From contig OZ244852.1 of NCBI GenBank assembly GCA_965220965.1, forward strand, positions 824,621-888,620: a stretch of DNA of 64,000 nt. Reading direction: 5' to 3'. Under the pieces are notes generated by a model. The model was not told the DNA's origin. It did not search any database and saw nothing but the letters and a program-made list of their open reading frames with translations. Shown here piece by piece: positions 1 through 64,000 of this stretch. The DNA is from Candidatus Marinacidobacterium sp. Lineage in GTDB: Bacteria; Acidobacteriota; Vicinamibacteria; Marinacidobacterales; Marinacidobacteraceae. Position 1 is the first letter of the stretch. Every line of letters begins with the position of its first letter. The translations under genes were made by a program, and so were the position numbers.

Positions 1-2404
1 GCGCGACTTCGTGTCGGGCGATCCGGGCGTGGACCCGAACCGGCCCCTGCGCCTTCGCCTCGGGGAGGCGGTCCCGACGCTCTCTCCCGTCGAATGGACC
101 TTCGATTACACCCAGCCCTACAACGCCGGACTCAAGGCCAAGGCGGCCCTCCACGCATTGAACCTCGGCGACCCATCCGCCGCGCTCGGGGACATCCACG
201 TTGTGGGCATCGACATGGAGTCCGAGGACTCGCGGGCCGTGACGAACCATCTCGCCTGGATGGCGTCGGACCTCCAGCGCCCGGCGCTTCACGCGGCGGA
301 CCGCGCCGGTTTGCGGGCCGCGGTGGCCGCCGTCCTCGGCGAGGTCACGTTGCCCCGGGGATGGGTGAAGCTGGCCGAACCGCGACTCGCGACGGTGAAG
401 GAGCTGGTGGCGCTCACGCCGGGCCCTGGCTCCGGAGAGACCCCGGTGGCGGAGGGCTCGAACGGTCTGGTCGCCGATCCTGCGGATCCGGAGAGCCTCG
501 CCGAGACGCTCGCGCTGCGGGCGGCGCACCGCGACAACGTGTTCCTGAGCGCGAGCGCGGACCTGGGCGCGCTGGAGGGCCGACTCGCCGCCCTGCCTGT
601 CCCGGAGCGGGGCGGGGTGGTGGATGGCGCGGCGCTCTGGGATGCGGGCGCGCTCCTCGAGGCGCGGGATCCGGACGATCGGCAGATCTGGTTCCACCGG
701 CCGGGGGAAACGCTCCTCCGCCCGTTCACCGTGGACCGGGTCACGCCGACTGACCTCGGCGTGGACATCGGTTATCTCTCCGAACTGGACGGCGTCGGCG
801 CCCGTTCCGCCGCCGACGCCGCCGAGATCGTGGTCCGGCTGATTCGGGGTGAAGAGCTGGCGCTCCACCCCGACTCCGGGTCGATCTATCGCCCCGACGG
901 CGCCCTCCACTTCGTGGGCGGCGCCGGGACCCCCAAGCTCCGGGAGAGCCTGGCCTCGCCGGCCGTGGTGACGTCGCCGCCGAACCGTCCGGAGCGGGGG
1001 GCCGCCTACCAGCGGTTCTTCAGCGACCGGGTGAACCGGCGGACGATGGTCTACCTGCCCACCAGCGGCGGGATGCTCCACGCGTTCTCCGCCGGGACCG
1101 GCGACGAGGTCTTCGCCTTCGTTCCCGCCGATGTCCTGGGGCCGGCGACGGGGGAAGGGGCGCCGGGCGGGCCGTTCCTGCGGGACCTGGCGGTCGTCGG
1201 CGTTCGGGGCGCGCCGGCGCTGCGCCGCGGTCTGGTGAGCCGCTACTCGCTCGCCGGTTCGCCGGTCGCTCGCGACATCCGGGTTCCTGGCGCCGAGCCG
1301 TGGCGCACCGTCCTCGCGTTCGGTCGCTCCCTCGGGGGCCGCGTCGTGACGACGCTCGATGTCACGGCGGTCGGAGGGACGTGGAGCGGAACGCCCGAGC
1401 CGCCGTCGAGGTGGCCGGTCGAGGCGCGCCGGCCCCGCCTGCTCTGGAACCGCGGCGGCTCCGGAGCTCCGGACAGCGGCCTCCCCGGTCTGGGAGAGAC
1501 GCCGGAGCCGGTGTTCGCCGAAGTCCCGGCGCGGGATGGCGGCGAATGGGTCGTGTTCCAGAGCGGTGGAAGCGGGGTGAGCGATGTGGCTCTGTTCGTT
1601 CTGGCCGCGGAGGATGGGCGGCTGCGCCAGCGGTTGCCGCTGGCGTCGGCGCCGGGCGCCCCGATCTCGCCGAACGAAGCCCCGACCGCCGCGGTCGTCT
1701 GGCGGCCCGGTTGGGCGACCCCCGGCGCCTCGAACCTTGTCAGCGCGGCGTACGTCGCCGACCTCCACGGACAGATCCACCGGCTGGACACCGCCGCGTC
1801 GGGCGGATGGGCGCTCCGCGTGGCGCATCGACTGGGCGCGGACCACCCCGTCCAGACCCGGCCGGTCGCGTTTCCGTTTCCGGGGCGCGTCGAGCCGCAT
1901 CTCCTCGTCGTGACGGGGGGGGACCGGCGGCTCCGGAACGGCCCCTCGGACCTCGTCCTCCTCCGGGATCTGGGGACGCACTTCGACGAGGTCTGGCGAC
2001 GGGCGCTCCCCGAAGGCGAGGCGCCCCAGGGGCGTCCGGTGGTCCAGGTCAGCTCTTCCGGGGTCGCGGTCGTGCTCCCGACGATTGCGGCGCAGCCTCC
2101 CGACGACCTTGGCTGCAGCGCGACGCGCACGAACGAGGGGGTCTCGCGGCTGCGGGCGTTCAACGGAATGACCGGCGCCCCGCTGAACGGCCTGCTCGGG
2201 CAGGGGCTGTCCGTCCTGGGATTCGGGGCCGGGCGTCTCCGCGGCGTGTCCATGTCCGGCTCCGGGAACATGGCCTACAGCGTGACGCAGGCGGGGGGCG
2301 ACCTGATCGACACGGTGATCGGGGACTTCCGTTTCCGGGTGCGGGACAGCGCCCTCGAGCCGGTCACCCTCTTCGTCGAGAGCTTCCGGCGCTCGCCCTT
2401 CTGA
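1..2404 (+). CDS. PilY1-like type IV pilus tip-associated protein; 5' partial, N-terminus lies outside the window
   Basis: The ORF runs to the window start. The C-terminal region has a PilY1/PilC beta-propeller-like signature (…VYLPTSGGMLHAFSAGTGDEVFAF…). It is followed directly by a prepilin-type gene, the usual minor-pilin locus arrangement. Confidence 0.5.
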   Translation, partial: RDFVSGDPGVDPNRPLRLRLGEAVPTLSPVEWTFDYTQPYNAGLKAKAALHALNLGDPSAALGDIHVVGIDMESEDSRAVTNHLAWMASDLQRPALHAADRAGLRAAVAAVLGEVTLPRGWVKLAEPRLATVKELVALTPGPGSGETPVAEGSNGLVADPADPESLAETLALRAAHRDNVFLSASADLGALEGRLAALPVPERGGVVDGAALWDAGALLEARDPDDRQIWFHRPGETLLRPFTVDRVTPTDLGVDIGYLSELDGVGARSAADAAEIVVRLIRGEELALHPDSGSIYRPDGALHFVGGAGTPKLRESLASPAVVTSPPNRPERGAAYQRFFSDRVNRRTMVYLPTSGGMLHAFSAGTGDEVFAFVPADVLGPATGEGAPGGPFLRDLAVVGVRGAPALRRGLVSRYSLAGSPVARDIRVPGAEPWRTVLAFGRSLGGRVVTTLDVTAVGGTWSGTPEPPSRWPVEARRPRLLWNRGGSGAPDSGLPGLGETPEPVFAEVPARDGGEWVVFQSGGSGVSDVALFVLAAEDGRLRQRLPLASAPGAPISPNEAPTAAVVWRPGWATPGASNLVSAAYVADLHGQIHRLDTAASGGWALRVAHRLGADHPVQTRPVAFPFPGRVEPHLLVVTGGDRRLRNGPSDLVLLRDLGTHFDEVWRRALPEGEAPQGRPVVQVSSSGVAVVLPTIAAQPPDDLGCSATRTNEGVSRLRAFNGMTGAPLNGLLGQGLSVLGFGAGRLRGVSMSGSGNMAYSVTQAGGDLIDTVIGDFRFRVRDSALEPVTLFVESFRRSPF

Positions 2405-2406
2405 CC

Positions 2407-3759
2407 GTGCCTCCGCTCCCGTTGCCGCGCCGGCGCCCGAGCACCGCGGCAGGATTCACGCTCACCGAAGCGCTGGTGGCGCTTTCGCTCTCGCTCACCC
2501 TGAGCGCCGCCTTCCTCATGCTCTTCCGGCAGGGCGGCCGGACGCTGCGGCTGGAGCCCGAGCTCGCGGTCTTGCGCCATGACGCCGGGCAGGCGCTGGA
2601 TCGGATCGCCGCCGATCTGGCCCGCGCTGGCTCCGGGATTCCTCCCGAGATCCCGGTCTTCAACGACCTGGGGCCGGCCGGGAACGGCGACGTCGACGGG
2701 CTGGATTTCCTCACTGCGCCGGCCCGCATGGCGGGCATCGGCTTCGAGCCGGTCGTCGCGTTCGACGGGACGGAGGCGACCCTGGCGCTTCCCGCATCGC
2801 GGCTGGACCCGGAGTCGCGCCCGTGGGCGGTCGTCTTCAACGACGACAAGTTCATGCCGCGCTGGGTCTTCGGGCAGGTGCTCGCCGTTGGGGGAGGAGG
2901 CGGAGGACTTCTGTCCGGCGCCGTCGCGAGCGCCCGCGACGCACTGGGGGAGGAGTCGGCCCCGGCCGGGGCGACGGTCCGCATCCGTCCGATGGAGACC
3001 GGCTGGCATCGCCGGTTTCACGCCGGGGACGGGGCGAGCTTCTCTCCGGGGCAGGGGGGTCTCGTGGGGAAATCGCTCCAGGCGCTTCTCGGCGGGTTCG
3101 TCGAGTCGGTCTTCCCCGCCGCCGCAAATCCCGCGGTCGCCGCGTTGACCTCGAAGCTCGTCGAGGCGGTGGTCAGCGGCGTCCGGGCCCGACGGGGACG
3201 GGCGGGGACCGGGGTGCGGGCCGCCTCCGCAGACGAGGAGGAAGAGGACGAAGAGGGTTACGGGATGTTCGGGCTCGGGCAGCCCGGGCTGACCCCCGTC
3301 TCCCGCATCCGCTACGAGCTCCGCGCCCCGAATGGCGACGGCGACCGGGTGCTCATGCGACAGGTGGACGCCGAGCCGCCGCAGCCGGTCGCCTTTCTCG
3401 AGGACTTCCAGGTGCGCTACTTCACCGGGGACGACGCGGGGATCGCGCGCGACGATCCTCCGGGTTTCGTCGGGGACATGCGGCGCGCCTCAACGCTCAG
3501 CGCGCACCTCGTGCGCGCGGTGGAAGTCACCGTCCGGGTCCGCTCCACCGCGGGGCGCTTCGCCGCGCTGCCGGGCGAAGGCGGCGGGGACGGCGCCCTG
3601 AGCCGGACCTACACCCGCCGGGTGGGGATCCGGGCGACCGCGGCGGGGGTCGACCGCCGGTTCTGGGAGGAGGCGATGCAGCAGAAGGCGGTGCTGGCCG
3701 ATGTGCCGCGAATTGGCCCGCTGCGATTCCTCAGCGTGATCCTGGACGCGCTGGAGTGA
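2407..3759 (+). CDS. Prepilin-type N-terminal cleavage/methylation domain protein (large minor pilin, PilW/PilX-like)
   Basis: GTG at 2407 lies 2 nt after the PilY1 stop. The N-terminus RRRPSTAAGFTLTEALVALSLSLTLSAAF is the class III signal-peptide/type IV pilin motif (G|FTLxE plus a hydrophobic helix). It shares a frame with the over-extended ORF 1300..3759. Confidence 0.6.
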   Translation: MPPLPLPRRRPSTAAGFTLTEALVALSLSLTLSAAFLMLFRQGGRTLRLEPELAVLRHDAGQALDRIAADLARAGSGIPPEIPVFNDLGPAGNGDVDGLDFLTAPARMAGIGFEPVVAFDGTEATLALPASRLDPESRPWAVVFNDDKFMPRWVFGQVLAVGGGGGGLLSGAVASARDALGEESAPAGATVRIRPMETGWHRRFHAGDGASFSPGQGGLVGKSLQALLGGFVESVFPAAANPAVAALTSKLVEAVVSGVRARRGRAGTGVRAASADEEEEDEEGYGMFGLGQPGLTPVSRIRYELRAPNGDGDRVLMRQVDAEPPQPVAFLEDFQVRYFTGDDAGIARDDPPGFVGDMRRASTLSAHLVRAVEVTVRVRSTAGRFAALPGEGGGDGALSRTYTRRVGIRATAAGVDRRFWEEAMQQKAVLADVPRIGPLRFLSVILDALE

Positions 3760-3789
3760 CCGCGCCGCCGGCAGTCCACCCGGCGGGAC

Positions 3790-4518
3790 TCAGCGCGCGG
3801 CCAGGCGCGCGGTGTGGACCGCGACCGCGCCGAACGACAGGAGACGCCAGGAGACCTGCGGAAAGCCGCTCGCTTCGAGGCGGCGGGCCAGTGTCCCGGG
3901 CTCCGGGAACTCGAGGACGGAGTCCCGGAGGTAGTCGTAGGCGTCGGGTCCGGGGGAGCCCAGTCGGGCCAGCACGGGCACGGCGAGCCGCATCCAGAGG
4001 CGGTGTCCCAGGCGCGCGAGGAACCCCTCGGGCTGCGAGAACTCGAGGATCACGAGCCGCCCCTCCGGCGCCAGCACCCGGCGCATTTCGGAGAAGGCGG
4101 CCGCGTGGTCCGGGAGGTTCCTGACGCCGAACCCCACGATCAGGCGGTCGAAGGCGCCCGTCCGGAACGGCAGCCGTAGCGCGTCTCCGGCGACGACCGG
4201 AAGCCGGATCCCGGCCGCATCCGCCTTCCGCGCGGCCAGCCCGAGCATGGCGGGCGTGAAGTCGCACCCGACGCGAGTGGACCCGGGCGGCATCCCGAGG
4301 GCGAGGTCGCCGGTGCCGCAGCAGAGGTCGAGGGTTCGCGCGCCGGGGGTCGGGGCGAGGTCGCGAAGCGCCGTCCGGCGCCAGCGCTGGTCCATTCCCA
4401 GGCTCAGCACCCGGTTCATCCGGTCGTAGCCGGGCGCCACCGACTCGAACATGCGCCGGATGGCGCCGGGGGTCTGTCTCCGCTCCTCGGGCGCCGGGCG
4501 TCCGCTCTCGGGAACCAT
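3790..4518 (-). CDS. ubiE: Demethylmenaquinone/ubiquinone C-methyltransferase UbiE/MenG
   Basis: N-terminal region RRMFESVAPGYDRMN…; SAM-binding motif LDLCCGTGD; …VGFGVRNLPD…; typical UbiE length from the Met at 4518. The ORF may extend upstream to 4587. Confidence 0.8.
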   Translation of the reverse strand: MVPESGRPAPEERRQTPGAIRRMFESVAPGYDRMNRVLSLGMDQRWRRTALRDLAPTPGARTLDLCCGTGDLALGMPPGSTRVGCDFTPAMLGLAARKADAAGIRLPVVAGDALRLPFRTGAFDRLIVGFGVRNLPDHAAAFSEMRRVLAPEGRLVILEFSQPEGFLARLGHRLWMRLAVPVLARLGSPGPDAYDYLRDSVLEFPEPGTLARRLEASGFPQVSWRLLSFGAVAVHTARLAAR

Positions 4519-4654
4519 CGCCGGAAGTCTCGCATTCCGGACATCGGAGCGGGCGACGGGAAATGCGACCGGCCGTAGCCGTGTCACCGCGCCGTTTCGT
4601 CCGTCGCTCCATAGAATCTACGGCGTCTTGACTCCCCTCGCCCCCTGGCCGCTC

Positions 4655-5080
4655 ATGATCGGTCCCCTCGGCATGCAGGAGCTGCTCATCATCATGGGCG
4701 TCGCCCTGATCGTCTTCGGGCCGCGGAAGCTGCCCCAGATCGGGAAGACCCTCGGGAACACGGTGCGCGAGTTCCGAAGCCAGAGCCAGCAGTTGCGGAA
4801 CACCCTCGAGCGCGAAGTCCAGATGGAGGACTTCCGCAAGGCCAGGGAAGAGGTCACCGGTCTGGGGCGCGACGTGGCGAAGGGTCTCGACCCCAACGCC
4901 GAGACGCCCAGCGGCCCGGGTTCCGCCTCCGGCGGAGCGCCTCCGAAAACGGAGCGCGCGGAAGCGTCCGCCGCGAAGGAGGGGCCGGCGAACGGCTCGG
5001 GCGCGGCCGAGTCCGCGACCGCCTCCGACGCGGAGGAAGCGCCATCGTCATCCGGCGAGCCGAAGAGCCAGAACTCGTGA
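4655..5080 (+). CDS. tatA: Twin-arginine translocase TatA/TatB-family subunit
   Basis: MIGPLGMQELLIIMGVALIVFGPRKLPQIGKTLGNTVREFR is the canonical TatA/E transmembrane-plus-amphipathic helix motif (FGPxKLP). It has an acidic, Ala-rich C-terminal tail and sits next to tatC. Confidence 0.85.
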   Translation: MIGPLGMQELLIIMGVALIVFGPRKLPQIGKTLGNTVREFRSQSQQLRNTLEREVQMEDFRKAREEVTGLGRDVAKGLDPNAETPSGPGSASGGAPPKTERAEASAAKEGPANGSGAAESATASDAEEAPSSSGEPKSQNS

Positions 5081-5168
5081 CCCCCCGAGGGAACGCTGGC
5101 CGCGTCGCGCCGTGAACGAACCCGGCGGCCCGGCCGCTTCTCCGAAGGAAGAGCGCGGCGAAGACCGC

Positions 5169-5909
5169 ATGACCTTCCTGGAGCATCTGGACGAGCTCCG
5201 GAAGCGGCTCATTCGGGCGGCGCTCGCCATCCTCGTCGCGTTCGTGGCGTGCTTCTTCTTCTACGAGCAGATCTTCAACTTCCTGATGCAGCCGCTGCGG
5301 GAGGTCATCGAGCCGTACGGGGGAGAGCTGATCGCCACGACGCCGCCGGAGATCTTCATCCTCGGCCTCAAGATGAGCTTCCTGGTCGCGGTCATCGGGT
5401 CGACCCCGGCCTGGCTGGGCCAGGTCTGGGGCTTCGTCGCCCCCGGCCTCTACCGGCACGAGAAGCGCCTCGCGCTTCCGTTCGTGGTGATCGGCTCGGC
5501 GTTCTTCATCTCCGGGGCCGTCTTCTGCCACTACGTCCTGTTTCCGGCGGCGGTCTCGTTCCTCGGGACGTTCGGCGGGGGAGGCGAGGAGATCCAGATC
5601 CGCTACCGGGTCTCCGAGGTCTTCAGCTTCTATGCGCGCCTGGTGCTCGGGACGGCGGTCGTGTTCCAGATTCCGTCGCTGGCGCTGCTGCTCTCGCGAC
5701 TCGGGATCGTCACCCCCCGCTTCCTGCTGCGCTACTTCAAATACGCCGTCCTGGTGATCTTCGTGCTTGCGGCGCTGGTGACCCCGCCGGACCCGACGAC
5801 CCAGATCATCCTCGCGGGGCCGATGATCGTGCTCTACATGCTCTCGATCGGGATCGCCTGGATCGGGAACCGGATGCGCGCGAAGCCCACCGACGAAGAC
5901 CAGAGCTGA
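5169..5909 (+). CDS. tatC: Twin-arginine translocase subunit TatC
   Basis: MTFLEHLDELRKRLIRAALAILVAFV… is the canonical TatC N-terminus; six predicted transmembrane segments; about 246 aa. An alternative start at 5112 is possible. Confidence 0.85.
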   Translation: MTFLEHLDELRKRLIRAALAILVAFVACFFFYEQIFNFLMQPLREVIEPYGGELIATTPPEIFILGLKMSFLVAVIGSTPAWLGQVWGFVAPGLYRHEKRLALPFVVIGSAFFISGAVFCHYVLFPAAVSFLGTFGGGGEEIQIRYRVSEVFSFYARLVLGTAVVFQIPSLALLLSRLGIVTPRFLLRYFKYAVLVIFVLAALVTPPDPTTQIILAGPMIVLYMLSIGIAWIGNRMRAKPTDEDQS

Positions 5910-5930
5910 TGGCGCGTCCCCCTCTCCCGC

Positions 5931-6115
5931 AGTTGATCCGTTCGAATCGAAACCTGGCCTAGCAAGTTCCGATTCACGGCCCGCCGGGCCGTGCGGTGGG
6001 AGGGACGGCGTGGCTTGAAGGGGAAGGGAGGTTCGGCGACGGCGCCCCCTCCCGCAATTGGCGCCGTTCATTCGGAACTTGGCGAAGCAAGTTCCGATTG
6101 CTGGCCCGCAGGGCG
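5931..6115. repeat. Two imperfect direct repeats of about 67 nt (5931–5997 and 6047–6113) in the tatC–ctpA intergenic region, each with an internal hairpin
   Basis: Copy A is ctcccgcagttgatccgttcgaatcgaaacctggcctagcaagttccgattcacggcccgccgggc. Copy B is ctcccgcaattggcgccgttcattcggaacttggcgaagcaagttccgattgctggcccgcagggc. Copy B contains a perfect 9-bp stem (cggaacttg / caagttccg, loop gcgaag); copy A has the same stem with two mismatches. Confidence 0.6.
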
Positions 6116-6146
6116 CCATTCACCGCGGACTTGCTACGATCTTCCC

Positions 6147-7820
6147 ATGTTGAGGTTGCGGCGCAGGGTTTTGCCGCTGGCGCTCCCGCTGGTCGTGGGA
6201 GTCGCCATCGGCGCAACGGTTCTGGGACCGCGGCCGGCGCCCGGGGTGGCGCCGGATGACGAGTTCGCGCCGCTGATCCAGCAGCACGCCAACGTGCTGC
6301 GCGCCATCGAGACGGCCTACGTCCGCGACGTTCCCTCGGAGACGCTCATCCGGGCCAGCGTCGGGGGCATGCTCCGGCGCCTCGACCCGCACTCGAACCT
6401 CTTCGTGCCCCGGAACTACCGGCAGATGCGCGAGCGCCAGCAGGGCGGCTACGTCGGGCTCGGTATCCGGGTCCAGGAGCGGAACGGCCTGCTCACGGTC
6501 GTCTCGCCCTTCGAGGGCACGCCGGCCTACCGGCTCGGCATCCGGGCGGCCGACGTGATCTCGAGGATCGAGGGGGTGGACGCGACCCAGTACACGATGG
6601 ACGAGGCGGTCAACCTGCTTCGGGGCCCGCGCGGGACGCCGGTCCGCATCACGATCACCCGGCCGGGCTACGACGCTCCGCTGGACTTCACCGTGATCCG
6701 CGACCGGATCCCGCTGAAGAGCGTGCCCTACTTCTTCGTCCTCGACGATCCCGGCGCCTCGGAGAAGACCGGCTACGTCCGGATCTCCGACTTCAACGAG
6801 AACACCGAAACCGAGCTGAACGAGGCGATCGTGGAGCTGCGCCTCGAGGGGGCCACCCGGCTGCTGGTGGATCTCCGCCACAACCCCGGCGGGCTCCTGA
6901 ACCAGGCGGTCGCCGTCTCGGGCGTGTTCCTCGAGAAGGGGGCCGAGGTTGTTTCGATTCGCGGCCGCCATTCGGAGAATGACCAGGTCTTCCAGGTCTC
7001 GGCGGCCAGCCCGCACGCCGACCTGCCGCTGATCGTGCTCGTGTCCCAGGAGAGCGCTTCGGCGTCCGAGATCGTGGCCGGCGCCGTTCAGGACCACGAC
7101 CGCGGGCTGATCCTCGGCGAGAACACCTACGGGAAGGGGCTCGTCCAGTCCGTCTTCCAGTTGCCGCACGGCTACGCGCTCGGCCTGACCTCGGCGGAGT
7201 ACTTCACCCCCAGCGGCCGCCGTCTGCAGCGGGACTACGACTCGGGCGACTTTCTGGCCTACTTCCAGGGCCGGGGAGAGCACGACTCGAACTCCGAAGC
7301 GGGGACGGTCGTTGTCACGGCGCTGGGGCGCGAGATTTCCGGGGGCGGCGGAGTCGCTCCCGACATCGAGGTCCCGTCGCCCGAGATTCCCGAGCCGCTC
7401 ATCGAGGTCGAACAGCACGGGGCGTTTTTCCGCTTCGCCACCCGCTTCGCACCGGCGGACGGGAGGGGTGCGGTCGATGGCGCCGGCGTCCGTCCGGACG
7501 AACTCCAGGCGCGCGGCGATCAGATCCGGTCGGTGGACCAGGATTTTCGCGCCGATGACGCGACGCTCGAGGAGTTCTTCCAGTTTCTCCTCGAGGAGGA
7601 GATCCCCCACGACCGCGCCGGTCTCGAGGACCACCGTGACCGCATCGCGCTCCGCATCGACTCCGAGGTACTGAGTCTCCTCTGGGGACCGGGTCCGGCG
7701 CGCAGCGCCACGCTCGACCGGGACCCCCAGATCCGGGCCGCGCTCGAGGCCATGCCGCGCGCCGCGCTCCTCCTGAACGACCCCGAGGCGTTCATGGCGG
7801 GGGCGTCCGATAACCCTTAG
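6147..7820 (+). CDS. ctpA: Carboxyl-terminal processing protease (S41 family, CtpA/Prc-like) with PDZ domain
   Basis: N-terminal signal or transmembrane segment; PDZ region (GLGIRVQERNGLLTVVSPFEGTPAYRLGIRAADVISRIEGV); S41 catalytic region (LVDLRHNPGGLL… SQESASASEIVAGAV… GENTYGKGLVQ). Confidence 0.85.
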   Translation: MLRLRRRVLPLALPLVVGVAIGATVLGPRPAPGVAPDDEFAPLIQQHANVLRAIETAYVRDVPSETLIRASVGGMLRRLDPHSNLFVPRNYRQMRERQQGGYVGLGIRVQERNGLLTVVSPFEGTPAYRLGIRAADVISRIEGVDATQYTMDEAVNLLRGPRGTPVRITITRPGYDAPLDFTVIRDRIPLKSVPYFFVLDDPGASEKTGYVRISDFNENTETELNEAIVELRLEGATRLLVDLRHNPGGLLNQAVAVSGVFLEKGAEVVSIRGRHSENDQVFQVSAASPHADLPLIVLVSQESASASEIVAGAVQDHDRGLILGENTYGKGLVQSVFQLPHGYALGLTSAEYFTPSGRRLQRDYDSGDFLAYFQGRGEHDSNSEAGTVVVTALGREISGGGGVAPDIEVPSPEIPEPLIEVEQHGAFFRFATRFAPADGRGAVDGAGVRPDELQARGDQIRSVDQDFRADDATLEEFFQFLLEEEIPHDRAGLEDHRDRIALRIDSEVLSLLWGPGPARSATLDRDPQIRAALEAMPRAALLLNDPEAFMAGASDNP

Positions 7821-7830
7821 GAAACACGCG

Positions 7831-9138
7831 GTGCGCCCGGCGCGGCTCCTGGCGGCGGCGCTGGCCGCCCTTGCGCTCTCAGCCGGCCCAGCCGTGGCGT
7901 GGGCGGCCCAGTCGAGCGTCGAGGCGCTGTCCGCCCAGCTCGGCAGCAGCGACCCAAGGGTGCGCCGGGAGGCCGTCCGGGCGCTCGCGGACGATCGTTC
8001 GGAGGCCGCGGTGGCTTCGCTGGGGCAGGTCGCGTCGGACTCCGACCGGGAGGTGCGGCGGGTCGCCATCGACGCGCTGACCGCGCTCCGCCGCCCCGAC
8101 GCCGCGCCGGTCCTCGTCGGCTTTCTCGAGGACGAGGAGCGGGACCACCGCCGGAAAGTGGTGAGCGGCCTCGTCGCGATATACCGGGCCGAGGCGCCTC
8201 CCGGCTTTTCGACGCGGGCGGTGAACTGGCTCATGCGGCGCGAGGCCGAGTTCGTGCTCGACCCGCTGCGGCCGGTGGACCCGGCAATCGTGGAGGCGGT
8301 CGTCGGACGACTCGGCGACGAGGACGACGAGGTGCGTCGTCGCGCGGCCGTCGGGCTGGGCGCTCTCCGCCAGGAGTCCACCGCCGCGGCGCTGGCGCAC
8401 GCCGCCTCGAACGACCCGGAGGACCGCGTGGCCCGCGAGGCGGTCCGTTCGCTCGGAGAACTGGGGACCGACGCGGCCGGCGCCCTGCTGCTCGGCTTCG
8501 TGGAGGAGGACCGGGTGCGAGAGGAAGCGCTCGCTGCGCTCGGGCGGTTCGCCTATGCCCCCGCGATCCCGAGGCTCATCCAGATCTACGACCACGATCC
8601 GGGGAATTCCAACGGACGCGCGGCGCTCGCCGCGCTCGCCCGGGCCGGGGCGCCGTTGGCGCGCGGGACCTTCTACCACGAACTCCGGAACCGGGACGCG
8701 CGTCGGCGGGCTTCCGCCGCCGCCGGCCTGGGGCGGCTCGATGACGCCTCGCTGGCCGACGGTCTGATCCGGGACTTCCTCCGCGAGGATGACCGCCGCG
8801 TGCAGCTCGCGTTCTGCTTCGCGCTGGTCCGGCTCGGCGAGACTCCGTTCATCGACCGCCTCGTGCTGTCGCTGGCCGACTCCGACAGGGCCCCGGAGGC
8901 GCGCGACTACCTGCTCGAGCTGGGGCCCGGCGTCATCAACCAGCTCGCCGCTTACCTCGACGATCCCGATCCCGAGCTTCGCCTGGCGCTCATTGCGGTG
9001 CTGGAGCGCCTCGGAGATCCCGCGGCGGTCGCCGCGCTCTCCGGAGCGGCCGAGAGCGCGGATGACCGGACGGCGTCCCGCGCGCGCCTGGCGATCCGTC
9101 GTCTGCAGGCGTCCCCGACTCCTGACGTCGGCTCGTAG
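7831..9138 (+). CDS. Secreted HEAT-repeat (PBS-lyase-like) protein
   Basis: Signal peptide (…ALALSAGPAVAWA). Repeated HEAT-like units (…DPRVRREAVRALA…, …DREVRRVAIDAL…, …DDEVRRRAAVGLG…, …EDRVAREAVRSLG…). GTG start. Confidence 0.6.
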   Translation: MRPARLLAAALAALALSAGPAVAWAAQSSVEALSAQLGSSDPRVRREAVRALADDRSEAAVASLGQVASDSDREVRRVAIDALTALRRPDAAPVLVGFLEDEERDHRRKVVSGLVAIYRAEAPPGFSTRAVNWLMRREAEFVLDPLRPVDPAIVEAVVGRLGDEDDEVRRRAAVGLGALRQESTAAALAHAASNDPEDRVAREAVRSLGELGTDAAGALLLGFVEEDRVREEALAALGRFAYAPAIPRLIQIYDHDPGNSNGRAALAALARAGAPLARGTFYHELRNRDARRRASAAAGLGRLDDASLADGLIRDFLREDDRRVQLAFCFALVRLGETPFIDRLVLSLADSDRAPEARDYLLELGPGVINQLAAYLDDPDPELRLALIAVLERLGDPAAVAALSGAAESADDRTASRARLAIRRLQASPTPDVGS

Positions 9139-9249
9139 AGAGGCTCCGCCGGGGTAGGGGACCCGCCTCGGCAACAGCTTCCCGGGACCGGAAGGGCGGC
9201 AGGGCGTCCGGTACTCTCCGCCGCCGACCCGGCCCCCGGCGGAGCAACG

Positions 9250-10590
9250 ATGATCCAGCGTCTCGACCAGTACTTCCAGATCAGCGCCCGGGGCGGCGCC
9301 TTCGGGCGCGAGGTCCTCGGCGGCGTCACGACCTTCGTGACGCTCTCCTACATCGTCCTGGTGAACCCGATCGTCCTGGGGACCACCGGGATGGATCCGG
9401 GCGCGGTGCTGGTGGCGACGGCGCTGGCGGCCGGGCTCGCCACCGCCGCCGCCGGGATCTTCGCCCGGCTCCCGGTCGCGCTGGCGCCCGGGATGGGGCT
9501 CAACTTCTTCTTCGCGTTCACGCTCTGCGCGCCGGTCGCCGCCGGCGGCTACGGCCTCACCTGGCAGCAGGCGCTGGCGGCGAGTTTCCTCGCCGGCGTG
9601 CTGTTCCTGGGCGCGACCGTGTTCCACCTGCGCTCGCGGCTGATCCGGACCGTGCCGGCGCCGCTGCGAAGCGCCATCGTGGCGGGGATCGGGCTCATGA
9701 TCGCCGTCATCGGCCTGCGCTGGGCCGGCATCCTGGTCGCGACCCCGGGTTCCTATATCGGGCTTGGCGACCTTTCGGCGCCGCCGGTGGTCGCCGCCCT
9801 GGTGGGGCTGGGAGTGGGCGCCATCGCGGTCGTGCGAAAGATCCCGGGGGCGCTGATCCTCGGGGCGGGAGCCTCGGCGGCGGTCGCGGCGGGGCTCGGG
9901 CTGACCACGTTCACCGGGGTCGTCTCCGCGCCGGCGTCGCTCGCGCCGACGTTCCTGGCGCTCGACCTCGGGGGTCTGTTCGCCGCTCCCACCTGGGTTA
10001 CGGCGATCATCATCCTCCTCCTCGTGGACATGTTCGACACCGTCGGGACCCTGGTGGGCGTCGGGACGCGGGCCGGCCTGATGCGCGACGGCAGGATGGA
10101 GGGCGCCGAGGCGGCCTTCGCGGCCGACGCCGGCGGGACGGTCGCCGGGAGCCTCCTGGGGACCTCCACGGTCACGACCTACATCGAGAGCGTCGCCGGC
10201 ATCGCGGCGGGGGGCCGCACCGGGTTCGCCGCGCTCGTGACCGGCGCGCTGCTGCTGCTGTGCGTGTTCCTGAACCCGTTGCTCTCGCTGGTGGGCGGGA
10301 CGCCGCTCGGGGACGAGACGATCTACCCGGTGGTGGCGCCGGTGCTCATCCTGGTCGGGGTCTTCATGATGCCGCAGATCCGCGACATCGCCTGGGACCG
10401 GCCGCTCGTCGCCATCCCGGCGTTCGTGACGGTCGCGGGCATGCCGCTCACCACGAGCATCACGACCGGGGTCAGCGCCGGCTTCATCGCCTGGTCGGCG
10501 CTCCACGTCGCGGCCGGCAAGGGGAAGCAGGTCTCCCTCGCCGTCCACGCGCTCGCGGTGGTCTTCCTCGTCCTGATGCTTCTCGAGTGA
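9250..10590 (+). CDS. NCS2-family purine permease (AzgA/PbuG-like adenine/guanine/hypoxanthine transporter)
   Basis: N-terminus …FQISARGGAFGREVLGGVTTFVTLSYIVLVNPIVLG… matches the AzgA family; about 12 transmembrane segments; 446 aa. Confidence 0.75.
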   Translation: MIQRLDQYFQISARGGAFGREVLGGVTTFVTLSYIVLVNPIVLGTTGMDPGAVLVATALAAGLATAAAGIFARLPVALAPGMGLNFFFAFTLCAPVAAGGYGLTWQQALAASFLAGVLFLGATVFHLRSRLIRTVPAPLRSAIVAGIGLMIAVIGLRWAGILVATPGSYIGLGDLSAPPVVAALVGLGVGAIAVVRKIPGALILGAGASAAVAAGLGLTTFTGVVSAPASLAPTFLALDLGGLFAAPTWVTAIIILLLVDMFDTVGTLVGVGTRAGLMRDGRMEGAEAAFAADAGGTVAGSLLGTSTVTTYIESVAGIAAGGRTGFAALVTGALLLLCVFLNPLLSLVGGTPLGDETIYPVVAPVLILVGVFMMPQIRDIAWDRPLVAIPAFVTVAGMPLTTSITTGVSAGFIAWSALHVAAGKGKQVSLAVHALAVVFLVLMLLE

Positions 10591-10639
10591 AGCGCTGCGG
10601 GGCGGTCGCGGCGTCTCGCATTGCCGCCGCGAACGGGAT

Positions 10640-12082
10640 TTGAACCGCCCCGGAAACCGTGAGACGATCCCCGAAGTGACTATCCAGGAATCCCGATCCG
10701 TCCTTCGCGTCTCCGGCTCCCCCCTTGTCGCCGGACTTGTCGCCGCCGTCCTGGTGGCGGGGACCGCCGCGGCGGAGCGCCCCTCGCGCGACCAGGTGTG
10801 GTCCGAGGTTCGGAGCGACGGAAAGTCGCTGGTCATCGGCCGTTTCGTCGGAAAGTTCGAGAGTCCCGACTTTCGTTCCCGCCGTCTCGTCGTCCGGAAC
10901 CGCGACACCGGGAAGGAGGAGCGGCTCGCGATCGACGACGGCCTGGGCCTGATCCACGAGCTCGTCGAGCCCGGGGTCTACGAAGTCCGCGCCATCGAGG
11001 CGGTCTACTTCCCGAACGTCCGCCCGATGAACCCCCGGCGGTTCCGCCCGATCCGGCAGCGCTTCGCGGTCGCTCCCCGCGCGCACGAGACGGCGGAGAC
11101 GCTCATCGCCGTGCCCCAGGACCGGCCGGTCTACATCGGCACCATCCGGGCGGCGGCGGAGCGCCAGGGCATGGTCTACGAAGGGCAGAAGCTCCGCGTT
11201 CTGGACGACTTCGACGCCGCCATGGACCGGCTCTCGGTGACCTTCCCGGCGCTCGCCGCCAGCCTTTCGGAGGCGTCGGTGACCCCGCAGCGGCACTTCA
11301 TGCTCCGGCCCACCCGCCCGGACCCGCCGCTCGAGATGGTCGTCGGCATGGAGGACCCGATTCGGCAGGCCCGCCAGTACATCGAGGACGGCAAGTTCGC
11401 CCAGGCGATCAACTGGCTCTCGACCTTCATGCCGGTCTCCGACCGCCATCGCAACGAGGTCCGGCTGCTCGTCGGGGAAGCGCACCTCGGGAGCCGCGAC
11501 CTCGACCTCGCCATCGAGGAACTGGGCGAGGTGCTCCTGCAGAACCCCGCGAATCTCCGCGCCCTCCGGCTACTGGCGCGGGCCCATTCGCTGAACGGGA
11601 ACCTGCTGGACGCCGAGAGCCTCTACCGCGCGCTGCTCGACCTGCGGCCGCGCGACGCGGAGGCGCACCTCCAGTTGGGATTCCTGCATGCCCTCCGGGA
11701 GGAGGCCGCAGAGTCCGAGGCCTCGTTCGAGATCGCCTTCGAGACCGACTTCGACTACCTGATGCATGACCTCGCGCCCTTCCTGGTCGCGGTCCGGAGC
11801 AACGCCGCGGCGGAGGCCGAGTACGTCCCCGCGACTCTCAGGAGCACCGAGGTTCCGCTGCGGGGCGGTGGGGGGTCGCGCCGCTCGTCCGAGCGGGACG
11901 GCGTGATGCTGCTCATCGATCACACCGGGGACGTCAAGTCGGCCCACTTCAACCCGGAGAGCTCGAGCCGCCTCCACCAGACGATGATGTCGCTGCTCCG
12001 CGGACGGTTCCGCCCGGCCACGCTGAACGGGATCGCCATCCCGTCCATCATGGCGTTCGGGAGCTTCACCGCGGACCCCTGA
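10640..12082 (+). CDS. Secreted TPR-repeat protein with a TonB-C-like C-terminal domain
   Basis: Signal-peptide-like N-terminus. The central region has TPR-like helices (…NLRALRLLARAHSLNGNLLDAESLYRALLDLRPRDAEAHLQLGFLHAL…). The C-terminus (…GVMLLIDHTGDVKSAHFNPESSS…LRGRFRPATLNGIAIPSIMAFGSF) resembles the TonB C-terminal fold. Confidence 0.45.
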   Translation: MNRPGNRETIPEVTIQESRSVLRVSGSPLVAGLVAAVLVAGTAAAERPSRDQVWSEVRSDGKSLVIGRFVGKFESPDFRSRRLVVRNRDTGKEERLAIDDGLGLIHELVEPGVYEVRAIEAVYFPNVRPMNPRRFRPIRQRFAVAPRAHETAETLIAVPQDRPVYIGTIRAAAERQGMVYEGQKLRVLDDFDAAMDRLSVTFPALAASLSEASVTPQRHFMLRPTRPDPPLEMVVGMEDPIRQARQYIEDGKFAQAINWLSTFMPVSDRHRNEVRLLVGEAHLGSRDLDLAIEELGEVLLQNPANLRALRLLARAHSLNGNLLDAESLYRALLDLRPRDAEAHLQLGFLHALREEAAESEASFEIAFETDFDYLMHDLAPFLVAVRSNAAAEAEYVPATLRSTEVPLRGGGGSRRSSERDGVMLLIDHTGDVKSAHFNPESSSRLHQTMMSLLRGRFRPATLNGIAIPSIMAFGSFTADP

Positions 12083-12116
12083 GGATCGCCGCCCTCTCGA
12101 GGCGCAACGCGAAGAA

Positions 12117-12147
12117 CGGTCCCGTCCCGCGCGATGCGGGACGGGAC
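12117..12147. terminator. Bidirectional intrinsic terminator-like hairpin between convergent genes
   Basis: Perfect 12-bp inverted repeat gtcccgtcccgc…gcgggacgggac with a 5-nt loop, lying between the stop of the + gene (12082) and the stop of the − gene (12149). Confidence 0.55.
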
Positions 12148-12148
12148 G

Positions 12149-12907
12149 TCAGCGGCTGTCCAGCAGCCGGTCCACCTCGGCCTCCAGCACCGAGAACGGC
12201 TGGTCGGTGCTGGGCGCCGGATGGAGGAGGCCTTCGCGGTCGATCAGGAAGTTCGCCGGGTAGCGGGCCGTCTGGGTGAAGATGTCGGGCACGAAGCCGT
12301 CCTCCAGCGCCTCGGGGAGGAGGAGGGGGTAGTCCACCTGGACCATGTCGCGGCGGAACGTCTGCTGGACCTCCTCGTCCTCGGTGGAGATGCCGAACAC
12401 CTGGAAGCCCTGATCGGCGCGTTCCTTCGCCAGCCGGTCCAGTTCGGGCATTTCGGCGCGGCAGGGTGGACACCAGGTGGCCCAGATGTTCACCAGTACG
12501 ACCGAGCCGGCGTGGTCGGAGAGCCGGTGACGGTTTCCGTCGAGGTCGGCGGCGAGGAAGTCCGGGGCCGGGACCCCGGCGAGCGCCAGGTTCGCGGCCT
12601 GCCGGGCGCGGCGAACCGCGCCGCCGATCGGGGCCGCGACCAGACCGAGCGAGAGCAGCGCCACCGTGGCGCCGACCCAGCCGGCGCCGGTCATGGCGCC
12701 CGCCCGTCGGGCCTGGAGCGCGCGGCGCAGCGCGAAGACCGGGGGCAGGATCATGACCAGGGCGACGGCGGCGAGCCGGAAGAGGTAGTCCGAGTCCGGG
12801 TCCGGGCTGAGGCGGGTCAGAACCAGGTAGGTTCCGGCGCCGAGGACGGCGGCGACAAAGGGCGAGGCCAGGCCCGACCAGAGCGGAGAGGGCGCGGTTT
12901 TCGTCAT
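12149..12907 (-). CDS. TlpA-like thiol:disulfide oxidoreductase (membrane-anchored redoxin)
   Basis: Two N-terminal transmembrane helices followed by a thioredoxin fold with an active-site WCPPC motif (VLVNIWATWCPPCRAEMPEL). Start ATG at 12907 overlaps the upstream stop (ATGA). Confidence 0.8.
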   Translation of the reverse strand: MTKTAPSPLWSGLASPFVAAVLGAGTYLVLTRLSPDPDSDYLFRLAAVALVMILPPVFALRRALQARRAGAMTGAGWVGATVALLSLGLVAAPIGGAVRRARQAANLALAGVPAPDFLAADLDGNRHRLSDHAGSVVLVNIWATWCPPCRAEMPELDRLAKERADQGFQVFGISTEDEEVQQTFRRDMVQVDYPLLLPEALEDGFVPDIFTQTARYPANFLIDREGLLHPAPSTDQPFSVLEAEVDRLLDSR

Positions 12908-13917
12908 GGGGAAGCCTCCACGAGGTCCGCGGCCGCGTAGCGGGCGCGGATGCCAGGGACGAGATAGCGGGAGAAGAGGGTCTCCCGGTCGTGCTCCGGG
13001 GCCCAGCCGAAGTCGCGGCGGGCGGCGCTGTCGTCGACCGCCCCGGGCCAGCTCGCGACGATCCGGTCCCGCGCCTCGTCGACCGAGGAGCGCACCACGA
13101 CTCCGGGAAAGTCGCGGCGGACGCGGGCGATGACCTCGTCCGCCGAGAAACTGGGGCCGCCGATGTTGTACGCGTGGCGCCGAAGATCGGCCTTGTCGGC
13201 GTCGGCGAGCTGGAGAAAGCCCCGCACCGCGTCCGGCATGGAGCAGAACGGCAGCCGGGCGTCCGCCCGCACGAAGAAGGCGTAGGGCTCCCCCCGGGCC
13301 GCGGCGTGGAGCAGTTCGGGCGCCCAGTCGCTGGTTCCGCCCTGCGGCGCGGTGTCGCAGGAGATCAGCCCCGGGAACCGGATGGCCCGGAAGTCGAGGC
13401 CGGCGCACTCGCGCTCCATCGCCGCCCCGAGCCGCTCGATGTAGAGCTTCTGGTCGCCGTAGAGCGTGATGGGATCCAGATGGTCTCCCTCGCCGATCGC
13501 GCCCGCCTCCGCCTTGGCGGCCCGGGACCCGAATCCGTAGACCGCGATGGAACTCGGGAACAGGAAGCGGACCGGCGCAGCCGGGGTCGCGTCGCGCGCG
13601 GCCATCTCGAGCAGATGGGCCGCCCCCTCCACGTTGACCCGGTGGGCCAGCGCCGGGACGGTCTCGGCGCGGGTGGAGAGGATGGCCGCGAGGTGAAACA
13701 CCGTCCGCGCCCGGTAGCGCGCGCCGAACGCCGCCCAGAGCTCCCGGTCGAGGATGTCCCCCTGGAAGTGTTCCGTCGGGAGGGCCGCGGCTGCGGCCGG
13801 CGGGGGACGCAGGTCCACCGTCACGACGGCCTCGCCCCGGGCGCGCAGCGAGGTGACCAGCGCGGTTCCGATTTCCCCGGCGGAGCCGGTGACGAGCGTG
13901 ACCGCGCGGCGGCTCAT
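12904..13917 (-). CDS. NAD-dependent epimerase/dehydratase-family enzyme, L-threonine 3-dehydrogenase-like (extended SDR)
   Basis: N-terminal Rossmann motif VTLVTGSAGEIGTALV; …VFHLAAILS…; YGDQK catalytic YxxxK. Overall similarity to the short-chain TDH/UDP-glucose-4-epimerase-like family. Confidence 0.7.
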   Translation of the reverse strand: MSRRAVTLVTGSAGEIGTALVTSLRARGEAVVTVDLRPPPAAAAALPTEHFQGDILDRELWAAFGARYRARTVFHLAAILSTRAETVPALAHRVNVEGAAHLLEMAARDATPAAPVRFLFPSSIAVYGFGSRAAKAEAGAIGEGDHLDPITLYGDQKLYIERLGAAMERECAGLDFRAIRFPGLISCDTAPQGGTSDWAPELLHAAARGEPYAFFVRADARLPFCSMPDAVRGFLQLADADKADLRRHAYNIGGPSFSADEVIARVRRDFPGVVVRSSVDEARDRIVASWPGAVDDSAARRDFGWAPEHDRETLFSRYLVPGIRARYAAADLVEASP

Positions 13918-14654
13918 GCGCCGCTCTCCTCCGACCCGGGTCGCCCCGCTTCGAGCGTCCGGCGCAGGAACGCTCCGAGAGCCCGGATTTCCTCCTCGCA
14001 GACCTCGTGACCCATGGCGTAGGAGCGGAAGTCCACGTTCCAGCCGTTCGCGCGGAGGGCGTCGCGGGTGGTGGTTCCACCTGCGAAGGGGACGATCTCG
14101 TCGTGGAGTCCGTGCGCCAGGAAAACCGGCGCCGCCACCGGTCCGGCGGGCGCCGCTTCTTCGGGGAACGGGAGGTAGGACGAGAGCGCGGCGAGTCCGG
14201 CGATGGCGGGCGGGGACGCGGCGTCGGGACCACGGGCGGCGGCCGCCGCGAGCGCCACCGCGCCCCCCTGCGAGAAGCCGACGAGCGCGACCCGCTCCGG
14301 GGGGATCCCACGCTCGGCCTCGGCCGCGAGAAGAGCCCGGACCCCGGAAACGACCGCTTCCAGGTGTTCCCGGTTGAGGCGCCGCGAGTCGGCGATCGAC
14401 TCGATGTCATACCAGGCGCGCATCCACATCCCGCCGTTCAGGGTGACCGGCCGGACCGGCGCCTCGGGGAACACGAAGCGGACTCCCAGTGCGGCGGGGA
14501 GGCGCAGCGCGGGCAGCACCGGGACGAAGTCCTGGCCATCGGCCCCGAGTCCATGGAGCCAGAACACGGTCGAGCGGTGGGCGCCGACCGGAGGGATCTC
14601 GACGAGATTCCACGCCGGGAGCGCGGCCGGAGCGGAAGCGGCCGTGGAGGTCAC
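13914..14654 (-). CDS. Phospholipase/carboxylesterase-family alpha/beta hydrolase
   Basis: FWLHGLGADGQDF; nucleophile elbow GFSQGGAVAL; His in …YAMGHEV. GTG start overlapping the upstream stop. Confidence 0.7.
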   Translation of the reverse strand: MTSTAASAPAALPAWNLVEIPPVGAHRSTVFWLHGLGADGQDFVPVLPALRLPAALGVRFVFPEAPVRPVTLNGGMWMRAWYDIESIADSRRLNREHLEAVVSGVRALLAAEAERGIPPERVALVGFSQGGAVALAAAAARGPDAASPPAIAGLAALSSYLPFPEEAAPAGPVAAPVFLAHGLHDEIVPFAGGTTTRDALRANGWNVDFRSYAMGHEVCEEEIRALGAFLRRTLEAGRPGSEESGA

Positions 14655-17074
14655 GCTGACTCGCTCAGGATCCGGTCGAGGACTTCGAGGTAGTGGTCGG
14701 CGTCATCGGCGCTGAAGGGCAGAGGGGGCTTGATCTTGATGACGTTCGCGTCCGCGCCGTCCGTGCTGTTCAGGATGTGCGCTCGCCGCATGCGATTCAC
14801 CAGGCGGCTGGCCGTCCCGGTCGCGGGGTCGCGCGACCCGGGGTCGCTCACCAGTTCGAAACCGAGGAAGAGGCCGCGCCCCCGGACCTGCCCGATGACA
14901 GGGTACCGCTTCGCGAGTTCTTCGAGACCGGCGATGAGCCGTCCCCCGACGCGCTCGGCGTGCTCCGCCAGCCCTTCGTCCTCGAGAACGTCGAGCAACG
15001 CGAGCCCGGCGGCGCAGGAAACCGGATTGCCGCCGAAGGTGTTGAAGTACTCCATCCCGGTCTCGAACGAGCGCGCCAGCTCGCGGGTCGTCACGACCGC
15101 CCCCAGCGGGTGTCCGTTTCCGGCGGGCTTGCCCAGGGTCACGATGTCGGGAACGAGCGGCGGGGCGGCGTCCGGCGACGCCTGGACTTCGGCGAAGGCC
15201 CACATCGCGGGACCCACCCGCCCGAACCCGGTCTGGACTTCGTCGGCCACGATGACGCCGCCGGCCTCGCGGGCCGCCTGGTAGACGGCCCGCAGATACC
15301 CCGGAGGAGGAACGACCTGGCCTCCGCACCCCGGGATCGCCTCGGTGATCACCGTCGCCGCTCCCGCCTCGCTGATGCGGCGCTGCGCGTCCTCGATGAG
15401 CGAGCCGGGGAATCCGGGGTCTTCCTCGCGGAAGCGTCCGCGGAAGCCGTCGGGCAGCGGGAGCCGGTGGAGCCAGGGCGGTCCGGGCCGGCCGCCGGGG
15501 CCGTCCAGCTTGTACGGGCTGATCTCGATGAGCGAGGTGAGGTTGCCGTGGTAGGCGCCGTCGAAGACGACGGTGTCCGGGCGCCCGATCCGGCTCCTGG
15601 CGATCCGGAGCGCGAGGTCGTTCGCCTCGCTCCCGGAGTTCGTGAGGAACACGACCTCGAGCGGGTCCGGAAACGTCGCGAGCAGGCGTTCGGCGTAGTC
15701 GGTGAGCTGGCGATAGAGGTAGCGGGTGTTCGTGTTGAGCCGGGCGGCCTGGCGGGCGATCGCCTCCGCCACCCGGGGGTGGGCGTGGCCGACATGGCAG
15801 ACGTTGTTCACCATGTCGAGGTAGGCGCGCCCATCCGCGTCGTAGAGCCGCGCCCCCTCGCCCCCCACCATGTGGATGGGCTCGTCGTAGGACACGCTGA
15901 GCGCCCCACTGAACCGCGCGCGCCGGCTGGCCAGGAGCGCCGCAGCGTCGGGCGCCGGCTCGCCCGGCTGCCGAGAGGACGTTCCGGTTCCGTTGCTGGT
16001 GTGGCCCGCCGCATCGAGGAAGCGCGCGGCGGCGTCCGCTACCGTCGATCCATCGAGTTCCGCCAGCACCCGCCAGACTCCGCTCTCGCTGACCTGCAGG
16101 TCGCTCTCGCCCTCCGCGCCGGAGCCGGGACGCCGGCGGATCGCGGCGATGCCGGCGCTGACCAGCGCCCGCAAGGCGAGCGCCGTCCGGAACGCGGCCG
16201 CCTCCTCCCGCGTCAGCGGCCGCTCCCCGGCGAACCCCGCCAGAACCGAGGCGGCGGCGGTGAGGGGGCTCGCCGCGGGACCGGCGAGATAGAGCGCCGC
16301 GGTGGCCGCCTCCACGATCCCCGGCGCCTCGAGCGCGTCCCCGAAGTCGAGCGCGGCCAGGTCTTCCGGACCGGCGTTGACCGGCGAGCCGGCGGCCAGC
16401 AGCAGGTTGTCGTCGTTCAGGTCGTTGTGGAGCGCAGCCGGGGGAAGCTCGAGGAGACGGCCCAGATCGGAGCGGATCGACTCCGCCACCCGGCGGTAGA
16501 GGCCGGCGCGCTCCGGGGAGGCGATGGCGGTCGCGCCGAGGGCGATGACCCGCCCGGCGTGGCGGGGGGCCCATGGAAGGTCCTGCGCTTCGAGCCCGGG
16601 ATGTCGGAAGCCGGCCAGCGCGCGCTGGAGCCGCCCGGCGAACCGGCCGGCCGCCTCCAGCAGGGCGTCGGTGGGCCGAGGGAAGACCGACAGCGCGACT
16701 CCGTCCTGATGGTGGAGAAGCCGGACGGCGTGGACCCGTCCGGCGAACTCCCGGTGGACGAGGCCCTCGCCGCCGGGCGCCGGCGCGAGGCGGGGCAGGC
16801 GGAGGCGGGGATCCCGCCGCCGGGCGTGCGCCGGCATCGCCGTCTGGAGATCCAGCCGGTCGGCAATTTCCGCCGCGCCCGAGATCTTGAGTACGAACCG
16901 CTCCCCGGACGCGGAGGTCAGGAGGAAGTTCCGGTCGCGCTCGCCGGAGAGAGGGGTCGCCTCCGCTTCGATGCCCCAGACCTCGCGGACGACCGCGGCC
17001 GCTCCGGCGGGATCGAGCGACGGACGTCCGGAGACCGGGTCGAGGAGCGACAGGGGGTCGGCCGGCGACGTCAT
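14651..17074 (-). CDS. Fusion protein with an N-terminal APH/hydroxylysine-kinase-like phosphotransferase domain and a C-terminal class-III aminotransferase-fold phospho-lyase domain (ETNPPL/PHYKPL-like)
   Basis: Kinase motifs: Brenner HNDLNDDNLLL and DFGDA. Aminotransferase-fold motifs: DEVQTGFGRVG and the PLP-lysine region TLGKPAGNGHPLGAV, which is characteristic of the phospho-lyase subfamily rather than true transaminases. The true start is the ATG at 17074 (MTSPADPL…); the ORF track's 1031-aa version reads through the upstream gene in another frame. Confidence 0.75.
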   Translation of the reverse strand: MTSPADPLSLLDPVSGRPSLDPAGAAAVVREVWGIEAEATPLSGERDRNFLLTSASGERFVLKISGAAEIADRLDLQTAMPAHARRRDPRLRLPRLAPAPGGEGLVHREFAGRVHAVRLLHHQDGVALSVFPRPTDALLEAAGRFAGRLQRALAGFRHPGLEAQDLPWAPRHAGRVIALGATAIASPERAGLYRRVAESIRSDLGRLLELPPAALHNDLNDDNLLLAAGSPVNAGPEDLAALDFGDALEAPGIVEAATAALYLAGPAASPLTAAASVLAGFAGERPLTREEAAAFRTALALRALVSAGIAAIRRRPGSGAEGESDLQVSESGVWRVLAELDGSTVADAAARFLDAAGHTSNGTGTSSRQPGEPAPDAAALLASRRARFSGALSVSYDEPIHMVGGEGARLYDADGRAYLDMVNNVCHVGHAHPRVAEAIARQAARLNTNTRYLYRQLTDYAERLLATFPDPLEVVFLTNSGSEANDLALRIARSRIGRPDTVVFDGAYHGNLTSLIEISPYKLDGPGGRPGPPWLHRLPLPDGFRGRFREEDPGFPGSLIEDAQRRISEAGAATVITEAIPGCGGQVVPPPGYLRAVYQAAREAGGVIVADEVQTGFGRVGPAMWAFAEVQASPDAAPPLVPDIVTLGKPAGNGHPLGAVVTTRELARSFETGMEYFNTFGGNPVSCAAGLALLDVLEDEGLAEHAERVGGRLIAGLEELAKRYPVIGQVRGRGLFLGFELVSDPGSRDPATGTASRLVNRMRRAHILNSTDGADANVIKIKPPLPFSADDADHYLEVLDRILSESA

Positions 17075-18450
17075 CAGCGGAGTACGCGCCGCAGCACCGA
17101 GAGCTTGCCGCCGTACGGCGGGTAGCGGAGCGGGACGTCCAGCCACCTCGAGGCGGAGAACCAGGCGCGCTGCTGCGAGAGCCGGTCGAAGCCGTGAACC
17201 CCGTGGTAAGCGCCGAAGCCGCTCCGGCCCACGCCCCCGAAGGGAAGCGCGGGGTTGGCGCAGTGGACGACCGCGTCGTTCACCAGCACCGCCCCCGAGC
17301 GCACCGCCGCCGCCGCGGCCCGGACGACCCGCCGGCGGCGGGAGAAGACGTGGAGGACCAGCGGATCGGGATGCCGGGCGAGTTCGGCGAGCGCGTCGTC
17401 CAGCTTCCGGTACGGCAGCAGCGGCAGGATGGGTCCGAAGAGCTCCTCGCTGGCGGCCGGATGCCCCTCCGGCCAGGGGCCCGTCACGGTGGGGGCGAAG
17501 CGGAGCGTTTCCCGGTCCCGCTCTCCCCCGCGGAGCAGCGGCAGGCCGTCCAGCATGCCGGTCAGCCGGTCGAAGTGGGCGCGGTGGACGATCCGGCCGA
17601 AGTCGGGACTGCTGGCGGGGTCCTCCCCGTAGAACCCGTCGAGTGCGCGGAACAGTTCGCTCCGGAAGCGGTCGTATTGGCTCGCCGGGACGAGGACGAA
17701 GTCGGGCGCTACGCAGGTCTGCCCCGCGTTCAGGAATTTCCCCCACGCCAACCGGCGGGCGGCCAGGCGGATATTGGCCTTCTCATCGATCAGGGCCGGA
17801 CATTTTCCTCCCAATTCGAGCGTAACCGGGGTCAAAGTCCGTCCGGCGGCCTCGGCGACGCGCGCTCCCGCGGCGCGGCTCCCGGTGAAGACGATGTGGT
17901 CGAAGGAACCGGAGGAGGCGAGCGCGGCCCCGGTCCGGGCGTCCCCGGAAACGACCTCGATGTGCCCCTCGGCCAGGACTCCCGGAACCCGCGCCGCGAG
18001 CAGCCCCGCGGTCGCCGGGGCGTGTTCCGAGGGCTTCAGCACCACCGTGTTGCCCGCCGCGATCGCCGCGACCGCCGGCCCAAGGCTCAACTGCAGGGGG
18101 TAGTTCCAGGGGGCGATCACCAGGACGACCCCCAGGGGCTCGGAGGTGATCCGGCTGCGCGCCGGCATCGTGGCCAGCGCGGTGGAGACCCGCTGCGGGC
18201 GCATCCAGCGGCGCAGGTTTCGGCGGGCCTGGCGGGCCTCCTGGACGACGAGACCGGTCTGCGCCGCCCACGCCTCGAACGGCGGACACCCGAGATCCTC
18301 CGCCAGCGCCCCCTCCCACGCCGCGCGGTCCTCCACCAGGAGGCGCTCGAGCGCCCGGAGCGCGCCGCGACGGAACGCGATCTCCCGCGGAGCGCCCGAA
18401 GACGCGAGACTCCGGGCCCGCTCGACGGCTCGCGTCAGCCCCTCGTCCAC
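17074..18450 (-). CDS. Aldehyde dehydrogenase, ALDH3-like family
   Basis: Catalytic Cys region GQTCVAPDF; LELGGKCPALI; NAD-binding FTGS…G; about 458 aa. Its stop overlaps the downstream start (ATGA). Confidence 0.8.
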   Translation of the reverse strand: MDEGLTRAVERARSLASSGAPREIAFRRGALRALERLLVEDRAAWEGALAEDLGCPPFEAWAAQTGLVVQEARQARRNLRRWMRPQRVSTALATMPARSRITSEPLGVVLVIAPWNYPLQLSLGPAVAAIAAGNTVVLKPSEHAPATAGLLAARVPGVLAEGHIEVVSGDARTGAALASSGSFDHIVFTGSRAAGARVAEAAGRTLTPVTLELGGKCPALIDEKANIRLAARRLAWGKFLNAGQTCVAPDFVLVPASQYDRFRSELFRALDGFYGEDPASSPDFGRIVHRAHFDRLTGMLDGLPLLRGGERDRETLRFAPTVTGPWPEGHPAASEELFGPILPLLPYRKLDDALAELARHPDPLVLHVFSRRRRVVRAAAAAVRSGAVLVNDAVVHCANPALPFGGVGRSGFGAYHGVHGFDRLSQQRAWFSASRWLDVPLRYPPYGGKLSVLRRVLR

Positions 18451-18564
18451 CTCGGCCGCGCAGTATAGGGGGCGCGGGTAGACTCGCGGGCCGCCGTGTC
18501 GTATCCGATTCCTGACTCAGCTCTCCCGTCGCCACGGGCCGCGCTTCCTGGCCGCGCCGAGGCG

Positions 18565-19164
18565 ATGCCGGTTCCCGCGCGCCACTTCGTGCTGGACGCC
18601 CCGCTCACTCCGCCCTGGCCCGAGGGCGTTGCGGAGACCTTCTTCGGCATGGGGTGCTTCTGGGGCGCCGAGCGGCTGTTCTGGAAGATTCCCGGGGTCT
18701 ACACCACGGCCGTCGGCTTCGCGGGCGGCGTCACTCCGAACCCCTCCTACCGCGAGGTGTGCACCGGCGCCACCGGGCACGCCGAGATCGTGCGCGTCGT
18801 CTTTCGACCGGAGCAGGTCTCGTTCGTCGAGCTGTTGCGCACCTTCTGGGAGCAGCACGACCCGACGCAGGGGATGCGGCAGGGGAACGACATCGGGACG
18901 CAGTACCGCTCCGCCATCTATGCCGTGGGCGGGGAGCAGCTCCGGGAGGCGCGCGCCGCGCAGGGCGTCTACGCCGAGCGGCTCGGCGCCGCCGGGTTCG
19001 GCGCGATCACGACCGAGATCCGCGACGCGCCGGACTTCTTCTACGCCGAGGAATACCACCAGCAGTACCTCGCGAAGAACCCGGCCGGATACTGCGGGAT
19101 CGGGGGAACCGGGGTGTCCTGCCCGGCGCCTCCCCCGAACGGCGCGGGCGCCAACGGGGCGTGA
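18565..19164 (+). CDS. msrA: Peptide-methionine (S)-S-oxide reductase MsrA
   Basis: Catalytic motif [13 protein letters not shown]; …[10 protein letters not shown]…; …YHQQYL. An alternative upstream start exists at 18496. Confidence 0.85.
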
Positions 19165-19577
19165 GCGCCTCGTCCGCGAGCCCCGCCGGGACGGGGGACG
19201 CTGACCCCCGCGACGAGGCTTCGGAGGCCGCCCTCAAGGCCCGGTCGCTCGGGCTCGGCGGCGTCCGGCGGCACATCTTCCTGTGCGCCGACGCCTCGAA
19301 CCCCAAGTGTTGCCCTCCGGACCTCGCCGACCGGTCCTGGCGCCACCTGAAGGCGCGCCTCGACGAGCTGGGCCTGGCCTGCGGGCCCGCCGGCGGCCCC
19401 GTCGCCCGCACCAAGGCCAATTGTCTGCGGATCTGCGCCGAGGGGCCGATCGCGGTCGTCTACCCGGAGGGCGTCTGGTACCGGGGCATGACCCCCGAGG
19501 CGCTCGACCGGGTCATCGAGAGCCACCTCGCCGGCGGCGCGCCGGTTCCCGAGCACCGCATCCCGACGCCCCGCTGA
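19161..19577 (+). CDS. Thioredoxin-like [2Fe-2S] ferredoxin-family protein
   Basis: GTG start overlapping the msrA stop (GTGA). Cys ligand pattern …[14 protein letters not shown]… and …[14 protein letters not shown]…, as in NuoE-type thioredoxin-like ferredoxins. Confidence 0.5.
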
Positions 19578-19593
19578 GCCCCGGGGGCCGCCG

Positions 19594-22500
19594 CTACAGG
19601 ACGCGGCGGAGGAGCGTCTCCGCCTCGGCGGGCGTGATGCCGCGCCGGGCGGCGTAGTCCTCGAGCTGGTCCCTCCCGATCCTGCCGACCGAGAAGTAGC
19701 GGGCCTCGGGGCTCGCGAAGTAGAGCCCGGCGACCGACGCGGTCGGGGTGATCGCGAAGGACTCGGTGAGACGGACGCCGATCGCCGCCTCGGCGTCGAG
19801 GGCGTCGAAGATCTCGCGCGCGATCCCGGGGTCCGGGGTCCCCGGGTAGCCGGGAGCGGGCCGGATCCCGCGGTAGCGCTCGCGGAGGAGGTCCTCGGGT
19901 TCCAGGTTTTCCTCTTCGCCGTACCCCAGCTCGCGGCGCGCCGTCTCGTGGAGCTTCTCGGCGAGCGCCTCGGCGAGCCGGTCGGCGAGCGACCGCAGGA
20001 GGAGCGCGTCGTAGTCGTCGCTGGCGCGTTCGGCGGCGGCCACCGCCGTCTCGAGGCCGAGGCCGGCGGTGACGGCGAACATGCCGACCACATCCGCCCC
20101 TCCGGCGGCCGGGGCGCCGGCGCCGCCGTCCCCGAGGAAGTCGGCGAGCGCCAGGCGGGGCCCCTTCCGGTCTTCCTGCTGGCGAAGCGTCGGGATCCGG
20201 AACCGGGGCGGGCCGGACGCCGAGCGCGGTTCCCACACCAGGATGTCGTCGCCCTCCCGCGCGGCCGGGAAGAACCCGTAGACCGCGGCGGCGCGCAGTT
20301 CGTCGCCGGTGGCGAGCGCCGCGGCCCGGGCGCGGGCGGCGGCGAGCAGCTCGCGGGCCGCCGATCCGGAGTCCGGGTGATCCAGCAACGCCGGGAAGGT
20401 TCCCCGGAACTGCCAGGCGTGGAAGAACGGGGTCCAGTCGATGTAGGGGAGCAGCTCCCGGATCGCGATCTCGCGCAGGACGCGCACCCCCAGGAACCGG
20501 GGCCGGACATCCGTGGCCCGGGGGAAGCGGGGCGCGCGCCGGCGGGCCTCGGCGAGCGACAGCAGCGGCGGCCGCCCCTCCTCGCCGCGCTCGCGCAGCC
20601 GGCTCTGGGACCGCCGCAGTTCGGCGACATAGTCCTCCCGCTCGTCGCCCAGCAGGGACCGCGCGACCCCGGACGCCAGCGAGGCGTCCCGGACGTGGAC
20701 CACCGGGCCGGAGCGGGTGGGGGCGAGGCGCAGCGCGGTGTGGCGCGCCGAGGTCGTGGCGCCGCCGATGAGGAGCGGCCGGTGGTCGCCGCGGCGCTCC
20801 ATCTCGACGGCGAACCGCTCCATCTCGGCGAGCGACGGGGTGATGAGTCCGGAGAGCCCGACGAGCGCCGCGCCCCCGGCGTTGGCGCGCTCGAGGATCC
20901 GGTCGGCGGGGACCATGACCCCGAGGTCGTCGACCTCGTAGCCGTTGCACGCCAGCACGATCCCCACGATGCTCTTCCCGATGTCGTGAACATCCCCCTT
21001 CACGGTGGCGAGGACGATCCGGTCGCGGCGATCCGCGGCCTGCTCGTCGTTCCGCATGAAGGGTTCGAGCCGGGCGACCGCCCGCTTCATGACGCGGGCG
21101 CTCTTGACCACCTGGGGCAGGAACATCCGTCCATCGCCGAACCGCTCGCCCACGACCCGCATCCCGTCCATCAGCGGTCCCTCGATCACCCCGAGGGCCG
21201 ACCCGATCCCGGCGAGCGCCTCGTCGGTGTCGGCCTCGATGAAGTCGGTGAAGCCCTGAACGACGGCGTGGGCGAGCCGCTCTTCGACCGGCAGCGCGCG
21301 CCAGGCGTCGTCCGCGCCGCGGCTGGAAGCCTGGGCGCGGGCCTCCGAGGCCACCTCGAGAAGCCGCTCCGACGCGTCCGGTCGGCGCGCCAGGACCACA
21401 TCCTCCACCCGCTCGCGCAGGTCTTCGGGGATGTCGTCGTAGGCCGGGAGGCGGCCGGCGTTCACGATCCCCATATCGAGGCCGGCGGCGATGGCGTGGT
21501 GGAGGAACACCGCGTTCATCGCCTGTCGCACGCCCTCGTTGCCGCGGAAGGCGAACGAGAGATTCGAGACCCCCCCGGAGAGCAGCGATCCGGGACAGGC
21601 CTCGCGGATCCGGGGAAGCGCGTTCAGGAACTCGAGCGCATAGCGGTCGTGCTCCGCGATCCCGGTGGCGACCGCGAGGACGTTCGGGTCGAAGGCGATG
21701 TCCCCCGGCGGAACCCCGATGCCGGTGAGGAGGCGGTAGGCGCGGGCGCAGATCGCGGTCTTGCGGTCGGCGTCGACCGCCTGGCCCTCCTCGTCGAACG
21801 CCATCACGATGAGCGCGGCGCCGTAGCGGCGCACCCGCCGCGCGGAGTCGAGGAAAGCCTCCTCCCCGTCCTTGAGCGAGAGCGAGTTCACCACGCCCTT
21901 GCCGGGAAGCTGGCGGAGCCCGGCCTCGATCACGTCGAGGTCGGAGCTGTCCACGACCACCGGCAGCCGGGCGATGTCCGGCTCCATCGCCACCAGCCGC
22001 AGGAACCGGCTCATGCAGCCGGCCGAGTCGAGGAGCGCCTCGTCCATGTTGACGTCGATGAGGTTCGCGCCCCCGGCCACCTGATCCTGCGCCACGCCGA
22101 TGGCGGCCTCGAAGCGCTCGCGCCGGATGAGCCGCGCGAACCGGCGCGAGCCGGTGACGTTCGTGCGTTCGCCGACGATGAGGAAGGCCCGCTCCGGCCG
22201 CACCAGTGGCTCGTTTCCGGCGAGGCGCAGTCCGGACCGGGCGGCGGGGACCTCGCGCGGCGCCGCGCCCCGGAGCGCCTTCCGGACGGCGTCGATGTGC
22301 TCCGGCGTCGTGCCGCAGCAGCCCCCGGTGAAGTTGAGCAGGCCCTGGCGCGCGAGGTCCCGGAGCGCCGACGCGGTGGCGACGGGGATCTCGTCGTAGC
22401 CGCCGAGTTCGTTCGGCAGTCCGGCGTTCGGGACGGCGCCCACCGGGACCGGGGCGTAGCGCGCCATGCGCTCCAGGATCGGACCCATCGCCTCCGCGCC

Positions 22501-23250
22501 GAGCGAGCAGTTCACCCCGGCCGCCGTGACGCCGGCGTGCTCGACGGACACCCAGAACGCCTCGGCGTCCTGCCCCGTCAGGTTCCGGCCTCCCTGATCC
22601 ACCGCGGTGAACGAGACCAGGAGCCCGGGGTCACCGGGGGCCTCGGACATCGCCTCGGCGCAGGCGTCGAGCGCCGCCTTGGCGTTCAGCGTGTCGAAGC
22701 AGGTCTCGACCAGCAGCAGGTCCGCCCCGCCGGCGAGGAGCCCTCGCGCCTGTTCCAGGTAGGCGGCGCGGAGTTCCTCCCAGCCGATGGCCCGGTACGC
22801 CGGATCGGCCACATCGGGCGACACGCTGAGCGTCCGGTTCGTCGGGCCCATCGAGCCCAGCACGAACACCGGCCGGTCGGGCTGGAACGCCTCGATGGCG
22901 CGACGGGCGACGCGGGCGCCGGCGCGGTTGATCTCGAACGCGAAGTCCTCGAGGCCGTAGTCGGTGAGGGAGACCGCGGTCCCGTTGAACGTGTTCGTGG
23001 TGAGCGCATCGGCGCCCGCCGCGAGGTAGTCCAGGTGGACGCGCTCCACGAGCTCCGGACCGGTGAGGCAGAGGACGTCGTGAAGCCCCGCGAGCGGTTT
23101 CGGGTGTTCCCGGAGCCGGTCGCCGCGGAAGGCGGACTCCTCCAGCCGCAGCGCCTGAAGCATCGTCCCGATCGCCCCGTCGAACACGAGGATGCGCTCG
23201 CCGAGCGCCTCCCGGAAGGCGGCCCGGCCGCCGCGCGCCGCGCCGCTCAT
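19594..23250 (-). CDS. metH: Cobalamin-dependent methionine synthase MetH
   Basis: Start MSGAARGG…[13 protein letters not shown] (homocysteine-binding module). Pterin-binding, cobalamin-binding and AdoMet-activation domains follow across about 1218 aa. The ORF-track start at 23388 is an over-extension. Confidence 0.9.
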
Positions 23251-23386
23251 GCTGGCGCGCAGTCTAGGGCGGCCCCAGTCGGTCTCCGGGCCGCCCGGTA
23301 CCATCCCCGAGCCTCGCCGGATGGCCGGGCGGGCCGCTCCGGAGCCCGTCCCGCCCGGGCGGGCGTTGACAACAGGCTCCCCGCTC

Positions 23387-24625
23387 ATGCCCCTTCATCT
23401 CTGGGTCGCCGTCGCCATCGTGGGCGGCATCGCGACCGGCGTCGCGCTCGGCGAGACGGCGGCGCTCCTGCAGCCGATCGCGGACCTGTTCGTCCAGCTC
23501 CTGCGGATGCTCATCGCGCCGTTGATCTTCATCACGCTCTCGCTGGCGATCATCGGGATCCGCGGGCGCACCGCCGGGAGCATCGGTCTGCGGGTCTTCC
23601 TCTACAACCTCGCGACCCTCGGCGCGGCGCTCGTCATCGGGATCGGTTTCGCGGTCTGGATCGGGCCCGGCGTCGGCGTCGACCTGTCGGCGCTCGGAGG
23701 CGTACCGGATGACCCCGGAACCGGGGCGGCGCCCACCGGCCGATCCTTCGGCGACATCCTCGTCGGCATCGTGCCTTCGAGCATCGGTCGCGCCTTCGTG
23801 GAAGGCGATGTGCTCCAGGTCCTGTTCCTGTCGATCGTGTTCGGCTTCGCGGTGAACGCGTTGGGCGCCGAGCGGACAAAGCCGCTGGTGGCTGTCCTGC
23901 GCGCCGTGAACGACGTCCTCTACCGGGTCGTCGGGTGGGTCGTGCGGCTCGCGCCGCTGGGCGTCTTTGCGATCCTCGCCGCAGTCGTTGGCCAGTCGGG
24001 CCTCGGAGTGCTGGGCGCGCTCGGCTGGTACATGGGGGTCTGCCTCATCGCCGCGACCGTGCAGGTGGTGGGCGTTCACGGGGGCGCGGTGCGGCTCCTG
24101 GCCGGGCAACCGATCCGGAACATGCTGCGGGCGCTGCGCGAGCCGCTCCCGGTCGCGTTCGCCTCGGTCTCCACCGCCGCGGCCCTCCCGGTGTCCATGG
24201 CCTCGGTCCCGGAGGCGACCGGGATCTCCCGCCGGGTCGCGGGGTTCGCGCTCCCGTTCGGCGCGGCGGTGGGCCGCGACTCGAGCGGGATCTACCAGGT
24301 CGTCTCGGTCGTCACGATCGCGCAGCTCGTCGGGGAGCCGCTCGCCGGCGTCCAGTTCGCGGTGCTCTGGGTCACCGCGATCCTCAGCTCCTGGGCGGTG
24401 TCGGCGGTTCCCGGCGCCAGCTTCGTGAATCTCACGATCCTGCTCGGCGCGATGGGCCTACCGCTCCACCTCTCGGTCCTCGTCCTCGCGGTGGAGCGCC
24501 CGCTCGACCACCTGCGCACCTCGGGGAACCTCATCGGTCAGCTCTCGAACGCGGTCTTCACCGGGGCCACGTCCGGGGAGATCGGCCCTCCGGGCCGGAG
24601 CAGGACCGCCGCTCCGGTGACCTGA
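23387..24625 (+). CDS. Dicarboxylate/amino acid:cation symporter (DAACS; GltP/DctA-like)
   Basis: Multi-transmembrane protein with typical DAACS features (…[14 protein letters not shown]…; …[18 protein letters not shown]…). ATG at 23387 is preceded by TTGACA at 23366. Divergent from metH. Confidence 0.7.
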
Positions 24626-24638
24626 CCGGGGGCTGGCG

Positions 24639-25652
24639 ATGGTTCAGCGGGCGCGTCCGGTTCTGATCGCCCTGGCGTGGCTGGGTCTGCTGGCGGCGGG
24701 GTGCGGGGGCGACCCGGCCAGCGGGCCCGCGGTTCCCGCCGGACCGGTTCCGGCGGACGCCAGCGTCCGGGGGGTCGTGACCGCCACCGTGACCGGCGGA
24801 CCGGTGGCGGGGGCCGTCTTCACCGTCGGCGGGAGCGTGGCGGGCCGGTCGGGAAGCGACGGATCGTTCGGCCTCGAGCTTGCCGATGGCGTCCACCAGG
24901 TCACGGTTGCGGCGCCGGGCTACGTCGAGCGGGTCACGCGGATCCGGTCTCCCGCCACCGACGTTGCGGTGGACGTGATCCCCGAGGCGGCGCCGTGGAC
25001 GCTCGAGTTCTATCGGGAACTGGCCCGGAACGGCGCCGGGGGCGGCGAACTCGAACCGCTCGTCCGGTGGGAGGTCGAACCGGTCTTCTACATCGACACC
25101 CGCCCGGAGCCCGCCACCAGGGAGGCGATCCCGCCGGAGACCGTCGCCTTCGTCCGCGAGGCGATCCGGGTCTCGGTGTCGCTGCTCACCGGCGGCCGGT
25201 TCACCGGGGAACAGGTCCATGTGACCAATGAGCCGCCTCCGGATCTGACCCCCGGGACGGTCGTTCTTCGCTGGGACGCCAGGGAAGTGGCCGATGTCGC
25301 CGGGACCGCAAACGCCTTCGCCTTCCACGTCGGCGGTCCGGCGAATGTCGTGGTGTTCCGGCACATCGAGCAGACCTGGGCGGTCCACCATGAAATCGGC
25401 CACGTGATGGGGCTCTATCACCCGCTCGGGGGGTACCGCCCGACGCACATGTGGTACTCGGGCAACCTCGAGCCGCCCCACTTCACCGAGTGGGATCTGT
25501 TCCACGCGCGGGTGCTCTACTCGCGCCCTCCGGGGAACGTGGATATCGACCGGGACCCTCCCGGCTTCGCGCTCGGCGGCCCGGCAGCGACGACGGGAGC
25601 GGTCGCCGCCCCGCGCGGTCCGGTGATCTGCCCGCCGTCGCCGGCGCGCTGA
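24639..25652 (+). CDS. Lipoprotein zinc metalloprotease (metzincin HExxHxxGxxH) with an N-terminal carboxypeptidase-regulatory-like beta-sandwich domain
   Basis: Lipobox LLAAGC. HEIGHVMGLYH is a complete metzincin zinc-binding motif. Confidence 0.65.
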   Translation: MVQRARPVLIALAWLGLLAAGCGGDPASGPAVPAGPVPADASVRGVVTATVTGGPVAGAVFTVGGSVAGRSGSDGSFGLELADGVHQVTVAAPGYVERVTRIRSPATDVAVDVIPEAAPWTLEFYRELARNGAGGGELEPLVRWEVEPVFYIDTRPEPATREAIPPETVAFVREAIRVSVSLLTGGRFTGEQVHVTNEPPPDLTPGTVVLRWDAREVADVAGTANAFAFHVGGPANVVVFRHIEQTWAVHHEIGHVMGLYHPLGGYRPTHMWYSGNLEPPHFTEWDLFHARVLYSRPPGNVDIDRDPPGFALGGPAATTGAVAAPRGPVICPPSPAR

Positions 25653-25667
25653 CGAGAACGGACTGCG

Positions 25668-27320
25668 CTAGCCGAGCAGCAGGTTCCGGGCCCGCCGGTC
25701 GGCGCGCGGGTCCTCGAACGACGCGAGCAGCCAGTTCGCGAACCCGGGGCCGTAGCGGTTCCGGAAGACCGCCGGGCTGAGTCGGCGCTCCTGGGGGACG
25801 CCTTCGGGAAACAGACCGTTGCGGGCGCGCAGGAAGCGGGCCCGGCGCTCCTCGTCGCGCCGCTTGGCGGCGCGCACCGCCCGTTTTTCCAGTCCGTCCA
25901 GGATCGCGAGCATCTTCCCCCGGGTTCGTTGCGCCGTGGGGCCGAGGCTGTGGTCGAGCGCCTCGACGGCGGACTCGACGGCCCGAAGGCCGGCGTCGAG
26001 ATCGGCGCGGGTGGCGGCGATCGCCGCGGCGACTCCGGGGTCTTCGGTCACCCGGTTCAGCGCCGCCTCGTCCCGGGCGGCCAGTTCGTCGAAATCGATC
26101 CCGTCGCGGTCCACGACGCGAAGCTGCGAGGCGTTCATCACCGTCACCTGGTGGCGGGGCGTGACCAGCGGGCGCGGGATCCCGTGGAGCCCGTAGAGGC
26201 CGCCGATCTGGGCGTGGTAGGCGATCTCGGACGGGCCGGCGACGTAGGCGAGCGTCGGAAGCAGGAAGTCCTGGATCAGCGGGCGGAGCAGGACCGCGGC
26301 GCTGAGCCGCTCCGGCGCGGCCCGGAGCGCATCGGGCGCCAGCTCTTCGGCGCGCGCTCTCCGGCGGGCGCCCGACTCGTCGGTCACGAAGACGCCGTAT
26401 CCCTCGGGCGTCGCCTGCCCGGAGTAGCCGGCGGCCTCGATGCGGGCGGTGCTCCTCCGGATGCGTCGACGCCCGTCCTCCCCGGCGGCGGCCCGTTCGT
26501 ACACCGCCAGAGCGGACTGCTTGAAGACCGGAGCGCCGCCGTCCATCGCGACGAGCCCGGTTCCGCGGGTCAGGCGCAGGACGAATCGGGTGAAGGCCTC
26601 GCCGAGGGAGTGGCCGGGCGCATAGGCGGCGTGAAGCGCCTCCGCGACCTCGCCCGAGAAGTCGGTCGCCGGAAGCGCTTCGGTGAAGGCGGAGACGAGG
26701 TCGGGGATCGACTCGTCCAGAAGTCGGCGGGCCGCCGGGAGGCGGAGCGCCGCGTCGGCGGGCTCGTAGCGGAACACGCGGGCTTCCCCGGCGGGGTCGA
26801 GCAGCCAGGCGTCGCGCACCTCTTCGAAGTCGTGGTCGTCCGACTCGACCCAGAAGACCGGAACGACCGGGTTCCCGACGATGGCTTCGAGTTCGCGGGC
26901 GGTCGCGACCGCCGACATGGCCTTGGCCAGCGAGTAGAGCGGACCGCCGAAGAGGCCGGCCTGCTGTCCGGTGACGACCACCAGGACGCCGGGCTCGGCG
27001 ATCCGGGCGGCGGCGGCCACCGCGAGCGCGTCGCCGCCGAGGGTCTCGTTCGTGTGGACGAGCGCGGCTGCGGTGGCCTCGCGCGGATGGGGGAACGCGC
27101 TCACCGAGGCGGCCGTCCGCTCCGCCACCGCAGGATCGAACGGGTCGGGGAGCAGATCGGCGAAGGCTCCGGGGTCCGCGGCCCAGGCGGGGAAGAACCC
27201 GCGGGCGGCGCCGGGCGGAACGAGCGGCAGCGTGCGCAGGAAGCCGCTCCCGGCGGCTCCGGGGAGGCCCGCAGCGGGGGCGGCGGACTCGCGCGGCGAG
27301 GTGACGGCGCCTCCGTTCAT
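25668..27320 (-). CDS. bshC: Bacillithiol biosynthesis cysteine-adding enzyme BshC
   Basis: Hallmark VVTGQQAGLFGGPLYSLAKA; VFWVESDDHDFEEV; about 550 aa from the ATG at 27320. The ORF-track start at 27917 is an Arg-rich read-through. Confidence 0.8.
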   Translation of the reverse strand: MNGGAVTSPRESAAPAAGLPGAAGSGFLRTLPLVPPGAARGFFPAWAADPGAFADLLPDPFDPAVAERTAASVSAFPHPREATAAALVHTNETLGGDALAVAAAARIAEPGVLVVVTGQQAGLFGGPLYSLAKAMSAVATARELEAIVGNPVVPVFWVESDDHDFEEVRDAWLLDPAGEARVFRYEPADAALRLPAARRLLDESIPDLVSAFTEALPATDFSGEVAEALHAAYAPGHSLGEAFTRFVLRLTRGTGLVAMDGGAPVFKQSALAVYERAAAGEDGRRRIRRSTARIEAAGYSGQATPEGYGVFVTDESGARRRARAEELAPDALRAAPERLSAAVLLRPLIQDFLLPTLAYVAGPSEIAYHAQIGGLYGLHGIPRPLVTPRHQVTVMNASQLRVVDRDGIDFDELAARDEAALNRVTEDPGVAAAIAATRADLDAGLRAVESAVEALDHSLGPTAQRTRGKMLAILDGLEKRAVRAAKRRDEERRARFLRARNGLFPEGVPQERRLSPAVFRNRYGPGFANWLLASFEDPRADRRARNLLLG

Positions 27321-27952
27321 CGACCGGTTCCTCCCGGCGGTTCGGGGTCCTCGCCGCACAGTTCGCGCGCCAGCGCGACCGCGGGGTCGATCCGCCCCAT
27401 GCGCTCCGGCGGGTACACCCGCCACCTCGCCTTGCCCAGGATCAGCTCCTCGGGAAGCGGCCCCCAGTGGCGGCTGTCGCTGCTGCGGACCCGGTTGTCG
27501 CCGACCACGAAGTACTCGCCCGCATCCAGGGCGATCTCGACGCTCTCCGGACGATCCGCCAGAACGGACGCGCCGCCCCCGGAAGCCCCCGGACACGGCT
27601 GGAGGTTCGCTCCGGTCGGGGCGAGCACCAGCACCTCGTCCTCGTGGAAGCGCACGGTGTCCCCCGGCAGGCCGGCCACCCGCTTCACCAGGATAGCGCC
27701 GGATCCCCCGGGATCGCGGAACACGAGGACATCGCCGCGATCCAGCGCGCCGAACCGCACGGCGATCTTGTCGACGAGAACCCGTTCGCCCGATTCGAGC
27801 GCGGGGTCCATGCTGGCCCCCTGGATCCGGAACACCTGAACTCCGTACGTCAGGACAAGCCAGGCGCAGATCCCGGACAGGGCGCCGGTCCGGGCCAGGC
27901 GGAGGGCGGACCGCCACCGGCGGCGACCGCTCCGAACCGGGGGAGGGATCAC
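27317..27952 (-). CDS. lepB: Signal peptidase I
   Basis: Catalytic Ser region IQGASMDPAL; Lys region VKRVAGLPGDTV; C-terminal GDNRVRSSDSRHWGPLP box. Its stop overlaps the bshC start (ATGA). Confidence 0.85.
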   Translation of the reverse strand: MIPPPVRSGRRRWRSALRLARTGALSGICAWLVLTYGVQVFRIQGASMDPALESGERVLVDKIAVRFGALDRGDVLVFRDPGGSGAILVKRVAGLPGDTVRFHEDEVLVLAPTGANLQPCPGASGGGASVLADRPESVEIALDAGEYFVVGDNRVRSSDSRHWGPLPEELILGKARWRVYPPERMGRIDPAVALARELCGEDPEPPGGTGR

Positions 27953-29877
27953 ATCCGCTCCGGGACCGGGATCCCCAGAAGCTCCAGCCCGAGTCGGTGC
28001 TGCCAGTAGAACATCGTCACGCCGTAGGCCCGGAGTTCCCGGACCTCGGGGTCGGGTTCTCCCGCCACCTGGTGGCGGTGGTAGAAGGCGTTGAACCGCT
28101 GCGCCCCCTCGTAGGCCCAGCGCGCGAGCACCTGGGGGTCCTCCTGTTCCGCCGCCCGCGCCGCCGCTGCGCCGAGGCCGGCTGCCTCGCGCAACAACAC
28201 CCAGAGGTCCCCGGCGTCCTCCGGCGGGAGCGCGTCGAGGCGGGCGTCGAGGTCCGGGAGCGGGGCGGGGAAGCGCTCCGGAACCGGGATGTCGAGCCGG
28301 GCGAGGATGTTCTTCGCGCGAACCGCGGCGTACTGGAGGTAGGGGCCGGTGGCCCCGTCGAAGCTGAGCGCCTCCTCGAGGTCGAAGACGATGCCCTGGT
28401 TCTTCGTGACGCGGACCATAAGGTACCGGAGCGCGCCGACCGCGATGTCGCGGGCCAGTTCGGTGCGCCGTCCCTCGTCGAGGTCCGGGTTCCTCGAACC
28501 GACCTCGTTCCGGGCCCGGTCGATCAGCGCGTCCAGGAAGTCGTCCGCCTTGACCCCGACGCCCTTCCTTCCGGAGACCTCGACCGCGCCGTCGTCTCCG
28601 TCGTCGAGGCCGCCGAGACCAAGCGCCTCCACCGTCGCCCGGGTCAGCGACACCATCTCGTAAGCGAGGTGGCGGGTCCGCGCCCGGTCCGCCTCGGTGG
28701 TGAGGCGGGCGACCGCTTCCTGGACGATCTGCTGGGGATAGGTCTGGCGGGTGTCGATGACGTGGTGGGCGATCGCCGCTCCCCCGAAGCGGGGCGCCGG
28801 ATCGTCACCGGTGTCCTCCGTCGTGATCCAGGCGTCGGCGGTTCCGCCTGCGGCGTCCTGGTACCCGAAGAACCGCCGGTAACGGAAGGCGCGGTCCAGG
28901 AGCCCGAGCTGCCACATGTGGTAAGCGATGTCCTTGCCGACGTAGGTGACGGTTCCGTTCGAGCGCACGATGACCTTCTCGCCGTCCTGCGCCAGATCGG
29001 TCTCCATGACCCAGCACCCGCGGTTCTTTCCGTCCTCGCGGTAGCGGACCGCGCCGGTCTCGCGCAGCCGCTCGAAGGCGTGGTCCCAGAAGGAGAGCCG
29101 CAGGATCGTCTTCTCGCAGGCGAGCAGGTCGTAGCGCACGCCGATCCGCTCCATCGTCTCGAGGTGGCGGCGCGCCACCGCCTCGGCTACGACCTCTCCG
29201 ATGGCGGACCATGGCGGCTCGCCGCGTTCCATGCCGTGGAGCGCCTCGCGCCGCAGCGCGGCGGCCTTCGGGTCGGCGGCGATCCAGCGGGAGACCTCGG
29301 TGTAGAGATCCCAGCAGAGGTAGTCGAAACGCGGCGCTTCGGTGAGTTGCCTGACCTCGGCTTCGCCTTCCTTCCGGAGCGCCTGGAACCCGAGCGCCAC
29401 GTCCGCCACCTGGACGCCGGTGTCGTCGATGTAGTTCTGGACTTCCACCCGGCGCCCCAGGTATCGCAGGATGCGGGCGAAGGAGTCCCCCAGCGCCGCG
29501 TTCCGCAGGTGGCCGATGTGCGCCGCCTTGTTCGGGTTGATGCTGGTGTGCTCGACGATGTGGACCCCGTCGTGCGGTTCCGGGTCGTTCGGCCGCTCGG
29601 CGGCGGCGAGCCACGCCGCCCGGCGCACGAAGACGTTCACGTAGCCGGGCCCGGCGACCTCGACCCGCGCCACCTCCGGGCGCGCCTCGAGCGCCCCGGC
29701 GATCAGCGGCGCGATGGCGCGCGGCGACTTCCTGAGGACCCGGGCCAGGCCGAAGGCTGCGGGGAACGCGATGTCGCCCAGCGCCGGGGAGGGCGGCGTC
29801 TCGGCCGCCACCGCAAAATCGGGCGCCCCCGCCTGCGCCGCCGCCCGCCGCACGACCTCTTCCAGAACAGACTGCAT
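27949..29877 (-). CDS. argS: Arginine--tRNA ligase
   Basis: Class-I HIGH-type motif HTSINPNKAAHIGHLRNA; anticodon-binding C-terminal domain (…YAAVRAKNIL…); about 642 aa. Confidence 0.85.
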   Translation of the reverse strand: MQSVLEEVVRRAAAQAGAPDFAVAAETPPSPALGDIAFPAAFGLARVLRKSPRAIAPLIAGALEARPEVARVEVAGPGYVNVFVRRAAWLAAAERPNDPEPHDGVHIVEHTSINPNKAAHIGHLRNAALGDSFARILRYLGRRVEVQNYIDDTGVQVADVALGFQALRKEGEAEVRQLTEAPRFDYLCWDLYTEVSRWIAADPKAAALRREALHGMERGEPPWSAIGEVVAEAVARRHLETMERIGVRYDLLACEKTILRLSFWDHAFERLRETGAVRYREDGKNRGCWVMETDLAQDGEKVIVRSNGTVTYVGKDIAYHMWQLGLLDRAFRYRRFFGYQDAAGGTADAWITTEDTGDDPAPRFGGAAIAHHVIDTRQTYPQQIVQEAVARLTTEADRARTRHLAYEMVSLTRATVEALGLGGLDDGDDGAVEVSGRKGVGVKADDFLDALIDRARNEVGSRNPDLDEGRRTELARDIAVGALRYLMVRVTKNQGIVFDLEEALSFDGATGPYLQYAAVRAKNILARLDIPVPERFPAPLPDLDARLDALPPEDAGDLWVLLREAAGLGAAAARAAEQEDPQVLARWAYEGAQRFNAFYHRHQVAGEPDPEVRELRAYGVTMFYWQHRLGLELLGIPVPERM

Positions 29878-29972
29878 CGGCGGCGCGCCCGGGAGTGTAG
29901 TGGGATAACCGGGGCGGCCGACGCGGAGCGCCCCGCTCCCGATCTGTAAGCTCCCCGGACTCCGCCGGAACG

Positions 29973-31817
29973 ATGACCCGCGCCGAATTCACCGCGTTCC
30001 TGCGCGAACGCCCCCGGGTCGGCGACGGCGCGATGGGGACCGCGCTCTACAACGCGGGCGTCGGCGTCCGGCGATGCTTCGATGATCTGAACCGGTCCGA
30101 GGCGGACCGGGTTCGCGCGATCCACGCCGCCCACATCGAGGCTGGCGCCGACGTCGTCACGACGAACACCTTCGGCGCGAACCGGATCAAGCTGTCGCGG
30201 CACGGTCTCGCCTCGGATGTCCGGGCGATCAACGCCGCCGGGGTGCGGGTGGCGCGGCGGGCGGCCGGGCCCGAGATCCTGGTTCTGGGTTCTGTCGGGC
30301 CCACCGGAGTCGAGGTGCGGCTCTCCGAAGCGGAGGTCAGGGAGTCGGTCGAGGGCGCCTTCCGGGAGCAGATCGAGGCTCTCGCCGAAGCCGGCGTCGA
30401 CGCTCTGCTCATCGAGACCTTCACGAGCGTTGACGAGTGTGAACTCGCCCTGGAGACGGCGCGGGGAATCGCGCCCGACCTCGGGGTCGCGGCGCTCCTG
30501 ACGCTGACCGACCAGGCCGAGACGCCGCTCGGGATGCGCGCCGAGGTGGCGGCCCACCGGCTCGTCGCCGCCGGGGCCGACGCCGTGGGGCTGAACTGCG
30601 GGGTGGGGCCCGACAGCACGTTCACCGCGCTCCAGGCGATCAGCGGTTCGGTGAGCGTCCCGCTGATCGCGCAGCCGAACGCCGGGATCCCGGCCACGCT
30701 CGAAGGGCGGTTCCTCTACCCCTCCTCGCCGGACTACGTGGCGCACTATGCGAAGCGCTACCTGCGCCTCGGGGTCTCGCTCATCGGGGGCTGCTGCGGC
30801 ACCGGTCCCGAGCACATCGGGGCGGTCGCCGGCGTCGTCCGGGCCGCGACTGCGGGCCGTCCGGCGAAGCCGGTGGCGCCGACGCGCCCGGCGGAATCAG
30901 CGGCCGGCAAGGAGCCCGCGCCCCCGGCCGAGCGGTCCCGGCTCGCCCGGGAACTCACGGACGGGCGGTTCTGCGTCTCGGTGGAGATGGACCCGCCCCG
31001 GGGCGGCGACGCCGAGGTGTTTCGCGAGGCGGCGAGGCGACTCGCAGACGCCGGGATCCACTATGTGAACGTGGCCGACGGTCCGCGGGCGTCGGCGCGC
31101 ATGAGCGCGATCGCGTTTGCGGCGCTGCTCGAGCGCGACGGGGCGGTCGAGACGATCCTCCACTACCAGTGCCGGGACCGGAACCTGATCGGCATCCAGG
31201 CGGACCTCCTCGGCGCTCACGCGCTCGGGATCCGGAACCTGCTCGCCGTGACCGGAGATCCGCCGAAGCTCGGGGACTACCCGCACGCGACCGCCGTGTT
31301 CGACGTGGACTCCGTCGGGCTGGTCCGGATCGTGGAGGGGCTGAACCGCGGCCTCGATCTCGCCGGCAACGCGCTCCCGTCCGTGCTGCCCTTCTTCCCC
31401 GGAGTCGGAGTGAATCCGGCGGCGGCGGATCCCGAGGCGGAGATCCGCAAGTTCCACCGCAAGAAGGAGGCGGGCGCCCGGTACTGCCTGACGCAGCCGG
31501 TCTACGAACCGCGGCTTCTCGAGGACTTTCTGGATCGGATCGGCGGCCGGGACATCCCGGTGCTCGTGGGGATCCTGCCGCTCGTGAGTTCGCGGAACGC
31601 CGAGTTCCTCCACAACGAGGTTCCGGGCATGACGGTGCCCGACGCGGTCCGGCGGCGTCTGGCGGAGGCCGGAACCCGCAAGCAGGCGCGGGCCGTCGGC
31701 GTTGCGGTGGCGCGGGAGATGGTCGAGGCGGCGCGCGGGATCGCCGACGGCGCCTACATCATGCCGCCCTTCCAGCGCTTCGACCTCGCGGTCCGTTGCG
31801 TGGAGGGGCTGCTGTGA
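29973..31817 (+). CDS. Bifunctional homocysteine S-methyltransferase / 5,10-methylenetetrahydrofolate reductase (YitJ-like)
   Basis: The N-terminal homocysteine-binding domain has Zn ligands …GLNCGVGP… and …GGCCGTGPEHI. The C-terminal half is an MTHFR TIM barrel (…HYQCRDRNLIGIQADLLGAHALGIRNLLAVTGDPP…). Confidence 0.8.
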   Translation: MTRAEFTAFLRERPRVGDGAMGTALYNAGVGVRRCFDDLNRSEADRVRAIHAAHIEAGADVVTTNTFGANRIKLSRHGLASDVRAINAAGVRVARRAAGPEILVLGSVGPTGVEVRLSEAEVRESVEGAFREQIEALAEAGVDALLIETFTSVDECELALETARGIAPDLGVAALLTLTDQAETPLGMRAEVAAHRLVAAGADAVGLNCGVGPDSTFTALQAISGSVSVPLIAQPNAGIPATLEGRFLYPSSPDYVAHYAKRYLRLGVSLIGGCCGTGPEHIGAVAGVVRAATAGRPAKPVAPTRPAESAAGKEPAPPAERSRLARELTDGRFCVSVEMDPPRGGDAEVFREAARRLADAGIHYVNVADGPRASARMSAIAFAALLERDGAVETILHYQCRDRNLIGIQADLLGAHALGIRNLLAVTGDPPKLGDYPHATAVFDVDSVGLVRIVEGLNRGLDLAGNALPSVLPFFPGVGVNPAAADPEAEIRKFHRKKEAGARYCLTQPVYEPRLLEDFLDRIGGRDIPVLVGILPLVSSRNAEFLHNEVPGMTVPDAVRRRLAEAGTRKQARAVGVAVAREMVEAARGIADGAYIMPPFQRFDLAVRCVEGLL

Positions 31818-31861
31818 GCGGCGGCGGCCCGGAATGAAGCGAAGGTGAAAGAATCGGAGGG

Positions 31862-32881
31862 GTGAACTCCGGCCCTGTTCCCGCCCGGCGTCCCGGGCGG
31901 ACAGCCTTCTGGTGGGGAGCGGGCGTGACGTCTCTTGCCCTTGCGTTCGCCGCAACCGCCGCCGGCGGCGGCGCGCAGCAGGTCTTCCAGTTCGAGTCGG
32001 GAGTCGATCTGGTCTCCGTCCCGGTGGCGGTGATCGGCGAGGACGGCGCCTTCATCGGCGGACTCGAGGTCTCCGACTTCCGGGTGCTCGAGGACGGGGT
32101 GGAGCAGGAAATCGTGGTGTTCGGCGCCGGGCTCGACGAGTCCTGGGTGGATCTTCCCCCGGACCAGAAGGAAGAGCTCTCCCGGCGGCAGGTGATCGGG
32201 CTGCTGCTCGACGCCTCGGGCAGCATGGAGGAGGACATGTCGCTCCTCCACGAGGCCGCGATCAAGTTCCTCACGAACATCCCCCGCACCGAGCATCTGT
32301 TCGTGATCAGCTTCGACGAGAACATCCGCCTCTCCGAGTACTCCTCCGATGACCAGCGGACCATCTCGAACCGGATCTACGACATCGAGGCGGAGGGCTG
32401 GACCGCGCTCTACGACGCGGTCGCGACGTTCCTGGACCGCGTCTGGGATTACGACGGCCGCAAGACGCTCGCGGTGTTCAGCGACGGGGCGGACTCGCGC
32501 TCGACGCTGAGCTACGCCGACGCGCTGGACCTGGTGCGGCTCGGCGACGCCACGATCCACTCGATCCATTTCGGGGACCGCACGCGCCACTCCGAGGTGT
32601 TCCAGAACGCGCGGTTCCTGCGCGCGATCTCGGAGACCACCGGGGGTTCCTACGCGCTCGCCTCATCGCTCGAACAGATCGACGAGCTCTACGACCGGAT
32701 CCTCGACGAGCTCTACAGCCAGTACAGCATCGGCTACGTCTCGAACAACCTGCGCCGCGAAGGGCGCTACCGCGAGATCGAGGTCGAACTGACCCGTCCC
32801 GATCTCAGGGACGCCGAGGTCCGCGCCCGAAAGGGCTATTACGGACCACTCGATCCGCCTGAGCCGCCTGGAAGCCGATAG
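31862..32881 (+). CDS. Secreted VWA (von Willebrand factor A) domain protein
   Basis: Signal peptide; MIDAS-type motif LLLDASGSM; …TALYDAV…; …AVFSDGAD…. Confidence 0.65.
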   Translation: MNSGPVPARRPGRTAFWWGAGVTSLALAFAATAAGGGAQQVFQFESGVDLVSVPVAVIGEDGAFIGGLEVSDFRVLEDGVEQEIVVFGAGLDESWVDLPPDQKEELSRRQVIGLLLDASGSMEEDMSLLHEAAIKFLTNIPRTEHLFVISFDENIRLSEYSSDDQRTISNRIYDIEAEGWTALYDAVATFLDRVWDYDGRKTLAVFSDGADSRSTLSYADALDLVRLGDATIHSIHFGDRTRHSEVFQNARFLRAISETTGGSYALASSLEQIDELYDRILDELYSQYSIGYVSNNLRREGRYREIEVELTRPDLRDAEVRARKGYYGPLDPPEPPGSR

Positions 32882-32929
32882 CGATACGGCCGGAACGCCG
32901 GGGACGCTCGGCCCGGAGGAAGCGCCTCC

Positions 32930-33250
32930 TCAGCCGGCGTCGTATCCCGTGACCCAGCGGTGGTCCACGATGAAGTCGAAGCCGCTTCGCAGCGGCCTCA
33001 GGCCGAGTTCCGCCACGAAGGAGCGGGCGAACGCCGCGCCCAGCACGTCGTCGGCGCCGCCGCGCTTCCCGGCTTCCTCGACGGCCAGGTCGGTGACCTG
33101 CAGCCGCCCTTCGATCGGGCCCGGGTCAGCGTCGGGACCGCTCGCCTGGATGCGGACGGTCCAGGGGTTGTGCTTGTCGTCTTCCGACTTCTCGGCCGGT
33201 GCGGCCTCGCCGCGGTAGGTGAGGCCGCGGCCCTCGAAGCTGAATTCCAT
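32930..33250 (-). CDS. Small hypothetical protein (106 aa)
   Basis: Clean ORF between convergent neighbours; no recognisable motif. Coding status is supported only by length and context. Confidence 0.3.
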   Translation of the reverse strand: MEFSFEGRGLTYRGEAAPAEKSEDDKHNPWTVRIQASGPDADPGPIEGRLQVTDLAVEEAGKRGGADDVLGAAFARSFVAELGLRPLRSGFDFIVDHRWVTGYDAG

Positions 33251-33281
33251 CGGTTCGGTCCTTGCGCCGTGTTCCGTTCGG

Positions 33282-34367
33282 TTACGGGAGGTCGGGGGGG
33301 CTGAAGATCTGCGCGCCGCTCTGGCACTCGAGCGTGCCGAGGAACGCCAGGATGTCGGCGATCTGAGCGTCGTCCAGGTTGCGGTCCTGCAGCTCGTCGC
33401 GGTCGATGTAGGGGTTGTCGAGGCCGCCGCTGGCCATGATCCGCACCGCCTCTTCCAGCGTCGCCACGCTGCCGTTGTGGAAGTAGGGGGCGCTCTTCGT
33501 GATGTCCCGCAGCGTGGGCGTCTTGAACGCTCCCTGGCAGGCCTCGTCCTCCGTCGTGCTGCACCGGTCGGCTTCGGTGACGACCCATCGGCCCAGATCG
33601 GGATCCTCGGCGTCCATCCCGATCCCCACGTTGTGGTAGAGCATGTCGGTGAACAGCACGCCGGAGTGGCACACCGCGCATCCGGCCTCCGCGGTGAAGA
33701 GTTCGGCGCCCCGCTGGGCCGCTTCAGGGATGGTCGACTCGCCGCGGCGCCAGCCGTCGTAGGCGGTGTCGCCGCAATAGAAGGCGTCGCGCTCGAACGA
33801 GGCGATGGCCTGCACGACGTTCTCGGGAGTGGCCGGACCGCCGAACACCGCCTCGAACTGCTCCCGGTACCCGGGGATGGCGTTCAGCGATTCGACGACC
33901 GCGTCCGCGTCGGCGCCCATGTTGCCGCCGGTCCAGGCCGCCATCGCCTGCGCCTCGAGCGAGCCGCTGCGCCCGTCCCAGTAGAACTCGGTGTGGTAGG
34001 CGATGTTCCAGAGCGTCGGGCTGGAGCGCGTGAGCACCCGGCCGAGAGCCCCTTCCGCGACCGGCAATCCGTCGGTCAGCCCGTTCTCGACGAGGTGGCA
34101 GCTATAGCAGGAGCGCGTCCCATCGGCGGAGAGCCGGGTGTCGAAGTAGAGCTGCTTGCCGAGCGCCACCTTTTCGGGCGTCTGCGGATTGTCCGGCGGG
34201 ATGACCGGCGCCGCGAAGTCGGCGGGAGGTCCGGGAACGAACGCCGTCTCCTCGGGGACATCCTCCGCGACCGGATCCTCGCCGGCCGGCGCGCAGCCGA
34301 TCACGAAGCCGCCGACGGCGAGTGCGATCCCCAGGGACAGGAGGGCAAACAGGACGAATGGACGCAT
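33282..34367 (-). CDS. Di-haem cytochrome c peroxidase (CCP/MauG family)
   Basis: Signal peptide with Cys (MRPFVLFALLSLGIALAVGGFVIGC). Two CxxCH haem sites (CYSCH and CAVCH). True start is the ATG at 34367; the ORF-track start at 34757 is an over-extension. Confidence 0.85.
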   Translation of the reverse strand: MRPFVLFALLSLGIALAVGGFVIGCAPAGEDPVAEDVPEETAFVPGPPADFAAPVIPPDNPQTPEKVALGKQLYFDTRLSADGTRSCYSCHLVENGLTDGLPVAEGALGRVLTRSSPTLWNIAYHTEFYWDGRSGSLEAQAMAAWTGGNMGADADAVVESLNAIPGYREQFEAVFGGPATPENVVQAIASFERDAFYCGDTAYDGWRRGESTIPEAAQRGAELFTAEAGCAVCHSGVLFTDMLYHNVGIGMDAEDPDLGRWVVTEADRCSTTEDEACQGAFKTPTLRDITKSAPYFHNGSVATLEEAVRIMASGGLDNPYIDRDELQDRNLDDAQIADILAFLGTLECQSGAQIFSPPDLP

Positions 34368-34506
34368 GAAGTGGAACCTCCTGGGGATCCCGGGGAGACG
34401 GGACCCGGGCGCGGGAACGCGAAATGCTACCAGCCGTTCCGGCCGGTTCCGGGGCGTTCCGCCGTTGCTGGAACGGCCCCCGCCGTTCCGCGATAGGCTC
34501 TGCTTC

Positions 34507-35403
34507 GTGCGTCGCCCGGCCCGCGGAAGAGTCATCGGGGGCGGCCTGTTGCTTGTGGCGCTCGCGGCCGCGGGGGTCGCCGCCTCGGGCGCGCTTTCGC
34601 CGTTCACCGCGTGGCAGGCGCCGCCGCCGCCGGCCGCGCCCTCGGGCCTCGCCCTCCAGCCCAGCAGGCAGGAGCTTCGCGAGATGATCGCGGCGGCCAC
34701 CGGAAGAGGGCGCCGGGGGCGCGACCGGGACCCGTTCGGGGTGGGCCCGAAGGGCATCCACGACTTCTATTTCACCCGCGCCGCCTACTCGAGTTACGGA
34801 TGGCGGGGCTGGCAGGTGGACTACCCGAAGGCCGACCGGCAATTCCTGATCGGCCTCCAGCGCCTGACCAATCTGGACTCCTACGCGATGGAAAACGGGG
34901 TCCTGCTCACCGACCCCGACCTGGGCCGCTTCCCCTTCCTCTACGCGGTCGAGGTGGGCCACATGCAGATGTCCGAGCCCGAGGTTCTGGCGCTCCGCCG
35001 GTATCTGCATCAGGGCGGCTTCCTGGTGGTGGACGACTTCTGGGGAACCTACGAGTGGCTCAACTTCGCGGGTGAAATGGGCCGCGTCCTCCCGGGCCGC
35101 CCGATCGAGGACATCCCGCTCGACCACCCGCTGTTCCACTCGTTCTACCAGGTGGACGAGATCGTTCAGGTGCCCAACGTGGGGCAGGGGATCCGGGGCG
35201 GTCCGACCTGGGAGCGGGATGGCTACACCCCGGTGGTCCGGGGCATCTTCGACGACGAGCGGCGGCTCATGGTGCTCATCAACTGGAACACCGACCTCGG
35301 GGACGCCTGGGAGTGGGCCGAGGACCCGCGTTACCCGCTGACGTATTCGCTCTACGCCTACGAGATGGGAATCAACTTCATCATCTACGCCATGACCCAC
35401 TGA
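34507..35403 (+). CDS. DUF4159-family protein (paralog 1)
   Basis: Signal peptide; conserved core …RLTNLDSYAMENGVLLTDPDLGRFPFLYAVEVGHMQMSEPEVLALRRYLHQGGFLVVDDFWG… and C-terminal …GINFIIYAMTH. Clear paralog of 41525..42394. Start is uncertain; GTG at 34507 is proposed. Confidence 0.6.
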   Translation: MRRPARGRVIGGGLLLVALAAAGVAASGALSPFTAWQAPPPPAAPSGLALQPSRQELREMIAAATGRGRRGRDRDPFGVGPKGIHDFYFTRAAYSSYGWRGWQVDYPKADRQFLIGLQRLTNLDSYAMENGVLLTDPDLGRFPFLYAVEVGHMQMSEPEVLALRRYLHQGGFLVVDDFWGTYEWLNFAGEMGRVLPGRPIEDIPLDHPLFHSFYQVDEIVQVPNVGQGIRGGPTWERDGYTPVVRGIFDDERRLMVLINWNTDLGDAWEWAEDPRYPLTYSLYAYEMGINFIIYAMTH

Positions 35404-35452
35404 GCGCCCCCCGGCGGCGGTGCGCTCTCTCTCGTAAATCCGGTCCGGATCG

Positions 35453-37792
35453 ATGTTCTCCCGCGCGGTCGAGTGGCTCTTCGGAAGCCCCCCGGTCGCC
35501 TTCTCCCGGGGAGATCTCGACCTCCTCGTGGCGTGGCCGGCGTATTTCGCGGGCGTCGTCCTCATCGCGGCGGTCGTGTGGTTCCTCCTCGGGTATCGCG
35601 CCGCCGGCGTCCGGGTCCGGCCCGTCGAGCGCATCCTGCTGGCCGCGGCCCGGGCGGGCGCGATCGCGCTCGCCGCGCTGTGCCTGCTTCGGCCCCAGCT
35701 CGTGGTGTCGCTCACCGTGCCGCAGGAGAACCTCGTCGCGGTCCTCCTCGACGACTCGGCCAGCATGGGAATCCGCGATGTCGCGGGCGGCGAACAGGCC
35801 CGGAGCGACGCGCTGCTGGCGGCGTTCCCGGCCGACCCGGACGAGGACCCCGATGCGCTGGGACCCCGCCTCGAAGAGGAGTTCGTCACCCGCTTCTTCC
35901 GTTTCGCCGGGGACTCGGGACGGATCGACTCGCCCCGGGACCTCACGTTCTCCGGCGCGCGCACCGACCTCGCCCGCGCGCTCACCCGCGCGGTGGACGA
36001 GCTGGCATCGCTGCCGCTCGCTGGCGTCGTCCTGCTGACCGACGGGGCGCAGACGGTCGGAGGCGAGGCGGACGAGGGGCTCGAGGAGGCGCTGCTCGAC
36101 CTGCGGGGACGCGGATTGCGCGTCTACCCGGTGGCGTTCGGGGAGTCGAGCGCGGAGGCCGACCTGGAACTGGTCAGCCCGGATCTCCCGGCGCGCGTCG
36201 TCCAGGGCTCGCTCGTCGAGGTGCGGGCGCGGATCCGCGCCCGGGGACTCGCCGGCCGGACGGCGCGCTTCGAGGTGCTCGACGAAGGGCGCATCCTGAC
36301 CCAGGAGACGGTCCGCTTCGGCTCGGACGACGAAGAGACGACCGTTGTCGCGTTCGCCCCGGCGAACGACCCGGGCGCCCGGCGACTCCGGCTTCGCGTC
36401 GCCCCGTTCACCGGGGAGACCGTCGTGCGGAACAACGAGCAGCGCGCGCTCCTGCTCGTCGAGGATCGCCCGGCGCGGATCCTCTACTTCGAGGGGCAGC
36501 CCCGCTGGGAGATGAAGTTCCTGCGGCGCGCCGTCGAGGCGGATGAGGGACTCCAGGTCGCGAGCCTGCTCCGGACCGCGGAGGGCAAGTTCTACCGGCT
36601 GGGCGTCAGCGGACCCGACGAGCTCGCCGGAGGCTTCCCGGACACCCGGGAGGAGCTGTTCGAATACGACGCCATCATCCTCGGGGGCGTCGAGGCCGGG
36701 TTCTTCACCCAGGACCAGCTCAACATGCTCCGCGACTTCGTCAGCCAGCGCGGCGGCGGCCTGCTCACCCTCGGCAGCGGGCGCTCCTACGGGAGGGGCG
36801 GGTACCGGGGCACGCCGCTCGCCGAGATCCTCCCGCTGACGCTCCCCGACGCCATGGAGACCGGGTCCGGGCCGCGTCCGGAGGATCTCCGCGAACTGCA
36901 GGTCCAGCCGACCCGGGCGGGGGCCAGCCATCCGGTCGTGCGGCTCGACCCCGATCCCGGACTCAACGCCTCCCGCTACCGCGAGCTGCCCCTGCTGTCC
37001 ACGGTGAACCTGGCGATGACCGCGAAACCCGGCGCCATCACCCTGCTCGAGGGGACCGGACCCGGCGGGGAGAGCGAGCCGGTCCTGCTGTTCCAGCGCT
37101 TTGGCCGCGGCCGGGTGGCGAGTCTCACCGTCCAGGACCTCTGGCTCTGGCAGATGGACGTCTCGGTCCCGCTCGAGGACGAGACACACGAGACGCTCTG
37201 GAGGCGGCTGCTGCGCTGGCTGGCGGCCGACGCGCCCCGCCGGGTCGAGGCCTCGCTGGCGCCGGTCCGGTCGCTCCCGGGAGAGCCGGTGACGATCCGG
37301 GCGCGCGTCGAGGACGAACGGTTCCTCGCGGTGAACAACGCCGAGGTCGAGGCGTGGATCACCGCGCCCGACGGCGAGTCGCCGCCGGTCCCGCTCCTGT
37401 GGACGGGCGAGGCCGACGGCGAGTACTCCGGAGTCTTCGTCCCGGCCACCGCCGGGCTCCACCAGGTCGAGGTGCGCGCCGCCGGCGGCTTCGTCGGGGA
37501 GGGCGCGGCGCCGGGGAGCGCCGAGGCCTGGGCCGAGGTCGGGGCGGTGGATGACGAGTTCTTCGGCGCCGGGACCGACCGGGAGCTGCTTCGCCGGATC
37601 GCCGACTCGACCGGAGGCCAGATGTTCGAGGTGGACGGCGCCGAGGACCTGGTGGACCATCTGAGCATCGGCGAATCGGGCGCCACCGTCGTGGAGCGGC
37701 GCGATCTGTGGAACCAGCCCGGGGTGTTCCTCCTGCTGCTTGCGCTTCTCGCGGCGGAGTGGTGCGGTCGCTCGCTCCGCGGGATGGCCTGA
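35453..37792 (+). CDS. BatA-like membrane protein with an N-terminal double transmembrane segment, a VWA domain and a GATase1/ThuA-like C-terminal domain
   Basis: N-terminal two transmembrane helices; VWA motif VLLDDSASM; GATase-like region …YDAIILGGVEAGFFTQDQLNMLRDFVSQRGGGLLTLGS…; C-terminal transmembrane helix; 779 aa. Confidence 0.65.
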   Translation: MFSRAVEWLFGSPPVAFSRGDLDLLVAWPAYFAGVVLIAAVVWFLLGYRAAGVRVRPVERILLAAARAGAIALAALCLLRPQLVVSLTVPQENLVAVLLDDSASMGIRDVAGGEQARSDALLAAFPADPDEDPDALGPRLEEEFVTRFFRFAGDSGRIDSPRDLTFSGARTDLARALTRAVDELASLPLAGVVLLTDGAQTVGGEADEGLEEALLDLRGRGLRVYPVAFGESSAEADLELVSPDLPARVVQGSLVEVRARIRARGLAGRTARFEVLDEGRILTQETVRFGSDDEETTVVAFAPANDPGARRLRLRVAPFTGETVVRNNEQRALLLVEDRPARILYFEGQPRWEMKFLRRAVEADEGLQVASLLRTAEGKFYRLGVSGPDELAGGFPDTREELFEYDAIILGGVEAGFFTQDQLNMLRDFVSQRGGGLLTLGSGRSYGRGGYRGTPLAEILPLTLPDAMETGSGPRPEDLRELQVQPTRAGASHPVVRLDPDPGLNASRYRELPLLSTVNLAMTAKPGAITLLEGTGPGGESEPVLLFQRFGRGRVASLTVQDLWLWQMDVSVPLEDETHETLWRRLLRWLAADAPRRVEASLAPVRSLPGEPVTIRARVEDERFLAVNNAEVEAWITAPDGESPPVPLLWTGEADGEYSGVFVPATAGLHQVEVRAAGGFVGEGAAPGSAEAWAEVGAVDDEFFGAGTDRELLRRIADSTGGQMFEVDGAEDLVDHLSIGESGATVVERRDLWNQPGVFLLLLALLAAEWCGRSLRGMA

Positions 37793-38802
37793 TGATCGCG
37801 GCCGCGGCGCTGATCGCCGGCCTCTCGCTGGCCCCGTCCGCGGCGATGGCGAGCGACCGGGCTCTCATCGTCGTGGCCGGCGTCGGGGGCAGCCCCGAGC
37901 ACCGCGAGCGGTTCACCGGCTGGGCGGTCTCGCTGTGTGAGGCCGCGCACCTCGGCCCCCGACCGCCGCGAGTCGAGCTGCTGGTCGAGCGGCCCGACCC
38001 CGAGGCTTCGGGCGTGTGCGCCCCCACCGGGCGCAGCCGCCGCGAGGAGATCGCCGCCCGGCTCTCCGCCGCCCGCGAGGACGAGGAGCTGATGCTCGTG
38101 CTCATCGGGCACGGCAGCCGCGATCCCGGGGCGCGCTTCAACCTTCCCGGGCCCGACCTCTCGCCCGCCGATCTTGCCGGCATGCTCGACGGCTACGGCG
38201 GCGAGGTCACGGTGGCGCACCTCGGAAGCGCCTCCGGCGCGTTCCTCCCCGCGCTCTCCGGTCCGCGGCGGGTCATCCTCACCGCGACCACCGCCACCCA
38301 GGCGAACGAGACCCGGTTCCCGAAGCATTTCGTCGAGGCGCTCACCGCGCGCGACGGGGAGGACGACCTCGACGCCGACCGGAACAAGGACGGGGTGCTG
38401 ACCGCCCTCGAGGCCTTCGACTTCGCCCGCGCCGCGGTGGAGCGCGAGTACGAGGAGGCCGGCCTGCTGCGGACCGAGCACCCGCTCCTCGACGACAACG
38501 GCGATGGCGCGGGCAGCCGCGAGCCCGGAACCGATCCGGGCGCGGACGGCGTTCTCGCCTCCCGCACCGCCGTGCTCCTCCTCGAGGGGACCGCGGCGCT
38601 CGAGGCGGCGGCGGCGGAAGACAACGAGGAGTTGCGCGCGCTCCTCGAGCGGCGCGACGAGCTGGCGGCGCAGGTGGACGTGCTCCGGGCGACGCGCGAC
38701 GCGATCGACGAGGAGACCTACCTCAACGAACTGGAGGATCTGCTCCTCGAGATCGCCGCTCTCAACGAGGAGATCAGCGCCCTCCGGGAGCCGGGCTCGT
38801 GA
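37792..38802 (+). CDS. Secreted caspase/legumain-like (clan CD fold) protein with a C-terminal coiled coil
   Basis: Signal peptide; LIVVAGVGGSPEHRERF…; His-Gly dyad LVLIGHGS; …VILTATTATQANE…. No obvious catalytic Cys. The C-terminal heptad region (…ELEDLLLEIAALNEEISALRE) suggests a coiled coil. Start overlaps the upstream stop (TGATG). Confidence 0.45.
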   Translation: MIAAAALIAGLSLAPSAAMASDRALIVVAGVGGSPEHRERFTGWAVSLCEAAHLGPRPPRVELLVERPDPEASGVCAPTGRSRREEIAARLSAAREDEELMLVLIGHGSRDPGARFNLPGPDLSPADLAGMLDGYGGEVTVAHLGSASGAFLPALSGPRRVILTATTATQANETRFPKHFVEALTARDGEDDLDADRNKDGVLTALEAFDFARAAVEREYEEAGLLRTEHPLLDDNGDGAGSREPGTDPGADGVLASRTAVLLLEGTAALEAAAAEDNEELRALLERRDELAAQVDVLRATRDAIDEETYLNELEDLLLEIAALNEEISALREPGS

Positions 38803-41528
38803 GGCTCGGACTCTTCGCGCTCGCCGGGGCGCTCGGGTTCGGCCTGTCGGGCCCGTCGGCGGCGTCCGGCTGGCCGGAGGGACCGGAGGCGGCGGCCGCG
38901 GCCCTGCGAAGCGGGGACTGGGAGGCCGCCGAACGCGAGTACCGCGGCTTCGTGGAGGGCCCTGGCTGCGCGCGCGACGCGGCCGCTGGCGAGAGCTGCA
39001 TCGCGGCGCGCCGCGGCCTCGCCGAGACGCTGCGCCTCACCGGTCGCTACGCCGACGCCGTCGAGGTCCTCGAAGCGGAGGCGGCGTCGTCGTCGCCCGG
39101 CGTCCTGCTGGACCGGGCCCGGATCCATCTGGAGGTCGGGGAAGCGGGCGCCGCGTCCGGGCTGCTCCGGCGGCTGCTGGTGGCGCCCGGCCCCGGTTCG
39201 CTCTCCGAGACGGTCGAGGCGGCGTCGCTTCTCGGGCGCCTCGAACTGCGGCTCGGGGAGCGCGAGTCCGGGCTGGCCCGCCTCGACGGGGTGCTGGACG
39301 CCTACAACACCGCGCCGGTCGCGGCGTTCACGCCGCGCGGCCTGGTCGCGGTGGGGACCGCGGCGGCGACCCTCGGCTTCCAGAGCTCGGGCCTCTTCCG
39401 CGACGCGCTTCGCGTCTTCGACGACGCGGCGGCGCTCGATCCCGACGACCCGGCCCCCCGCATCGCCGCCGGGGAGCTTCTCCTGTCCAAGTTCAACAGC
39501 GCCGAGGCGCTCGAGAGCTTCCAGGCGGTCCTTTCCGGGAACCCCCGGCATCCGGAGGCGCTCTTCGGTGTGGCGCGGATCCCGGCGGCGATGCGCGGCC
39601 CCCAGATCCCCGGCGCCGCGCCCGACGGGGCCGGCGGCCCCCTGGAGCGGGCGCTCGAGGCGAACCCGGTCCACCCGCCGGCGCGGGCGCTCGAGATCCA
39701 CCGGCTCCTCGAGGCCGGACGCCTCGAAGAAGCCCGGGCCCGGGCGGAGGATGCGGCGGAGGCGCTGCCGAAGGCCTCCGAAGTCCTGGTCGCGCTCGGC
39801 GCGGTTCGGTTCGTCGGTGACGACCAGGACGCGCTGCGGGACATCGAGGCGCGATTCGTCGCGGCGTGGCCGGGCGACCCGGCGTTCCACATCGGGATGG
39901 CGGAGGCGGCGGAACGCCAGCGCCTCTACCGGGAGGCGGGGGAACGGGCGAGGGCGGCGCTCGCGCTGGCGCCCGCTTCGGCGGGGGCGGCGCGGCTCCT
40001 CGGGCTGAACCAGCTTCGTCTCGGCGACATCGAGGACGGCCGGCAGACCCTCGCCGCCGCCTTCGAGCGGGATCCGTTCGACGCGCTGCTCAAGAACAAC
40101 CTCGACCTGCTCGACGAGCTCGCCGGGTTCGAGGCGCTGGAGGCGCCGCCGTTCGACATCGCGCTGCCCGCCGACGAGGCGGAGCTTCTCGGCCCCTACG
40201 TCGCCGAGGTCGCCGCCGAGGCGCTCGAGACGTTCCGGGACCGCTACGGATTCGAGCCGCAGGAGACGATCCGGATCGAGATGTACGACCGGTCGGCGGA
40301 TTTCTCGGTGCGCACCGTCGGCATCCCGGGCATCGGGGCCCACGGGGTCTGTTTCGGAGTGGTGGTCGCGATGGAGTCGCCCTCGGCGCGCGAGGTGGGG
40401 AGCTACCACTGGGCATCCACGCTGTGGCACGAGCTGGCCCATGCGGTCCACATGGGCATGACCGGCAACCGGGTTCCGCGCTGGTTCACCGAGGGCCTCA
40501 GCGTCCTTGAGGAGCGTCGCCGCTTCGGCGACGGCGCTCCGTTCCTCTTCTACGCGGCGCTTCGCGACGACCGGCTGCTCGACCTGCCGCACCTCGACGA
40601 GGGCTTCATCCGTCCGACATGGCCGGGGCAGGTGGGCGTGTCCTACTTCCACGCCTCGCTGGTGCTCGAGACGATGGAGGACCTCTACGGCTTCGGGTCG
40701 ATTCTCGCGGCGCTCAAGGGCTTCCGCGAGGGGCGCGACTTTTCGGAGACGCTCCAGGAGACCGCCGGAGTGTCCGCCGAGGAGCTCGACGAGCTGGTGG
40801 ACGCGGTGATCGAGGAGCGCTACGGCGCGGCGGCCCGGAACCTCTCGCAGCCTCCGGGCCCGCGCGGCGGGGTTGGGCCGCCGGCGCCGGCGGCTCCGGC
40901 GCAAGGGGCGGTTGGCGGTCCGGACGAGCTGCTGGCGGCGGCCGACGCCGCGCCGGAGGACTTCGTGCGCCAGTTGCGCGCCGGAGCGGCGCTCGCCGAG
41001 GCCGGGCGGGACGAGGAGGCGGAGGAGCGCCTGATGCGCGCGCTGGAGATCGCCCCCGGCTACGGGGGAGCGGACGGGCCCCGGCTCTTCCTGTCGCGGA
41101 TCCACGAGCGCGCCGGGCGAACCCTCGAGGCGGAGCGGGCGCTCTCGGAACATCTGGCCCGGGCGCCGGCCGCTTACGAGGAGTGGGTCCGGCTCGCCGC
41201 CTTGCGCCGCGACGCCGGCAACCTCCGCGGGGCGGCGGCCGCGCTGACCGCCGCCGGGGGGGCGTACCCGTTCTTTCCCGAGTCCCACATCCAGCTCGCG
41301 GATCTGGCGGCCGAACTCGGTGAGACCGGTCTCGAGATCAGGGAGCGCGAGGCGGTTCTCGCCTCGGGCGCTCCCGACCGCGCCGAAGCCCTCTACCGCC
41401 TGGCGCTCGCCCACGCCCGCGCCGGGGAACCGGCGAGAGCTCGTCGCCGGGTTCTCGAGGCGCTCGAGATCGCGCCGACCTACGACCCGGCGCTGCGGCT
41501 GCTGGTGGATCTCCGGAGCGCGCGATGA
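38799..41528 (+). CDS. Secreted TPR-repeat protein with an embedded HExxH (peptidase MA-like) domain
   Basis: GTG start overlapping the upstream stop. Signal peptide. Multiple TPR-like helices flank a central segment with WHELAHAVHMGMTGNRVPRWFTEGLSVLEE (HExxH followed by a downstream Glu). Confidence 0.55.
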   Translation: MRLGLFALAGALGFGLSGPSAASGWPEGPEAAAAALRSGDWEAAEREYRGFVEGPGCARDAAAGESCIAARRGLAETLRLTGRYADAVEVLEAEAASSSPGVLLDRARIHLEVGEAGAASGLLRRLLVAPGPGSLSETVEAASLLGRLELRLGERESGLARLDGVLDAYNTAPVAAFTPRGLVAVGTAAATLGFQSSGLFRDALRVFDDAAALDPDDPAPRIAAGELLLSKFNSAEALESFQAVLSGNPRHPEALFGVARIPAAMRGPQIPGAAPDGAGGPLERALEANPVHPPARALEIHRLLEAGRLEEARARAEDAAEALPKASEVLVALGAVRFVGDDQDALRDIEARFVAAWPGDPAFHIGMAEAAERQRLYREAGERARAALALAPASAGAARLLGLNQLRLGDIEDGRQTLAAAFERDPFDALLKNNLDLLDELAGFEALEAPPFDIALPADEAELLGPYVAEVAAEALETFRDRYGFEPQETIRIEMYDRSADFSVRTVGIPGIGAHGVCFGVVVAMESPSAREVGSYHWASTLWHELAHAVHMGMTGNRVPRWFTEGLSVLEERRRFGDGAPFLFYAALRDDRLLDLPHLDEGFIRPTWPGQVGVSYFHASLVLETMEDLYGFGSILAALKGFREGRDFSETLQETAGVSAEELDELVDAVIEERYGAAARNLSQPPGPRGGVGPPAPAAPAQGAVGGPDELLAAADAAPEDFVRQLRAGAALAEAGRDEEAEERLMRALEIAPGYGGADGPRLFLSRIHERAGRTLEAERALSEHLARAPAAYEEWVRLAALRRDAGNLRGAAAALTAAGGAYPFFPESHIQLADLAAELGETGLEIREREAVLASGAPDRAEALYRLALAHARAGEPARARRRVLEALEIAPTYDPALRLLVDLRSAR

Positions 41529-42394
41529 GACCCCGGCTCGTCGTCGTCGCGGTGGTCGCCGCCCTGCTCGTCGGCGCCGGCGGTCTGGTCGCGGCGGGCT
41601 GGGCCACCGCCGGCTGGAGCGTGGCCGGGCTGCCCGGAATCGGGGTGGCCGGATCCGGCGCCGACGAGCTGACCGCGACCTTCCGCCCCGATCCGAACGC
41701 TGTAGAGCTGCCTCTCGACTACGAGAACCGGCGCTACGACGATGAGTTCACCTTCGCGCGCATCCGGTTCGAGCCGCCCGCCTACCGCCGGGGCCGGTTC
41801 TACTGGGGCCTCGACCTGAAGTGGAACCACGACTACCCCTGGGGCGAGGAGAACCTTGCGCTCATCCTCTCCGAGTACACGTCGATCCAGGTGAAGCAGG
41901 GCGTGGGGGATATCTGGTCCCTCAACGAGCCCGAACTCTTCCGCCGTCCCTTCGCCTACCTCTGCGAGGTGGGGTTCTGGCATCCGAGCCCGCAGGAGGC
42001 CGAGAACCTGCGGGCCTGGCTCCTCAAGGGGGGCTTCCTCGTCGTGGACGACTTCTTCGAGCCGTTCGCGCTCGGGAACTTTCTCGAGCAGATGGAGCTG
42101 GTTCTGCCCGGCTACGATGCGGTGAGGCTGGACGTGACCCATCCGGTCTTCGACTCCTTCTTCCACATCGAGACCCTCGATTTCGAGCACCCGGGGCTGC
42201 CCCACCTCGTTCCCGAGTACTACGGTTTCTTCGAGGACAACGATCCGACCCGGCGACTCATGCTGATCGCCAACTACAACCACGACATCGGCGACTACTG
42301 GGAGCACTCGGGGAGCGACTTCTGGCCGGTCGCGCTGACGAACGAGGCGTTCAAGTTCGGTGTCAACTACGTCATCTACGGGATGACGCACTGA
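41525..42394 (+). CDS. DUF4159-family protein (paralog 2)
   Basis: ATG overlapping the upstream stop; signal peptide; conserved …AYLCEVGFWHPSPQEAENLRAWLLKGGFLVVDDFF… and …GVNYVIYGMTH. Confidence 0.65.
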   Translation: MRPRLVVVAVVAALLVGAGGLVAAGWATAGWSVAGLPGIGVAGSGADELTATFRPDPNAVELPLDYENRRYDDEFTFARIRFEPPAYRRGRFYWGLDLKWNHDYPWGEENLALILSEYTSIQVKQGVGDIWSLNEPELFRRPFAYLCEVGFWHPSPQEAENLRAWLLKGGFLVVDDFFEPFALGNFLEQMELVLPGYDAVRLDVTHPVFDSFFHIETLDFEHPGLPHLVPEYYGFFEDNDPTRRLMLIANYNHDIGDYWEHSGSDFWPVALTNEAFKFGVNYVIYGMTH

Positions 42395-42424
42395 CGGGCC
42401 CTGAGCCCGGACAAGGAGATCTCC

Positions 42425-43516
42425 TTGACTGAAGACGCAAGGGAAGCCGGCGGCGCCGCGCTCGCCGCCGCCCCCGACGAGACCGCGATCGAGGCTCCCG
42501 CCGGGGGGGCCCTCACCGTGTCCGACGCCGATATCGCCGGACAACTGCGGGACGCCACCGAGCGGATCACCGCCGAGATCGGCAAGCGGATCATCGGCCA
42601 GGAGACAGCGCTCGAGCAGGTCCTCATCAGCCTCTTCGTCGGGGGCAACAGCATCATCACCGGCGTTCCCGGCCTCGCCAAGACGCTCATCGTGCAGACG
42701 CTCTCCGAGGTGCTGTCGCTCGATTTCCGGCGCATCCAGTTCACCCCGGACCTGATGCCCTCGGACATCACCGGCACCGACATCATCCAGGAGAACCCCG
42801 AGACCGGGAAGCGGAACCTGGTCTTCGTGAAGGGCCCGGTCTTCTCGAACATCGTGCTGGCGGACGAAATCAACCGGACGCCTCCGAAGACGCAGTCGGC
42901 GCTCCTGGAGGCGATGCAGGAGCACCAGGTCACGGTGCAGGGCCGGACCTACCCGCTCCCCGAGCCCTACTTCGTCTTCGCCACGCAGAACCCCATCGAG
43001 CTCGAGGGGACCTACCCGCTCCCCGAGGCCCAGCTCGACCGTTTCCTGTTCAACATCATCATCGACTACCTGCCGGTGGAGCAGGAACGCGAGGTCGTGC
43101 GCGAGACGACCTCGGACGAGACCGCCGAGCTCCGGCAGGTCCTCTCCGGCGAGCAGATCGTCGAGTTCCAGCATCTGGTCCGCCGGGTGCCGGTGACCGA
43201 TGCGGTGCTGGCCTACGCGGTGGATCTGGCGCGGCGCACCCGGCCCGGATCGTCGGCGGCGCCGGCGTTCATCCGCGAGCAGGTGGAGTACGGCGCGAGC
43301 GTCCGGGCGGCCCAGTTCGCCATCCTCGCCGGGAAGGCGCGCGCGCTCATGCGGGGCCGTCATCACGTGGCGGTCGAGGACATCCGCGCGCTCGCCGCGC
43401 CCATCTTCCGCCACCGCATCCTGCCCAGCTTCCAGGCGCGGGCCGAGAAGATCGACTCCGAGGCGATCATCGCCCGCGTTCTCGAGGAGACGCCGCTCCC
43501 GGCGTCCCGGATGTAG
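42425..43516 (+). CDS. MoxR-family AAA+ ATPase
   Basis: Walker A GVPGLAKT; Walker B VLADEINR; typical MoxR length of about 330–360 aa. Putative TTG start. Confidence 0.85.
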   Translation: MTEDAREAGGAALAAAPDETAIEAPAGGALTVSDADIAGQLRDATERITAEIGKRIIGQETALEQVLISLFVGGNSIITGVPGLAKTLIVQTLSEVLSLDFRRIQFTPDLMPSDITGTDIIQENPETGKRNLVFVKGPVFSNIVLADEINRTPPKTQSALLEAMQEHQVTVQGRTYPLPEPYFVFATQNPIELEGTYPLPEAQLDRFLFNIIIDYLPVEQEREVVRETTSDETAELRQVLSGEQIVEFQHLVRRVPVTDAVLAYAVDLARRTRPGSSAAPAFIREQVEYGASVRAAQFAILAGKARALMRGRHHVAVEDIRALAAPIFRHRILPSFQARAEKIDSEAIIARVLEETPLPASRM

Positions 43517-43568
43517 GAATCGGGCTTGAACTCCAGCGCTCGTCGGCGCGCGGTATCCGCGAGGAACG

Positions 43569-44522
43569 ATGGATAGCGCCCGGTTCGTGGACCCGGTCGC
43601 GCTCGCGCGGATCGGCAACCTGTCGCTGGTGGCCCGGATGGTCGTCCAGGGGTTCATCAGCGGGCTTCACCGCTCCTCGGTTCTGGGCCGCTCGATCGAC
43701 TTCGCCGAGCACCGGCCCTACATGCCGGGGGACGACATCCGCCGCCTCGACTGGCGGCTGTTCGCACGCTCCGACCGGTTCCACGTGAAGGAGTTCGAGG
43801 CGGACACCAACGCCAACTTCGTGGTGGCGCTCGACGCTTCGCGCTCGATGGACTACGGCCTCGCCGGCGCCAGAAAACTCGACTACGCCCGGATGCTGGC
43901 GGGCAGCCTGACGGCCTTCTCCCGCTCGCAGCGCGACCGGGTGGGCCTCGGGGTGTTCGACGACGACCTGCTCGAGTTCGTCCCGCCGTCGGCCCGCCAT
44001 CTGGACACCGTGCTCGAGCATCTGGCGCGCGCGGAGCCTCCCCCGGGCGCCGCCTCGGGCGGGGAGGGGTCGCGGCTCTCCCGGCCGCTCCGGAGCCTGG
44101 GGGCCGCGCTCGGCCGGCGAGGCCTGGTGGCGGTCGTCTCTGACCTCTACGAGTCGCCGGAGGACATCCTCACCGCGTTCGACGCGCTGCGGGCCACCGG
44201 CCACGACCTTATGGTCTTCCACGTCCTCGACCCCTCCGAGCTGGACCTCGATCTGAGCGGAACCCCCGGCTTCGAGGAGTCGGGCGCGCGGTTCCAGGAT
44301 CTGGAGTCCGGCGCGGTGCTCGACCTGTCCCCCTCGAAAGCGCGCGCCGCCTATCGGTCCGCGATGGAGGAGCACATCGCCGAGTTGCGCGCCGGCTTCG
44401 GCCGCGCCGGCGTGGACTACATCCTGACGGACACTTCGGTCCCGCTCGACTTCGTGCTGTTCCGCTATCTCGTCGAGCGCGAGAACCGGATCGGCGCCCG
44501 GAGAGGGGCCCAGCGGCAGTGA
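43569..44522 (+). CDS. DUF58 domain protein (MoxR-partner, VWA-like)
   Basis: …DFAEHRPYMPGDDIRRLDWRLFARSDRFHVKEFEADTN… is the DUF58 core. Lies immediately downstream of the MoxR gene. Confidence 0.8.
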   Translation: MDSARFVDPVALARIGNLSLVARMVVQGFISGLHRSSVLGRSIDFAEHRPYMPGDDIRRLDWRLFARSDRFHVKEFEADTNANFVVALDASRSMDYGLAGARKLDYARMLAGSLTAFSRSQRDRVGLGVFDDDLLEFVPPSARHLDTVLEHLARAEPPPGAASGGEGSRLSRPLRSLGAALGRRGLVAVVSDLYESPEDILTAFDALRATGHDLMVFHVLDPSELDLDLSGTPGFEESGARFQDLESGAVLDLSPSKARAAYRSAMEEHIAELRAGFGRAGVDYILTDTSVPLDFVLFRYLVERENRIGARRGAQRQ

Positions 44523-46594
44523 GTTTCCTCGCCCCCCTCTTCCTGCTCGGCGGCCTGCTCGTCGCGCTCCCCATCGTCCTGCATCTGACGCGGCGGCGCC
44601 GCGAGCCGATCCCGTTCCCGTCGTTCCTGCTGCTCCGCGCCACGGCGGCCACCGCCCGCTGGAAGCGCCGGCGGTTCCGCCACATCCCGCTCCTGATCCT
44701 GCGCTGCCTCGCGCTCGCGCTCATCGCCGCCGCCTTCGCCCGGCCGCTGATGGAGCGGGACGAGACGGATCCGGCCAGCGCCGCGGCGCCGCTGGACCTC
44801 GCAGTGCTGCTCGACCGCTCGGCGAGCATGGCGATCCCGGGGCGCATGGACGCGGCGCGGGCGGCCGCGCTCGAGGAGCTCGGCGCGCTCGGCCGCGGAG
44901 ACCGCGCGCTCGTCGCCTCCTTCGCCGACCGGGCGGTGGGGCTCTCGGAACTCACCGAGGACATCGACGCGCTCCGCGCTGAAGTCGACCGGATCGTCCC
45001 CGGCGACGGCGCCACCCGGTTCTCGGCGGCGCTCGGCCTCGCCGGAAGACTGCTCCCCGCAACCCGCGGCCGGCGGCGGGAGGTCGTGTTGATTTCCGAC
45101 CTGCAGCGCACCGGTTTCGAGGACGGGATCCCGTCCCCGAGCCTGCCGCCGGGCGTCGGGCTTCGCGTCCGCCGGGTCGGAGGCGAGCCGCCGCGCAACC
45201 TCGGGGTTCGCGAGGTCCAGGTCGCGGCCGACGGCGGAGATCGGATCGCGGTCACCGCCTCGCTCCAGGTCGCCGGCGTCGCACCGGAGGAGACGGTCGA
45301 GGCCACGGCGGAGCTTTGGGTCGCGGGCGAGGCGGTGGACCGGCAGACGGTTTCGCTCGCCGGGGACCGCGCCGCGAGCGTGCGGTTTGCCTCGACCCCC
45401 GCGCCCACCGAGGCGCGCGAGGCCGAGGTCCGGCTGCCCGAAGATGCGTTCGCCGCGGACAACCGGTTGCGGTTCGTGATCCCGAGCGAGGCCGCGCTTC
45501 CGGTCACCGATCTCGGGGACGCGGACGCGCTCCACGTCCGTGAGGCGCTCGCGGTCGGGGTCGCTCCGGCCTTCGCGGTGTCCTCGGGACCGCTTCGGGG
45601 CGAGTCGGCGGTGGGCGCGGCGCTCGGCGGCGCCCGCGCGGCGCTCCTTCGGGATCCGGGTCGGCTGGACACCGGGGGCGCCCGCGCCGTGGCCGATTTC
45701 GTGCGCGGCGGCGGCGGAGTCGTGGCGGCGGTCGGATCCCGACGCATCCCGGATGCGGTGTGGGCGGAGCTCGAGGGGGTGTTTCCGGCGGCGGTCGGCG
45801 GCGTCGTGGACCGGGAGCCCGCCGGGCGCATCGGCGAGCTGAGCCGGCACCCGGTGTTCGCTCCGTTCACCGGGGAAGCGGCGTCTTCGCTGTCCCGCTC
45901 CGCGGTGTACCGCTACCGGGCGCTCTCCGAGCTGGCGGAAGGCGTCGAGACGCTGGCCCGCTTCGACGACGGCCGCCCGGCGCTTCTTTCGCGACGGACC
46001 GGAGAGGGGGTCGTCCTGCTGTTCGCCTCCTCGCTGGACGCCCGCTGGAACGATCTGCCGCGCCGACCGGCGTTCGTGCCGTTCCTGCACCGGATGGTGG
46101 AAGTGGCGGCCCGCCACGAGCGCCTCCCGGTGGCCTATCGGGTGGGCGACAGCGTCGAGCCGGTCCGGGCGTTCGGGTTGTCCGCGCCCGACGGCGACGC
46201 CGAGGTCCTCGTCGAGTCCCCCTCCGGCGAACGGGTCGTGATCCCGGACGCCGGCGCGCTGCGGATGGAGGAGGCCGGGTTCTTCCGCGGCCGGCGGACC
46301 GGCGCGGTGGGCGGAGCCCCGATTGCGGCGAACCCCGCTCCCGGGGAGGCCGACCTGCGGGTCTTCGACGTCGAGGAGGTTCGCCTCGGGGCGGCGGCGC
46401 GGGGGGTGGAGGCTGGTCCGGAGGGCGAGGCGGACGCCGCCGCGGACGCCGGATTCCTCCCGGGGACTCCGCTCTGGTGGGCGCTCCTCGTGGTCCTCGG
46501 CTTGCTCCTCGTGGTCGAGGTCATGACCGCGAACCGTTTCACGCCGTCGCGCGCCCGCGCCGGGCGCGATCCCGGCTCCTATACTGTGGCCTGA
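44519..46594 (+). CDS. BatA-like VWA membrane protein with an N-terminal double transmembrane domain
   Basis: GTG overlapping the upstream stop. MSFLAPLFLLGGLLVALPIVLHL…RRREP is the N-terminal double-TM BatA-type signature; VWA motif AVLLDRSASM; C-terminal transmembrane helix. Confidence 0.75.
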   Translation: MSFLAPLFLLGGLLVALPIVLHLTRRRREPIPFPSFLLLRATAATARWKRRRFRHIPLLILRCLALALIAAAFARPLMERDETDPASAAAPLDLAVLLDRSASMAIPGRMDAARAAALEELGALGRGDRALVASFADRAVGLSELTEDIDALRAEVDRIVPGDGATRFSAALGLAGRLLPATRGRRREVVLISDLQRTGFEDGIPSPSLPPGVGLRVRRVGGEPPRNLGVREVQVAADGGDRIAVTASLQVAGVAPEETVEATAELWVAGEAVDRQTVSLAGDRAASVRFASTPAPTEAREAEVRLPEDAFAADNRLRFVIPSEAALPVTDLGDADALHVREALAVGVAPAFAVSSGPLRGESAVGAALGGARAALLRDPGRLDTGGARAVADFVRGGGGVVAAVGSRRIPDAVWAELEGVFPAAVGGVVDREPAGRIGELSRHPVFAPFTGEAASSLSRSAVYRYRALSELAEGVETLARFDDGRPALLSRRTGEGVVLLFASSLDARWNDLPRRPAFVPFLHRMVEVAARHERLPVAYRVGDSVEPVRAFGLSAPDGDAEVLVESPSGERVVIPDAGALRMEEAGFFRGRRTGAVGGAPIAANPAPGEADLRVFDVEEVRLGAAARGVEAGPEGEADAAADAGFLPGTPLWWALLVVLGLLLVVEVMTANRFTPSRARAGRDPGSYTVA

Positions 46595-46615
46595 CCGGCA
46601 AGGAGCGCCCCTTCC

Positions 46616-49600
46616 ATGGAGACCCTCGGGCTCGACCCCACTCCCCGCAGTCCTTTCGAACCGACGCCCGGGGAGCGGTATGAGGAGCTGATCCGGGTCA
46701 TCCGGCGCGTGCGCTCGCGCTGGCGCACCCGGCGGCTGCTCCTCGGCGGCGCGGCGCTCGCGGTGGCGGGGGTGGTGCTGGTCGGCGGTTCGTCGGCCAT
46801 CCTCGAGGCGGCGCGCTATGCGCCGTGGGCGGTCCGGGGGCTCGCGGCGCTGACCTGGACGCTGCTCGCCATCGCGGTCTGGCGGTTCGTTGCGAGGCCG
46901 CTCCGCTCCCGGGTGAGCGACCGGCGGGTCGCGCTCTACGTCGAGGAGCACGACCCGACGCTTCGCGAGGCGGTCATCAGCGGCGTCGAGCTGGGGAAGG
47001 AGCTCGACCACAAGGGAGGGGCGAGGCCGGGGTTCTCCCCGGAGCTGACCCGGCTGGTCGTCGAGGAGGCGATCCGGCGCTGTGAGGAGATGGACGCCGG
47101 CCGGAACATCGAGACCGGCGGCCTCCGCCGCGCCGCGGGCGCGCTCGCCACCGCGGTGGGCGTGGCCTTCGTGGCCTCCATCCTCGCGCCGTCCGACCTC
47201 TGGCGCGGGGTTTCGCTGCTGGTCGCTCCCTGGGGGGACATCGACGACCGGAACCCCTACCGGGTTCTCGTCGAGCCGGGCGATGCGGCGATCGCGCGGG
47301 GATCCGACATGTGGATCTCGGCGACCCTCGAGGGCTTCGACACCGAGAGGGTGGATCTCCACCTCCAGGCGGCGGACGGGGAAGGCTGGGAGGTCCTCGG
47401 GATGACTCCGGACCCCGAAGCGGGCGGGTTCCGCCATCTGCTGCTTGGCGTGCCGGAGGCCACCGATTACTTCGTCGACGCCGATGGCGTCCGGTCCCCG
47501 ACCTTCCGGATCGAGGTTGAGGACGCGCCCTACGTGGCGCGCATCGGGGTGCGCTACGAGTATCCGGCGCACACCGGGCTGACGCCGCGCGAGGTCGAAG
47601 AGGGCGGCGACCTGGTCGCGGTCGGGGGCACCCGGGTCACGCTCCACGTGGAGTCGACGATCCCGGCGTCCAGCGGCGTGCTGCGGCTGGATCCGGGTGA
47701 AGAAGAGCTGCCGCTCGTTCCGGTGGCGCCCGACGAAGAGGCCGCGCCGGCCGGAAGCCGTCCGGCGATGACCGCCGAACTCGTGCTGCGCGAGAGCGGC
47801 GCCTACCGGATCTCGCTCGCCGGCCCGGATGGCGCGCTCCGGACCGCCTCGCGCGACTACCGCATCGAGGTGCTGGAGGATCTCCCCCCGATCGTCCGGT
47901 TCCTGCGGCCCGGAAGGGATCTGACCTCGAGTCCGGTGGAGGAGGTCTTCACCGAGGTCGCCGCCGAGGACGACTTCGCGCTGGACCGGGTCGAGATCCG
48001 GCTCTCGGTCAACGGGGGAGAGGAGAGCGGGTTCGTGCTGGCTTCGGGCGGCGCCCGTTCCGAAGTCCAGTCGGGGCACACCATCTTCCTCGAGGAGCAC
48101 GACCTCGTTCCCGGGGATCTCGTCTCGTATTACGCGCTGGCGCGCGACGGGGCCGGCGCCGAGTCCTCGACCGACATGTATTTCGTGGCGGTGCGGCCGT
48201 TCGACCGGACCTACCGCCAGGCGGATGCGATGCCCGGCGGTGGGGGCGGCGCCGGTGGCGGGGAAGGGCTCGACGGGACGCTCACCCTGCGGCAGCGGCA
48301 GATCGTGGTGGCGACCTTCAAGGTGCTGCGCGACCGCGAGCGGATGACCGACGCGGCGGTTTCGGAGACGGTCGCCACGCTCGGGCTCGCCCAGGGCCGG
48401 CTCCGCGAGCAGGTCGGCACGCTGAACCGGCGGCTCCAGAACCGCGGCATCGGCCTCTCGCCGGAGTTCGGCGAGATCGTCCAGCACCTCGACGCCGGGC
48501 TCATCGAGATGACAGCCGCCGAGGAGTCCCTGGTCGGCGGCGACCCGGAGGCCGCGCTCCCGAGGGAACAGAAGGCCTTGACCCACCTGCAGCGCGCCGA
48601 CGCAGTGTTCCGGGATGTCCAGGTCGCCTTCAACCAGGGCGGCGGTGGAGGCGGTGGCGGCGGCGCTCCGCCCCAGGCGGAGGATCTGGCCGATCTCTTC
48701 GAGCTCGAGATGGACAAGCTCCGGAACCAGTACGAGACGGTGGAGCAGTCCCAGCGGGCTTCGTCCGACAACGAGGTGGACGAGATCCTCGAACGGCTCG
48801 CGGAGCTGGCGCGCCGTCAGGAGCAGGAGAACGAGCGGCTCCGCCGGGGCATGCAGGCGCCTCCCGGCGCGGGCGGCGGCAACGGGCAGGATCAGCTCGC
48901 CGCCGAGACCGAGGACATGGCCCGCCGGCTGGAGCGCCTCGCCCGTGAGCGGTCCCGTCCGGACCTCGCGGCCGTCTCCCGGCGCCTGCGGGAAGCGGCC
49001 TCGGAGATGCGGGCGGCGAACAGCCGGAACCCCGGCGAGGGCCTCGAGAGCGGCATGTCGGCCGCCAGTTCGCTGCGCGGCGCGCGGCGCGATCTGGACC
49101 GCGGGCGGCGGGATCGTCTCGCTCGCGACGTGGAGTCCGCCGAGGAGGAGGCCAAGCGCCTCCGGTCGGCGCAGGACCGGATCCGTTCGGCGGTGCAGGA
49201 TCTCGAGGGCGAGCGGACCCGCCAGGCCGTCGACGCGATCTCGGAGCAGAAGGAAGAGCTTGTGGAGCGCGTCCAGGATCTGGAGCGGCGCCTCGACGAG
49301 GTCAGCCGCGACTGGAGCGGCGACGAGCCCGAGGCCGCGCGCGCGGTGGGCGCCGCCGCCGACGGCATCCGCGACCGGAAACTGAAGGAGAAGATCCACT
49401 ACTCCCGGGGGGTGGCCGCCCAGCGCTCGACCGACTACGCCGACCAGTTCGAGGAGATGATCGGCCGCGACCTCGAGGCGCTCGAGGAAGATCTCGCCTC
49501 CGCGCGCCGCGCGGTCGAGGGCTCGGACCGGGCGGAGCAGGATTCGGTGCTCGAGCGCGCCGAGTCGCTGGTGCGCGGTCTGGAGGCCATGCGGAACCGG

Positions 49601-50161
49601 CTCGCCGAACGCAAGGAGCCGGGACGCGAGAGCCGGGAGGGGCAGGAGGGCTCGTCCGGGCAGCAGGGTGAGGCGCAATCCGGAGAGGGCCAATCTGGCG
49701 AGGGGCAGTTCGGGGAAGGACAGGCCGGCGAGGGGCAGCCCGGGGAAGCGGCCTCCCGGCAGGCCGATGGGCGCGGTGGAGGCGGCGGCCCCGGCGGATC
49801 CCGCAACGAAGTCCGCCAGCTCCGGAGCGAACTGGACCGCCGGGTCCGCGACGCCGAGGCGCTCCGGCGCGAGATGACCGGCATCGGCGCCTCCGGGGAG
49901 TTCGGCGCCGAGCGGCTGGATCAGGTCGCCGCCGCGCTCAGGGGACTGAACCCGGAGCGGCTCATCGGCGACCCCCGGGGCATGGAGATCCTCGAGGCCG
50001 AAGTCCTCGACACCCTGCGCGAGCTCGAGTTCGACCTGAGGCGGGCGCTCACCGGCGGCGAGGTCGCCGATGTCCTCACCGGGGACGCCGGCCGCGCCCC
50101 CGAGGCCTACCGCGAGATGGTCGAGGAGTACTTCCGCAACCTGAGCCGCAACCCGGGGTAG
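46616..50161 (+). CDS. DUF4175-like giant membrane protein with a long coiled-coil region and a Gly/Glu-rich pentapeptide repeat
   Basis: N-terminal transmembrane helices, a beta-rich middle, then extensive coiled coil (…LERLAELARRQEQENERLRR…) and a GEGQx×5 repeat near the C-terminus; 1181 aa. Terminal gene of the Bat-like cluster. Confidence 0.6.
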   Translation: METLGLDPTPRSPFEPTPGERYEELIRVIRRVRSRWRTRRLLLGGAALAVAGVVLVGGSSAILEAARYAPWAVRGLAALTWTLLAIAVWRFVARPLRSRVSDRRVALYVEEHDPTLREAVISGVELGKELDHKGGARPGFSPELTRLVVEEAIRRCEEMDAGRNIETGGLRRAAGALATAVGVAFVASILAPSDLWRGVSLLVAPWGDIDDRNPYRVLVEPGDAAIARGSDMWISATLEGFDTERVDLHLQAADGEGWEVLGMTPDPEAGGFRHLLLGVPEATDYFVDADGVRSPTFRIEVEDAPYVARIGVRYEYPAHTGLTPREVEEGGDLVAVGGTRVTLHVESTIPASSGVLRLDPGEEELPLVPVAPDEEAAPAGSRPAMTAELVLRESGAYRISLAGPDGALRTASRDYRIEVLEDLPPIVRFLRPGRDLTSSPVEEVFTEVAAEDDFALDRVEIRLSVNGGEESGFVLASGGARSEVQSGHTIFLEEHDLVPGDLVSYYALARDGAGAESSTDMYFVAVRPFDRTYRQADAMPGGGGGAGGGEGLDGTLTLRQRQIVVATFKVLRDRERMTDAAVSETVATLGLAQGRLREQVGTLNRRLQNRGIGLSPEFGEIVQHLDAGLIEMTAAEESLVGGDPEAALPREQKALTHLQRADAVFRDVQVAFNQGGGGGGGGGAPPQAEDLADLFELEMDKLRNQYETVEQSQRASSDNEVDEILERLAELARRQEQENERLRRGMQAPPGAGGGNGQDQLAAETEDMARRLERLARERSRPDLAAVSRRLREAASEMRAANSRNPGEGLESGMSAASSLRGARRDLDRGRRDRLARDVESAEEEAKRLRSAQDRIRSAVQDLEGERTRQAVDAISEQKEELVERVQDLERRLDEVSRDWSGDEPEAARAVGAAADGIRDRKLKEKIHYSRGVAAQRSTDYADQFEEMIGRDLEALEEDLASARRAVEGSDRAEQDSVLERAESLVRGLEAMRNRLAERKEPGRESREGQEGSSGQQGEAQSGEGQSGEGQFGEGQAGEGQPGEAASRQADGRGGGGGPGGSRNEVRQLRSELDRRVRDAEALRREMTGIGASGEFGAERLDQVAAALRGLNPERLIGDPRGMEILEAEVLDTLRELEFDLRRALTGGEVADVLTGDAGRAPEAYREMVEEYFRNLSRNPG

Positions 50162-50440
50162 CCGGCCTGCCCGCGGTTACAGTGCGAGTGCGGAACAAGA
50201 CGGCGACATCGAGCGGCGAGGCGGCGGGAGTCCCACAGAGCCTCCCTTGGTGACGGGTTGGAGGGCGGAGCGCGACGCCATCCAGTCGAACCAGGCTCAG
50301 CTTGCGGTGACTCGGCTCCGTTGTGAGCGACCATCGGACCTCCAGACACTGCGACGGCGTTCCTTTTGTGGTCGTGGGATGCGGGCCGCCTTGGGACACG
50401 ATCTTGACCTCGATGAGTCAGACGAAATGAACTCTCAGCC

Positions 50441-52132
50441 GTGATTCGCGGAGTGTGGAGCGACTTCGGTCGGTGGAAGGATGGTTGGGATGAAATCCAG
50501 ACAGTGGGCGGCGGTGGACAGGGGAACGGTTACCGTGCGCGTCGCCAGTCAGATGGCCGGGAGGCCTTCGTCAAGGTGATCAAGTCCAAGCGCGACGCCG
50601 AGCGTCGGAGACGCTTCTTTCGCGAGGCGACAGCCTATGACACGGTTCGCAGCAGTGGCGTTCCGCGACTGATCGAGAGCAACGCCCATCTCCACGAAGC
50701 CGCAGAGATCGAGCCGTATATCGCGACAGAGTTCATCGAGGGGCCAACGTTGAGAATCTGGCGGGACGGACGGCATGAGGTTGAACTCGCCACCGCCCTA
50801 AGATTGGTCCGGTCTCTCCTCGCGGCGATCGGCGACTGTCACCACGGCGGTGTCGTTCACCGCGACATCAAGCCAGACAACATCATCCTGAGAGGTGGGA
50901 ATCCGTCCCAGCCTGTGCTTCTGGATTTTGGCCTGAGCTTCAAGGTGACGCAGACCAGTGAGGCCGTGACCGAAGACGGGCAGGAAATCGGCAATCGTTT
51001 TCTGCGCTTGCATGAGCTCTCCGCCGGTAGTCAACTTAAGCAGGATCCCCGGTCGGACTTGTCGTTTGCTGGTGGAATCCTGTTCTACTCCCTGACGGGC
51101 AGGAATCCCGACATCCCAGAGGATGCGGAGGGTCGTCTCCCTCACCAACGGAGGGATGTGCGTTCGCAGCTTCGACACATCGCCGGTGAGCGGTTGGAGC
51201 GGTTGCTGTCCATATTCGACAGCGCCTTCGCACCAAGAATCCACGACCGGTTCGTGAACGTCGAGGCAATGGTTGCAAGTCTGGAGAACCTCACGGAATC
51301 GCGGCGTGTTGTGGTGGGCACGTTGGATCATGATCGAGACGCCATCCGTGAGGCGTTGAACACTGCGTCGGCACAGCGGTCATCAGAGAGTCTTGACAGA
51401 CTCACGCACGCTCTCGAAGAGCTGCATCGAGTTGACGATGAAGCAGCGACGTGGTTGGACTGTCCTCTAACTCTGACACGAGGCGGACGGCACGTAGATG
51501 CCGACTTGGGAAGAAACACTGTGTCCTGGCGTAAGCGAGGAATGACCGACGATGTGTTACGAGTACAGCAGGAGGTCCGGGAGGTAGGCGGTGAACTCGT
51601 CATCAAGCTGTCGGGCGAAGCGGTCTGGCGGACGGCGGTGAACGCACCGACGTATGGAGAGTGCTTTGCCGAGAGAATTCGGAGATGGCTGGTCGGGAGA
51701 CTCCGCGAGGCTATCGCGAATCCGGAGGCGCTGCCGCCCGAGGCCAGCTATTTCCAGGAAGAGCCGCCGCTCGGGTCGCTAACGGAAGCGCAGGAGCGAG
51801 CGCGCCGAGAGGACCGCCACGTTCTGGCGTTCGTGTATGACCCGGCGCAGAAGGAGCGCGGCGAACGCGGCAAATTGGAGTGGTGTCTGAGCAACTTCCT
51901 TGAGAACCGCAGGACGCGCGAAACGCTCCGCGCAGCGTTTGTTCTAGCGCTCGTGCCACTGTCTCAAGTAAGTGCGGTCACAGACGAGCTCAGTGGCGAG
52001 TCGATGGAGACTTCACGCTGGGTCGTCTTTGATGCGGACCTCGCACCCAAGCGGCACGAAGTCATCTATGCGAACCCGCAGATGGCGGAGAGTCTCGCCG
52101 GTGAGCTGTCCGACGAGTTCGGTCGCCGATAG
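50441..52132 (+). CDS. Hanks-type Ser/Thr protein kinase with an uncharacterised roughly 270-aa C-terminal domain, encoded in a low-GC island
   Basis: Gly-rich loop VGGGGQGNGY; Lys region FVKVIK; catalytic loop VVHRDIKPDNIIL; DFGLS. GTG start. Local GC is about 58–60% against about 72% in the flanks. Confidence 0.7.
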   Translation: MIRGVWSDFGRWKDGWDEIQTVGGGGQGNGYRARRQSDGREAFVKVIKSKRDAERRRRFFREATAYDTVRSSGVPRLIESNAHLHEAAEIEPYIATEFIEGPTLRIWRDGRHEVELATALRLVRSLLAAIGDCHHGGVVHRDIKPDNIILRGGNPSQPVLLDFGLSFKVTQTSEAVTEDGQEIGNRFLRLHELSAGSQLKQDPRSDLSFAGGILFYSLTGRNPDIPEDAEGRLPHQRRDVRSQLRHIAGERLERLLSIFDSAFAPRIHDRFVNVEAMVASLENLTESRRVVVGTLDHDRDAIREALNTASAQRSSESLDRLTHALEELHRVDDEAATWLDCPLTLTRGGRHVDADLGRNTVSWRKRGMTDDVLRVQQEVREVGGELVIKLSGEAVWRTAVNAPTYGECFAERIRRWLVGRLREAIANPEALPPEASYFQEEPPLGSLTEAQERARREDRHVLAFVYDPAQKERGERGKLEWCLSNFLENRRTRETLRAAFVLALVPLSQVSAVTDELSGESMETSRWVVFDADLAPKRHEVIYANPQMAESLAGELSDEFGRR

Positions 52133-52349
52133 GTCGGTACCAACGGGCCTGGTCCGGCGTCTGCTCGCGATGCCGTCCGCTGCTGTTGGGGTACAGGCCT
52201 CGCTCGAACGATCCCCGACGCCGGGCGGCCCGTGCGATGCGGGGGCTCCATCTCCGTCCGACGCGCAGGCGCAAAGCGCCGCGGATGAGGCACCCGGTCA
52301 CGGGATGTCCCAGACTCGCCTCGGCGGGCTGGCGGCGTCCCGGCCCCCG

Positions 52350-52841
52350 TCAGGACGACGTGTGGTCGTGGGCGATCCGGAGGCCCTCGGGGGTCTTCTC
52401 GAAGAGGAGCGTGAAGAGGCCGGTCGGGGCGTCGGCCTCGCGCTCCAGGTTGTAGCGCCCGAACACGAACACGAACTCCGGCGACAGCACCCGGATGTCG
52501 AGGTCGGAGAAGTGGAGCTGGCCCATGGCGGCCCGGTCGGGGTAGTTGGTCTGGTAGCGCTCGAGCAGATCCGCGGTTCCCATCCGCACCGTGTTGCCCG
52601 AGACGAACCGCATCCGGGGTGAGTCGAGGTAGTCGCTGACGAAGGTCGGCAGGTCCCCCTCGTTCCAGGCCCGGGTCTGGCGTTCGAGCACCTCGCGGAC
52701 TTCGGCGGCGAGGGCGTCGCGCTCCTCGGTCGTGAGCGCGACCCGGGTCGGGGCGGCGGAGGTGGTCTCCGGCGGGGCCGCGCCCGGCCCGGCGCAGGCC
52801 AGCGAGAGCAGCAGGAGCGAGGCGGGAAGAACGTGTCGCAT
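52350..52841 (-). CDS. SnoaL-like/NTF2-fold (DUF4440-type) lipoprotein
   Basis: Lipobox LLSLAC. The region …RDALAAEVREVLERQTRAWNEGDLPTFVSDYL…RMRFVSG… is typical of SnoaL-like domains. Confidence 0.55.
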   Translation of the reverse strand: MRHVLPASLLLLSLACAGPGAAPPETTSAAPTRVALTTEERDALAAEVREVLERQTRAWNEGDLPTFVSDYLDSPRMRFVSGNTVRMGTADLLERYQTNYPDRAAMGQLHFSDLDIRVLSPEFVFVFGRYNLEREADAPTGLFTLLFEKTPEGLRIAHDHTSS

Positions 52842-52901
52842 CTGGAGAGACTACAGAACCCCCGCGCTACGATTCGTTCCCGGTTCGGGGAGGAGTTTGC
52901 G

Positions 52902-53999
52902 ATGGCGCTTTATGGAAATTCGGGAGGCAACGGGCCGTGGGATCGGTCCGGCGGCTCCCGCCCGGAGGTCCCGGGGCTCCAGGATCTGGAGGCCCTGATC
53001 TCCCGGTTCGGCGGGATGCGCCGGGCGATCGGATGGGGGGCCGGCGGACTCGCCGCGCTCATCCTGTTCTTCGCCTCGGTCTACCAGATCCAGCCCGACG
53101 AGGCCGGGGTCGTCACCCGGTTCGGCCGCTACGTCCGGGTGAGCGATCCGGGGCTCCACTTCATCGTCCCCTTCGTGGAGAACGTCACGAAGGTCCCGGT
53201 GGAGCGGCAGCTCAAGGAGGAGTTCGGCTTCCGCACCGCGGAGGCGGGCGTCCGCACGGTCTACGACCAGCGGAACTTCCTCGAGGAGTCGCTCATGCTG
53301 ACCGGCGACCTGAACGTCGCCGTCGTCGAGTGGATCGTCCAGTTCAAGGTGCAGGACCCCCGGGCCTACCTCTTCAACGTCCGGGACATCCAGTCCACCT
53401 TCCGCGACATGAGCGAGGCGGCGATGCGGGACGTCGTCGGCGACCACAGCGTGGATGAGGTCCTCACCGTCGGACGCGAGCGGATCGCGGCCCAGGCGAA
53501 GGACCTGCTCCAGGACATGAACGACCGCTACGAGACCGGGATCAGCGTCCAGCAGCTCGTGCTTCAGGACGTGAACCCGCCCGACCTCGTGAAGCCTTCC
53601 TTCAACGAAGTGAACGAGGCGATCCAGGAGAAGGAGCGGCTCACCAACGAGGCCCTCGCCGAATACAACCAGGCGATCCCGAGAGCCCGGGGTGACGCCC
53701 AGCGCGTCATCCAGGAGGCCGAGGGATACGCCGCCGAGCGGGTGAACCGCGCCCAGGGCGAGGCCACCCGGTTCGAGGCGATCTACGCCGAGTACCGGAA
53801 CGCGCCGAGGGTGACCCGGTCGCGGATGTACCTCGAGACGCTCTCCGAGGTCATGCCGAAGCTTGGCCAGAAGGTCATCCTCGACGAGAGCGGCGCGAAC
53901 GTGCTCCCGCTCCTGAACCTGACGAACGGACAGTCGCCGGCCCGGCCCAGCGGCTCGTCCGGCGGACCGGGGAACGACCCCGGGGAGGACCGGCGATGA
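52902..53999 (+). CDS. hflK: HflK (SPFH/band-7 protease modulator)
   Basis: N-terminus MALYGNSGGNGPWDRSGG…; transmembrane helix; SPFH domain (…VYQIQPDEAGVVTRFGRY…). Paired with hflC. Confidence 0.85.
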   Translation: MALYGNSGGNGPWDRSGGSRPEVPGLQDLEALISRFGGMRRAIGWGAGGLAALILFFASVYQIQPDEAGVVTRFGRYVRVSDPGLHFIVPFVENVTKVPVERQLKEEFGFRTAEAGVRTVYDQRNFLEESLMLTGDLNVAVVEWIVQFKVQDPRAYLFNVRDIQSTFRDMSEAAMRDVVGDHSVDEVLTVGRERIAAQAKDLLQDMNDRYETGISVQQLVLQDVNPPDLVKPSFNEVNEAIQEKERLTNEALAEYNQAIPRARGDAQRVIQEAEGYAAERVNRAQGEATRFEAIYAEYRNAPRVTRSRMYLETLSEVMPKLGQKVILDESGANVLPLLNLTNGQSPARPSGSSGGPGNDPGEDRR

Positions 54000-54934
54000 A
54001 GACGCGCGGCATCACCCTCGCGGGATCGGTCCTCGGACTGGTCCTCCTCTTCGCATCCACCTACACGATCCGGGAGACCGAGCAGGCGATCATCACCCAG
54101 TTCGGCGAGCCGGTCGGCGGAGCGGTGACCGACCCCGGTCTCCACTTCAAGCTCCCCTTCATCCACACGGTGACCCGCTTCGACCAGCGCTGGCTGCCGT
54201 GGGACGGGGACGCGAACCAGATCACCACCCGCGACAAGAAGTTCATCTGGGTGGACACCTACGCCCGCTGGCGGATCTCGGACCCGCTGCTCTTCTTCCA
54301 GTCGGTGCGCGACGAACGCGGCGCGCAGAGCCGTCTCGACGACATCATCGACGGGGAGACCCGGAACGCGGTCGCGACCTACGACCTGATCGAGATCGTC
54401 CGGATCACGAACCGGGACTTCGAGATCACCGAGGACCTGGTCTCGTTCGCGAGCGAGGGCGAGGAGCCGGTGGGCGAGATTGAGTTCGGCAGGAACGCCA
54501 TCACCCGCAGCATCCTCGAGAAGGCGTCCGAGGTGACGCCCAGCTTCGGGATCGAGCTGGTGGATGTGCGGATCAAGCGCGTGAACTACGTCGAGGAGGT
54601 CCGCGCCAAGGTCTACGAGCGGATGATCTCCGAGCGCCAGCGGATCGCCGAGCGGAGCCGTTCCGAAGGGCAGGGAAGGGCCGCCGAGATCCGGGGCCAG
54701 CGCGAGCGCGAGCTCAAGTCGATCGAGTCGGAGGCGTTCCGGCAGGCCGAGGAGGTCCGCGGCCGCGCCGACGCCGAGGCCTCCGCGATCTACGCCAGCG
54801 CCTACCAGCGGGACGCCGACTTCTACCGCTTCATGAAGTCGCTCGAGACCTACCGGTCGGCGCTCGATGAGGGCGTGACGCTCGTCATCGGCAGCGACAG
54901 CGAGTTCCTCGACTTCCTCCGGCGTTCCCGCTAA
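53996..54934 (+). CDS. hflC: HflC (SPFH/band-7 protease modulator)
   Basis: ATG overlapping the hflK stop; N-terminal transmembrane helix; …TYTIRETEQAIITQFGEPV… SPFH core. Confidence 0.85.
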   Translation: MKTRGITLAGSVLGLVLLFASTYTIRETEQAIITQFGEPVGGAVTDPGLHFKLPFIHTVTRFDQRWLPWDGDANQITTRDKKFIWVDTYARWRISDPLLFFQSVRDERGAQSRLDDIIDGETRNAVATYDLIEIVRITNRDFEITEDLVSFASEGEEPVGEIEFGRNAITRSILEKASEVTPSFGIELVDVRIKRVNYVEEVRAKVYERMISERQRIAERSRSEGQGRAAEIRGQRERELKSIESEAFRQAEEVRGRADAEASAIYASAYQRDADFYRFMKSLETYRSALDEGVTLVIGSDSEFLDFLRRSR

Positions 54935-54947
54935 GCGGGCCGGGGCG

Positions 54948-55787
54948 GTGAGCCGGGACGATCGGATCGTCCTGCTCACCGCTCCGGACGACCCGGAGTT
55001 CGAAGCCTGGGCCGAGGGGCTGCTCGGCCCCGCCGACCGCGCCCGCGCCGCAAGGCGGCGGCATCCGGTGGGGCGTCGCCGGACGGTGATCTCGAGGGGT
55101 CTTCTGCGCGTGCTGGCGGGGGAGCTTCTGGGGGTCGAACCTTCCGACGTCTGGACCGGGACGAGCCCGGGCGGGGCGCCCCAGGCGGGGGAGGCGGAGC
55201 CCGAAGGAGGGAGGCCCCCACGGCGCCTCGGCATCAGCATCGCCCACACCGTCTCCACCGTTGTGGTGGCGGCGAGCTTCTCGGAGCGCCGCCTGGGAGT
55301 GGATGTCGAGCTCCTCGACCGGCGCACCCGCCCCGAGGCGCTCGCCCGCCGCTACTACGCCCCGGGAGAGGCGGAAGAGCTCGAAGCGCTTCCCGCGCCG
55401 CGTCGTCCGGCGGCGTTCCTCCGCGCCTGGACGCTCAAGGAGGCGTGGGGGAAGGCGGCCGGCGTCGGGGTCCCGCGCGCCCTACCGCTCGTGGGGTTCT
55501 CGATGGGCGAGCTCGCCGGTTCGCGGGCGCTCACCGCGCGGAGGCTCCACTTCGTCGACCCGGCGGCGGCTTCGCGCGCGGGCGACGGGTGGCGGTTCTG
55601 GACGGTCGCGGCGGGGACCGCCTCCTTCGGCGTGGTGGCCGGTGAGATCTCCCGGGAGCCCACCGATGGGGAGCGGCCGTTGCCCCTTTTCGCCGGTTCC
55701 GCCATGATTGAACGGTTCGACAGCGGCTGGCCGGACCCCTCCGGCGCGCCGGTCGAAGTCTTCCGGATGGTTTCGCCTCCCCCCTGA
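54948..55787 (+). CDS. 4'-phosphopantetheinyl transferase (Sfp/EntD family)
   Basis: GVDVE metal-binding motif and WTLKEAWGKAAG (W/FxxKEAxxK motif). GTG start. Confidence 0.7.
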   Translation: MSRDDRIVLLTAPDDPEFEAWAEGLLGPADRARAARRRHPVGRRRTVISRGLLRVLAGELLGVEPSDVWTGTSPGGAPQAGEAEPEGGRPPRRLGISIAHTVSTVVVAASFSERRLGVDVELLDRRTRPEALARRYYAPGEAEELEALPAPRRPAAFLRAWTLKEAWGKAAGVGVPRALPLVGFSMGELAGSRALTARRLHFVDPAAASRAGDGWRFWTVAAGTASFGVVAGEISREPTDGERPLPLFAGSAMIERFDSGWPDPSGAPVEVFRMVSPPP

Positions 55788-55816
55788 ACTCCCGCTACCG
55801 GGAAAGGACCCACTTC

Positions 55817-58408
55817 ATGTCGCAGCTTCGCCGTTTCCGGTTCCGGGTCGCGCTCCTCGCCGTCGCTTCTCTGCTGGTCGCCGGGTTGGCCGGCGCGCAG
55901 GACGCGCCGCCGGCCATCCCGTCGATCGCGGACAAGACCTCCGGCATGACAGCGATCGACGGCTTCGTCCCGCTCCACTGGGACGAACGCACCGGGAAGA
56001 TCTACGCCGAGCTGGGTCCGATGGAGGAGGAGTTCCTCTACCAGGTCTCGGCCGGTTCGGGCCTCGGCAGCAACCCGGTCGGTCTGGACCGCGGCCAGTT
56101 GAGCATGACGGCGGTGCTCCGTCCGATGCGGATCGGGCCGCGGGTGCTCCTCATGGAGCCCAACTACCGGTTCCGCGCGATCAGCGACAACCCCGACGAG
56201 GTCCGCGCCGTCCGCGATGCGTTCGCGCCCTCGGTGCACTGGGGATTCCAGGTGGAGGCCGAGACCGGAGACCGGGTCCTGGTGGACATGACCGACTTCT
56301 TCCTGCGCGACACCCACGGCGCCATCGCCCGGCTGGCCCGCGCCCGGCAGGGGACCTACCGGCTCGACCGCGACCGCAGCGCCTTCTACCTGGAGAACAC
56401 CAAGGGCTTCCCCGACAACACCGAGGTCGAGACCCTGCTCACGTTCACTTCGGACAATCCGGGACCGCTCGTCCAGGCGACGGCCGCCAGCGGGGAAGCG
56501 GTGACGCTGCGCCAGCACCACTCGCTCGTCCGCCTTCCCGGCCCCGGCTTCGAAATGCGCATCGCCGACCCGAGGATCGGCGTGAACGGCCCGCAGTACA
56601 TGGACTACGCGACCGCGATCGACGAGCCGATGACCGTCCGGCTCACCGCCCGGCACCGCCTCGAGAAGCGCGATCCCTCGGCGGAGCGTTCCGAGGTGGT
56701 CGAGCCGATCGTCTACTACCTCGACCGGGGCGCTCCCGAGCCGATCCGGAGCGCGCTCCTCGAGGGGGCCCGCTGGTGGAACGAGGCGTTCGAGGCGGCC
56801 GGCTTCATCGACGGCTACCGGGTCGAGGTCCTTCCGGAAGGCGCCGACGCCCAGGACGTCCGCTACAACATGATCCACTGGACGCACCGGCGAACTCGCG
56901 GCTGGTCCTATGGCGGTTCGGTCCAGGACCCGCGCACCGGGGAGATCATCAAGGGGAACGTGAACCTCGGGAGCCTGCGGCTGCGGCAGGACCACCTCCT
57001 CGGGGTCGGCATGGTCGCGCCGTATGTCGGGGGCTCGGGCGCCGCGCCGGCCGGCCACGACCACGGGATGCACGGCCTTCCGCCGGACCCCGGCGGCCCG
57101 CACTCCTGCGGCCTCTCCGCGACGCCGGGATTCGGGTATCTGGCGCAGATCAGCCCGGACGCCGACCCGGTGGAGCTGGCGCTGGCCCGCGTGCGGCAGC
57201 TCTCCGCCCATGAGGTGGGCCACACGCTGGGATTCCCGCACAACTACATGTCGTCCACCTACGACGGCCGCGCCAGTGTCATGGACTATCCGGCGCCGCT
57301 GGCGACGCTGGAAGACGACGGGACGGTCTCGCTGAGCGACGCCTACGGCGTCGGCGTGGGCTCCTACGACATCCTCTCGGTCCGCTGGGCCTACGCCCAC
57401 GTCCCGCCCGCCGAGACTGCGGCCACGCTCGACCGGATCATGCAGGAAGGGCTCATGGCGGAGACCCGGTTCATGGCCCACACCGACAACTACATCGGGG
57501 CGGGCGCGCACCCGCTGGCCTCCGTCTGGGACAACGGCGGCGATCTGGTCCGCCACCTCGGCCGCGAGATCGACATCCGGCAGGCGGGTCTGGACGCCTT
57601 CGGCGAGCGCGTGATCCGGGTGGGCGAACCGATGTCACGGCTCGAGCCGGTTCTGATGCCGCTCTATCTCCACCACCGCTTCCAGATGAAGGCGGCGATG
57701 AACACCATCGGCGGGCAGGAGTACTACTACGCGGTCCGGGGCGACGGGCAACGCCCGGTGAACGCCGTCCCCGGCGACCGCCAGCGCGAAGCCCTTGACA
57801 CCGTCCTGAGGACGCTCGACACGAGCTTCCTGGCCCTTCCGAGGCGCATCGTCGAGATGATCCCCCCGCCTGCCTACCGGGAGCGGGGAACGGAGACCTT
57901 CGACGGGCACACCGGCGTCGTCTTCGACCCGCTGGCGGCGGCGGACACTTCCGCCGACTACACCGTCGAGCTGCTGCTCCACCCCGAGCGGATGGCGCGG
58001 CTGGTGAACAACCACGCGCTCGACCCGGACCAGCCCGGACTGAGCGAGGTCCTCGACCGGCTCACAGAGGCCACCTGGGGAGAGGACGAGCCGGATGACA
58101 CCTACCACCGCGCCGTCCAGGACGCCGCCGAGCGCAGCGTGCTGAACGGGATGATGCGGGAAGCGCTGAACCCGGACAACCCGGCGCGCGTTCGCGCCGT
58201 CATCGAGGACCGGCTCGTCGCCCTCGGAGAGAGCCTGGGCGAGATGGACGACCGCAGCCCGCACGAGGAGCTGGCGTGGATGGACATCGACCGCTTCCTC
58301 GACCGGGACGACAGTCTCGACCCCAACGCCCGCCGTCCGGCCCTCCCGCCGGGCTCCCCCATCGGCGGCGCCTCGGCGTCAGGGGAGCGCATCCACCCGG
58401 GCCACTGA
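55817..58408 (+). CDS. Secreted zinc-dependent metalloprotease (DUF5117/DUF5118-type, metzincin motif)
   Basis: Signal peptide. HEVGHTLGFPHNYMSS gives HExxHxxGxxH plus a Met-turn-like segment. 863 aa. Confidence 0.7.
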   Translation: MSQLRRFRFRVALLAVASLLVAGLAGAQDAPPAIPSIADKTSGMTAIDGFVPLHWDERTGKIYAELGPMEEEFLYQVSAGSGLGSNPVGLDRGQLSMTAVLRPMRIGPRVLLMEPNYRFRAISDNPDEVRAVRDAFAPSVHWGFQVEAETGDRVLVDMTDFFLRDTHGAIARLARARQGTYRLDRDRSAFYLENTKGFPDNTEVETLLTFTSDNPGPLVQATAASGEAVTLRQHHSLVRLPGPGFEMRIADPRIGVNGPQYMDYATAIDEPMTVRLTARHRLEKRDPSAERSEVVEPIVYYLDRGAPEPIRSALLEGARWWNEAFEAAGFIDGYRVEVLPEGADAQDVRYNMIHWTHRRTRGWSYGGSVQDPRTGEIIKGNVNLGSLRLRQDHLLGVGMVAPYVGGSGAAPAGHDHGMHGLPPDPGGPHSCGLSATPGFGYLAQISPDADPVELALARVRQLSAHEVGHTLGFPHNYMSSTYDGRASVMDYPAPLATLEDDGTVSLSDAYGVGVGSYDILSVRWAYAHVPPAETAATLDRIMQEGLMAETRFMAHTDNYIGAGAHPLASVWDNGGDLVRHLGREIDIRQAGLDAFGERVIRVGEPMSRLEPVLMPLYLHHRFQMKAAMNTIGGQEYYYAVRGDGQRPVNAVPGDRQREALDTVLRTLDTSFLALPRRIVEMIPPPAYRERGTETFDGHTGVVFDPLAAADTSADYTVELLLHPERMARLVNNHALDPDQPGLSEVLDRLTEATWGEDEPDDTYHRAVQDAAERSVLNGMMREALNPDNPARVRAVIEDRLVALGESLGEMDDRSPHEELAWMDIDRFLDRDDSLDPNARRPALPPGSPIGGASASGERIHPGH

Positions 58409-58416
58409 GCGGCTCA

Positions 58417-58450
58417 CGGGACCTCCCGGAGCCAAGACTCCGGGAGTTCC
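58417..58450. terminator. Hairpin between convergent genes (metalloprotease and helicase)
   Basis: ggacctcccggag–ccaaga–ctccgggagttcc forms a 13-bp stem with one mismatch. A second small palindrome ctatccgcgggatag lies at about 58483. Confidence 0.45.
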
Positions 58451-58481
58451 GCTCCGCGGTCAGAGGTTCAGGTCCGCCCAC

Positions 58482-64000: not shown

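What the first reader, a model, noticed from the sequence alone, without database searches (positions are those of the whole stretch)
14651..18450. Translationally coupled catabolic module: kinase–phospho-lyase fusion plus aldehyde dehydrogenase
The 807-aa protein fuses an APH/hydroxylysine-kinase-type phosphotransferase (HNDLNDDNLL, DFGDA) to a class-III aminotransferase-fold domain. The PLP-lysine context (LGKPAGNGHPLG) matches the phospho-lyase subfamily (ETNPPL/PHYKPL), not true transaminases.

These enzymes phosphorylate an amino-alcohol, such as 5-hydroxylysine or ethanolamine, and then eliminate phosphate and ammonia to give an aldehyde. The immediately upstream, stop/start-overlapping gene is an ALDH3-type aldehyde dehydrogenase that could oxidise that aldehyde.

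Further downstream, also stop/start-coupled, are an esterase, a TDH-like SDR and a TlpA redoxin. The substrate of this bacterial fused pathway is unknown.
Basis: partly seen in the sequence, partly recalled or inferred. Interest (0 to 1): 0.55.

Follow-up and report, generated by a model that had tools for sequence, protein, structure and literature searches.

The report
Fused amino-alcohol kinase/phospho-lyase operon with aldehyde dehydrogenase
A soil-type bacterium (probably Acidobacteriota) carries an operon whose central 807-aa protein joins a small-molecule kinase to a vitamin-B6 phospho-lyase next to an aldehyde dehydrogenase; this is a sound but fairly ordinary example of a known way of breaking down amino-alcohols such as hydroxylysine, and its exact substrate is still unknown.

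Summary

- **Genes.** The minus strand carries five genes chained by 1-4 nt stop/start overlaps: a class-3 ALDH, an 807-aa APH-kinase + class-III-fold PLP fusion, an APT1-like esterase, a threonine-dehydrogenase-like SDR and a membrane TlpA redoxin.
- **Lyase domain.** It groups with the characterised phospho-lyases (human ETNPPL 406 bits, Arthrobacter phospholyase 312 bits). The best racemase or transaminase scores 196 bits. It shares their GKPxGNGHP, NNVxHVGH and EYFNTxGGNP motifs.
- **Kinase domain.** It has intact catalytic motifs. Its nearest solved folds are aminopropanol kinase and homoserine kinase II.
- **Family.** The fusion is large and already catalogued (NCBIfam PRK06148/06149), with at least 597 genomic loci in many phyla. 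Gene-fusion evidence of this kind is cited for the 2012 identification of vertebrate hydroxylysine kinase.
- **What looks new.** A conserved cassette, ALDH3 – fusion – esterase – TDH-like SDR, occurs in 8 Acidobacteriota-type loci. The window's protein has secondarily lost the Peptidase_M23 insert.
- **Substrate.** In other phyla the fusion sits beside alpha-glucosidase and beta-galactosidase genes, saccharopine dehydrogenases or prolyl peptidases. This points to collagen-type hydroxylysine. For the window's clade the substrate stays open between hydroxylysine, aminopropanol and others.

Verdict: a new member of a known kind, of moderate-to-low interest.

The parts
17074..18450 (-). Class-3 (ALDH3-type) NAD(P)+ aldehyde dehydrogenase, 458 aa, GTG start. 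Catalytic residues are visible in the sequence: WNYP Asn, ELGGK Glu, GQTCVAPD Cys.
   Evidence: Pfam Aldedh E 2.2e-80. Best PDB matches are 1ad3/3sza ALDH3A1 at 353-355 bits and 4qgk FALDH at 330 bits. Best NCBIfam match is MdlD-like at 293 bits, below its cutoff of 550. Translation.
16046..17074 (-). Fusion protein residues 1-343: APH-fold small-molecule kinase domain.
   Evidence: Pfam APH E 1.2e-10. The domain profile hits 2ppq homoserine kinase II (E 9e-10) and 6ef6 (E 2.6e-9). AlphaFold model has pLDDT 90.4. Foldseek: 6ef6 aminopropanol kinase TM 0.71/0.74, 2ppq TM 0.65/0.72.
16406..16429 (-). Kinase catalytic loop H216-N-D-L-N-D-D-N223 (Brenner-type HxDxxxxN).
   Evidence: H216, N217, D218, N220 and N223 are invariant in 17 homologues.
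16337..16348 (-). Kinase Mg-binding motif D243-F-G-D246.
   Evidence: Invariant in alignments A1 and A2.
15890..16045 (-). Inter-domain linker, residues about 344-395. This is the site where relatives carry a roughly 220-aa Peptidase_M23 insert.
   Evidence: Alignment A1, about columns 395-650. Precomputed Pfam PF01551 in most homologues.
14654..15889 (-). Fusion residues 396-807: class-III aminotransferase-fold PLP domain of the phospho-lyase clade (ETNPPL/PHYKPL/A1RDF1 type). Stop codon at 14651-14653.
   Evidence: Pfam Aminotran_3 E 1.3e-74. PDB: 6tor 406 bits, 5g4i 312 bits, next best 196 bits. BLASTP identity 46.7% to human ETNPPL and 41.8% to 5g4i; shared motifs. Tree.
15128..15130 (-). 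Codon of the PLP-binding lysine K649, in GKPAGNGHP.
   Evidence: Invariant G648-K649-P650...G652-N-G-H-P656. The same motif occurs in ETNPPL and 5g4i, but the racemase has GKGLGGGLP.
13914..14654 (-). Abhydrolase_2 carboxylesterase / APT1-like serine hydrolase, 246 aa (GFSQGG nucleophile motif). Its GTG start overlaps the fusion's stop (GTGA).
   Evidence: Pfam Abhydrolase_2 E 2e-38. PDB: 3cn7 and 1auo at 146-147 bits, APT1 at 100 bits. Junction.
12904..13917 (-). Extended SDR of the GalE-like L-threonine 3-dehydrogenase clade, 337 aa (GSAGEIG, YGDQK). ATGA overlap with the esterase.
   Evidence: Pfam Epimerase E 2.7e-30. The 18 best PDB matches are all TDH-type at 123-183 bits; the next is 55 bits. 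Junction.
12149..12907 (-). Membrane-anchored TlpA/ResA-like thiol-disulfide oxidoreductase (WCPPC), 252 aa. ATGA overlap with the SDR. Probably an operon passenger.
   Evidence: Pfam AhpC-TSA and Redoxin; NCBIfam TlpA and ResA, both below cutoff. Present only in the high-GC subset of cassette loci and absent in L044, L049 and L087. Junction.

Best explanation
This is a cytosolic catabolic operon for a compound with a terminal amine next to a hydroxyl (R-CH(OH)-CH2-NH2).

- **Step 1 (inferred from fold and motifs).** The N-terminal APH-type kinase domain of the 807-aa protein phosphorylates the hydroxyl, using ATP or GTP.
- **Step 2 (inferred from homology to characterised phospho-lyases).** The C-terminal PLP domain forms an aldimine with the terminal amine, eliminates phosphate, and releases ammonia and the aldehyde R-CH2-CHO. 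Fusing the two domains keeps the phospho-intermediate local.
- **Step 3 (inferred from conserved, overlapping gene order).** The class-3 aldehyde dehydrogenase encoded immediately upstream oxidises that aldehyde to the acid.
- **Accessory genes.** The co-conserved APT1-like esterase and TDH-like SDR probably prepare or interconvert the substrate. The esterase could release it from an ester or peptide-like conjugate. The SDR could oxidise or reduce a vicinal amino-alcohol/amino-ketone.
- **TlpA** is a passenger.

The most likely substrate is 5-hydroxy-L-lysine, giving 2-aminoadipate semialdehyde and then 2-aminoadipate. My estimate is about 0.4. This rests on what the same fusion is linked to in other phyla. 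1-Aminopropan-2-ol (about 0.2-0.25), ethanolamine (about 0.1) and an unidentified amino-alcohol (about 0.25) remain open.
For: - **Domain architecture.** Two domains with intact catalytic residues.
- **Lyase clade membership.** PDB scores are 406 and 312 bits against 196 bits or less for other class-III enzymes. The lyase-clade motifs are shared. The domain falls inside the lyase clade in the tree.
- **Kinase fold.** The model is confident (pLDDT 90) and is nearest to aminopropanol kinase 6ef6 and homoserine kinase II 2ppq.
- **ALDH.** It is catalytically intact and of class 3.
- **Cassette conservation.** ALDH – fusion – Abhydrolase_2 – TDH-like SDR is kept in the same order, usually with 1-4 nt overlaps, in the window, L001, L018, L044, L049, L085, L086 and L087. 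Across these loci lyase-domain identity is 58-81% and genome GC ranges from 60 to 73%.
- **Hydroxylysine: glycosidase context.** In Bacteroidota, Phycisphaera and Colwelliaceae the fusion lies directly after a GH2 beta-galactosidase gene. In L043 a GH63/YgjK-like alpha-glucosidase and SusC/SusD are also present. In L022 the two glycosidases are fused into one 1659-aa ORF. These enzymes match the collagen glycan Glc-alpha1,2-Gal-beta1-O-Hyl (PMC11442529).
- **Hydroxylysine: lysine catabolism context.** In Colwellia, Shewanella and Pseudoalteromonas the fusion sits next to a saccharopine dehydrogenase pair and an NhaC-type transporter.
- **Hydroxylysine: peptide context.** In Aminicenantes and Bryobacterales it sits next to a DPP-IV/S9 peptidase. 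Cassette relatives carry an M23 peptidase domain plus AbgT or oligopeptide transporters.
- **Literature.** The vertebrate hydroxylysine kinase / phospho-lyase paper is cited as the example of gene fusion revealing function (PMC12138971).
Against: - No enzyme of this bacterial fusion family appears to have been assayed; none turned up in four literature searches.
- Known 2-aminoadipate-semialdehyde dehydrogenases are, to my knowledge, ALDH7-type. Class-3 ALDHs prefer medium-chain or aromatic aldehydes. This fits hydroxylysine, and acetaldehyde from ethanolamine, poorly.
- The esterase and the TDH-like SDR have no obvious role in hydroxylysine breakdown.
- The window's operon has no glycosidase, peptidase or transporter, and the M23 domain is deleted.
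- The contexts that point to hydroxylysine come from fusions only 48-54% identical to the window's lyase domain, about as distant as human ETNPPL at 46.7%.
- No residue signature separates cassette-linked lyases from the others, so specificity cannot be read from the sequence.
Confidence: 0.7

Rival explanations
1. Threonine / aminoacetone / aminopropanol route, a shell-less analogue of the mycobacterial RMM (Aut) pathway. The TDH-like SDR makes or interconverts aminoacetone and 1-aminopropan-2-ol. The kinase domain phosphorylates aminopropanol. The lyase gives propionaldehyde, and the ALDH gives propionate.
For: - The operon holds the same four enzyme classes as RMM/Aut loci: an SDR, an APH phosphotransferase, a class-III PLP enzyme and an aldehyde dehydrogenase. 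RMM1 loci even include hydrolases (PMC4207490; PMC6620236).
- The best structural match of the kinase model by TM-score is 6ef6, the 'microcompartment-associated aminopropanol kinase' (TM 0.71/0.74), which the domain profile also hits at E 2.6e-9.
- The SDR lies in the threonine 3-dehydrogenase clade. Its product, 2-amino-3-oxobutanoate, decarboxylates spontaneously to aminoacetone (established biochemistry).
- A neutral short aldehyde suits a class-3 ALDH better than an amino-acid semialdehyde does.
Against: - The RMM dehydrogenase is a classical SDR and its ALDH is CoA-acylating. Here the SDR is the extended GalE-like type and the ALDH is a non-acylating class 3.
- There are no shell genes.
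- Homoserine kinase II matches the kinase as well as 6ef6 does.
- Tri-domain relatives with the same cassette carry an M23 peptidase domain and AbgT or oligopeptide transporters, which suggests a peptide-derived substrate.
- The esterase is unexplained.
Confidence: 0.22
2. The C-terminal domain is a genuine aminotransferase, as databases label it ('aminotransferase class III-fold PLP-dependent enzyme'). On this view the kinase domain acts on something else or is regulatory.
For: - Source names for homologues say aminotransferase, or GABA-aminotransferase-like / RdoA kinase.
- The NCBIfam list contains many transaminase models at 160-250 bits.
- The fold is shared with transaminases.
Against: - These transaminase models score three times lower than PRK06148 (763 bits), and all are below their cutoffs.
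- The solved phospho-lyases outscore every transaminase by more than 100 bits.
- Motifs specific to the lyases are conserved.
- The obligate fusion to a kinase in at least 597 loci makes sense only if the phospho-ester is the lyase's substrate.
Confidence: 0.04
3. The neighbours are operon passengers. Only the fusion acts on the amino-alcohol. The ALDH, esterase and SDR serve unrelated housekeeping functions and are merely co-transcribed.
For: - Most fusion loci in other phyla have no ALDH, esterase or SDR within 10 kb.
- TlpA clearly comes and goes.
- The esterase and SDR have no assigned step.
Against: - The four genes keep the same order and tight spacing in 8 loci.
- These loci fall in two separate lyase subclades in the tree, and their flanking genes differ completely: MsrA/MetH, EEP/DNA polymerase II, or glycosyltransferases.
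- A lyase that makes a reactive aldehyde next to an ALDH is a recurring catabolic pattern.
Confidence: 0.12

Closest known systems
Vertebrate hydroxylysine kinase (HYKK/AGPHD1) plus 5-phosphohydroxylysine phospho-lyase (PHYKPL/AGXT2L2) and ethanolamine-phosphate phospho-lyase (ETNPPL/AGXT2L1); Veiga-da-Cunha et al. 2012, J Biol Chem 287:7246
   Same: - The same two chemistries: an APH-family kinase followed by a class-III-fold PLP enzyme that eliminates phosphate and ammonia to give an aldehyde.
- The window's lyase domain is 46.7% identical to human ETNPPL (6tor) and has the same active-site motifs.
- Human ETNPPL nests among the bacterial fusion lyase domains in the tree.
   Different: - In vertebrates the kinase and the lyase are separate proteins; here they are one polypeptide.
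- Here a class-3 ALDH, an esterase and a TDH-like SDR are co-encoded.
- The substrate is untested.
- Orthology of the kinase domain to HYKK could not be tested: no HYKK sequence was available and the AFDB library was not usable.
NCBIfam PRK06148 / PRK06149 tri-domain proteins (APH – Peptidase_M23 – Aminotran_3, about 1000 aa), named only 'hypothetical protein' and 'aminotransferase'
   Same: - Best family match: PRK06148 at 763 bits and PRK06149 at 596 bits.
- The closest relatives of the window's protein are such tri-domain proteins, with 62-64% overall identity in the alignment and 66-76% in the BLASTP best local alignment (about 51-56% of the query).
- They carry the same ALDH – esterase – SDR cassette.
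   Different: - The window's protein lacks the roughly 220-aa M23 insert and therefore scores below both curated cutoffs (1128 and 973).
- In its nearest tri-domain relatives the M23 zinc-ligand motifs are already lost.
- The two-domain form here is therefore a secondary deletion, separate from the two-domain fusions of other phyla.
RMM/Aut aminoacetone – 1-amino-2-propanol utilisation microcompartment of Mycobacterium and Rhodococcus (aminopropanol dehydrogenase, aminopropanol kinase 6EF6, class-III PLP enzyme, aldehyde dehydrogenase)
   Same: - The same set of enzyme classes, and presumably the same kinase, then lyase, then ALDH logic.
- The kinase model superposes best on 6ef6.
   Different: - There are no BMC shell genes here.
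- The kinase and lyase are fused.
- The SDR is the GalE-like TDH type rather than a classical SDR.
- The ALDH is a non-acylating class 3 rather than the CoA-acylating type.
Arthrobacter aurescens A1RDF1 phospholyase (PDB 5G4I/5G4J), a stand-alone bacterial class-III 'transaminase homologue' with phospho-lyase activity
   Same: 41.8% identity, 312 bits and the same motifs.
   Different: It is a stand-alone protein with no kinase domain. It branches outside the fused clade in the tree.

Membership tests
Class-III-fold PLP phospho-lyases (ETNPPL / PHYKPL / A1RDF1 clade) | Closer in sequence to characterised phospho-lyases than to any class-III transaminase, racemase or decarboxylase | tested here: met
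   6tor 405.8 bits and 5g4i 311.6 bits, against 196 bits or less for racemases, GabT, DGD, OAT and ArgD. In the NJ tree rooted on racemase 6gio the window falls inside the lyase clade.
Class-III-fold PLP phospho-lyases (ETNPPL / PHYKPL / A1RDF1 clade) | PLP-lysine context GKPxGNGHP and companion motifs NNVxHVGH, NTNTRYL, EYFNTxGGNP, NVxKIKPP | tested here: met
   All are present in the window, in ETNPPL and, with minor changes, in 5g4i. The racemase 6gio differs at each. They are invariant in 17 fusion homologues.
Class-III-fold PLP phospho-lyases (ETNPPL / PHYKPL / A1RDF1 clade) | Catalyses 1,2-elimination of phosphate and ammonia with negligible transamination | not testable with these tools
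   Needs an enzyme assay.
APH-fold small-molecule kinases (COG2334 type: hydroxylysine kinase, homoserine kinase II, aminopropanol kinase) | Catalytic loop HxDxxxxN, DFG-type Mg site and ATP-binding Lys in beta3 | tested here: met
   H216-N-D-x-N-x-x-N223, D243-F-G-D246 and K63 (VLK) are invariant. Pfam APH 42 bits against a cutoff of 23.2.
APH-fold small-molecule kinases (COG2334 type: hydroxylysine kinase, homoserine kinase II, aminopropanol kinase) | Bilobal APH/eukaryotic-like kinase fold | tested here: met
   Model pLDDT 90.4, pTM 0.90. Foldseek: 2ppq E 1e-11, 6ef6 TM 0.71/0.74.
APH-fold small-molecule kinases (COG2334 type: hydroxylysine kinase, homoserine kinase II, aminopropanol kinase) | Orthology to vertebrate HYKK (reciprocal best match) | not tested
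   No HYKK sequence or structure could be retrieved. The afdb50 library was unavailable and the primary paper is not held.
NCBIfam PRK06148 / PRK06149 (APH – M23 – Aminotran_3) | Whole-protein score above the curated cutoff, which requires all three domains | tested here: not met
   763 bits against 1128, and 596 bits against 973. There is no Peptidase_M23 hit. The alignment shows the insert is absent.
Class-3 aldehyde dehydrogenases (ALDH3) | Best similarity to ALDH3 members, with catalytic Cys, Glu and Asn present | tested here: met
   1ad3 355 bits, 3sza 352 bits, 4qgk 330 bits; ALDH1/2 about 135-140 bits. GQTCVAPD, ELGGK and WNYP are present in the translation.
ALDH7-type 2-aminoadipate-semialdehyde dehydrogenase | Closest similarity to ALDH7A1, Pcd or AmaB | tested here: not met
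   None of the 60 best PDB matches is named as an ALDH7 / aminoadipate-semialdehyde enzyme; the top matches are class 3. None of the best 25 NCBIfam matches shown is an aminoadipate-semialdehyde model.
GalE-like (extended SDR) L-threonine 3-dehydrogenase | Sequence clusters with solved TDHs; GxxGxxG and YxxxK present | tested here: met
   The top 18 PDB matches are TDH-type at 123-183 bits, and the next family scores 55 bits. GSAGEIG and YGDQK are in the translation.
GalE-like (extended SDR) L-threonine 3-dehydrogenase | Genomic pairing with 2-amino-3-ketobutyrate CoA ligase (kbl), typical of TDH operons (my knowledge), and activity on L-threonine | tested here: not met
   No class I/II aminotransferase-type gene lies in the operon or in the roughly 21 kb around it (gene list of L084). 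Activity is not testable here.
RMM/Aut aminopropanol microcompartment locus | BMC shell protein genes and a CoA-acylating aldehyde dehydrogenase | tested here: not met
   No BMC-domain genes among the called genes around the operon. The ALDH is class 3, not Eut/Cut-like (against the description).
Translationally coupled operon | Stop/start codon overlaps between successive genes | tested here: met
   TGATG, GTGA, ATGA and ATGA. No terminator-like site lies inside 11900-18700. Actual coupling cannot be tested here.

The most novel reading that the evidence does not exclude
The Acidobacteriota cassette (class-3 ALDH – kinase/[M23]/phospho-lyase – APT1-like esterase – TDH-like SDR, sometimes with an EEP-family phosphoesterase and an AbgT transporter) may be a dedicated pathway for an amino-alcohol that is none of the three known substrates (hydroxylysine, ethanolamine, aminopropanol).

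One possibility is a hydrophobic or aryl 2-hydroxy-amine, or a conjugated (esterified or peptide-linked) amino-alcohol. The aldehyde from such a compound would suit a class-3 ALDH.

Another possibility is that the GalE-like SDR makes the amino-alcohol from threonine by an oxidation – decarboxylation – reduction cycle.
Probability: 0.22. Interest if true: 0.55.

Novelty: new member of a known kind. Interest (0 to 1): 0.35.

Why it matters
**Annotation.** Public databases call these proteins only 'aminotransferase class III-fold PLP-dependent enzyme' or 'hypothetical protein'. Recognising them as kinase/phospho-lyase fusions corrects the annotation of a family with at least 597 genomic loci and more than 2000 protein clusters.

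**Ecology.** The comparative context found here suggests that many environmental and host-associated bacteria can catabolise collagen-derived (glycosylated) hydroxylysine. The relevant contexts are glycosidases matching Glc-Gal-Hyl, saccharopine-pathway genes and prolyl peptidases. This nutrient route has hardly been studied in bacteria.

**An assay target.** The Acidobacteriota cassette with a class-3 ALDH, an esterase and a TDH-like SDR is a tidy four-enzyme target. It could either confirm that route or reveal a new amino-alcohol substrate. Acidobacteriota have few characterised pathways.

**Limits.** For the window itself the finding is a well-behaved member of a known enzyme logic. It is not a new mechanism.

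Tried and rejected
- **Single-sequence PDB search with the kinase domain.** phmmer found nothing at E ≤ 1. A profile of 11 homologues was needed.
- **Foldseek against AFDB.** I wanted to test similarity to HYKK models, but the library was not installed. Only the PDB could be searched.
- **Primary papers.** Veiga-da-Cunha 2012 (PMC3293546) and Mallette & Kimber 2018 (PMC6314145) are not held. What I say about them rests on citing papers and on my own knowledge.
- **Literature on assayed bacterial fusions.** Four full-text searches looked for a characterised bacterial fusion, bacterial hydroxylysine catabolism or a Glc-Gal-Hyl utilisation locus. None found anything relevant.
- **Specificity signature.** I looked for lyase-domain residues shared by all cassette-linked enzymes and rare elsewhere. 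There were none at a strict threshold. At a relaxed threshold only a few semi-specific positions appeared: L512, T672, R733 and N769. This is not enough to infer substrate.
- **Substrate from the lyase tree.** Rejected, because human ETNPPL nests inside the bacterial radiation and the cassette loci split into two subclades.
- **Promoter and terminator scan of 11900-18700.** No sites were found. The scan is uninformative at 73% GC.
- **A second class-III aminotransferase or ALDH in the window as an internal outgroup.** None was found.
- **Fusion as a frameshift artefact.** I considered this because the ENA copy of the contig splits the gene. I rejected it because the window's frame is the one conserved in homologues.


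Full report
**1. What is in the sequence**

The window is about 73% GC. On the minus strand there is an unbroken chain of five genes:

| Gene | Coordinates | Length |
|---|---|---|
| Aldehyde dehydrogenase | 18450..17074 | 458 aa |
| Fusion protein | 17074..14651 | 807 aa |
| Esterase | 14654..13914 | 246 aa |
| SDR | 13917..12904 | 337 aa |
| TlpA-like redoxin | 12907..12149 | 252 aa |

The four junctions are TGATG, GTGA, ATGA and ATGA, so every stop codon overlaps the next start codon. GGAGG-like sequences precede two of the starts. No terminator-like site lies inside the operon, although that scan has little power at this GC content.

msrA is divergent, 45 bp upstream, and metH follows it.

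Pfam confirms each assignment:
- Aldedh, E 2.2e-80.
- APH at residues 41-274 (E 1.2e-10) plus Aminotran_3 at residues 399-803 (E 1.3e-74) in one polypeptide.
- Abhydrolase_2.
- Epimerase-type SDR.
- AhpC-TSA/Redoxin.

**2. Is the fusion real?**

The public ENA copy of this same contig (L084, ctg116337_3.50x_l) is identical to the window over 21.4 kb except for four single-base homopolymer indels. These lie at window positions 18468, 17511, 16264 and 16187. In the ENA gene calls they cut the ALDH down to a 137-aa fragment. They also split the fusion into a 345-aa APH gene and a 472-aa aminotransferase gene.

The window's reading frame across residues 271-296 is the one conserved in homologues, including invariant P270, A274 and E291. 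Independent assemblies encode 804-809-aa two-domain orthologues at 69-72% identity. The continuous 807-aa ORF is therefore the correct reading.

**3. The C-terminal domain**

Against all PDB sequences the two best matches are the two solved phospho-lyases:
- Human ethanolamine-phosphate phospho-lyase, 6tor: 405.8 bits, E 3e-120.
- The Arthrobacter aurescens 'phospholyase', 5g4i: 311.6 bits.

The next match is an amino-acid amide racemase at 196 bits. GABA, acetylornithine, ornithine and putrescine aminotransferases score lower still.

BLASTP identity is 46.7% to ETNPPL, 41.8% to 5g4i and 34.8% to the racemase.

The following motifs are shared by the window, ETNPPL, 5g4i and all fused homologues, and differ in the racemase:
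- NNVxHVGH
- NTNTRYL
- GKPxGNGHP (PLP Lys649)
- EYFNTxGGNP
- NVxKIKPP

In a neighbour-joining tree of 88 lyase-type domains rooted on the racemase, the window lies inside the lyase clade, which is set off by a long stem.

**4. The N-terminal domain**

A single-sequence PDB search found nothing. A profile of 11 homologues hits Agrobacterium homoserine kinase II (2ppq, E 9e-10) and 6ef6 (E 2.6e-9).

An AlphaFold model of residues 1-343 is confident, with pLDDT 90.4 and pTM 0.90. It is a complete APH-type kinase. Foldseek places it nearest to three structures:
- 2ppq.
- Amicoumacin kinase.
- 6ef6, the 'microcompartment-associated aminopropanol kinase', which has the best TM-score at 0.71/0.74.

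The catalytic loop H216-N-D-x-N-x-x-N223, the D243-F-G-D246 motif and K63 are invariant. Residues about 344-395 form the linker.

**5. The neighbours**

- **ALDH.** It is class 3: rat ALDH3A1 355 bits, human ALDH3A1 352 bits, fatty aldehyde dehydrogenase 330 bits, against about 135-140 bits for ALDH1/2. The catalytic Cys, Glu and Asn are present.
- **Esterase.** It resembles Pseudomonas carboxylesterases PA3859 and esterase II, and human acyl-protein thioesterases.
- **SDR.** Its 18 best PDB matches are all GalE-like L-threonine 3-dehydrogenases (123-183 bits), and the next family scores 55 bits.

**6. How common is it, and what travels with it?**

The protein search returned more than 2000 homologues at E ≤ 1e-20. 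Most are about 1020-aa tri-domain proteins of the form APH – Peptidase_M23 – Aminotran_3. This is the architecture of NCBIfam PRK06148/PRK06149, which are the window's best family matches at 763 and 596 bits. Both scores fall below the cutoffs because the M23 insert is missing.

A scan of one genome per species found at least 597 loci. They come from Acidobacteriota, Planctomycetota, Chloroflexota, Gemmatimonadota, Bacteroidota, Gammaproteobacteria, Myxococcota and others.

The window's nearest full-length relatives are tri-domain proteins, at 62-64% identity in the alignment. Two-domain proteins of other phyla are only 44-49% identical. The window also clusters with tri-domain loci in the tree.

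Among the listed tri-domain proteins in which both anchor motifs could be located, the M23 zinc-ligand motifs HxxxD and HxH show a trend:
- Both are intact in 46, including every classified protein from P0061 to P0070, which are the more distant relatives.
- Both are lost in 33 and HxxxD alone is lost in 10; all classified proteins from P0004 to P0042, the close relatives, fall in these two groups.
- The whole domain is deleted in the window's lineage.

The two-domain form here is therefore a secondary loss.

The order ALDH3 – fusion – Abhydrolase_2 – TDH-like SDR is conserved in the window, L001, L018, L044, L049, L085, L086 and L087. Across these loci lyase identity is 58-81%, GC runs from 60 to 73%, and the outer flanks are unrelated. 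There are two sub-variants:
- With TlpA downstream, in the high-GC Vicinamibacteria-like loci.
- With an Exo_endo_phos-family gene upstream and an AbgT transporter downstream. One locus also has an oligopeptide ABC system.

None of the other roughly 75 loci has these neighbours within 10 kb.

**7. What the fusion is linked to elsewhere**

- **Bacteroidota.** In Chitinophaga, Pedobacter, Flavobacterium, Sphingobacteriales and Pseudoflavitalea the fusion follows a GH2 beta-galactosidase. In Chitinophaga fulva (L043) the order is SusC – SusD – GH2 beta-galactosidase – GH63/YgjK-like alpha-glucosidase – fusion.
- **Phycisphaera (L022).** The alpha-glucosidase and beta-galactosidase are fused into one 1659-aa ORF directly upstream.
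- **Colwelliaceae (L031).** A GH2 gene lies upstream and saccharopine dehydrogenases lie nearby.
- **Colwellia, Shewanella abyssi and Pseudoalteromonas.** A LYS1-like/LYS9-like saccharopine dehydrogenase pair and an NhaC-family transporter sit next to the fusion.
- **Aminicenantes and Bryobacterales.** A DPP-IV/S9 peptidase sits next to it.

The glycan on collagen hydroxylysine is Glc-alpha1,2-Gal-beta1-O-Hyl (PMC11442529). The saccharopine pathway ends at 2-aminoadipate semialdehyde, which is the product expected from 5-phosphohydroxylysine (established biochemistry, from my own knowledge). Together these contexts argue that in those phyla the fusion is a hydroxylysine kinase / 5-phosphohydroxylysine phospho-lyase.

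**8. Mechanism for the window's operon**

- Shown: domain identities, intact catalytic motifs, clade membership and conserved gene order.
- Inferred: the kinase phosphorylates the hydroxyl of an R-CH(OH)-CH2-NH2 compound. The PLP domain eliminates phosphate and ammonia to give R-CH2-CHO. The ALDH oxidises that aldehyde.

I put 0.7 on this three-step logic.

The substrate is not settled.
- **For hydroxylysine:** the family-wide contexts in section 7, and the M23 domain and peptide-type transporters in cassette relatives.
- **Against hydroxylysine:** a class-3 rather than ALDH7-type dehydrogenase, and no obvious role for the esterase or the SDR.
- **For aminopropanol:** the TDH-like SDR, and the match of enzyme classes to the RMM/Aut locus.
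- **Against aminopropanol:** the enzyme subtypes differ, and there are no shell genes.

No lyase-domain residue pattern distinguishes cassette-linked enzymes from the rest.

**9. Comparison with what is known**

- The chemistry is that of vertebrate HYKK plus PHYKPL/ETNPPL. [quoted passage not shown]
- As I recall, bacterial amino-alcohol kinase / phospho-lyase activities were described biochemically in the 1970s in Erwinia and Pseudomonas.
- The fusion family is catalogued but poorly named.
- I found no paper that assays a fused bacterial enzyme or describes the ALDH3 – esterase – TDH-like cassette. Absence from this library is weak evidence.

**10. Verdict**

- It is a new member of a known kind.
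- It adds a conserved Acidobacteriota cassette, a secondary domain loss and an open substrate question.
- Interest is 0.35.
- The side observation about Glc-Gal-Hyl utilisation loci in other phyla may be the more rewarding lead.

Noticed in passing
L043:26-12295 (Chitinophaga fulva). Similar pattern in L045, L053, L058, L059, L069 and L039. Also L022:5019-12307 (Phycisphaera) and L031:6465-12029 (Colwelliaceae).: The two-domain kinase/phospho-lyase fusion is the last gene of a SusC – SusD – GH2 beta-galactosidase – GH63/YgjK-like alpha-glucosidase locus. In Phycisphaera the two glycosidases are fused into one 1659-aa ORF directly upstream. The enzyme set matches stepwise removal of Glc-alpha1,2-Gal-beta1 from collagen hydroxylysine followed by hydroxylysine breakdown. 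It looks like an undescribed glucosyl-galactosyl-hydroxylysine utilisation locus.
   Followed up: partly
L028, L031, L040, L061 (Colwellia, Shewanella abyssi, Pseudoalteromonas), within about 6 kb of the fusion: A saccharopine dehydrogenase pair (AlaDh_PNT LYS1-like of 359 aa, and Sacchrp_dh LYS9-like of 396 aa) and an NhaC-family transporter flank the fusion. This links it to lysine catabolism via 2-aminoadipate semialdehyde.
   Followed up: partly
window 18468, 17511, 16264, 16187 (compared with L084 = ENA ERZ26695579 ctg116337_3.50x_l): The public ENA copy of this contig differs from the window only by four 1-nt homopolymer indels over 21.4 kb. In the ENA gene calls these truncate the ALDH to 137 aa and split the fusion into separate 345-aa APH and 472-aa aminotransferase genes. 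The window's frame is the one supported by homologues.
   Followed up: yes
Alignment A1, about columns 395-650, corresponding to window 15890-16045 (linker): The Peptidase_M23 insert of the tri-domain relatives shows a decay series. Both HxxxD and HxH are intact in 46 of the classified tri-domain proteins, including all classified ones from P0061 to P0070. Both are lost in 33 and HxxxD alone in 10, including all classified ones from P0004 to P0042. The domain is deleted in the window's lineage and in P0001-P0003.
   Followed up: partly
L044:7800-8582 and 14700-17749; L049:5505-6281 and 12427-16547; L087:4764-5504 and 13545-15088: A second variant of the cassette has an Exo_endo_phos (EEP) family gene just upstream of the ALDH. 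An AbgT-family transporter follows the SDR, and L049 also has an SBP_bac_5 oligopeptide ABC system. This hints that the substrate is imported as a conjugate or peptide.
   Followed up: partly
NJ tree of lyase domains: Human ETNPPL nests within the radiation of bacterial fused lyase domains, next to Planctomycetota sequences, rather than branching outside it. The stand-alone Arthrobacter phospholyase branches basally. This is a rough distance tree with no support values.
   Followed up: no
window 18496-19164 (+), 19594-23388 (-) and 12149-12907 (-): msrA is divergent to the operon, with only 45 bp between the start codons, and metH follows it. The msrA – operon – TlpA arrangement recurs in L001 and L018. 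The cytoplasmic methionine-sulfoxide reductase and the membrane TlpA redoxin may therefore form their own redox pair flanking the catabolic genes.
   Followed up: no

Follow-up and report, generated by a model that had tools for sequence, protein, structure and literature searches.

A horizontally acquired long-form PD-T4-6-family kinase gene, probably for anti-phage defense, in an uncultured acidobacterial lineage

The window analyzed here, a 64-kb stretch of acidobacterial DNA from a "Ca. [quoted passage not shown] In agreement with the initial annotation, this open reading frame (ORF) encodes a single protein of 563 amino acids (aa), which PADLOC and BLASTP matches place in the PD-T4-6 family as a long form. 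The GTG start is backed by an N-terminal alignment with an Escherichia coli homologue (MIRGVWSD versus MVGGVWND). An exact-sequence look-up found no exact copy of the protein on record in public assemblies. The gene is solitary at its locus. Its neighbors encode BatA/VWA, DUF4175, DUF4440/SnoaL, and Band_7 proteins, all of which are retained in relatives without the kinase. Among these neighbors, no partner phosphatase, FHA, or PASTA gene was seen, as had been noted originally.

The kinase gene is preceded by a 279-bp noncoding region on the same strand (50162..50440; GC 0.649, about 0.65), in which its own promoter is presumed to sit. A scan of this region for the sigma-70 consensus, which is a weak guide in a 72%-GC acidobacterium, returned no site, and an Rfam scan returned no match. 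Downstream, the noncoding region between the kinase stop codon and the stop codon of the convergent DUF4440/SnoaL gene (52133..52349) has a host-like GC content of 0.75. The single terminator-like site of the scanned stretch falls within the kinase coding sequence, and none was detected in 52133..52349.

The composition of the kinase segment differs from that of its surroundings. In 400-bp windows, GC was 0.575 to 0.64 across approximately 50200 to 52200 and 0.70 to 0.77 in both flanks. The lowest 1-kb GC value of the whole window (0.59, versus 0.72 in the remainder; z of about -3.9) lies at the kinase ORF, bearing out the low-GC dip described earlier. The GC content at third codon positions is 0.69 in the kinase gene, compared to 0.87 to 0.95 in seven neighboring genes. 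A second low-GC stretch is present at 58.4 to 63.1 kb, and the kinase segment is therefore not the sole compositional outlier in the window.

Comparison of the flanks with related genomes revealed empty sites and identified the segment as an insertion. The gene order Bat-like, SnoaL/DUF4440, HflK, HflC is kept in approximately 24 related Vicinamibacteria genomes, which are uncultured metagenome-assembled genomes labeled "Ca. Marinacidobacterium" or Vicinamibacteria. None of these syntenic relatives contains the kinase gene. In blastn alignments with eight empty-site relatives, flank homology stopped at 50136 to 50174 and restarted at 52332 to 52360. These breakpoints, together with the absence of the kinase and the GC dip, delimit a lineage-specific insert of approximately 2.15 kb (50175..52331), which stands in place of the intergenic spacer of 28 to 157 bp seen in empty-site relatives. 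The segment had been annotated as 50170 to 52140; its left edge held (about 50175), and its right edge had to be moved to about 52331. The insert splits the conserved DUF4175 gene of the Bat-like cluster from the DUF4440/SnoaL gene. Since both genes are conserved in the approximately 24 relatives lacking the kinase, they lie outside the insert. Horizontal acquisition of the kinase gene, suggested earlier from composition and single-gene architecture, is thus supported by atypical codon usage, by absence from the approximately 24 syntenic relatives, and by mapped junctions.

No integrase, tRNA gene, or repeat was found at the borders of the insert, no mobility genes are left beside the kinase, and the 64-kb window contains no tRNA gene that could have served as an integration target. 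A search for direct or inverted repeats bordering the insert, as candidate att sites or target-site duplications, yielded short matches only. The best of them, the 12-nt sequence TGTGGTCGTGGG at 50367 and 52361, was dismissed, being statistically unconvincing and within the mapped junctions. The insertion site varies among the relatives, where its other occupants are an M28 peptidase gene or unannotatable ORFs. These occupants have no PADLOC match, and the idea that the site is a defense hotspot was rejected on present evidence. Replacement of the M28 peptidase by the kinase was also discarded, as no peptidase remnant is present in the window. A DruE-like defense helicase is encoded 6 kb from the kinase gene; it is also low in GC and patchily distributed among the relatives.

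The N-terminal part of the protein (residues 1 to 285; 50441..51295, + strand) is a Hanks-type kinase domain. Pfam detected Pkinase at residues 18 to 223 (E value 8e-20) and no other domain. All of the Hanks motifs that had been listed are present: the G-loop (GGGGQGNG), K45 in AFVKVIK, HRDIKPDN (residues 140 to 147), and DFG (residues 162 to 164). In an alignment of 121 sequences, K45, E62, H140-R141-D142, K144, N147, D162-F163-G164, E192, D206, and R270 were invariant. With every catalytic residue kept, the kinase is, as judged from its sequence, catalytically complete. In the AlphaFold2 (AF2) model, the kinase domain has pLDDT values mostly above 85, with a disordered activation loop (residues 167 to 183). 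One deviation is peculiar to the window copy: P191H in the LPEL (APE-like) motif, a change seen in none of the 120 homologues.

Along its entire length, the protein matched PADLOC model PDLC04063 (E value 7.4e-196; residues 4 to 560 aligned to profile positions 6 to 558 of 564). The PADLOC models for PD-T4-6 also pick up the core PASTA kinases of Streptococcus thermophilus. Because they over-call such housekeeping kinases, the PADLOC label alone is weak proof, and the PD-T4-6 assignment of the window kinase rests on direct sequence comparison with the E. coli family member. The validated PD-T4-6 protein is RRM76169.1, a 436-aa annotated S/T kinase from E. coli UMB0949, which protects E. coli against phage T4 (Vassallo et al. 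2022, Nat Microbiol). In that study, a Lys-to-Ala mutant of PD-T4-6 was constructed, and the residues mutated in four systems were reported to be essential to protection. The PD-T4-6 mutagenesis primer encodes AFL(K>A)VLKS, and its counterpart in the window protein is AFVKVIKS with K45. We used this primer to retrieve the homologue WP_164842056.1 of E. coli strain A37, which served as the comparison sequence. Its gene is located in the tail-sheath/tail-fiber-assembly hotspot of a P2-like prophage.

BLASTP aligned residues 1 to 426 of the window protein with residues 1 to 432 of the E. coli homologue (35% identity; E value 3e-75). The best PADLOC model for the E. coli homologue is PDLC04046, with PDLC04063 as the runner-up, whereas the window protein fits PDLC04063 best; the cross-matches of each protein to the model of the other span the post-kinase domain. 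Both are single-gene systems with an N-terminal Hanks kinase, the lysine motif AF[LV]KV[LI]KS, and a homologous post-kinase domain, and both genes are foreign, low-GC cargo. They differ in length (563 aa versus 432 to 436 aa) and are only 35% identical. The window protein carries approximately 135 additional C-terminal residues with a predicted thioredoxin fold, and its gene lies in an acidobacterium and outside any prophage. The long form is already modeled in PADLOC, and the validated protein covers the short architecture only. A literature search for the mechanism of PD-T4-6 retrieved no mechanistic study.

The C-terminal half, of approximately 270 aa, had been described as having no recognizable domain. 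This was correct at the level of Pfam, where a search with residues 285 to 563 returned only noise at E values of up to 10; a PDB sequence profile search with the C-terminal half also gave no match. Structure prediction, however, resolved two confident domains in this region. The middle domain (residues approximately 295 to 426; 51323..51718, + strand) was modeled by AF2 with a pLDDT of about 90 as a long helix, a five-stranded antiparallel beta-meander, and a further helix. When a profile of long-form residues 281 to 563 was aligned by hhalign to the last 144 aa of the E. coli homologue, a match with 95.8% probability was obtained (E value 7e-9; 123 columns). This profile comparison establishes homology between the middle domain and the C-terminal domain of E. 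coli PD-T4-6.

Residues approximately 445 to 560 (51773..52120, + strand) are confidently predicted to adopt a thioredoxin fold. This module is missing from the validated E. coli PD-T4-6. Residues 427 to 563 contain no conserved cysteine column across the 121 sequences and neither CXXC nor CXXS, and the position of the active site is occupied by an invariant D467-P468-x-Q470. Thioredoxins have a cis-proline before strand beta-3; in the module, the conserved stretch preceding beta-3 contains no proline. Because CXXC, a conserved cysteine, and this proline are all lacking, the module is not a redox enzyme. C482 had prompted us to consider a redox-active module, which was ruled out, as this cysteine is found in only 18 of the 121 sequences. 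The window module also differs from Thioredoxin_7, DsbH, DUF255, AGR, and UAS domains in having no CXXC or conserved cysteine. UAS domains are noncatalytic, and the module is probably a binding module in the manner of these domains. Its former active-site face forms an invariant DPxQ / RG / SME / RW / ANPQ patch. The module is rare: its profile retrieved only 115 representatives and no ordinary thioredoxins. A NACHT NTPase also carries it as a fusion, and the gene for this NTPase adjoins integrase, transposase, and RHS toxin genes. A search of the literature for this module in defense yielded nothing.

The window copy of the module carries an imperfect 9-nt tandem duplication (GAGCGCGGC / GAACGCGGC; 51854..51871, + strand), which adds E472-R473-G474 to the loop equivalent to the thioredoxin active site. 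This insertion is found only in the window copy; the other 120 of the 121 aligned sequences are gapped at the three columns. P191H and the ERG insertion could impair function.

Full-length homologues are encoded in Cupriavidus, Sphingomonas, Brevundimonas, and an E. coli prophage. One homologue lies within an integrative mobilizable element with integrase, relaxase, and AlpA genes, another is within an IS-rich region, and a third is near genes for ParA, ParB-like proteins, and an integrase. One homologue adjoins a SymE toxin gene, and a Sphingomonas homologue resides within a chromosomal island of Shedu, Gabija, and methyltransferase genes. Two homologues at 47 to 48% identity have a cotranscribed gene for a partner of approximately 436 aa, which is missing beside the window kinase. 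A tblastn search against plasmids and phages found no full-length homologues and, with the exception of an Oscillatoria plasmid (a 77% match at 32% identity), kinase-domain matches only.

Other stand-alone or system-associated kinases were also compared. Stk2 of Staphylococcus epidermidis and Staphylococcus aureus is likewise a stand-alone eukaryotic-like Ser/Thr kinase with a role in phage defense. It becomes active upon phage DNA injection, whereupon it phosphorylates host proteins broadly and thereby kills the cell (Depardieu et al. 2016). Stk2 is not among the best 25 of the 35 PADLOC families matched by the window kinase; the C-terminal regions of the two proteins are unrelated as far as tested, and the similarity shown is that of the kinase fold. 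Partial kinase-domain matches were obtained with Mad6 of MADS (mad6, E value 1e-23 in PADLOC) and PglW of BREX, but the NCBIfam scores are far under the cutoffs (MAD6, 69 bits versus 460; PglW, 41 bits versus 990), and no partner genes of either system adjoin the window kinase.

We consider it likely that the window gene is a horizontally acquired, single-gene, long-form PD-T4-6-family kinase for anti-phage defense. The initial annotation had raised a link to anti-phage or abortive-infection kinases, and this link gained substance from the full-length homology to PD-T4-6, the relatives in mobile elements and in a defense island, and the PADLOC match proposed as a check. The defense evidence comes from the E. 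coli short form. Anti-phage function and mechanism in the acidobacterial host are inferred by analogy. By analogy with PD-T4-6 and Stk2, the kinase would be kept inactive in uninfected cells. The pTM of the full-length AF2 model is 0.61, and since domain packing is uncertain, autoinhibition is a conjecture. The C-terminal region, comprising the beta-meander and the thioredoxin-like module, may sense either a protein of phage origin or a state induced by infection, and recognition of this trigger would free the kinase. The freed kinase would then phosphorylate host and/or phage proteins at Ser/Thr residues and keep the phage from reproducing, probably at the price of arrested growth of the infected cell.

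The contexts of the homologues also bear on a selfish role in conflicts between elements, in which a toxin-like kinase would stabilize or defend its carrier element by addiction or exclusion of competitors and would now be stranded in the chromosome. Integrative or mobilizable elements and IS clusters as carriers, the SymE neighbor, the prophage origin of the E. coli copy, and the lack of any vehicle around the window copy fit such a role. Nevertheless, we regard it as unlikely: comparable prophage or element cargo defends the host against T4, and one homologue resides in the chromosomal Shedu/Gabija island. It also overlaps with the defense reading, as an element-borne defense system is still a defense system. 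A genuine insertion carrying an inactive, decaying kinase is quite improbable. P191H and the ERG duplication, both unique in comparison with 120 homologues, would be expected of decay, as would the lack of a recognizable sigma-70 promoter and of remaining mobility genes, but the ORF is uninterrupted at 563 aa and follows the family profile from end to end, the catalytic residues are all kept, the AF2 model is confident, and the sigma-70 scan is weak evidence in an acidobacterium with 72% GC.

The isolate names of some relatives point to what are presumably marine invertebrate hosts, and an effector kinase manipulating the signaling of such a eukaryotic host was therefore weighed. The similarity to LegK1 and XopAU in NCBIfam is weak and far below threshold (21 bits versus a cutoff of 550 and 13 bits versus 450, respectively), no secretion-associated genes are nearby, the gene is missing from all related genomes, and full-length homologues are known from the three genera named above and from an E. 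coli prophage, which together make this role very improbable. The least credible reading is that of a housekeeping signaling kinase of the PknB/Stk1 type mislabeled by PADLOC. It draws on the capture of S. thermophilus PASTA kinases by the PD-T4-6 models and on PknB_PASTA_kin (NF033483) as the top NCBIfam match. However, this match reaches 94 bits versus a cutoff of 450 and is confined to the kinase domain; the window protein has no PASTA, transmembrane, or FHA domain and no Pfam domain past residue 223; and it shares a homologous post-kinase domain with a validated defense protein. Moreover, the protein lacks any housekeeping sensor domain, and its gene is neither syntenic across the relatives nor typical of the host in codon usage, which is foreign.

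For the annotation of an uncultured acidobacterial lineage that has received little study, what had been a lone eukaryotic-like kinase of unknown function is now a specific defense-gene call that can be tested. The sister genomes provide an empty site, and the locus is a clean, dated case of single-gene defense acquisition. The gain for the defense field is modest, the PD-T4-6 family being known and the long form being included in PADLOC. The recurrence of a redox-dead thioredoxin fold in a STAND NTPase suggests a reusable sensing module. More tentatively, the long form may be a functionally distinct PD-T4-6 subtype, and the cysteine-free module may be an undescribed portable sensor or adaptor of prokaryotic conflict systems, common to defense kinases, a NACHT/STAND NTPase, and membrane-anchored coiled-coil proteins. 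Its conserved face (DPxQ...RG...SME.RW...ANPQ) might gate the effector by binding either a small molecule or a trigger derived from the phage. The dissection into three domains offers constructs with which the triggering of such kinases can be probed.

The kinase gene at 50441..52132 (+ strand) belongs to the long form of the known PD-T4-6 family of defence kinases and was acquired horizontally. It has a GTG start codon and encodes 563 amino acids (aa). GC content, calculated in 400-bp windows, was 0.575-0.64 across ~50200-52200 vs 0.70-0.77 outside; in 1-kb windows, the lowest value of the whole 64-kb window (0.59, ~3.9 SD under the rest) was found at the kinase. The GC content at third codon positions (GC3) was 0.69, compared to 0.87-0.95 in the seven adjoining genes. 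These data confirm the real ORF in a low-GC segment that was proposed in the initial annotation. All Hanks kinase motifs quoted there were also found in the protein, and protein kinase (residues 18-223) was its sole Pfam domain. K45, E62, HRD-K-N (140-147), DFG (162-164), E192, D206, and R270 are invariant across 121 homologues, indicating that, judged by its sequence, the protein is an active kinase.

A search with PADLOC matched residues 4-560 to positions 6-558 of the 564-position PD-T4-6 model PDLC04063 (E 7.4e-196). The PADLOC PD-T4-6 models also pick up the housekeeping PASTA kinases that all Streptococcus thermophilus genomes encode, so a direct test of homology to the experimentally validated PD-T4-6 protein was carried out. 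PD-T4-6 (RRM76169.1, E. coli UMB0949) consists of a single gene of 1311 bp with the annotation S/T kinase (Vassallo et al. 2022). The plasmid list of that study contains a Lys-to-Ala mutant of PD-T4-6, and its text states that for four systems the mutated conserved residues were essential for protection (Vassallo et al. 2022). The primer used to mutate PD-T4-6 encodes ...RAFL(K>A)VLKSQKDP and, as a probe, detected the PD-T4-6 gene in five complete genomes of E. coli. In E. coli A37, the gene is located in a P2-like prophage between tail-sheath and tail-fibre-assembly genes, which fits the second P2 hotspot (with fun) of Vassallo et al. (2022). With PADLOC, the 432-aa A37 protein matched PDLC04046 best, followed by PDLC04063 (positions 8-423). 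BLASTP aligned residues 1-426 of the window protein with the full length of the A37 protein (35% identity, E 3e-75), and the post-kinase region was significant by itself (hhalign probability 95.8%, E 7e-9). Thus, at the sequence level, the window protein is a genuine PD-T4-6 homologue across both domains of the validated protein, from which it differs by ~135 additional C-terminal residues. Together with the PADLOC match, this homology supports the link to anti-phage defence suggested in the initial annotation.

To analyze the insertion site, ~30 Vicinamibacteria / 'Ca. Marinacidobacterium' MAGs were collected via the HflK-like neighbour (75-87% identity). The gene order DUF4175 (Bat-like), DUF4440/SnoaL, HflK, HflC is retained in ~24 of them, none of which contains the kinase according to tblastn. 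The spacer between the DUF4175 and DUF4440/SnoaL genes is variable: it is empty (28-157 bp) in eight genomes, harbors a host-GC secreted M28 peptidase of ~460 aa in ten (L004, L005, L006, L010, L013, L015, L016, L021, L032, and L041), and contains differing, unannotatable ORFs in three loci (L009:8338-8985, L023:8737-9549, and L024:8003-9316). The L023 insert has a GC content of 0.65 vs 0.73 in the flank. These alternative occupants gave no PADLOC match. Nucleotide homology to the empty-site genomes breaks at 50136-50174 and returns at 52332-52360, delimiting an insert of ~2.15 kb. The flank comparison thus revealed an insertion, and horizontal acquisition is borne out by the foreign GC3, the absence from the ~24 syntenic relatives, and the mapped junctions. 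No tRNA, integrase, or convincing repeat was found at the borders. An exact 12-nt direct repeat, TGTGGTCGTGGG, is present on either side of the kinase gene (50367-50378 and 52361-52372). The SnoaL gene contains the right copy at its 3' end, in a stretch homologous to the empty-site relatives. The repeat is probably due to chance rather than a target-site duplication.

A second low-GC island (58482-63116, - strand; GC 0.61-0.65, GC3 0.72) was also observed. It encodes a 1544-aa DEAD/Helicase_C/MZB protein matching the Druantia signature helicase DruE (PADLOC DruE1, E 1.3e-143). The match is to the signature helicase alone; upstream partner genes would fall at or beyond the window end. Among ~35 syntenic relatives, just L012 and L014 contain a DruE-like gene (52% identity).

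Many family members of ~560 aa share 47-59% identity with the window protein, and the few with organism names are from Proteobacteria. Homologue P0001 is encoded in an integrative mobilisable element, P0017 and P0006 in IS-rich regions, and P0109 in an island of Sphingomonas that also contains Shedu, Gabija, and a methyltransferase. The start of the P0003 gene (L086:5526-8004; 563 aa, 57% identical) overlaps the end of a ParA-like and ParB_N-like gene pair, and an integrase gene follows; the window copy may have arrived on an integrative element of this kind. A weak match to the PADLOC candidate PDC-M28B was obtained for the ParA-like protein. Across L082, L083, L084, L086, L088, L089, and L001, the GC content of the long-form kinase genes was ~0.57-0.61 vs 0.58-0.66 for the host loci, whatever the locus GC, and that of the E. 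coli short form was 0.42 against a background of 0.52. Apparently, the family brings its own base composition along as it moves. In Cupriavidus (L084:9698-11011) and Sphingomonas (L089:9698-11008), a gene for a ~436-aa protein overlaps the kinase stop codon. These two proteins are 73% identical to each other and gave neither Pfam nor PADLOC matches; the gene is missing from the window and from the loci of four closer homologues. Kinase and partner may make up a variant system of two genes.

The initial annotation described the C-terminal half as lacking a recognisable domain. This holds for Pfam, which returned only noise for residues 285-563 at any threshold, but AlphaFold2 (pLDDT 86.4 for the full-length protein with 50 sequences; 88.9 for residues 281-563 alone) shows two folded units. 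In the PD-T4-6 C-domain (residues ~295-426), a long helix precedes a five-stranded antiparallel beta-meander, which is followed by another helix; the extra module (~445-560) is beta-alpha-beta-alpha-beta-beta-alpha. This thioredoxin-like module has no conserved cysteine, and the CXXC position is occupied by D467-P468-x-Q470, invariant in 121 sequences, as are R476, G477, S521-M522-E523, R526-W527, A544-N545, and Q547. These residues suggest a candidate binding face. In an exhaustive profile search with the module alone, just 115 of 1.84 billion cluster representatives matched, showing that it is a narrow family and not a generic thioredoxin. Outside long-form kinases and their fragments, it was found in three settings: after a NACHT/NB-ARC NTPase (P0197, L090:4256-6754, 832 aa), in small proteins, where it follows a transmembrane helix and a coiled coil (P0147 and P0148), and as two tandem copies (P0133). 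The P0197 gene is flanked by genes for an integrase, Mu-like transposases, and an RHS toxin. Because the defence kinase shares the module with a STAND NTPase, we infer a portable sensor or adaptor. PDLC04063 matches P0197, P0147, P0148, and P0133 solely through the module and could thereby give rise to false PD-T4-6 calls.

Literature searches on PD-T4-6 retrieved no mechanistic study. In the case of Stk2, infection activates the kinase, and broad phosphorylation then kills the cell. By analogy with Stk2 and the Lys dependence of PD-T4-6, the window kinase would serve defence in its acidobacterial host: the C-terminal domains would act as infection sensors and free the kinase to phosphorylate proteins of the host and/or the phage, aborting infection. 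Two changes are unique to the window copy among the 121 homologues and might attenuate it. P191H (codon at 51011-51013) changes a Pro that is near-invariant in the APE-like motif (LPEL) of the kinase, and an ERG insertion (residues 472-474), a 9-nt imperfect tandem duplication (51854-51871), affects a conserved loop of the thioredoxin-like domain.

Five alternatives to a defence kinase were weighed. Decayed, non-functional cargo has appreciable probability, as does a selfish function for the mobile element. A housekeeping PASTA-type kinase would agree with the capture of S. thermophilus PASTA kinases by the same PADLOC models, but has no appreciable probability; nor has an effector aimed at a eukaryotic host or a component of a multi-gene system of the Mad6 or PglW type.

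Overall, both the observation and the interpretation in the initial annotation were upheld, with the gene assigned to the PD-T4-6 family. The long form already has a PADLOC model, and the new elements are modest. The experimentally validated PD-T4-6 stands for the short architecture only; the additional module of the long form, thioredoxin-like and redox-dead, recurs in other conflict-type proteins.
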